Shown: positions 1-20,152 of the stretch, piece by piece
Position numbering within the stretch: position 1 is the stretch's first letter
How the letters are laid out: every line of letters begins with the position of its first letter
Assembly (NCBI GenBank): GCA_046758445.1
Contig: JBHIAE010000052.1
Coordinates: 1 to 20,152, forward strand
Length of the DNA: 20,152 bases
Reading direction: 5' to 3'
Source: Candidatus Thorarchaeota archaeon
GTDB lineage: Archaea > Asgardarchaeota > Thorarchaeia > Thorarchaeales > Thorarchaeaceae
Translations under genes and position numbers: made by a program
Notes under the pieces: generated by a model
Database searches by the model: none
Seen by the model: only the letters and a program-made list of their open reading frames with translations
Told to the model about the DNA's origin: nothing

Positions 1-163
1 TTTCGAGGATAACAGGTGTGCAAAACGAGTAAGTGTCTTCCGGGAGTGGCCCGGCTTATCGGGAACGAATCCTTAGAAAACAGGCGATGCTCGTCTTACC
101 TGCATCCTCACACAAATTGCGAACGCTAATAAAGGTGTCCAGAGCGGCCTCAATTGCGCAGTT

Positions 164-871
164 TTGCACGTAGGGGATGTGATTACCTTGCTGGGCTCGA
201 CCATTATCAGTGTCTGGATAGTGTTTCCAGGCGTGCCTATCTGGTTGGAGATCATCATCCTCATTTTTCTGTCAATCTTCCTCTACGTCTTTGTGCTCGC
301 AAAGATAGTGCGGCGATACTGGAAGTTCCCTGCTCCTGCGTTCATCGGCAGAGCACTCAACTCGGGCTACAGAAAGAGAATCCAGCCTCCCTCGATGATT
401 GTTCATGCCCTTGAGCTCGAATCCGGGATGAAAGTGGTTGAGATAGGCTGCGGTCCTGGAACATTCACAATCGATGTCGCCAGGGCAATCCAACCTGATG
501 GCACCGTCTATGCAGTTGACATTCAAGAGGACATGCTAGAACAACTTCGATCCAGCATGATCAAACACAGTGTGGAGAACATCGTTCCCGTCCTTGCTGA
601 CGCTGGAGGTCGAATGCCCATTGAAGACAACTATGCAGATGCGGCCTTTGGTGTCACGGTTCTTCCTGAGATACCTGACAAGATCGCCGCATTGAATGAG
701 ATAAAACGCATCCTGAAACCTGGCGGTCTCTTCGCAGACGCCGAGCTGGTCATGGATCCCGATTGGCCTCTGAGGAGGACTGTCAAAAGGTGGGCCAAAG
801 AAGTCGGACTTGTCTTTAGGAGTCAACACGGACATGCGCTGCGGTACGTTCTCGTCTTCAGCAAGGAGTAG
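164..871 (+). CDS. Class I SAM-dependent methyltransferase with N-terminal membrane anchor
   Basis: Motif I VVEIGCGPGTF, acidic motif II AVDIQ, ADA and 'RILKPGG' motifs, plus two hydrophobic N-terminal segments. Start codon uncertain (TTG 164 or GTG 179). Confidence 0.88.
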   Translation: MHVGDVITLLGSTIISVWIVFPGVPIWLEIIILIFLSIFLYVFVLAKIVRRYWKFPAPAFIGRALNSGYRKRIQPPSMIVHALELESGMKVVEIGCGPGTFTIDVARAIQPDGTVYAVDIQEDMLEQLRSSMIKHSVENIVPVLADAGGRMPIEDNYADAAFGVTVLPEIPDKIAALNEIKRILKPGGLFADAELVMDPDWPLRRTVKRWAKEVGLVFRSQHGHALRYVLVFSKE

Positions 872-883
872 GCGTTGAGAGAA

Positions 884-1321
884 CTACCGCGTATATCTGG
901 GAATGTTGTCCTTGAACCATGAAGGAACTCTGGCATTGTCAACCCTGTCAGAAGATGGCATGTACGGCTTTATGTCTATGATTGGAGTTTCATCGTGTGC
1001 GTCAATCTGGTCTATGTAGATTCTATTGCGCTCTTCTTCTACCTTGGTGATTGCGACGATTGAATGGCCGATCGGTGTTGGTCTGGCGGGGGATCTGCTG
1101 GCGAACACCCCTGATAGCTCTGCGTTCTCTTGTGGAGGATAGTCACTCAAGTTGGCGCGGCTCTCTGCATTGTCGCGACCTGTGATCCACCACAAGACAA
1201 TGATGTGTGAGAACTTCTCTATCTGAAGGGCGGCCTCCCAGTACTCACTCTCAATCTGGATGAAGGTGTCCCCTGCTTCTGGCTTCCGAACATGTCCTAC
1301 TACCGTGCATATGGGCTCCAT
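884..1321 (-). CDS. tsaA: TrmO/TsaA (YaeB/AF0241) family SAM-binding protein, putative tRNA m6t6A37 methyltransferase
   Basis: Family signatures FSHIIVLWW, GVFASRSPARPTPIG and DAHDETPIIDIKPY, followed by 'RVPSW'. Confidence 0.88.
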   Translation of the reverse strand: MEPICTVVGHVRKPEAGDTFIQIESEYWEAALQIEKFSHIIVLWWITGRDNAESRANLSDYPPQENAELSGVFASRSPARPTPIGHSIVAITKVEEERNRIYIDQIDAHDETPIIDIKPYMPSSDRVDNARVPSWFKDNIPRYTR

Positions 1322-1426
1322 CTTCTAGTCAACTCAGAATCATTCCGCTGTGTCGTGCTCCATCCTATCTTGCCCGTGAGTATATTCTCTACATCTCGGC
1401 ACGCAGAGGTTGCTCAGACGCCTCGG

Positions 1427-1433
1427 CTTAAGA
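1427..1433 (+). promoter_or_regulatory. Putative archaeal TATA box for leaderless dinB-like transcript
   Basis: CTTAAGA about 25 nt upstream of ATG 1456. Confidence 0.45.
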
Positions 1434-1455
1434 GTCTGTTTGAGGAAGTCCCGTT

Positions 1456-1944
1456 ATGTTTCCGCTGAAACTGATGGGAGAGTATCTGTTGTGGGCGAAT
1501 CAGGTGGTCTGGAAGACAGTACTCTCTCTCAGTGATGAAGAGTTTGACCAGCCTGTGGGAGCTCGCGTAGGCAGCATACGGTCAAGATACGTTCACATGG
1601 TAGAAGGTCTTTGGGGCTGGTGTCAACGCTGGGCTGGGGAGGCAAAAGACCCACGACCAGACTTCGATTCATTGGGGCGAGACGAGCTCAATGAGTACTT
1701 AACAGCCTACAATCAGAGGATCATCAACATGATTGATGAACCAGTGGCTAGGGAGCATGAACTGGAAACTCATCGGGGAAAGATGTCATTCTCAGTAGAG
1801 GAGTTCTTCTTCAATCTGGCCAATCATGCGACCTATCATCGAGGTCAAATAGATATGGCTCTCAGATTGCTCGGTAAGGAGGTTGTTCCCACAGACTACT
1901 TTCCATTCCGGCTTGATTCGTTGGGCAGGGATTTAGTGAGATAG
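1456..1944 (+). CDS. DinB/YfiT family protein
   Basis: N-terminal Y..WAN, 'GSIRSRYVHM' and C-terminal 'NHATYHRGQI...LR.LG' His-triad signature. Confidence 0.9.
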   Translation: MFPLKLMGEYLLWANQVVWKTVLSLSDEEFDQPVGARVGSIRSRYVHMVEGLWGWCQRWAGEAKDPRPDFDSLGRDELNEYLTAYNQRIINMIDEPVAREHELETHRGKMSFSVEEFFFNLANHATYHRGQIDMALRLLGKEVVPTDYFPFRLDSLGRDLVR

Positions 1945-2044
1945 AGTGGGACTAGAAACTTCCACAGAAGACAGAGTCCAGCTCATCAGACATAAATGTA
2001 GAGCATACAGAGTTCTCGCACGCACCTTTTGGTGCTATTGACCG

Positions 2045-2974
2045 GTGAATGTTGTGGACGCTGTCGACAAGAAGATACTCCTTGAGCTCGACATCAATTG
2101 CAGGATATCTTTCGAAGAGCTGGGCAGGAAATTGGAAATGACGTCTAATGCAGTGAAGAAGAGATTCGACAAACTTGTAGAGTCGGGCGTAATTGACCAT
2201 TTTGTGGTGGCTTTCAAACCTGCAATGACCGGAGCAGAGTACCTGATAGCTGAGGTGTCCACAGACGGATCTGAGGATGAGGAGGAGTTCGTCTCTCATA
2301 TCGGAAACAACGACATGACAGTTCAAGTAGGTCTCCTTGCAGGCGGTGAGGGGAGATTATACATGGTCCATGCAGAATACATTGGTTCTGAGGGCCTTCT
2401 TGAGCTGAGTTCCTTTCTTCGCAATTTGGACAGCGTCATCAAGGTTGAGATACATACCATTGCCACAGATCCTGGAAAAAAAGTCGACCTCACAAACATG
2501 CATCTAAGGGTACTACGTCATCTCATTGACGATCCTAGAATGATCATATCCGAGCTTGCACGTCGGTCGGGTCTCACAGCTAGACGTGTCCGAAAATTGC
2601 TCACAGACCTTATCGAAGGTAGAGGATTCTGGTTCAGCGCAAGATGGAATCTCAGTGCAGGGGAGAGCACAGAGTTCTACGTTCACATTGAGTATAACGA
2701 ACAGAAAGGTACGGCCGAGGAACTAGAGCAATGGCTTCGGGAAGAGTACCCACAGGAGTATTGGTACTCCTATGCCTCTGCACTAGAGCCTGTTGTCTAC
2801 GCTAAGTTCGTCACAGAGCACTTCAGAGAGGCAGAAACAATTACGAGAGCAATAACAGCGGCACACCTCACAAAGGCCACCAGAACCATGATCTGTTATC
2901 CTGTGAAGAAGTTCCCTAGACTGGGTCAAGTTAAACTACAAGAGAAGCTTGCCGCATCTGGCCTCTGGCCCTAG
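2045..2974 (+). CDS. AsnC/Lrp-type transcriptional regulator with two winged-HTH modules
   Basis: Two repeats of the Lrp HTH pattern (DKKILLEL..NCRISFEELGRKL...AVKKR and LRVLRHL..DPRM.ISELARRSGLTARRVRK), each followed by a ligand-binding-like segment. Confidence 0.85.
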   Translation: MNVVDAVDKKILLELDINCRISFEELGRKLEMTSNAVKKRFDKLVESGVIDHFVVAFKPAMTGAEYLIAEVSTDGSEDEEEFVSHIGNNDMTVQVGLLAGGEGRLYMVHAEYIGSEGLLELSSFLRNLDSVIKVEIHTIATDPGKKVDLTNMHLRVLRHLIDDPRMIISELARRSGLTARRVRKLLTDLIEGRGFWFSARWNLSAGESTEFYVHIEYNEQKGTAEELEQWLREEYPQEYWYSYASALEPVVYAKFVTEHFREAETITRAITAAHLTKATRTMICYPVKKFPRLGQVKLQEKLAASGLWP

Positions 2975-2977
2975 ACG

Positions 2978-4141
2978 CTACGATGCTTCCTCCTCATGAT
3001 CTGACTCAGGTTTCTGTCGAGTCTGCCTGATTCTTGTCAACAAGCGAATAACCCTTGATTTCAGCGAATAGAGAACAGGCACATCAATGTCCTCAGGGGC
3101 TTCTCGAGTCGGTTCTTGAACTGGCGACATAGGCTGCTTGATGGTCAAGAGAGTTGATGCATCTACGTCAGATGGTTTGACGAAGGCAGCAGATAGGACT
3201 CCAATGACCAAGAGAATGGGAAGTGGGGCGTAGAGCATTTGCTCACCCTGTGCCATCCCCATCGCCAACAAGGGGGAAAGTAACACGACGAACAGTAATC
3301 CAATCGTCCCAAACAGTATCACTCTTGTTCTGGATACTGCACCTCGCCAGTAACGAAGAATCTCGTATATGAACATGAACCGGGGAAGTACATAACCGAA
3401 ACTCAGCAGCAGAACGTTAATGTCCATAATTAAGATCGATAGATCCCAAATTGGCAACATCTGGTGGTCTTGGTATATCGGGTAAATGAGCATTGACAGG
3501 GTTTGATATCGGGAATATTGTCCTACCTGTGGCACAACTACGAGAAAGAAGGGAATCACGAAGACTGCCAGACCTAACGTATTGCCTATCACAGCATACT
3601 TCCGGGGTACTCGTGCAGAAGAAGAGGTGCGATTAGTGCTATTCTTTTCCAAGATTCTGACTAGTCCAGCCAGCTCGGCCTCTCTAGCAAACATAGGAAG
3701 GAAGACAAACACCACGAGCGCCACTGATGTGAAGCGAAGTGTTTCGAGGGTAAACCCTAATCCGAAATCACCATACACCGAATACATAGAAAAGAAGGCG
3801 GTGCCAGAGACCGACGCCAACACCAGATCTGTGATGGGCAATGTCCTCGATTGCTTTGAAAGTCTTCGTGTGAAATAGATACCGGGTATACAGATGAATA
3901 GAGCCGTGGCTATATCGGCGGGACTACGGAAGCTAGCTATAGTTTCTCCTGTGTAGTGCATGATCCGAATGAAGAAGAGCATGCAGCTATAGGAGCCACC
4001 TATCCCCCGGCCCAAAGGAATGCCTTCATCCACCTCCAGGGTGACCTCCACAGGGAGAAGCAGGACTATCAATACCCTGAGGGAGGTCTTTATCCAGAAA
4101 CCGATGTCAATATTCCTTCCTGCCAATCTCAACCTGAACAT
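2978..4141 (-). CDS. Multi-pass membrane protein of unknown function (paralog of 4157-5401)
   Basis: 387-aa ORF with many hydrophobic helices. Shares LPxFAREA, LGLAVF, RYxRGxVSR and VPxLYxLKS with the neighbour. Confidence 0.8.
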   Translation of the reverse strand: MFRLRLAGRNIDIGFWIKTSLRVLIVLLLPVEVTLEVDEGIPLGRGIGGSYSCMLFFIRIMHYTGETIASFRSPADIATALFICIPGIYFTRRLSKQSRTLPITDLVLASVSGTAFFSMYSVYGDFGLGFTLETLRFTSVALVVFVFLPMFAREAELAGLVRILEKNSTNRTSSSARVPRKYAVIGNTLGLAVFVIPFFLVVVPQVGQYSRYQTLSMLIYPIYQDHQMLPIWDLSILIMDINVLLLSFGYVLPRFMFIYEILRYWRGAVSRTRVILFGTIGLLFVVLLSPLLAMGMAQGEQMLYAPLPILLVIGVLSAAFVKPSDVDASTLLTIKQPMSPVQEPTREAPEDIDVPVLYSLKSRVIRLLTRIRQTRQKPESDHEEEAS

Positions 4142-4156
4142 CTCATTGACTTTCTT

Positions 4157-5401
4157 TTACACATGTTTCGAATTGATTTCTGTGTCATTGTTGTCTGAAA
4201 CATCCTTGGACCGAGTTCGTTTCATTCTTGATGCTGCACCGAATACCTTTGATTTCAGGGCATAAAGCAAAGGCACCTCAATCTCACTAGCAAAGTCTTC
4301 TCTCTCCCTCCGGGTTTCTCCAGGAGTTTCCACCAAATCTACGCTTTCAAAAGCGGCCGATCGCTCAAGAGGCTTGACAAGACGGATTGCCAGGTAGCCC
4401 CCAACGAAGACGAAGGGCAATGGTATCAGGTACACCATATCAGAAACGGAATACTGTGCCCGCATTATTTGCATGTAGACAAAAGGGACTATGATTCCCA
4501 TGATTCCGTATGACACTACGCGTCTTCTTGAAACAGTGCCACGAAGGTATCGAATGATACTGTAACCGAAGAGTATTCGGAACCCGGTGAATATGAGCCG
4601 ATCAAGCAGAACCATCAACTCAGGTATCTGGATCCATGTTTGAGAAAAGGTCCATACACCGAAGATGTTTCTGAAGTCACTGTACCTGAGTTGTCCAGAA
4701 GCTAATGGCGAGGACACATCGTAGATCGTATGATTGTCAGGCCATACATTGACTACGAGGAAGACCGGGAATAGGAATACGGCCAGACCCAATGCATAAC
4801 CCAAGACCAAATAGATAGCAGAAGGAGACCCTGTCGTGCCAGACTGTAGTCGCTGATTAGGTTCATTTCTCCTCTCTGCACCAAGTTGCGAAGCTTCTCT
4901 AGCAAAGAGAGGCAACAGCACAAGTCCAACGATCACCAGTGAGCCGAATTGCAGGAGCTCCCAGTCGGGTGACGGGATTAGATCGATTAGGTTGTATGGC
5001 GGGAAGGCGAAGACAAAGCAAGCAGTCAAGTATGCAGTTGCGAAGAAACCAGCTAACCCGGAATCCCAAACTGGTCTGTGCATACTTCCCCTATTCAACC
5101 TGTGATTGAAGTAGATGGCCGGAATGCATACAATCAGAGCTGCAACAATAGTAGCAATCTCCCTGAAGGCGAAAAAAGGCTCACTCCAGTCAGTATAGTT
5201 CTCAAAGTAGAACAGAATGCTTCTGTATGAGTGGTAGACTGTGGGGTCAAGACCAGCAACGGAAGTAGTGTCCTGAAATAGGCTGATAGGAACAAGCATC
5301 AATAACAAGACTTTGATTGCCATCTTAAACCAGAATCGTAGGTCTATCTCTCGAACCATAACCCGCAATCTGAAACTCTCACACTTCTTTCGTCTGGTCA
5401 T
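4157..5401 (-). CDS. Multi-pass membrane protein of unknown function (paralog of 2978-4141)
   Basis: 414-aa ORF with the same motif order as the downstream paralog; 15-nt gap between the two genes. Confidence 0.8.
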   Translation of the reverse strand: MTRRKKCESFRLRVMVREIDLRFWFKMAIKVLLLMLVPISLFQDTTSVAGLDPTVYHSYRSILFYFENYTDWSEPFFAFREIATIVAALIVCIPAIYFNHRLNRGSMHRPVWDSGLAGFFATAYLTACFVFAFPPYNLIDLIPSPDWELLQFGSLVIVGLVLLPLFAREASQLGAERRNEPNQRLQSGTTGSPSAIYLVLGYALGLAVFLFPVFLVVNVWPDNHTIYDVSSPLASGQLRYSDFRNIFGVWTFSQTWIQIPELMVLLDRLIFTGFRILFGYSIIRYLRGTVSRRRVVSYGIMGIIVPFVYMQIMRAQYSVSDMVYLIPLPFVFVGGYLAIRLVKPLERSAAFESVDLVETPGETRREREDFASEIEVPLLYALKSKVFGAASRMKRTRSKDVSDNNDTEINSKHV

Positions 5402-5583
5402 GGTCCAATCCTATATCTATCTCACGCCTTCCGTAGATTTAGGAATTGCCAATGGAAAAGCCTCTTGATTGTGGCTTTCGGAGCTCGATACTGATCATAG
5501 CTTCGCCATCCAGGAGGATTGACGAATCTCGACATCCTGTACGTACCCTTGAAATAGAGATGTGACTATCTCAGACCGACTGT

Positions 5584-7248
5584 TTGGAAGGCGCTAAAAA
5601 GGTAGGTCGGTGTTTGGAGAGCATTAGGACGTTTGAACTGATCTTTCTTGTCCTAATCCTGATTCTCACCTCGAACCATGCTTTGGACGCCAGTCCCACT
5701 CCTCCGCATGTCTGCCCGACAGAGTTGAGAAGTCCAGCTGGAATTACAGAGTCAATTCCCGGTGACACTAGAGAAGTGCCGTTATCTGTTGAAGCGAAGA
5801 CCTACACGACACACTCTCCAATCAACATCTCATCTGATGCAGACTTCCTTGCCCAGAAGGTAGGCGAGGGATGGGCTGGTAATGGCACCGAAACAGACCC
5901 GTACATCATTGAAGGATACAACATTACCTACAATGGTCCATGCATATCGATATCCAATGTCACTTCTTATTTCACAATCCGGGACTCGCTACTCATTTCC
6001 CCTGGAGATCCGCCGCCACCTGGGGGCTACGACAATGGAATTGCTCTCATCAACACGAGCCATTGCCAAGTTTCAAGCAATACGTTCCTCGGCTCTAGGA
6101 ACGCAGGTCTCTTCATTGGCTGGTCACGCTGCGACGCAGTCAGCAATGTATTTGTCGAGAGCATCGCGGGTGTCTACTTCAACCACTCTACTGGATCCGT
6201 AATCTACAATGAGTTTGTTGATATCGATCTTCACAGCGTGTGGATGTCCGGGTCTTTCAATTGCAATGTGTCTTTCAATACAATGAAGTCAAGCGACACT
6301 GCTATCGAGTTGCTGGGTTCTTCCACGTCCTGCACTGTCTCTCACAATCTGATTGAGTCCCACTTGGTGGGTATCTTTGTTTGGAATGGTTCTATTTCCA
6401 ATCTTGTAGAATACAATAAGATTGACGGGGCTTATTACGGCATATACGCCCATGAGGCTCACAACTCATACTTTGTTGCGAATCGAATACAAAGGTCGAG
6501 GTCATCGGGTATACTACTCGTCGGATGCCAGTACGGTCGAATTGAGAGAAACGTGATTCTTGATGGTTCCGGAGAAGGTATAACAATAGTTGGCATTGAT
6601 CTCTGCTTCTTCCTCTACAACACAATCATGAGGAACGAGGGTGCTGGCGTATACTTGGAATATGGCTTTGATAACACGCTCTATGGGAACTTGCTTCACA
6701 GCAATCAACCTGATGCAATTGATGATGATTGGGAGCATACTAATTTCTGGGATGACGGCATCGGCGTCGGAAATTGCTGGACATATCCTGCATGGGATGG
6801 GCATTACTATGTTGATGGCTCGGCTGGCAATGTAGACAACTTTCCTTTTCTCACAGAGGCACTAGACTTCAACCATCCAATAATTGCTAGCGTTCCAGAT
6901 ACTCTCATACCGCTTGGAAACTATACAACAATTACTTGGCTGGCGTGGAGTGAATCTGGTACGTTTACCCTTCTTAGAAACGAAGAACCGATTCAAAGCG
7001 GTGACTGGAGCGAAACCGGAGCGTTTCATCATGAATTCTTGGCTGCCAGTCTGGGCTCCTACAACTTCACTTTTATCATCAGCGACAATGATGGCAACTC
7101 TGCAGCTGACATAGTGATAGTTTCCGTGTACAGTCCCCCACCACCCGTTGAGCTCATAGTATACTTCTCCGTCGGATCTCTGATTGCAGTTGTGGTGATT
7201 CTGGAGTTCGGAAAGTCGCAACGCGCCGAAGTGGATGGCCGTGATTGA
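5584..7248 (+). CDS. Cell-surface right-handed parallel beta-helix (NosD/CASH-like) protein with Ig-like domain and C-terminal TM anchor
   Basis: N-terminal signal-like hydrophobic stretch, 'GWAGNGTETDPYIIEG' motif, repeated GI.L...N.I..N units, 'NFWDDG..GN.W', and C-terminal hydrophobic helix. The start may be a downstream TTG. Confidence 0.85.
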   Translation: MEGAKKVGRCLESIRTFELIFLVLILILTSNHALDASPTPPHVCPTELRSPAGITESIPGDTREVPLSVEAKTYTTHSPINISSDADFLAQKVGEGWAGNGTETDPYIIEGYNITYNGPCISISNVTSYFTIRDSLLISPGDPPPPGGYDNGIALINTSHCQVSSNTFLGSRNAGLFIGWSRCDAVSNVFVESIAGVYFNHSTGSVIYNEFVDIDLHSVWMSGSFNCNVSFNTMKSSDTAIELLGSSTSCTVSHNLIESHLVGIFVWNGSISNLVEYNKIDGAYYGIYAHEAHNSYFVANRIQRSRSSGILLVGCQYGRIERNVILDGSGEGITIVGIDLCFFLYNTIMRNEGAGVYLEYGFDNTLYGNLLHSNQPDAIDDDWEHTNFWDDGIGVGNCWTYPAWDGHYYVDGSAGNVDNFPFLTEALDFNHPIIASVPDTLIPLGNYTTITWLAWSESGTFTLLRNEEPIQSGDWSETGAFHHEFLAASLGSYNFTFIISDNDGNSAADIVIVSVYSPPPPVELIVYFSVGSLIAVVVILEFGKSQRAEVDGRD

Positions 7249-7326
7249 ACTGGGGTAGGAAGAAGTCGATTTGCAGCCGCGTCCGGCCTTCCACACCGTT
7301 AGGACCTCTTGGAGTCGACCAATACC

Positions 7327-7334
7327 CTTTAAGC
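7327..7334 (+). promoter_or_regulatory. Putative TATA box of the AOR operon (leaderless)
   Basis: CTTTAAGC about 25 nt upstream of ATG 7357. Confidence 0.5.
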
Positions 7335-7356
7335 ATGTAGACACTGTGGCCTCGGG

Positions 7357-7638
7357 ATGGTCAAAATGCCTAAGATCAGTGTGACTGTTGAGAGGATTGA
7401 TGGACACTGCAACCTTCCAGTTTTGGTAGGCGACCACTTCTACGTTGAAGGCTCGAAGCTTTCTGTTCCTGAGGGAAACAATGTGTGCATCTGGGCCCTG
7501 CAGAGCATGATGCCGGTGTTCCCGGTTCTTAACGTGAAAGAAACCCTGCCTGAGGACCACTGGGTGAAGAGTGTGAAACACTTCACTTGTCCAGATCCAG
7601 AAGGAAAGGTCATCTTCAGGCTAGAAGTGTCTGAGTGA
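7357..7638 (+). CDS. TIGR04076-like small Cys-containing protein
   Basis: Pattern I.G.C....VGD.F, C.WAL..M.P and CPDP...V.F.L. Confidence 0.75.
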   Translation: MVKMPKISVTVERIDGHCNLPVLVGDHFYVEGSKLSVPEGNNVCIWALQSMMPVFPVLNVKETLPEDHWVKSVKHFTCPDPEGKVIFRLEVSE

Positions 7639-7677
7639 GTGTCAAGTTTTGCCATTACCCAGGCGTGGACTGTTCAG

Positions 7678-8196
7678 ATGATTCAAATCGACGTAAGCAA
7701 ATGCACGGGATGCAGAAGCTGTGAAACTGCATGTTCGTTCTTTCATTCAGGGAGAGTAAGCAATCACCTTGCTAGAATCAAAGTGATGCATCTCTATGAA
7801 ACAGGCATCGATGGGCCAGTCGTCTGCACGCAGTGTGAAGAGAGATACTGCTTGGAATGTCCAGTCAATGCGATCACTGTCGGGAGTCTTGGAGAAATCG
7901 TTGTCGCTCCGACAATCTGCAACCTATGTGGGTCATGTAAGAAGCAATGCCCAATTGGTGCCATCGACCAACACAACGACCTCATCTATGTCTGTGACCT
8001 GTGTGGTGGAAGACCGAAATGTGTTGACATGTGCACGGAGCAGGCCATTGTATTTGCAGTCCAGTCCAAAGAGAGAGGATCACTTGCCAGATTCAAAGAG
8101 TCAACACAGAAGATGAACACCAACGAGAAGAGGAGCTACTACATCGAGACGTTAGGGAGAGAGGTAAGGAAGACTTGGAGGGACGCCCATGGCTAG
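7678..8196 (+). CDS. 4Fe-4S dicluster ferredoxin-like subunit (four-cluster, AOR-associated)
   Basis: CTGCRSCETAC, CTQCEERYCLECP, CNLCGSCKKQCP and CDLC....KC...C motifs. ATG 7678 preferred over GTG 7639. Overlaps the AOR start by 8 nt. Confidence 0.9.
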   Translation: MIQIDVSKCTGCRSCETACSFFHSGRVSNHLARIKVMHLYETGIDGPVVCTQCEERYCLECPVNAITVGSLGEIVVAPTICNLCGSCKKQCPIGAIDQHNDLIYVCDLCGGRPKCVDMCTEQAIVFAVQSKERGSLARFKESTQKMNTNEKRSYYIETLGREVRKTWRDAHG

Positions 8197-9982
8197 TTTT
8201 GGGTATGGCGGTAGGATTCTCCGGGTTGACCTCGGTGAGAAACGCTTCAAGATAGAGAGAAGCAACGAGTCATGGTTCAGGAAAGTGGTTGGTGGTCGAG
8301 CAGCCAATACCAGGCGCCTTTACGAGGAGTTGAACCCTGACTGTGATCCTCTTGGCCCTGAGAATATCATCATATTCGGGGTTGGCCCTCTGACGGGTTC
8401 ACTTCTTCCTGCTTCGGCGTACTACACAGTAACAGCGAAATCTCCAATGACCGGCATTCTTGGAGACTCTGCAGCAGGGGGACAGTTTGCTGCTGAGATG
8501 AAGCTCACTGGTTTAGACCAGATAATCATCACAGGCGCGGCAGACAAGCTTACCTACTTGATGATCGAGAACGACAGTGTGGAGTTCAAAGAGTGTACAG
8601 AGCTGGCCGGGAGTAGCATTGTTGCAACCACAACTGCAATCAGAACGACTCAAAGAGACCATTCAATTGAAGTCGCTGCAATTGGGCCGGCCGGTGAGAA
8701 CCTTGTTCTCTTCTCAACCATTGTCTCAAGCGGAAATAGGGTAAACGGAAGAACAGGCATGGGTGCTGTGATGGGCTCGAAGAACCTGAAGGCTGTAGCC
8801 GTGAGGGGAACAGGCTCAGTTCAAGTAGCAGATCCCTTGACCTTCTTAGAAGAATCAACAATGATACGAAGAGCAATAGTGGAGCACAATGAGTACGACA
8901 AGCGATACCGAATGGGTACAACCATGCTCATGAATGATTTGAACGGAATAGGCATCCTTCCAACGAATCACTTCCAAGATGGCGTCTGTGATTATGTAGA
9001 CAAGATATCAGGGGAGCGACTAGCAGAAGACTACAAGGTGAAGAACAAAGCATGCTTCAACTGCAACCTTCACTGCTCACGATACTACATTGTTGGGAAG
9101 CAAGAGGGAGAAGGTCCCGAGTTCGAAACTCTATGCAGCTTCAGTTCGAGATTGGGGGTGTCTGACCTTCCCTTTGCATTGGAGATGAACACCTGGCTCA
9201 ATCAAATGGGGCTGGACTCAATCTCAACCTCCGAGGTAATTGGTTGGATTATCGAGTGCCAAGAGAAAGAGCTGATTACTCCTGCTGACTTAGAAGGACA
9301 CAGCATAACATGGGGAGAAGTCGACAAGATAAGAGATCTAGTCCATAAGATGACGTACCGCGATGAGATTGGTGATAGGCTGGCAGATGGTGCCACACGT
9401 CTCTCGAAGGGATTCAGTGAAGACGCCCAAAGACTAGTCATGCAAGTCAAAGGACTGGACATCATCTGCGGAGACCCCAGAGGTATCAAGGCATATGGCT
9501 TGACCTATGCGATAGCGTCCAGAGGAGCGGATCATCTAAGGGCTGAGCCATACTTTGAACTGACAAACCGTGTTGATGAAGCTAAGAGGCGATTCGGCAC
9601 AGAGAAAGCAGCTCTAAGAATGGAGGAAGAGGGAAAAGCGGCCCTAGTGACCTATTCTGAGAGAATTGCCTTATTAACTGACTCGATGACTATGTGTAAG
9701 AACATCGGGTTGTGCATGGACGTCTTGAACTTCGAAAACGCGGCCTCATTGCTCAGGGCAGGTACAGGCTACAACTACACTCCCAAGAAGCTGCAGAAGC
9801 TGATGGCAGATTCTGTAAATCTGCAACATGAGCTCAACCGTAGTTTCGGTATAACTAGGAAGGATGACACATTGCCAGACCGGTTTGTGAACGAACCGCT
9901 TGAAAGAGGCCCTACAAAAGGGTCAACCGTTGACATAGACAGAATGGTTGACGAATACTACGGGATTCATGAGTGGGATTAG
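8189..9982 (+). CDS. aor: Tungsten-dependent aldehyde:ferredoxin oxidoreductase family protein
   Basis: KSPMTG, IGPAGEN, GRTGMGAVMGSKNLKAV, CxxCxxxC (CFNCNLHC), EGPEFET, GLDSIS, RGADH and DDTLPDRF motifs. Confidence 0.93.
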   Translation: MASFGYGGRILRVDLGEKRFKIERSNESWFRKVVGGRAANTRRLYEELNPDCDPLGPENIIIFGVGPLTGSLLPASAYYTVTAKSPMTGILGDSAAGGQFAAEMKLTGLDQIIITGAADKLTYLMIENDSVEFKECTELAGSSIVATTTAIRTTQRDHSIEVAAIGPAGENLVLFSTIVSSGNRVNGRTGMGAVMGSKNLKAVAVRGTGSVQVADPLTFLEESTMIRRAIVEHNEYDKRYRMGTTMLMNDLNGIGILPTNHFQDGVCDYVDKISGERLAEDYKVKNKACFNCNLHCSRYYIVGKQEGEGPEFETLCSFSSRLGVSDLPFALEMNTWLNQMGLDSISTSEVIGWIIECQEKELITPADLEGHSITWGEVDKIRDLVHKMTYRDEIGDRLADGATRLSKGFSEDAQRLVMQVKGLDIICGDPRGIKAYGLTYAIASRGADHLRAEPYFELTNRVDEAKRRFGTEKAALRMEEEGKAALVTYSERIALLTDSMTMCKNIGLCMDVLNFENAASLLRAGTGYNYTPKKLQKLMADSVNLQHELNRSFGITRKDDTLPDRFVNEPLERGPTKGSTVDIDRMVDEYYGIHEWD

Positions 9983-10001
9983 CCGCATGCACTGACTGTG
10001 C

Positions 10002-10032
10002 GAGGGATTAGAAGGTTAACCATTACTTTTAG
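10002..10032. repeat. Putative attL
   Basis: GAGGGATTAGAAGGTTAAC (10002-10020) vs TAGGGTTTGAAGGGTTAAC (18248-18266). The inner arm AACCATTACTTTTAG is 12/15 identical to the reverse complement of 18240-18254. Confidence 0.6.
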
Positions 10033-10073
10033 CAGGGGGGTAAGTGTATGTGGGTTTACGCCCCCTATATTAC

Positions 10074-11489
10074 ATGTCCGTTTCTAGAAAACCCGCTTGG
10101 TATGAAAAAGATGAGTTTCTAGACCGTTGGGTTGGTTCTCGAACAGAATCCACCAAGAAACTTTACAGAAAGGCTTGGCGTAGGTGGATGAGCTTCCTAA
10201 CTACAAAAGAAGAATGGAATCCAACCCCTGAAGAAATCATAATTGAATACGAAGAGGATCTAAAGGTCCCAATCCGCCAAGGCGGTGGGGAAACAGGTAG
10301 AAGAATTGAACGCTTCTACAAGTGGCTTATTGAGGAATACATCAATCCTAGTGTTGATGGCGATGATGTTCATTTGTCACCCAGCAGTGCCAATACATAT
10401 TGTGGTGCGATAATGGGGTTCTATAGAATGAACACAGGGCAACGCGTACCATTTCAAAGACCTGTGCGTGAGGTCTTACCTAGAGGTAGAGTCGCTGATA
10501 ACGCCAAAATTGAGTTGGAACATCATCACATCCGAGGATTACTCGACGCAAGCAACTCCTTACGCGAGAAGGCATTCATCCTCTGCATGTATGAATTTGG
10601 CTCTGACTTGGACACCCTTCTGAAATTGGATGTCAAGCATATCGGTAACTATGACCTTGACTGGGCGACTATCACAACCACCAGAGGAAAGACCAGAGTT
10701 CAATACATTTCACATCTAGGTCCTAATGCTATGAGGGTACTGAGAACATACCTCTTGAAGCGGTTCAAGATTCGAGGGAAGATTGACTCTGTGACTAAGG
10801 CATTCAAGAGAGTTTCAAGTAAGTATAAGGGCAAAATGATGAAGGCTTGGAACCAACCCCTCTTTGTGATGAAATCAAGGGGTGGTTCTTGGAAACGTCT
10901 AACATCTGGAGCAATCAGGAAGGAGTTTAGTAGCATTAGGCGCACAGCTGGATTCGTTGATGAGGATCTACGCATCAAAGGAAGACAAAATTCGGTTGTC
11001 CTGTATTCATTGCGTTCAGCGTTTGAAACTCACTTAGCATTGGCTGGATGTCCAAAAGAGTTATACGACTTCTGGATGGGTCACAAGCTTCCCTATGAGG
11101 GTGCATATTTTAGAGTCAAGCAGACGAGTCTCAAAGAGTATCAACGATATTGGAAGCAAGCCCTAGACATTTACTCAGGCTTCGGAACTGATGTTGATGA
11201 GATGGTTCAAGAACGCCTTCGTGATGAATTGGCGAAGTACATCGGGTTTGCTCGTGTTGAAGATATTGAACGTGAAGCACGTATCATTGCTGCGGAAAGA
11301 CGAATGCACGAGAGTGGTGGTGGTAAGGCACGAATTGGTGAGTATGAACCCGAAATCATCATTGAACAGATTGAGAGTGGTAATCTAATAGATCCGTTGG
11401 ATGAACTTAACGAGGAAGAACTAACACAAGTGAAGTTTGAGGCGTGGCAAAGGATAGTCATGAGAAGTCTAACAGACAATCAGGAATGA
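10074..11489 (+). CDS. Tyrosine recombinase/integrase, non-canonical active site
   Basis: N-terminal SAM-like region (T..LY...W..W..FL; SANTY...I..FY). Catalytic-domain pattern LREKAFIL.MY..GSD..TLL.L, RGKT, YSLR..F.T.L, FWMGH, YEGAY. ATG 10074 preferred over GTG 10044. Confidence 0.88.
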   Translation: MSVSRKPAWYEKDEFLDRWVGSRTESTKKLYRKAWRRWMSFLTTKEEWNPTPEEIIIEYEEDLKVPIRQGGGETGRRIERFYKWLIEEYINPSVDGDDVHLSPSSANTYCGAIMGFYRMNTGQRVPFQRPVREVLPRGRVADNAKIELEHHHIRGLLDASNSLREKAFILCMYEFGSDLDTLLKLDVKHIGNYDLDWATITTTRGKTRVQYISHLGPNAMRVLRTYLLKRFKIRGKIDSVTKAFKRVSSKYKGKMMKAWNQPLFVMKSRGGSWKRLTSGAIRKEFSSIRRTAGFVDEDLRIKGRQNSVVLYSLRSAFETHLALAGCPKELYDFWMGHKLPYEGAYFRVKQTSLKEYQRYWKQALDIYSGFGTDVDEMVQERLRDELAKYIGFARVEDIEREARIIAAERRMHESGGGKARIGEYEPEIIIEQIESGNLIDPLDELNEEELTQVKFEAWQRIVMRSLTDNQE

Positions 11490-11491
11490 GT

Positions 11492-11509
11492 GAAGGGAGC
11501 AATCCCTTC
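11492..11509 (+). terminator. Stem-loop directly after integrase stop
   Basis: GAAGGGA-GCAA-TCCCTTC: perfect 7-bp stem with a GNRA loop, starting 3 nt after TGA. Confidence 0.5.
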
Positions 11510-11577
11510 TCAAACTATAATTCCATGAGAAGTCTATGGATTACCGTTAGAGTTATACCTGAAGGATTTTTGAGAGG

Positions 11578-11588
11578 TTTTTATTAAT
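11578..11588 (+). promoter_or_regulatory. Putative TATA box for ORF 11609
   Basis: TTTTTATTAAT about 25 nt upstream of ATG 11609. Confidence 0.5.
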
Positions 11589-11608
11589 GGTCATAACAAG
11601 TTAATCCA

Positions 11609-12007
11609 ATGGTTGTAGGCAGAATGAAAAAAGAGCTTCCTGTCAAGGATGGGGTTAGGTACACATTTGTTGGTTTCTATGATTCATATTTCTGGGATGA
11701 GATTAACCTTAGAGATAGAGTAGTGAAACAGAAAAAACTGCTGTTTACGAGTATCAAGCTTCAAAACGGAACTTTGGTAAAGGATGAGTATTGGTTTGAC
11801 TCTTCTAAACAATTTGAAGATCTAGGAGAATTGAAGAAGGGGGACATCATTCAATTTAATGCACGAGTTAAGATATTTTTGACTGGTTATGAAAGTCAAT
11901 ATTCATGCGATCCTGGAACTGATGAGTGGCGGATTGAATATGAAGATAAACGTGAATTGGATTTCAAGTTGCTGAACCCCTCCAAAGTCAAGAGAATATC
12001 TAACTGA
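11609..12007 (+). CDS. Conserved hypothetical, probable OB-fold protein of mobile elements
   Basis: Pattern R..F.G.. / LL...I / DxxWF / L..GD.I.F.ARVK....GY / DFKL..P.KV recalls a widespread uncharacterised phage/MGE family (recognised from memory, not searched). Confidence 0.65.
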   Translation: MVVGRMKKELPVKDGVRYTFVGFYDSYFWDEINLRDRVVKQKKLLFTSIKLQNGTLVKDEYWFDSSKQFEDLGELKKGDIIQFNARVKIFLTGYESQYSCDPGTDEWRIEYEDKRELDFKLLNPSKVKRISN

Positions 12008-12056
12008 TTCTCCCTTAGATGGCAGACCTTAAATTCATTCACGAGAAGTGCTTCCT

Positions 12057-12320
12057 ATGAAGAAGAACTGGGCTTTTCCTAGAGGTAAAAACTTCTTTGC
12101 CTTTGGGTGGGGCAAGCGTGGTCCTTACGCAGTTGTAACTAGGCGAATAGGACGTAGGACCTACGCAAAAGCATCCATTGGCGCTCTTGGACCCAGAGTA
12201 GGTGGCAAATACTCTGGTAGAAGAGCATCTGCTGAAGGAAGGATAAATCTCTCAACCGGGAAACCATCATTCTCTTTCAAGAGGAAACGTAGTTCCTCAC
12301 GTCGAAGAAGGCGTAGATAA
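12057..12320 (+). CDS. Small highly basic Gly/Arg-rich protein with C-terminal poly-Arg
   Basis: 87 aa with 27 Lys/Arg and one acidic residue. CTTAAAT TATA-like box about 25 nt upstream of ATG 12057. Confidence 0.65.
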   Translation: MKKNWAFPRGKNFFAFGWGKRGPYAVVTRRIGRRTYAKASIGALGPRVGGKYSGRRASAEGRINLSTGKPSFSFKRKRSSSRRRRRR

Positions 12321-12412
12321 AAGATTCCTGCTGGAGTCAGAGAATGGAAAAACAGAGGATTCCATTTGCCTTTGCTTTGTTTTGCATGAACGTCCAAACA
12401 TTGATGGGCTTT

Positions 12413-12688
12413 TCAGAGACCAAGTGCTACAATCTCAGAGCTTAGGGTTGTTCCTGCACCAACCGAGAGAAGCGTGAAGCCTACGACATTGCCACTGACA
12501 TCAACGTGATTGATATCACCAACTGAGGTCTTTGGGTCTGTAGAAGTCACTTTGACATTCAGTACTGCTTGGATGTTCTGTAGATCCGCAATAGTCACCT
12601 GAATGTAGACCGTTCCCGAAGCCACAACTGAACTATCAGACTGCTTTGAGATGGTTGAACCATCTTTGAGAGTTCCAACGACTGTCAC
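12413..12688 (-). CDS. Small all-beta protein, possible virion decoration/spike protein
   Basis: 91 aa rich in V/T/S/G with alternating beta-strand pattern. GTG start overlaps the upstream stop (GTGA) and is preceded by GGGTGA. Confidence 0.7.
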   Translation of the reverse strand: MTVVGTLKDGSTISKQSDSSVVASGTVYIQVTIADLQNIQAVLNVKVTSTDPKTSVGDINHVDVSGNVVGFTLLSVGAGTTLSSEIVALGL

Positions 12689-13238
12689 CTAATCACCCTC
12701 TGGATGGTCCTTCGTGGGATGGCAGCAATGTTTCTAGCAAACTGGACGGCTTGGTCAAGCACCTGAAATCCTGTTTGCCTGTAGATGTCCACAGGAGGGG
12801 GATAACTCCCAGACCTTCTCCTTGTCCTCACAGGGCTAGGTGCTGAGAATGTATGCCCAGTTGGGTCACTGAAGGCTAACCTTGTGGTTGCTGAAGGATC
12901 TACCCCGCCACTAGCTCGTCTATGAGAACCTCGGTCAGATGCCCTTGTCTTCTCAAAGTAGTGTTGAGGACGAAGGAATGACCGTGTACCTCCGCTAAGA
13001 ACTCCAATCACACTTGGGATGTCTCCGATTGTTGTCCCCTTGGGATAGCTCCTAGGGGAGATTCCATGAACACTTCCACTTGATGGAACGTTCGGTCTTC
13101 TCGATTGTGATGTTCTTCCATGTCGTGCCTCAGTCAGACCTTCGAAAACCTGAATGCTAGCATGTAACGGCCATGCTACAGACTCAAGCCTTCTAGTTCT
13201 GCTACTACGTCTTGGAGGACGTCCATAGAGATTCCCAT
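12685..13238 (-). pseudogene. Arg/Ser/Pro-rich basic protein (~184 aa) with frameshift right after the start codon
   Basis: AGGTGA SD then ATG at 13238. The frame of the 108-aa track ORF is stop-free from 13251 to its stop at 12685. Adding one G to ATGGG gives MGNLYGRPPRRSSRTRRLES... Confidence 0.65.
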
Positions 13239-13243
13239 CTCTA

Positions 13244-13786
13244 TCACCTAGTCACACTACTGTAGCCCCTGTGCTTTCTCAATCGTTTCTTCTCTGCCTC
13301 ACGTCTCTGTCTGTTTGCTTTGATTCGTTCTGCTGCCTGTTTCATCTCTTGTTCCTTAATCTCCTCCTCAGTAGGTGGAGCAGGGGGTGGCGGAGTGAAT
13401 CTCTCTCGGAATGAAGTGAGTATTCCGAAGCCTTTGAATGGTCCACCCCCTGCGGTTGGTATCGAATGAGTCGCTCTCCTTTCCAGAGCTTGGTCAAAGG
13501 CTGAGCCTTGAGAAGATGAGTAGGTTTCTGAAGCATGAGTGGTCTGTGGTTCTGGATTGGGCTGAGGCTGTCCAGACTGAGGTTTGACTAGTGGAGTTGC
13601 CTCCGTGAGCTTCTCTAGTGGTTTCTGTTCAGACATCTGTTCCTTGATTCGTCGCCTGACTGGAACAGGATCTACTCCAGCACGAATCCGAATGTTCCCT
13701 GTGACGGCATCGACAATGGCAAACAGTGCTGAGACTCTTCGGTTCAATTCATTGGGATTGAACTGTTTCTGCTTCCTAGCCATCAT
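13244..13786 (-). CDS. Hypothetical Pro/Gln-rich protein with basic C-terminal coiled coil
   Basis: 180-aa ORF with ATGA overlap to the upstream gene, GGAGGT SD, PPPPAPP segment and charged helix. Confidence 0.75.
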   Translation of the reverse strand: MMARKQKQFNPNELNRRVSALFAIVDAVTGNIRIRAGVDPVPVRRRIKEQMSEQKPLEKLTEATPLVKPQSGQPQPNPEPQTTHASETYSSSQGSAFDQALERRATHSIPTAGGGPFKGFGILTSFRERFTPPPPAPPTEEEIKEQEMKQAAERIKANRQRREAEKKRLRKHRGYSSVTR

Positions 13787-14961
13787 TCAACCTCCTGTTC
13801 TGGTGGCTCACCATAGGTCATGAATTCCCCAGCACCTAATCGCTCTAGCTCCTCCGACATCAACCGCGTACTCTCCCGAATATCATCAATTGAAGACGGG
13901 GTCGGAGGTGCAGATCCTGCATCATAAACTGCTTGTGCACCCTGAAGTAGCCAATCCTTCACTGCTTTTGTAGACGACCTTACATCCCTGAAGGTATCAA
14001 TCATCTCACCCTCAACCTGCTCAGACCATGTTCTGTCCCTTTGACGAGTTTCAAGGTCACGTATCTTATCCTCAAGTGGTCTGACTGTCTCGTCCATCCA
14101 AATCCTGCGTTCCAACTTCTCTTCCAATCTGTCAATTCTTCGTTGAAGCTTCTCATTTTCAAGCTCCAACTCACGCTCTCGTTCTGAATCATCATACGAA
14201 CCTTCGGGTTCAATGATAGCCTTCATCTCTTTGAAGGTCTGAATCATCTCACGCATCTGGCTGGCTGGATTGTCCTGTTGATAGCGTCCACCAAACTCAC
14301 CACGTCCGGGTCTAGACGGGGTCCGTCGAGTGGGACCAGTCCATGTTTGCTTACTTCTGTAGATCCGGTCCTCAAGGTCATAGGGCACTTCCAGCCCTCT
14401 TTTGGCTACCCAATCTTGAAGGAACATTCGCTGACTAGTGGGATTCCAACTAACCACCATTTCCTCAGCCAACTCAATGAAGTCCCATAGGTTGTCTAGG
14501 TCAAGCTCTCTGGTCTTGAACATGTGAACAAATCGCGAGGCATCTCGTTTGGGCATATCCCAATAAATCAACAATCTCTCCAACTTCTCATAGACATCAG
14601 GTGCCTCAGGTGTCGGTTCTCGTCTGGGGCGGTGTCTTGGTCTCTCCACTGGTTCATCCATTTCCTCCCATTCATTCTCATCCTCTTCATCGGTGAGGTC
14701 AATCTCATCATCTAGGTGGGTTGGTGCCTCCATTGATTCCACCATTTCTTGTACATCAGTTTCAACAATAGGTTCAGGCTCATCGAATGGGTGTGGAATT
14801 ACCGTGTCATCTTCTATGGTGCTAAATGGGTGTTCCACCATTGCTCCATCTGACTTACCCTTACAGAATCTTTGGTGCGTATTTAGTGCCCGTTTGTTCT
14901 TCCATGGCTTTCCATGTCTGTCCGCTGTTGCACCACAATGTATGCATGCAAGTTCAGTCAT
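13783..14961 (-). CDS. Hypothetical protein: N-terminal Zn finger, acidic linker, helical domain, coiled coil
   Basis: CIHC-x18-HQRFC (C2HC finger), D/E-rich residues ~50-105, heptad region ERERELELENEKLQRRIDRLEEKL, AGGTGGTG SD upstream. Confidence 0.85.
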   Translation of the reverse strand: MTELACIHCGATADRHGKPWKNKRALNTHQRFCKGKSDGAMVEHPFSTIEDDTVIPHPFDEPEPIVETDVQEMVESMEAPTHLDDEIDLTDEEDENEWEEMDEPVERPRHRPRREPTPEAPDVYEKLERLLIYWDMPKRDASRFVHMFKTRELDLDNLWDFIELAEEMVVSWNPTSQRMFLQDWVAKRGLEVPYDLEDRIYRSKQTWTGPTRRTPSRPGRGEFGGRYQQDNPASQMREMIQTFKEMKAIIEPEGSYDDSERERELELENEKLQRRIDRLEEKLERRIWMDETVRPLEDKIRDLETRQRDRTWSEQVEGEMIDTFRDVRSSTKAVKDWLLQGAQAVYDAGSAPPTPSSIDDIRESTRLMSEELERLGAGEFMTYGEPPEQEVE

Positions 14962-14972
14962 AGTCCATTACA

Positions 14973-15023
14973 CCACCTAGTGTCCACCTAGTGGACATTC
15001 CATTATGCATAATGGTCAATATT
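14973..15023. promoter_or_regulatory. Palindrome/direct-repeat cluster (operator or origin-like)
   Basis: CCACCTAGTG twice (14973, 14984), TGTCCAC-CTA-GTGGACA (14981-14997), and perfect 16-bp palindrome CCATTATGCATAATGG (15000-15015). Confidence 0.55.
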
Positions 15024-15053
15024 AGATCCCCACCCCCGAGGGCATGGGTACTT

Positions 15054-15320
15054 CTACCATTCAAATCCATTAATCCTCCTTTGGGATTCTTCCATTGTTC
15101 TGAATAAATACACCATATAGGATACACATGGCTTCTTAGTTGTCCGTATGGTTAATGATTCCTCTTCTTTGGCGAGTTCACCAATAGCTTTGGCAAGAAT
15201 CAGCCTTTCACGTTCTGCGTCTAGCCACTCCTTCAACACTATGAGATAGGATTGTGATTTGACCAATCTTCTACCAATAGCATCCAACAAAGGTGGTAGT
15301 GGTGGATACATAGCACTCAT
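15054..15320 (-). CDS. Hypothetical protein (88 aa)
   Basis: AGGTGA SD immediately upstream of ATG 15320, directly following the stop of the upstream gene. Confidence 0.65.
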   Translation of the reverse strand: MSAMYPPLPPLLDAIGRRLVKSQSYLIVLKEWLDAERERLILAKAIGELAKEEESLTIRTTKKPCVSYMVYLFRTMEESQRRINGFEW

Positions 15321-15330
15321 CTTGTTCACC

Positions 15331-15642
15331 TCATGGTGCGGGAAGGATTGCCTGTGGTTCAATCTCAAACACTCTCAATACATTCTCATCTGTGTCAAAC
15401 TTGACCTCTAGAACCCGTGGAAGGACTGCACGAAGCTCAATAGTACTCTTGCCTGAGATCCTAGTAACGCTGACATCCCAGAGCTCTACTGCTGTAAGCC
15501 CAGTTCATGTCTTGACCTCATCACCAAACCTTGTGCTTAAGGTCGCTCTAACTGTTGAGCCTGAGTTCACAACTTCAATCACTCCACCAAGATACCGTTC
15601 CTGCTCGTAATCATCATTTTGTCCGAAGAACCTTCTCAGCAC
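15331..15642 (-). pseudogene. Beta-rich hypothetical protein (103 codons) interrupted by an in-frame TGA
   Basis: AAGGAGG SD, then GTG 15642 overlapping the wHTH stop. MLRRFFGQ...GDEVKT*TGLTAVELW...ILPAP*. TGA at 15507-15505 (codon 46). The gene fills the gap between its neighbours. Confidence 0.7.
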
Positions 15643-15947
15643 AGATTTGCCTCCTTGACCAGAACCCCTTTTGGCTTCAGCTTGAACACTCGCCCTCGCT
15701 TTGGGTCATCAAACCTGTCAATCATTTGAAAGCTAAACAGCTTCTCAACCCCCTTCTTCCTGACCGTTACTGGGCTGAGTCCTGTTGCCTCTGCAATCTC
15801 ATTAATTGTCATTCCTCTCTGAGGCTTCTGAGCCAGTGCTAGAAGTGTACGACTTGCAGATCCTGAACTCAAGATTCGTTTGATAATTGGCTCTTTCCTG
15901 ATGACAATAGGTTCGGCCATAGTAGAACTAACTAGTTCCTCCCACAT
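15636..15947 (-). CDS. Winged helix-turn-helix DNA-binding protein
   Basis: LLAL...GMTINEIAEATGLSPVTVRK....L....I.R...RGRVFKL..KG is a typical wHTH pattern. The start may be ATG 15920. Confidence 0.85.
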   Translation of the reverse strand: MWEELVSSTMAEPIVIRKEPIIKRILSSGSASRTLLALAQKPQRGMTINEIAEATGLSPVTVRKKGVEKLFSFQMIDRFDDPKRGRVFKLKPKGVLVKEANLC

Positions 15948-16167
15948 GTATCCTAAAGTCGGTCTAGCAAAAAAAGGAATGCACCAGCCCTGCGGAGTGT
16001 AACAGAGTCAGTGCAAAGAGCTATAACTGACGTCCAGTCGTCACACTTGGGTTGAGTAGTGTAAGGTGGTTGAGATGTATCAATCATTCGTTAGGAAGAA
16101 GGAAGCTCTGAGGGTGGTAATGGTCTAGATTTAGAAATAGACCCCTCAGAGCTAGGAGCCCAGTACA

Positions 16168-16342
16168 ATGAGCCTCCAAATTAACTACGAACCAAAGCCA
16201 TATTTGTCTAAGCTTCGTAGTGAAAGTGGTAATTGAGGATGAGCGACCCGAGGGTGTCCGTGTTCTCATGCTAGAGAAGTGGGTCATCAAGGGTGATGCG
16301 CCAAGGAAGGTTCGCATCAGTATTGAGCCTGTTGAGGACTAG
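16168..16342 (+). pseudogene. Small (~58 aa) protein split by a frameshift near 16220
   Basis: AGGAG SD and ATG 16168 give MSLQINYEPKPYLSKLRS. The +1 frame continues VKVVIEDERPEGVRVLMLEKWVIKGDAPRKVRISIEPVED* and has no ATG upstream of this segment. Confidence 0.5.
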
Positions 16343-16348
16343 ATCTAC

Positions 16349-16384
16349 GGTGGGGTGGATAGACCCACCCACCACTCTTCTTTC
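16349..16384 (+). terminator. GC-rich hairpin plus pyrimidine tract between convergent genes
   Basis: GGTGGGGTGG-ATAGAC-CCACCCACC (one bulge) followed by ACTCTTCTTTC. Confidence 0.55.
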
Positions 16385-16426
16385 ACTGAATTCCGAATTT
16401 ATTAATGAAGAATAAGCACTCTAAGA

Positions 16427-17938
16427 TTAAGCTCGGTCTGGAGTAGGATTTGGGAACCATGCTCGAAACATAGCACCCTGCTCTGGTTCTCCATATACTC
16501 TGTCATGCAAACTGAGTCTTCCCCCATATTTGGACAGTATCTGTTTTGCTTGGTGAATACCAACTCCACCATATCTGCGGGTTGGGTCGAGTAAGCTAAT
16601 TTTCCTATCATTTGGGATACCTGGACCGTTGTCTGCAATTGTAACCTCATATCCCCCAGCCACTTTCACCAACTCCACCCAGATTTGTTTGTTCATTCTA
16701 TTATTATGAATGACTGCATTTTCTAAGAGGTTCGTGAGCAGAATCTCCAAATACTGGTCAGCTATGACAATTTCTCGGTGAACATCGCATTTCATAAAAA
16801 CCTGAACATCAGGGAATTCATTTCTTAGGACTTCCAACGATTCCTTCAGAGCAACTTCTAAGGACCTCTCGAAGAACGGTGCAGAATACAAGCCACGAGT
16901 AGCCTGAATCTTCCTGATTACTTCTTTAGAACTGTGTACAGACTCAACTATAAGACCAAAGACAGGGTCAATTTCAGGACCTAAATCAAAGTGTCCAAGT
17001 ATCTCTGTCCCCAAGACAATTGCTTGTAGATGGTTTCGTATATCGTGACTTATGAGGTCCAAATAAAAAATCGCTTGCTCGCCAGCAACCGTTGCTGCTC
17101 TTTCTGCGTTCTTGCGTTCAGTGATGTCCTCTATGGCAAGAAGAATCATCTGTGTCTTGTTCTTTTCCCTGTAGATCCTTCTTGCGTTCAGCAGCATGAA
17201 CTTTGCACCGATGTTCTCGAAGACATGCTCCATCTCGAAGTCACGCATCTCAGTGTTCAATGGCAGGATCTCCTCGAGAAGCGCTCTGAGCCGAGGGATG
17301 TCCCACTGTCTTTCCCCAAGGTCGTAGAGTGATTTTCCCTCGGTCTCCTCCTTAGTCATATTGAAGCTCTGATAGAACGAGCGATTGGCTGAGATCACCC
17401 TGATGTCTGCATCCATGACAAGAAGGGGCTCTCGGATTGTTTCCACGATGGCTTCGGCATACTCTCTTGCGGCCCGCTCCTCTCTTTCTGCGTTCTTGCG
17501 TTCAGTGATGTCCTCTATGGCAAGAAGAATCATCTGTGTCTTGTTCTTTTCCCTGTAGATCCTTCTTGCGTTCAGCAGCATGAACTTTGCACCGATGTTC
17601 TCGAAGACATGCTCCATCTCGAAGTCACGCATCTCAGTGTTCAATGGCAGGATCTCCTCGAGAAGCGCTCTGAGCCGAGGGATGTCCCACTGTCTTTCCC
17701 CAAGGTCGTAGAGTGATTTTCCCTCGGTCTCCTCCTTAGTCATATTGAAGCTCTGATAGAACGAGCGATTGGCTGAGATCACCCTGATGTCTGCATCCAT
17801 GACAAGAAGGGGCTCTCGGATTGTTTCCGCGATGGCTTCGGCATATTCTTCCCTCAATATATTCAAACCTTTAGTTATATGTTGAAAGCTCCTCTGTAAA
17901 TTATTCTGATGACTTATTTGTTTTTTTATCCAAACCAT
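16427..17938 (-). CDS. Cytoplasmic PAS-PAS sensor histidine kinase
   Basis: Two PAS domains (ETIREPLLVMD...ANRSFY...IEDITERK), H-box LISHDIRNHLQ, N-box NLLENAVIHN, G1 DNGPGI and G2 GGVGI. Confidence 0.92.
   Translation of the reverse strand: MVWIKKQISHQNNLQRSFQHITKGLNILREEYAEAIAETIREPLLVMDADIRVISANRSFYQSFNMTKEETEGKSLYDLGERQWDIPRLRALLEEILPLNTEMRDFEMEHVFENIGAKFMLLNARRIYREKNKTQMILLAIEDITERKNAEREERAAREYAEAIVETIREPLLVMDADIRVISANRSFYQSFNMTKEETEGKSLYDLGERQWDIPRLRALLEEILPLNTEMRDFEMEHVFENIGAKFMLLNARRIYREKNKTQMILLAIEDITERKNAERAATVAGEQAIFYLDLISHDIRNHLQAIVLGTEILGHFDLGPEIDPVFGLIVESVHSSKEVIRKIQATRGLYSAPFFERSLEVALKESLEVLRNEFPDVQVFMKCDVHREIVIADQYLEILLTNLLENAVIHNNRMNKQIWVELVKVAGGYEVTIADNGPGIPNDRKISLLDPTRRYGGVGIHQAKQILSKYGGRLSLHDRVYGEPEQGAMFRAWFPNPTPDRA
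17098..17845. repeat. Tandem duplication of PAS-coding DNA (2 x 364 bp, period 384 bp)
   Basis: 17098-17461 vs 17482-17845; by eye the only mismatch is 17445 A vs 17829 G (Val vs Ala). Confidence 0.95.
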
Positions 17939-18239
17939 CTTCCCTACTTCAATTCAGCCAAAGGATAGCAAAGAGGTTCTGTTTGGAATAGACAGTCCAA
18001 GAGAATGTCATTGGGATAAGCCAACATATGTATGATTCAAAGAAGGGGCCTTGAGCGTTTACCTCTTTCTTTCTTTGATTCATTATTTCACACGCTAGAG
18101 AAACTTGGGAATAACTGTCAGAAGTAAATGACTAATGCCGAAAAGGCAGTGATTTGTAAACTACATTTAATGTTTCAAAAAAAGGTTCCCGGTTAGAAAC
18201 AGATTCATTCCAGTGTACTGCCTTAAAGAGGGTTAATAA

Positions 18240-18266
18240 CCAAAAGTTAGGGTTTGAAGGGTTAAC
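18240..18266. repeat. Putative attR
   Basis: CCAAAAGTTAGGGTT arm, TGAAGGGTT, then AAC. Lies where the AT-rich tract gives way to host-like composition. Confidence 0.6.
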
Positions 18267-18310
18267 TTGGTAGCCATCCAGAAGGTACCTACTTGGGTCG
18301 AAGGACAAGT

Positions 18311-19591
18311 TCAGCGAATTGGAATGGAGATGCGAAATAGATCTTGGCCTGTGTCCGAATCAACAGTAAGTTCAATCGTGCCTCCGTACGACTCTACGAT
18401 TCTATATGAGAGATACAACCCAAGTCCTTTACCTTCGCCGCCACTGCTGACACCCTTTTGAAAGATGCGTGGTCTGACAGACTCAGGTATGCCGGGACCT
18501 GTGTCTCTGTACTCGATTTCTAGGGTATCCTCTTTCATCCAAACGCAGACTTTGGCAACAGAGTCTAGTCCTGCATACTCTGCAGTATTCCTCAATAGAT
18601 TCTCGATGACCAACGGGAGTAGAATCCCTACTCTAATCCTGGAAGACACAACACTTGGCCAAACTTTCACCTCGACCTTCATCCCTTTGAATACCTTTTC
18701 GGTATTCGCGGCGATTTCATTGAGTGTGAGGAGAAAGTCATACTCTCTTTGTCGTCCGACCGACGCAAATAGTTTGATGACACTTCCCATCCTGTCACTG
18801 ACAGCCAGAGCTGTTTCGATATTCTGTTGGTGTTTGGCATCCACATCTTCCAAGACATCAAGAAGTTCGACAGACCCCCTAAGGATTTGCATGTCGTTTC
18901 CCAGGTCATGAGTAAGAACTGATGTGTGCACTTCTAGCTCCCTTTGCCGTTGTTCTAGGTCTTCTTGACGATATCTCAATTGGGTCACATAGTAGTTCGT
19001 GATCCAAGTGAAGAGCAAGACAACGATGGAGAGAGCAGCTTGGTCGAAGATGGGCTCAAGGGCCACAATGAATTCTATGCCCTGATGTAGGTATGTATAG
19101 ACTAGGAGCAAGGATGCTTCGACTGCGATGAAACAGCCCATTTGTCGAGTAGTCAGCCATTGGCTTCCAATCAAGGCAGCAACAAGAGGCCAGATTAGAA
19201 TGTTGAACACAATTCTGGTTGGTGCCCATTGTTGGCTATATGATAGGAATAGAAATGGCATCGAAGCCAAACCGAGCGTTGTAAAGATCCCTGCAAGAAG
19301 TACATGTCTCGTTCGACTAAGGGAGTAGATTCCAACTGAAAGAAGCATCAAAGCCAAGTAGACAGGTTGTCCATCCACTGCACTTCCGAGTAACAGTTGA
19401 AGGAAGGGAAGGATGAGTATCAACAGAATGAGCACGGCAGAAAGGAATCTCGCCTTCACCCTAAGTGTATCATCCGTGATATCATCTGAAGGCCGGGTGA
19501 GGATTTGATCTACCCTTCGAACCATGCTTGCTGGGTTATCTCCCAATTGCGAATCATGTGGATTCTCGCTATCCATTATGACATCTTCCAT
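18311..19591 (-). CDS. Membrane-bound sensor histidine kinase (multi-TM input domain)
   Basis: About 6-7 TM helices, coiled coil, H-box LTHDLGNDMQ, N-box ENLLRNTAEY, G1 DTGPGI, F-box IFQKG and G2 GKGLGLY. Confidence 0.92.
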   Translation of the reverse strand: MEDVIMDSENPHDSQLGDNPASMVRRVDQILTRPSDDITDDTLRVKARFLSAVLILLILILPFLQLLLGSAVDGQPVYLALMLLSVGIYSLSRTRHVLLAGIFTTLGLASMPFLFLSYSQQWAPTRIVFNILIWPLVAALIGSQWLTTRQMGCFIAVEASLLLVYTYLHQGIEFIVALEPIFDQAALSIVVLLFTWITNYYVTQLRYRQEDLEQRQRELEVHTSVLTHDLGNDMQILRGSVELLDVLEDVDAKHQQNIETALAVSDRMGSVIKLFASVGRQREYDFLLTLNEIAANTEKVFKGMKVEVKVWPSVVSSRIRVGILLPLVIENLLRNTAEYAGLDSVAKVCVWMKEDTLEIEYRDTGPGIPESVRPRIFQKGVSSGGEGKGLGLYLSYRIVESYGGTIELTVDSDTGQDLFRISIPIR

Positions 19592-19725
19592 TCTACTTGG
19601 ACCAGAATCCTGCTCTAGGTTGAGTCTAAGTCCGTCGACTGTGTTATATTCATTCCTCGGCTAGAGTCAATCAGTTGGAAGGCTTTATACCTCGGGAACC
19701 ATGTGGGTTGGCCGGGGAATGATTC

Positions 19726-20152
19726 ATGGTATTAGATGTCGTAGAGCTCCGGAAGAACTTCGATGGTCCCCATCACTTACTCGTTGCATCTGACGGCCTG
19801 ACTCTGTTCATGTGGAAATGGGAACCACGTACAGAGCATTCAAGGAAATCGGCCCTGTTACTCCTGCATGGACTTACCGCATATTGTGGAGCCTATTCCA
19901 TGATGACCGAGCCGCTTGCAGAACGTGGCTTCACTATCTATGGTCTAGACCTCAGGGGGCACGGACTGTCAGATGGGAATAGAGGTGACTGTCCCAGCAA
20001 AGAACGACTTGTTAAGGACATCTGCGAAGCCATAGACTTCGTGAAAGAACGACATGAGACCGTAGTCTTGCTGGCTCACAGTCTGGGTGTGCTATCGTCC
20101 ATATATGCCATGAATCATTGCCTACAGAACCTGGGCGGGGCCATTCTCCTGA
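19726..20152 (+). CDS. Alpha/beta hydrolase (lysophospholipase/monoglyceride lipase-like), 3' end beyond window
   Basis: Not in the ORF track. Manual translation: MVLDVVELRK...LLLHG...DLRGHGLSDG.RG...LLAHSLG (nucleophile elbow). Open to the window end. Confidence 0.9.
   Translation, partial: MVLDVVELRKNFDGPHHLLVASDGLTLFMWKWEPRTEHSRKSALLLLHGLTAYCGAYSMMTEPLAERGFTIYGLDLRGHGLSDGNRGDCPSKERLVKDICEAIDFVKERHETVVLLAHSLGVLSSIYAMNHCLQNLGGAILL

Follow-up and report, generated by a model that had tools for sequence, protein, structure and literature searches.

A probable reduced, non-autonomous copy of a rare integrative element family in a Thorarchaeota genome

The stretch of DNA analysed here, 20,152 nt from a Thorarchaeota genome (the window), holds an exactly delimited insertion between two convergent host genes, aor and a membrane histidine kinase gene. 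The insert is a mobile element, and we consider it probable that it is a cryptic, reduced, non-autonomous and decaying copy of a rare integrative family. Such reduction or decay is suggested by two broken genes of the conserved core and by the host DNA captured in the right arm. The family as a whole looks like a set of 10–12-kb virus- or plasmid-like integrative elements, of which the window copy appears to be a cut-down member.

An insertion between aor and a histidine kinase gene

Comparison with related genomes gave the limits of the element. The window is colinear with contig C342 of the closest same-genus genome (G007, ~85% nucleotide identity) at 7594–10020 and 18250–20152, with nothing in G007 between the two aligned blocks, which overlap by 17 nt in its coordinates. 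The window insert is thus 8,246 bp long (10021–18266) and has an imperfect 17-bp direct repeat at both sides, ending in GGTTAAC (10014–10020 and 18260–18266); the empty site of G007 corresponds to the left half of attL joined to the right half of attR. The two att copies agree at 13 of 17 positions when ungapped, or in 15 of 18 columns once two gaps of 1 nt are allowed, and the GGTTAAC 7-mer by itself is non-significant (at least three occurrences in 16 of 100 shuffles). In two more genomes of the genus (G006 and G012), aor and the membrane kinase gene are likewise convergent neighbours, ~46–48 bp apart; a different gene follows aor in four others. GC content is 0.455 in the element, compared with 0.486 and 0.478 in its flanks.

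This alignment demonstrates the insertion and its exact ends: a precise, att-bounded insert with an empty counterpart in relatives, as in a site-specific integrated element. The locus accordingly offers both attL and attR, together with an unoccupied attB in a sister species. A preliminary description of the window had proposed an integrative element with a tyrosine recombinase, lying between convergent aor and membrane kinase genes at an intergenic, non-tRNA target, and had suggested looking for an empty site in related genomes. These points hold: a PF00589/phrog_1 gene sits at the left edge, the target is the spacer between convergent host genes, no tRNA gene was found anywhere in the window, and G007 has the empty site. 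The features at the ends of the element are as follows.

10004–10020, plus strand: attL core, the left-hand imperfect direct repeat with GGTTAAC at its end; 10020 is the exact last position homologous to the empty site of G007
10044–11489, plus strand: tyrosine recombinase of 481 aa, with its start at 10050 or 10188 in other gene calls; Pfam PF00589, 1.3e-7; phrog_1
17939–18249, no strand: non-coding right arm (GC 0.38) carrying a pair of exact AGGGTTAA copies at a distance of 29 bp
18250–18266, plus strand: attR core, the right-hand imperfect direct repeat, again with GGTTAAC at its end; G007 homology restarts at 18250

The two AGGGTTAA copies, at 18229 and 18258 (the latter within attR), are the only exact ones in the window and may be integrase-binding sites. 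We infer that the element entered the aor/histidine-kinase spacer of a Thorarchaeota lineage when the tyrosine recombinase joined its attP to a chromosomal attB of ~17–18 bp, and that the crossover would have fallen inside ...GAAGG(G)TTAAC. Exact-protein look-ups brought up no alternative contigs that might show an excised circular form or an attP junction.

The integrase gene, of the Phage_integrase family, begins 24 nt inside the left end. Alignment to XerA (4A8E) and within its clade showed that Lys, Arg II and His III are present and a candidate Tyr is aligned, while the Arg I position is occupied by Asp and the His II position by Tyr. An Arg stands two residues before the catalytic Lys (K-2), as it does in all 16 of the Arg I-less relatives examined compared with 2 of ~20 with a canonical Arg I, and the Arg I-less trait runs through an Asgard-wide set of integrases. 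This K-2 Arg may be the counterpart of the alternative arginine of IntDOT, the CTnDOT integrase. In the IntDOT subgroup of tyrosine recombinases, the usual position of the first catalytic arginine lacks that residue, and a different, downstream arginine is conserved instead (PMC8138268). By alignment, the window integrase may follow a similar pattern, with Arg I gone and a putative alternative arginine at K-2; IntDOT, however, is bacterial and belongs to Bacteroides conjugative transposons, whereas the enzyme here is archaeal and Asgard. It is therefore a candidate for testing a relocated, IntDOT-like catalytic arginine in archaea.

A small family of related elements

Exhaustive protein searches recovered ~10 related loci, from genomes of Thorarchaeota as well as from sediment metagenomes. 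Relatives of the 392-aa and 91-aa proteins lie in syntenic order at L036/L037, L038/L039, L040, L042/L043 and L052. The common core comprises an HTH regulator, a ~100-aa all-beta protein, a Zn-finger/coiled-coil protein, a disordered basic protein, a 91-aa beta-sandwich and a tyrosine integrase; a wider, co-oriented module adds a small helical protein and an Arg/Pro-rich protein, with the integrase convergent to it. Amino acid identity across the module is 40–85%. The genes of the window copy between the integrase and the right arm are listed here.

11609–12007, plus strand: 132-aa orphan situated where the GC content of the element is lowest (0.40); probably cargo
12057–12320, plus strand: strongly basic protein of 87 aa that ends in an Arg-rich tail; also conserved in four further Thorarchaeota genera
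12413–12688, minus strand: core gene, 91-aa seven-strand beta-sandwich (family alignment A2; AF2 pLDDT 87.5)
12685–13242, minus strand: core gene remnant, a 186-codon open frame that has lost its start (translation and raw sequence)
13244–13786, minus strand: core gene, 180 aa, Pro/Gln-rich with a basic helical C-terminus; homologues in related loci
13783–14961, minus strand: core gene, 392 aa, with an N-terminal Zn finger, acidic linker, helical domain and coiled coil; syntenic homologues
15054–15368, minus strand: core gene, helical protein of about 88–104 aa; 33% identity (E 1e-5) to a 121-aa protein of L036
15340–15642, minus strand: broken core gene encoding an all-beta protein of ~100 aa; TGA in frame at 15507–15505
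15636–15947, minus strand: HTH/winged-helix regulator of 103 aa, whose gene opens the minus-strand core module; weak Pfam HTH matches; phrog_1368

Syntenic homologues of all five core proteins identify the window copy, by sequence, as a member of this family. The regulator shares 47% identity with a 91-aa protein of L036. A search of 1.84 billion representative proteins gave no more than 5 relatives of the 392-aa protein, which has syntenic homologues in L036 (41%), L038 and L040; homologues of the 180-aa protein occur in L036 (46%), L038 (35%) and L042 (60%, C-terminus). The L036 protein related to the helical gene in turn matches a 116-aa protein of L038 (51%). The 91-aa beta-sandwich is present in one or more copies per family member, including tandem paralogues. 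Its predicted structure resembles the receptor-binding foot seen in tail fibres of pyocins and phages (best match 6cxb: Z 9.0, rmsd 2.5 Å, 89 of 91 residues). The family of this protein occurs in 5 of 400 Asgard genomes, a patchy distribution as expected for a mobile element. A relative of the ~100-aa all-beta protein was also predicted to fold (pLDDT 84.6), with no clear match for that fold in the PDB (best Z 3.7).

The fuller relatives L040 and L052 (~11 and at least 12 kb) carry a D5-type primase-helicase (D5_N/DUF5906), and three relatives encode an S24/S26-type peptidase. Host-type genes adjoin L038 and L040 (Roadblock, Sec23 and SMC in the latter), each with an integrase at its edge. L042, whose 91-aa protein is 85% identical to that of the window, is a distinct element from the same sequencing run, SRR29324603. 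The family is apparently rare, unnamed and mostly confined to Thorarchaeota; the window anchors it as a small gene-sharing group missing from every virus collection searched, and the two core proteins queried with tblastn had no match among 50,697 phage and virus records. Complete relatives could be retrieved from sediment metagenomes with the 91-aa and 392-aa proteins as markers.

Outside the core, the 132-aa orphan had no Pfam or PHROG match and was not found in related elements. The 87-aa gene has DNA matches of 67–74% with a third-codon-position substitution pattern (52–60% amino acid identity), and its homologues in the four other genera lie in unrelated contexts with no integrase or element-family gene nearby.

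Reduction of the window copy

Two core genes carry lesions. In the all-beta gene, the TGA occupies a Trp codon conserved in four relatives (alignment A5). In the 186-codon frame, which is homologous to a 153-aa protein of L042 (56% over 145 aa), ATG, GTG and TTG are all missing before 13011; an ATG at 13238–13236 is one base out of frame and adjoins a GGG run, so the start was probably lost by a 1-nt deletion. By eye, this frame also has an IGDIP motif in common with a 212-aa protein of L036. Both lesions are identical in the independent per-run Logan assembly of SRR29324603. The evidence comes from assemblies of probably one sample, and a homopolymer error or strain variant may be the source of the lesions.

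The right arm is of host origin, as shown by its nucleotide identity to another region of the host genome (G000).

16237–17938, minus strand: captured host-type DNA, comprising a kinase, its downstream spacer and the start of the next host gene; 69% nucleotide identity to contig C50 of G000 over 16237–17128
17098–17781, no strand: perfect tandem duplication with a period of 384 nt, at least 300 nt identical, doubling one PAS domain of the kinase

This ~1.7 kb makes up about one-fifth of the element. The kinase (PAS-PAS-HisKA-HATPase, 16427–17938) has 18 paralogues in the host, the best at 44% amino acid identity. Beyond its stop, 16237–16317 covers ~27 codons from the start of the host gene that follows, and the N-terminus of a 77-aa ORF matches the ORF downstream of the host kinase paralogue. 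The copy number of the 384-nt repeat is that of the window assembly, as the Logan contig L126 stops at 17127, the repeat edge. The genes of the block had been described as mostly orphans; the host-type kinase within it, and the relatives that the orphans have elsewhere, run against that view.

As the preliminary description reported, no Rep, capsid, terminase or packaging gene was detected in the element by Pfam or PHROGs. We likewise found no D5_N/DUF5906 primase-helicase (ORFs and Pfam, 10021–18266), no conjugation genes, no Holliday-junction resolvase and no transmembrane segment in any plausible ORF of the element. Capsid, packaging and conjugation genes are unrecognisable in every family member. 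L040 and L052 do have a replication gene, and its lack appears to be particular to the window copy. In those two relatives the helicase lies beside the core module, beyond the regulator, where the window has the kinase fragment. Loss of the primase-helicase, with host DNA carrying a PAS histidine kinase taking the place of the replication module, and inactivation of two core genes by a nonsense codon and a start loss would then account for the present copy. A natural helicase-less sub-lineage is possible, since the L036 and L042 contigs stop short of the expected replication-gene position, and the absence of the peptidase need not be a loss, because L036 also appears to lack it.

More tentatively, the family could consist of undescribed temperate Thorarchaeota viruses with unrecognisable capsids. 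Small beta proteins, the 91-aa protein among them, would be virion or host-recognition parts, and the window copy would be satellite-like or recently disabled, its replication module swapped for a host sensor kinase. We regard this reading as possible but doubtful.

The main rival to the decaying-copy reading is a functional helper-dependent satellite, with its own integrase, regulator and some virion-related genes, to which a full-length relative supplies replication and/or packaging. The copy retains an intact integrase ORF, both att repeats, an intact regulator and four intact core genes, and for this reason it could still move or depend on a helper. The replication gene missing here is present in relatives, and a related but distinct element, L042, was in the same run. 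However, two conserved core genes are broken, and the captured host fragment stops within a gene and looks accidental. No specific hijacking gene was identified, and the 92.7% complete G000 yielded neither a second 91-aa family copy nor a D5-like gene (L052 protein as query). We regard a functional satellite as unlikely.

Less probable still is a complete minimal virus or integrative plasmid replicated by host machinery, with unrecognisable structural or transfer proteins. Small archaeal viruses without replication genes of their own exist, and verdandiviruses are said to depend on the host for replication (10.64898/2026.08.12.739948). The conservation of the core module fits such an element, and the fibre-foot-like fold suggests a possible virion or surface function. 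Against it stand a nonsense codon and a startless frame in family-conserved genes, the primase-helicase of relatives on longer contigs, and the host gene fragment that fills a fifth of the element. A virus with unrecognisable structural proteins is possible for the family as a whole.

The preliminary description had also raised a tyrosine-recombinase transposon. Such an element, aloposon-like or Tn916/CTnDOT-like, would move among many sites. The active-site layout similar to IntDOT-type enzymes and the non-tRNA target agree with this idea, but the genome holds one copy only, att copies alike over ~17 bp are what site-specific integration typically shows, and conjugation genes and the aloposon-defining features (below) are absent, making it very improbable. 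Finally, an ancestral block deleted in relatives is scarcely credible: the empty arrangement is seen in three relatives only and another gene follows aor in four, but precise deletions at a repeat matching the block ends would be needed, an integrase borders the block, modules homologous to it are present elsewhere, at different loci and in further genera, and GC content falls below that of both flanks.

Comparison with known elements

Aloposons are defined by tandem giant genes (3,000–6,000 aa), tRNA integration and a MinD/ParA-like ATPase module (Wu et al. 2022, PMC8813620). The comparison suggested earlier rejects that assignment: the largest ORF of the block has 503 aa, the window contains no tRNA gene, and no ParA/MinD match was found by Pfam. 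Hallmarks of verdandi-, skuld- and wyrdviruses (HK97 capsid and terminase; DJR capsid and packaging ATPase; small hydrophobic spindle-virus capsid) gave no Pfam or PHROG match, structure prediction having covered two proteins.

The Thorarchaeia elements 7H_11 and 8H_18 (Medvedeva et al., bioRxiv 10.1101/2021.07.29.453957), 8,776-bp circles, are likewise Thorarchaeia-associated, of similar size, refractory to annotation and without a recognisable capsid protein. By description they differ: both are CRISPR-targeted circles, 8H_18 encodes Topo mini-A and 7H_11 is nearly identical to it, whereas no Topo mini-A was detected in the window (Pfam, PHROGs).

Also comparable are the Atabeyarchaeia elements (Yucahu-i, 11 ORFs; 7.8–12 kb integrated; Valentin-Alvarado et al. 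2024, PMC11529989), which share an Asgard host, similar size, a tyrosine integrase, a short non-tRNA att motif, HTH proteins and mostly unannotatable genes. The SF3 helicase of Yucahu-i resembles the D5-type (SF3) primase-helicase of L040 and L052, which the window copy lacks. A Zn-finger/coiled-coil and fibre-foot-like core is unmentioned for the Atabeyarchaeia elements and sets the present family apart by description. The preliminary description had inferred a new small element class; ~10 related loci, and the fact that 8–12-kb integrase-bearing Asgard elements (PMC11529989) and intergenic targets were already reported, together with the probable reduction of the window copy, speak against this.

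Archaea are already known to harbour reduced elements that carry an integrase and no hallmark gene, and no new class is opened here. Cryptic integrated elements (CIE) were defined for Thaumarchaeota as multigene elements with an integrase and att sites but no viral or plasmid hallmark (PMC6563490), and 15 of 68 integrated elements in Thaumarchaeota have an intergenic target (Krupovic et al. 2019, PMC6563490). The window element corresponds to this definition, having an integrase, att sites and multiple genes with no viral, conjugative or plasmid hallmark, and it resembles CIE in being att-bounded, hallmark-less and intergenic, as CIE often are, and under the 20 kb that most of them do not reach. 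Whereas CIE are elements of Thaumarchaeota, the one described here resides in an Asgard archaeon of the Thorarchaeota and belongs to a small family of its own with a recognisable conserved core.

Delimitation of the insertion

The host genome (3.25 Mb, 92.7% complete) carries the element on C52, a 20,152-bp contig that the window covers in full, and its nearest named relatives, judged by the aor gene, are MAGs of 'Candidatus Thorarchaeota' and 'Promethearchaeota'. The genes on either side of the element are ordinary chromosomal ones.

Features of the window (window positions)
Left flank: methyltransferase, TrmO, DinB, AsnC-type regulator, NosD-like beta-helix protein and ferredoxin genes
8189-9982, left flank: aldehyde:ferredoxin oxidoreductase (aor)
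10004-10020: attL, from the side-by-side reading with G007
10044-11489, plus: tyrosine recombinase, 481 aa (Pfam PF00589 at 1.3e-7; phrog_1)
Between integrase and 87-aa gene, plus: orphan, 132 aa
12057-12320, plus: highly basic Arg-rich protein, 87 aa
15947 down to 12413, minus: run of seven frames, listed next in order
Start of the run, minus: HTH regulator
15642-15340, minus: ~100-aa beta protein
Next, minus: small helical protein
Next, minus: 392-aa protein (Zn finger, acidic linker, helical domain, coiled coil)
Next, minus: 180-aa Pro/Gln-rich basic protein
Between 180-aa and 91-aa genes, minus: Arg/Pro-rich frame
Last of the run, minus: 91-aa beta protein
Right of the regulator: ~290 bp without any match
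16427-17938, beyond that stretch: PAS-PAS-HisKA-HATPase kinase, 503 aa
From this kinase to attR: AT-rich non-coding DNA, 328 bp
18250-18266: attR, from the side-by-side reading with G007
18311-19591, minus, right flank: four-TM histidine kinase

The preliminary description had taken this block for an insertion ending at GGTTAAC, a motif found at 10014 and 18260 that, as a 7-mer, is not significant (at least three matches in 16/100 shuffles). Comparison with G007, a genome of the same genus, bears the proposal out and supplies the empty site. A 4,962-bp contig of G007 aligns with window 7594-10020 at 85.1% nucleotide identity and with 18250-20152 at 84.9%; the alignments break at 10020 and 18250, share 17 nt on the G007 side and leave no sequence between them. 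The G007 site consists of the left part of attL and the right part of attR, as expected if attB and attP crossed over within ...GAAGG(G)TTAAC. In two further same-genus genomes (G006 and G012), aor and the membrane kinase gene are convergent neighbours ~46-48 bp apart, the kinases sharing 64-66% amino acid identity. Neighbouring aor and kinase genes are thus the ancestral arrangement, and the block of 8,246 bp (10021-18266) was inserted; the insertion is real and its ends are exactly defined.

GC content is 0.455 in the block and 0.486 and 0.478 in the flanks. No tRNA gene lies in the window, in keeping with the earlier suggestion that the target is not a tRNA. No flanking repeat of greater length turned up when the block was searched for repeats, and Rfam reported no RNA family for 9500-18800. 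Promoter and terminator scans returned results at chance level, and neither aor nor the flanking kinase had an alternative contig in exact look-ups. At the right end, AGGGTTAA occurs in two exact copies 29 bp apart (18229-18236 and 18258-18265), the sole two in the window; the second falls inside attR, and the pair may be integrase-binding repeats.

Gene content and related loci

The plausible ORFs of the window element encode no transmembrane segments. Word-based homology searches with the 392-aa protein and the integrase gave self-matches only. Exhaustive HMMER searching of 1.84 billion representative proteins recovered five relatives of the 392-aa protein, among them P0004, which matches through the Zn finger alone and sits among host genes, and P0005, which lies on a 1.9-kb contig. 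For the 91-aa protein, six other clusters were found among 5.8 billion. The contigs of these relatives, together with genome matches from the profile search, make up our set of syntenic loci; 'core' denotes the minus-strand genes of the window element from the HTH regulator to the 91-aa protein.

Related loci
L036/L037: 6.6-kb metagenome contig; core, then 214-aa protein, then convergent integrase
L038/L039: metagenome contigs; core as in L036/L037, two 91-aa paralogues, integrase, then host-type genes
L040: 41-kb contig; integrase, D5_N/DUF5906 primase-helicase and core, ~11 kb
L042/L043: closest in part; unrelated integrase, UDG-like gene, non-matching Zn-finger protein
L052: 12.4-kb contig of G049 (another genus, same family); S24/S26-like peptidase, 214-aa protein, beta protein, 91-aa protein, regulator, primase-helicase, integrase

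L036/L037 matches the window in the regulator (47% amino acid identity), helical protein (33%), Zn-finger protein (41%), basic protein (46%), 91-aa protein (54%) and beta protein (52-58% over both window halves), and also has the Arg/Pro-rich protein. L042/L043 shares a 91-aa protein identical at 85% of amino acids and 74% of nucleotides and an Arg/Pro-rich protein at 56%, and the L052 and L040 primase-helicases are 34% identical. These differing gene sets and identities mark the family as mosaic. Roadblock/LC7, Sec23-like and SMC genes follow the L040 element, which places it in an Asgard chromosome. Relatives of the 392-aa, 91-aa and other core proteins in syntenic loci overturn the initial view that the genes are mostly orphans.

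The family is rare. Its 91-aa protein occurs in 5/400 Asgard genomes, four from the window's own family and one from another. IMG/VR gave no match to single-protein pattern scans for the 392-aa protein and integrase or to the 91-aa family profile, and neither the 392-aa nor the 91-aa protein had a tblastn match among 50,697 records of phages and viruses. A metagenome-contig scan with a closer 91-aa alignment yielded no confirmed locus, the ESM Atlas gave sub-threshold leads only for the 392-aa protein, and element DNA had no CRISPR-spacer-like short high-identity matches in 86 same-family genomes.

Several side observations accompany these loci. Run SRR29324603 contains both the window's element (Logan contig L126, 100% identical) and the distinct mosaic relative L042/L043, so two lineages of the family co-occur in one community. 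L042 2155-2526, L040 10370-10837 and L052 218-709 each encode a small peptidase of S24/S26 type whose serine motif is GDSMKPT-like; a signal- or LexA-type peptidase is unusual for so small an element, and it may process structural proteins. The 87-aa Arg-rich protein has relatives at 52-60% amino acid identity in four other Thorarchaeota genera (L023 9303-9503; L024 9826-10047; L025 726-950; L026 1909-2130), in unrelated neighbourhoods without an integrase; its gene in G060 is apparently frameshifted.

Integrase active site and state of the window copy

In an alignment with XerA (4A8E) and relatives, the catalytic Lys, Arg II, His III and a Tyr are conserved in the window integrase; Arg I is replaced by Asp and His II by Tyr. 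We assembled ~36 usable sequences from a profile search of 400 Asgard genomes and from family members at other loci (window 10044-11489; L096-L125). Integrases without Arg I, mostly with Asp, are Asgard-wide and span many families. In 16/16 of them an Arg precedes the catalytic Lys by two residues, as it does in 2 of ~20 with a canonical Arg I; because the sequences are related, these counts are descriptive and carry no statistical test. Decay of the integrase as the source of the Asp was dropped, since 16 integrases from many Asgard families show the same substitution and the co-varying Arg. Arg I is kept in canonical tyrosine recombinases (PMC5861418), the known exception being the IntCTnDOT subgroup, with a substitute arginine further downstream (PMC8138268). 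The Asgard Arg I-less integrases resemble IntCTnDOT in their apparently relocated arginine. From the co-varying Arg and this precedent, we infer that the window integrase is probably active, with an IntDOT-like active-site layout.

We think that the window copy as a whole is reduced and decaying, in view of its lack of a replication gene, a nonsense codon, a lost start and captured host DNA. A primase-helicase adjoins the core module in L040 and L052; the window holds no replication gene, and the L052 primase-helicase found no match in the host genome. The ~100-aa beta gene is interrupted by a TGA (15507-15505) in place of a Trp that is conserved in four relatives. The Arg/Pro-rich frame comprises 186 open codons beginning at the base after the preceding stop, is homologous to a 153-aa protein of L042 (56% over 145 aa) and shares an IGDIP motif, recognized by eye, with a 212-aa protein of L036. 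Its first ATG, GTG or TTG comes only at codon 78, downstream of this motif. A GGG run is immediately preceded by an ATG (13238-13236) that is off frame by a single base; an extra G would restore a start followed by residues seen in relatives, so that loss of the start by a 1-nt deletion is the simplest explanation. Both lesions and the attL junction are the same in an independent per-run assembly of SRR29324603 (8,648 bp, 100% identity), a run that is probably of the same sample as the MAG.

The captured DNA is found shortly past the regulator, where the core module ends; this is the place at which L040 and L052 have their replication genes, beside the module. Window 16237-17128 shares 69% DNA identity with a kinase locus on host contig C50; the similarity passes the kinase stop and the spacer and ends after ~27 codons of the next ORF. 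The host encodes 18 paralogues of the kinase. The captured DNA is thus a piece of the host genome whose second gene is cut short, an outcome expected of illegitimate recombination.

The evidence on the other side is that most core genes remain intact, as do the integrase frame and both att repeats, and that the L036 and L042 contigs end before the expected helicase position. The missing S24/S26 peptidase, once counted as a deletion, was given less weight: none is seen in L036 either, so its absence from the window is not evidence of loss. Weighing both sides, we regard the window copy as probably defective.

Two further observations concern the kinase loci. One PAS domain of the captured kinase is doubled by a perfect tandem duplication with a 384-nt period (17098-17397 and 17482-17781). 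An independent Logan contig stops exactly at the repeat edge, so the duplication is either very recent or an assembly ambiguity. Downstream of the C50 paralogue (L058, 2600-3600), overlapping ORFs in different frames have a common repeated '...LVRTD..GN..W' motif and look like one repeat-protein gene broken by frameshifts.

Core proteins and comparison with known elements

The 91-aa protein was modelled as a seven-strand beta-sandwich (pLDDT 87.5). In structure it comes closest to the R1 pyocin tail fibre, at the C-terminal foot that binds the receptor (6cxb; Z 9.0, rmsd 2.5 A, 89/91 residues), the next family scoring two Z units lower; the R2 pyocin fibre, the phage AP22 fibre, tailspike C-domains and H-type lectins follow. 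Foldseek gave weak tail-fibre matches of the same kind, and the exhaustive aligner was clearer. Together with tandem 91-aa paralogues in relatives, the modelled fibre-foot match suggests that the protein acts at a surface or in host recognition, though similarity of fold is no proof of function. On some metagenome contigs the family forms arrays of two to four tandem paralogues after a ~270-aa protein (L044 3714-5832; L055; L056 2816-4275). Those of L044 and L055 adjoin glycosyltransferase and methyltransferase clusters, the L044 cluster being intein-containing; this position hints at a link with cell-surface glycans. The ~100-aa beta protein, modelled from the intact L036 version (pLDDT 84.6), does not convincingly resemble any PDB or viral structure (best Z 3.7; best BFVD E 7e-3).

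The preliminary description had envisaged a new class of compact element. That reading is rejected in view of the relatives and of a known archaeal element kind that fits: the window element is a new member of a rare Thorarchaeota element family within that kind. The family has apparently not been described before, and it merits follow-up more than the window copy does. Unlike aloposons, which have tandem genes for 3,000-6,000 aa, tRNA targets and a ParA/MinD module (PMC8813620), the window element has none of these features. Capsid proteins of HK97, DJR or spindle type define the described Asgard virus groups (10.1101/2021.07.29.453957); none was detected in the element, so that membership in these groups is unproven, though not excluded. 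The Thorarchaeia-linked circles 7H_11 and 8H_18 (8.8 kb) are close in size and comparably opaque, but 8H_18 encodes Topo mini-A and none is seen in the window element. The element fits best among the archaeal 'cryptic integrated elements', which have an integrase and att sites, lack hallmark genes and are mostly smaller than 20 kb; 15/68 of them occupy intergenic targets (PMC6563490). Among Asgard archaea, the nearest comparison is with Atabeyarchaeia integrative elements of 7.8-12 kb such as Yucahu-i, which combine a tyrosine integrase, HTH proteins, an SF3 helicase and a short att motif (PMC11529989).

Follow-up and report, generated by a model that had tools for sequence, protein, structure and literature searches.

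What kind of DNA holds a block of seven minus-strand genes in a Candidatus Thorarchaeota contig, and what do these genes do? The window, that is, the whole stretch of DNA that was analysed (20,152 nt), contains this block at positions 12413-15947. A sequence-only reading had described it as an orphan module resembling a morphogenesis operon, and had proposed for it either a satellite or the structural genes of a new virus type. The seven minus-strand ORFs were all found where that reading had placed them, and they are genuine genes, with homologs in the same order on the independent metagenome contigs L022, L024, L026, L044 and L055. The block is real, but it does not stand free: it forms the core operon of an insertion of 8.25 kb that carries a tyrosine integrase, and it is almost certainly DNA of an integrated mobile element.

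This element is bounded by attL (10003-10020, core AGGGATTAGAAGGTTAAC) and attR (18249-18266, core AGGGTTTGAAGGGTTAAC), an 18-nt imperfect direct repeat that flanks the insertion and is present as a single copy in the related genome G007, where the attL core aligns with the uninterrupted site AGGGATTAGAAGGGTTAAC. Homology to G007 stops at attL and is picked up again at attR. The insertion point lies between the gene for an aldehyde:ferredoxin oxidoreductase (AFOR) and a histidine-kinase gene (HK426), which are directly adjacent and element-free in two related genomes, G007 and G006. The host is an Asgard archaeon that encodes a true actin, and its GTDB family includes a genome labelled Thorarchaeota. 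An ordinary chromosomal operon of this host would agree with the GC content of the element, which is close to that of its flanks; however, the empty site in two relatives, the att repeats and the adjoining integrase count against it, as do the lack of paralogs of the module genes in their own genome and their absence from all 16 further genomes of the genus included in the search. Such an operon is contradicted by the empty-site comparison and is considered extremely improbable.

A PAS-PAS histidine kinase of 503 aa (16427-17938, minus strand; Pfam PAS and HATPase_c) is carried as cargo inside the att sites. It is missing between AFOR and HK426 in G007 and G006, and it is 56% identical to a host paralog on contig C50. 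Positions 16237-17128 are 69% identical to C50 at the DNA level, and the non-coding stretch 15948-16426 includes the host-like 3' flank of the kinase gene (16237-16426). CRISPR-spacer-like matches to the element or its relatives were not found in this genome, and a 29-nt match in genome G355 sits outside any repeat array.

Three genes are located on the plus strand of the element. The tyrosine integrase (481 aa, 10044-11489) matches Pfam Phage_integrase (1.3e-7; 32 bits, cut-off 27.1), PHROG_1 (3.9e-9) and NCBIfam XerA (4.5e-7), the last being the only useful result of the NCBIfam search, and it was not found in 39 of 40 related genomes. Its canonical catalytic set R-K-H-R-H/W-Y is incomplete, with the box I Arg replaced by Asp (G-S-D instead of G-M-R); the L044 integrase likewise has Asp (G-T-D), and those of L027, L024 and L022 have G-M-R. 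K216, R324 and H347 are kept. Downstream, orf132 (11609-12007, GC 0.37) has no family match in Pfam, PHROGs, PADLOC or NCBIfam, and basic90 (12048-12320) encodes a small K/R-rich protein with homologs at 52-61% amino acid identity in four other genomes of the host family. No module genes lie near those homologs within the examined flank of about 1.5 kb per side. Basic proteins of 94-96 aa that resemble basic90 in composition alone are found in the operons of L044 and L055.

The operon begins with a wHTH regulator (15636-15947), which is 47% identical to L022 348-623 and shows sub-threshold matches to many HTH families, the best being MarR_2 at 1e-3. The PADLOC search of the element gave only weak wHTH-type matches, on this first gene, and no known defence system. 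The gene is probably leaderless: it has no SD motif, and a T-run (15969-15977) located about 26 nt upstream of its ATG may be a TATA box. Strong SD motifs had been claimed for the junctions of the module, and seven of the eight internal starts are indeed preceded by an SD-like motif (about 25% in long host ORFs, against a background of 6%). The contrast that had been drawn with leaderless host genes does not mark the module as foreign, because archaeal operons ordinarily combine a leaderless first gene with SD sites at the internal genes.

Further along the operon, zn392 (13783-14961) encodes a protein with a C2H2-type Zn finger, an acidic tract, a helical domain and a coiled coil. A search of 1.84 billion representatives yielded only five relatives. 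Four of these are homologous over the full length, and the match to the fifth, P0003, is confined to repeated zinc fingers. The family profile matches the consensus C2H2 finger at 4.8e-4. The next gene, pro180 (13244-13786), encodes a protein with a Pro/Gln-rich middle and a basic C-terminus and has homologs in L022, L024 and L026: over the N-terminal 56 aa the identity is 46% with L022 and 35% with L024, and over the C-terminal 100 aa it is 68% with L026. The operon genes are under purifying selection, with dN/dS values against the sibling L026 of 0.08 for the last gene (beta91), 0.27 for the Arg/Ser-rich protein and 0.21 for the C-terminus of pro180.

Three genes of the operon are disrupted in the window, none of which had been noticed in the sequence-only reading. 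The 103-codon beta protein spans an ORF (beta103, 15331-15642) as described there, but its frame is interrupted by an in-frame TGA at 15505-15507. The product is 55% identical to its L022 homolog on either side of this codon, which occupies the position of a Trp invariant in L022, L044 and L055; beta103 has no detectable kinship with beta91 (hhalign probability 1%). The Arg/Ser-rich basic protein, given as about 184 aa, does have a conserved open frame (12685-13251, minus strand, 188 open codons), although it is frameshifted at the start: the frame is open from 13251, the first in-frame ATG, GTG or TTG is the GTG at 13011, and the SD motif AGGTGA with the ATG at 13238 is out of frame by one base. 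The 57% identity to L026 RS153 includes residues upstream of this GTG. Its positional homologs in L022 (212 aa) and L024 (169 aa) carry an IGDIPS-type motif, and the L044 (210 aa) and L055 (195 aa) proteins have only this type of motif and the position in common with it. Finally, a 121-aa gene that is single in L022 and L024 is split in the window into an 88-aa ORF (15054-15320), 33% identical over 82 aa to L022 1695-2060, and a 38-aa ORF (14954-15070), which gives a weak collinear match to the C-termini of L022 1695-2060 and L024 9633-9998 and whose stop overlaps the zn392 ATG, as it does in the relatives. The supposed palindrome-rich spacer does contain a palindrome of 16 nt at 15000-15015 and, at 14981-14997, a hairpin of 7 bp, with an RNA fold z of -2.5, but it is no spacer, since they lie inside the 38-aa ORF.

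Given these three disrupted genes, the window copy would, on a viral reading, probably be a recently inactivated provirus, and its being defective is held to be rather probable. An alternative is a fully functional copy in which programmed recoding, by readthrough, selenocysteine insertion or frameshifting, accounts for the TGA and the shifted frames. The frames continue open past the disruptions for 57, 38 and 184 codons, the sequence is identical in separate assemblies of two runs, and both the out-of-frame ATG and the 38-aa ORF retain good SD sites. Nevertheless, the beta103 TGA stands opposite an invariant Trp, neither Cys nor Sec, and at all three sites the homologs do without recoding. 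Neither an Rfam element nor a suppressor or Sec tRNA was found, though only 16 tRNAs were detected. Moreover, TGA terminates 42% of the long host ORFs and nine of the 12 element genes, and its reassignment as a codon was rejected for this reason. Programmed recoding is thus regarded as very unlikely.

The window element and its relatives very probably constitute a conserved element family, and this is an undescribed family of integrase-bearing Asgard elements of about 6.6 to 15.5 kb (L024 about 15.5 kb, L055 about 11 kb, L044 at least 12 kb, L022 about 6.6 kb). Integrases are present on the element contigs found. The family-wide genes encode the integrase, the wHTH protein, beta103, the 121-aa protein, the C2H2 Zn-finger/coiled-coil protein, the Pro-rich protein, a very basic disordered Arg/Ser protein and the 91-aa beta protein. 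L024, L044 and L055 also carry a D5-like helicase, an S24-like peptidase and a protein of about 270 aa, all of which are missing in the window, and in L024 the operon that holds the module orthologs also includes additional candidates for structural genes. On the incomplete contigs L022 and L026 neither the helicase nor the 270-aa protein was seen. L022 is cut at its integrase end and shows no terminal overlap that would point to a circle. Since all its ORFs are intact and it, too, shows no helicase, the compact form could be functional as it stands and need not be a remnant. It had been considered that the block could be the remainder of a larger known provirus; homologs do occur in larger elements, but these are not known proviruses.

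Searches for homologs did find syntenic contigs, as had been suggested, but no recognisable capsid or packaging ATPase genes next to them. IMG/VR yielded no members when queried with the Zn protein, a beta91 paralog and profiles of the 270-aa and beta103 families. The metagenome scan added one contig of 1.7 kb, and the genome scan recovered L044, a Thorarchaeota MAG. There was no match in GenBank phage records (tblastn with beta91 and the 270-aa protein), and the family has no entry in Pfam or PHROGs. The 270-aa proteins appear to be a large unannotated family of archaeal mobile elements, with at least 283 clusters that are 55-65% identical; their AF2 model, built from three sequences, gave no reliable fold (pLDDT 36). 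When profiles of the 270-aa, Zn-protein and beta103 families were run against PDB sequences, just the Zn protein had a match, to a C2H2 finger. L048 is a chromosomal copy of the 270-aa gene in a degraded state and was uninformative.

An indication of function comes from beta91 (12413-12688, minus strand). By structure prediction and comparison it is a virion-type fold, a stand-alone beta-sandwich resembling the foot domain of tail fibres and the H-type lectin domain. A homotrimer is predicted in silico with a score of 0.70, against 0.02 for the best control, and likeness to solved fibre trimers may explain this score. Its sequence matches neither H_lectin (PF09458) nor Gp53-like_C (PF21882) up to E 1, the Pfam scan at that limit giving one unrelated sub-threshold match, and it has no signal peptide. 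The family is found in five of 400 genomes of the phylum, and the relatives contain arrays of beta91-family paralogs and fusions to fibre-like N-termini. Lectin-like sandwiches of this type are also known in cellular lectins (HPA, discoidin).

The claim that the genes serve virion assembly is favoured by this fold, but neither a capsid protein nor a portal, terminase or packaging ATPase was detected in the window or its relatives (Pfam and PHROGs; at the structure level, beta91 only). The absence of the family from IMG/VR and GenBank phage records and the lack of spacer-like matches in this genome also count against it, as does the occurrence of such sandwiches in cellular lectins. It is because no capsid, portal or packaging ATPase was found that the term morphogenesis operon is used here conditionally. 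The favoured reading, to which we give an even chance, is that the operon serves as particle and adsorption module in a new lineage of small proviruses, present here as a reduced and probably defective copy; a virion or particle function of the operon is rated slightly lower. The tyrosine recombinase integrated the 8.25-kb element into the 18-19-bp site. A promoter ahead of the leaderless wHTH gene would drive transcription of the operon, and translation of the downstream genes would rely on SD sites and on junctions at which stop and start codons overlap. To judge from composition alone, the Zn-finger/coiled-coil, Pro-rich and basic Arg/Ser proteins could condense or bind the element DNA or scaffold a particle, and beta91 could form a trimeric lectin-like knob that attaches to a glycan on the cell surface, as the foot of pyocin and phage fibres does. 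The operon would then provide particle formation and adsorption for small temperate archaeal viruses of a new lineage, and the window copy would be a reduced member without the helicase, the S24-like peptidase and the 270-aa protein.

The same genes could instead belong to a non-viral, integrative plasmid-like element comparable to Yucahu-i, with DNA-binding and maintenance proteins, a lectin-like cellular protein and no particle. This would fit the lack of a detected capsid or packaging gene, the D5-like SF3 helicase of the larger relatives, which is typical of integrative plasmids, and the Zn finger, wHTH and basic proteins, all compatible with DNA binding; capsid-less small Asgard elements with integrases have already been described (PMC11529989, PMC13700489). 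However, the fold of beta91 and its structural neighbours are overwhelmingly those of virion fibre tips, a surface role would sit badly with the missing signal peptide, the paralog arrays and fibre-like fusions follow a viral pattern, and neither a partition ATPase nor conjugation genes were seen. A plasmid-like nature is therefore rated as doubtful. Less probable still is a satellite, in which the compact lineage (the window, L022 and L026) would keep an integrase, regulators, DNA-binding proteins and a receptor-binding knob of its own but borrow capsid and replication functions from an unidentified helper. In favour of this, the module is common to the window and to L024, L044 and L055, and only the latter have the helicase and the 270-aa protein; L022, with about 6.6 kb, has every ORF intact. 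Against a satellite, no likeness to known capsid-redirecting proteins was seen, and the three disrupted genes argue against current function of the window copy. Helper-like genes and the extra genes of the larger relatives are absent from the 93%-complete MAG, though viral contigs are often unbinned. The satellite proposed in the sequence-only reading thus gained no direct support, as no helper was found in the MAG.

Returning to the particle and adsorption module, a wider and more tentative proposal is an unrecognised group of small temperate Asgard viruses. If so, their virion proteins, the capsid included, would show no sequence relationship to known hallmarks, a free-standing trimeric lectin-like knob would act in receptor binding and diversify through tandem duplication, and the compact helicase-less lineage would have branched off as something like a satellite. 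The number of mobile elements described from Asgard archaea is small so far, and automated virus finders overlook this family, which is missing from IMG/VR and lacks any hallmark in Pfam or PHROGs. Its clear integration site, its roughly six conserved orphan proteins and the virion-type fold of one protein now define it for structural and experimental work.

Among known systems, the C-terminal foot of R-type pyocin and phage tail fibres has the H-type lectin fold (PDB 6cxb, 6cl6, 4mtm), from which beta91, as modelled, differs in being a free-standing protein of 91 aa with no shaft; the identity is only 12%. Like cryptic prophages, the element is integrated and shows, against intact homologs, one nonsense mutation and two frame disruptions, although here the parent virus would itself be of an undescribed type. 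The satellites pSSVi and pSSVx of Sulfolobus, P4 of bacteria and the PICIs carry replication genes and, where known, capsid-redirecting proteins. The window element resembles them as a small integrase-bearing element with no recognisable capsid gene of its own, and differs in having no known helper, replication gene or capsid-redirecting protein. The Asgard satellite NMV2S (preprint), which carries a helicase-primase and Cas4, is a different element. Verdandiviruses, skuldviruses and wyrdviruses are like the window element in infecting Asgard archaea and in having small genomes with many genes for Zn-binding and HTH proteins (10.1101/2021.07.29.453957); their hallmark proteins, of the HK97 capsid, double jelly-roll and spindle types, respectively, were not detected here by Pfam or PHROGs. 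CRISPR-targeted circular mobile elements of Asgard archaea also have integrases and no recognisable capsid gene (PMC11529989, PMC13700489). The small Asgard elements Yucahu-i and iMGE-xvi are similar in their size of 7-11 kb, tyrosine integrase, short att motif and HTH proteins; some encode an SF3 helicase, and most of their genes are hypothetical. Compared by description only, the window element differs from them in lacking a helicase and in carrying a fibre-foot-like protein.

The 20,152-bp contig that makes up the window, C52, is part of a 3.25-Mb metagenome-assembled genome (MAG), 93% complete, and the same sequence, without differences, is present in assemblies of two other sequencing runs. 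Read in the direction of transcription, its minus strand carries a 103-aa wHTH protein (15636-15947), an all-beta frame of 103 codons (beta103, 15331-15642), an 88-aa ORF (15054-15320), a 38-aa ORF (14954-15070), a 392-aa Zn protein (13783-14961), a Pro-rich protein of 180 aa (13244-13786), an open Arg/Ser frame of 188 codons (12685-13251) and, in the last place, a 91-aa beta protein (beta91, 12413-12688). None of these genes gave significant Pfam, PHROG, NCBIfam or PADLOC matches, only weak HTH matches being obtained for the first one, and no paralogs were found elsewhere in the MAG. The minus-strand ORFs at 12413-15947 proposed in the sequence-only reading are present and, judged by comparison of sequences, are real genes, with corrections regarding three disruptions, a coding spacer and a larger insertion.

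The gene order is repeated on contigs of relatives. L022 contains wHTH, beta103 homolog, a 121-aa gene, Zn protein, Pro-rich protein, Arg/Ser protein, beta91 and integrase, and two contigs from the window's own sample series (L026 and L027) contain Zn, Pro-rich, S24-like peptidase, Arg/Ser, beta91, UDG and integrase; larger versions of the element are found in L024, L044 and L055. In comparisons with L026, beta91 has a dN/dS of 0.08, the C-terminus of the Pro-rich protein 0.21 and the Arg/Ser protein 0.27. Only five relatives of the 392-aa protein were returned when 1.84 billion representatives were searched exhaustively with HMMER, and one of them (P0003) matched solely via repeated zinc fingers; for the 91-aa protein, a word-indexed search yielded six relatives, and its family is present in five of 400 genomes from the phylum. 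SD-like motifs precede seven of the eight internal starts in the element, compared with about 25% of long host ORFs and 6% of random positions, and are absent before the wHTH gene, the integrase and two small plus-strand genes. The strong motifs at internal starts had been set against leaderless host genes; the motifs stand, but not as a foreign signature, since leaderless first genes with SD-led internal genes are the usual archaeal pattern.

The host is an Asgard archaeon: its MAG encodes a full-length actin (438 bits), and Candidatus Thorarchaeota is the label of a genome in the same GTDB family that has a cousin element. The genes for the oxidoreductase and the kinase HK426 lie side by side, in convergent orientation and ~50-90 nt apart, in the closest relative, G007 (its oxidoreductase is 90% identical to that of the window), and in a second related genome, G006; in the window the distance is 8.3 kb. 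Alignment of both window junctions to G007 reveals a single 19-nt core there, AGGGATTAGAAGGGTTAAC; in the window, positions 10003-10020 and 18249-18266 are imperfect copies of it. The insertion bounded by these copies therefore also holds orf132, a basic 90-aa protein and a PAS-PAS histidine kinase. A tyrosine integrase of 481 aa is encoded at 10044-11489 and was not found in 39 of 40 related genomes. That the module is mobile-element DNA is thus borne out by the integrase, the att-like core copies and the empty site in G007 and G006. In the integrase box, Asp replaces the first catalytic Arg of tyrosine recombinases (G-S-D); the same change (G-T-D) occurs in the L044 integrase (10903-12192), 27% identical, and is therefore a lineage trait instead of a lesion of this copy, G-M-R being retained in three other family integrases.

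The histidine kinase (16427-17938) is regarded as cargo because a host paralog on another contig of the MAG, C50, is similar to its core and 3' flank (56% aa, 69% DNA). The ~190 nt downstream of it (16237-16426) are 69% identical to the region 3' of that paralog, which suggests that the gene was captured along with its flank. Besides, the kinase gene contains a perfect 300-nt direct repeat (17098-17397 and 17482-17781, period 384 nt) that duplicates the PAS domain. The basic 90-aa protein (12048-12320) has homologs 52-61% identical in four other host-family genomes, with no module genes in the ~1.5 kb flanking each side; this small protein may derive from the host or be mobile on its own. At the place of orf132 and this gene, L026 has a UDG-superfamily gene (3289-3936; Pfam 5.6e-7).

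Three genes of the window copy are disrupted. The beta103 frame has a TGA at 15505-15507, where L022, L044 and L055 have Trp, and its identity to L022 is equal on either side (54% and 58%). What is a single 121-aa gene in L022 and L024 is split in the window into the 88-aa ORF and, in another frame, the 38-aa ORF, whose stop overlaps the Zn-protein ATG as in relatives. The spacer described as palindrome-rich does contain a 16-nt palindrome (15000-15015) and a hairpin (14981-14997), but it is the 3' part of the equivalent of this gene. In the Arg/Ser frame, conservation with L026 extends well upstream of the first in-frame start codon, and the sole SD-preceded ATG (13238) is out of frame by one base. 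Expression of the disrupted genes by recoding is improbable. TGA as something other than a normal stop was rejected, as 42% of long host ORFs and 9 of 12 element genes terminate with it, and no suppressor tRNA, Sec tRNA or RNA element was found (16 tRNAs were detected in the MAG); on these grounds recent inactivation of the window copy is the simplest reading.

The only recognisable product of the module is beta91, a fibre-foot-like predicted trimer. Its model (16-sequence alignment) is a seven-strand beta-sandwich with pLDDT 89, and Foldseek (PDB, viral models) and the ESM Atlas return the same fibre-foot/H-type-lectin-like families with weaker scores, neighbouring Atlas clusters being 75-95% viral. 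Three copies are predicted to associate (0.70 vs 0.02 for the best control), a value that may reflect likeness to solved fibre-foot trimers. Of 30 proteins solved as pairs of one chain, 20 attain this mark, and so does 1 of the 23 solved as single chains. At least 88% of contacts agree between runs, partner pLDDT is at least 82, and no signal peptide was found. The domain occurs in tandem copies (five in L028, two each in L024 and L031) and also as the C-terminus of longer proteins in relatives. A 127-aa paralog in L028 has an N-terminal motif before the domain, with a weak match of the motif to a PHROG 'virion structural protein' family (1.3e-3), and a 215-aa protein of L031 has the same motif and match (1.6e-4).

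Regarding the other products, a finger of the C2H2 type (family profile vs consensus finger, 4.8e-4) is followed in the 392-aa protein by an acidic tract, a conserved helical domain and a coiled coil, and the Arg/Ser protein is basic and of low complexity, with a conserved IGDIPS-type motif and C-terminal helix. In L024, a ~15.5-kb insertion because its flanking genes adjoin on C41 of the window's MAG, the operon of the module orthologs also encodes an RHH protein, a ~270-aa protein and two beta91 paralogs. The family of the ~270-aa protein comprises at least 283 clusters, 55-65% identical and all unannotated, with no member in 400 Asgard genomes; in the Atlas its closest neighbours (0.97) are viral clusters without a name. 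By position alone its gene is a candidate capsid gene; the window, L022 and L026 do not have it. An array conserved across archaeal contigs, a Thermoplasmata MAG among them (L028 3714-6896, L047 80-4539, L031 2816-4922), has the order ~270-aa protein, several small proteins of ~90-120 aa, which in L028 and L031 proved to be beta91 paralogs, and a ~215-270-aa protein; in L028 it adjoins glycosyltransferase genes carrying inteins.

Among the larger relatives, L055 lies within a 41-kb contig beside Roadblock, Sec23-like and SMC genes. Both L044 and L055 additionally have a D5_N/DUF5906 primase-helicase, and their operons contain a basic 94-96-aa protein. A stand-alone S24/S26-like peptidase (weak Pfam matches, 1e-3) is a recurrent operon member in L026 (2152-2526), L044 (218-709) and L055 (10370-10837), missing from the window, and could be a maturation protease. 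Window and L026 beta91 are 85% identical and their Zn proteins 17%; the elements are mosaic. Four queries of IMG/VR gave no family member, and tblastn of GenBank phage records gave no match to beta91 or the ~270-aa protein.

The module had been interpreted as a morphogenesis unit. Its mobile nature, the fibre-foot-like product and the orthologs located among further candidate structural genes give this partial support, and the last two make particle building and targeting the most plausible role of the conserved operon. Since the family has no known capsid, portal or packaging enzyme, none having been recognised in the window or relatives, a plasmid-like element stays as a serious rival; a satellite that exploits a helper virus, as also proposed at first, would be a less probable reading. 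The window copy is reduced compared with its family and probably defective. By description only, it is likened to small Asgard elements with an integrase and without a recognisable capsid gene, which have already been reported (PMC11529989; PMC13700489).
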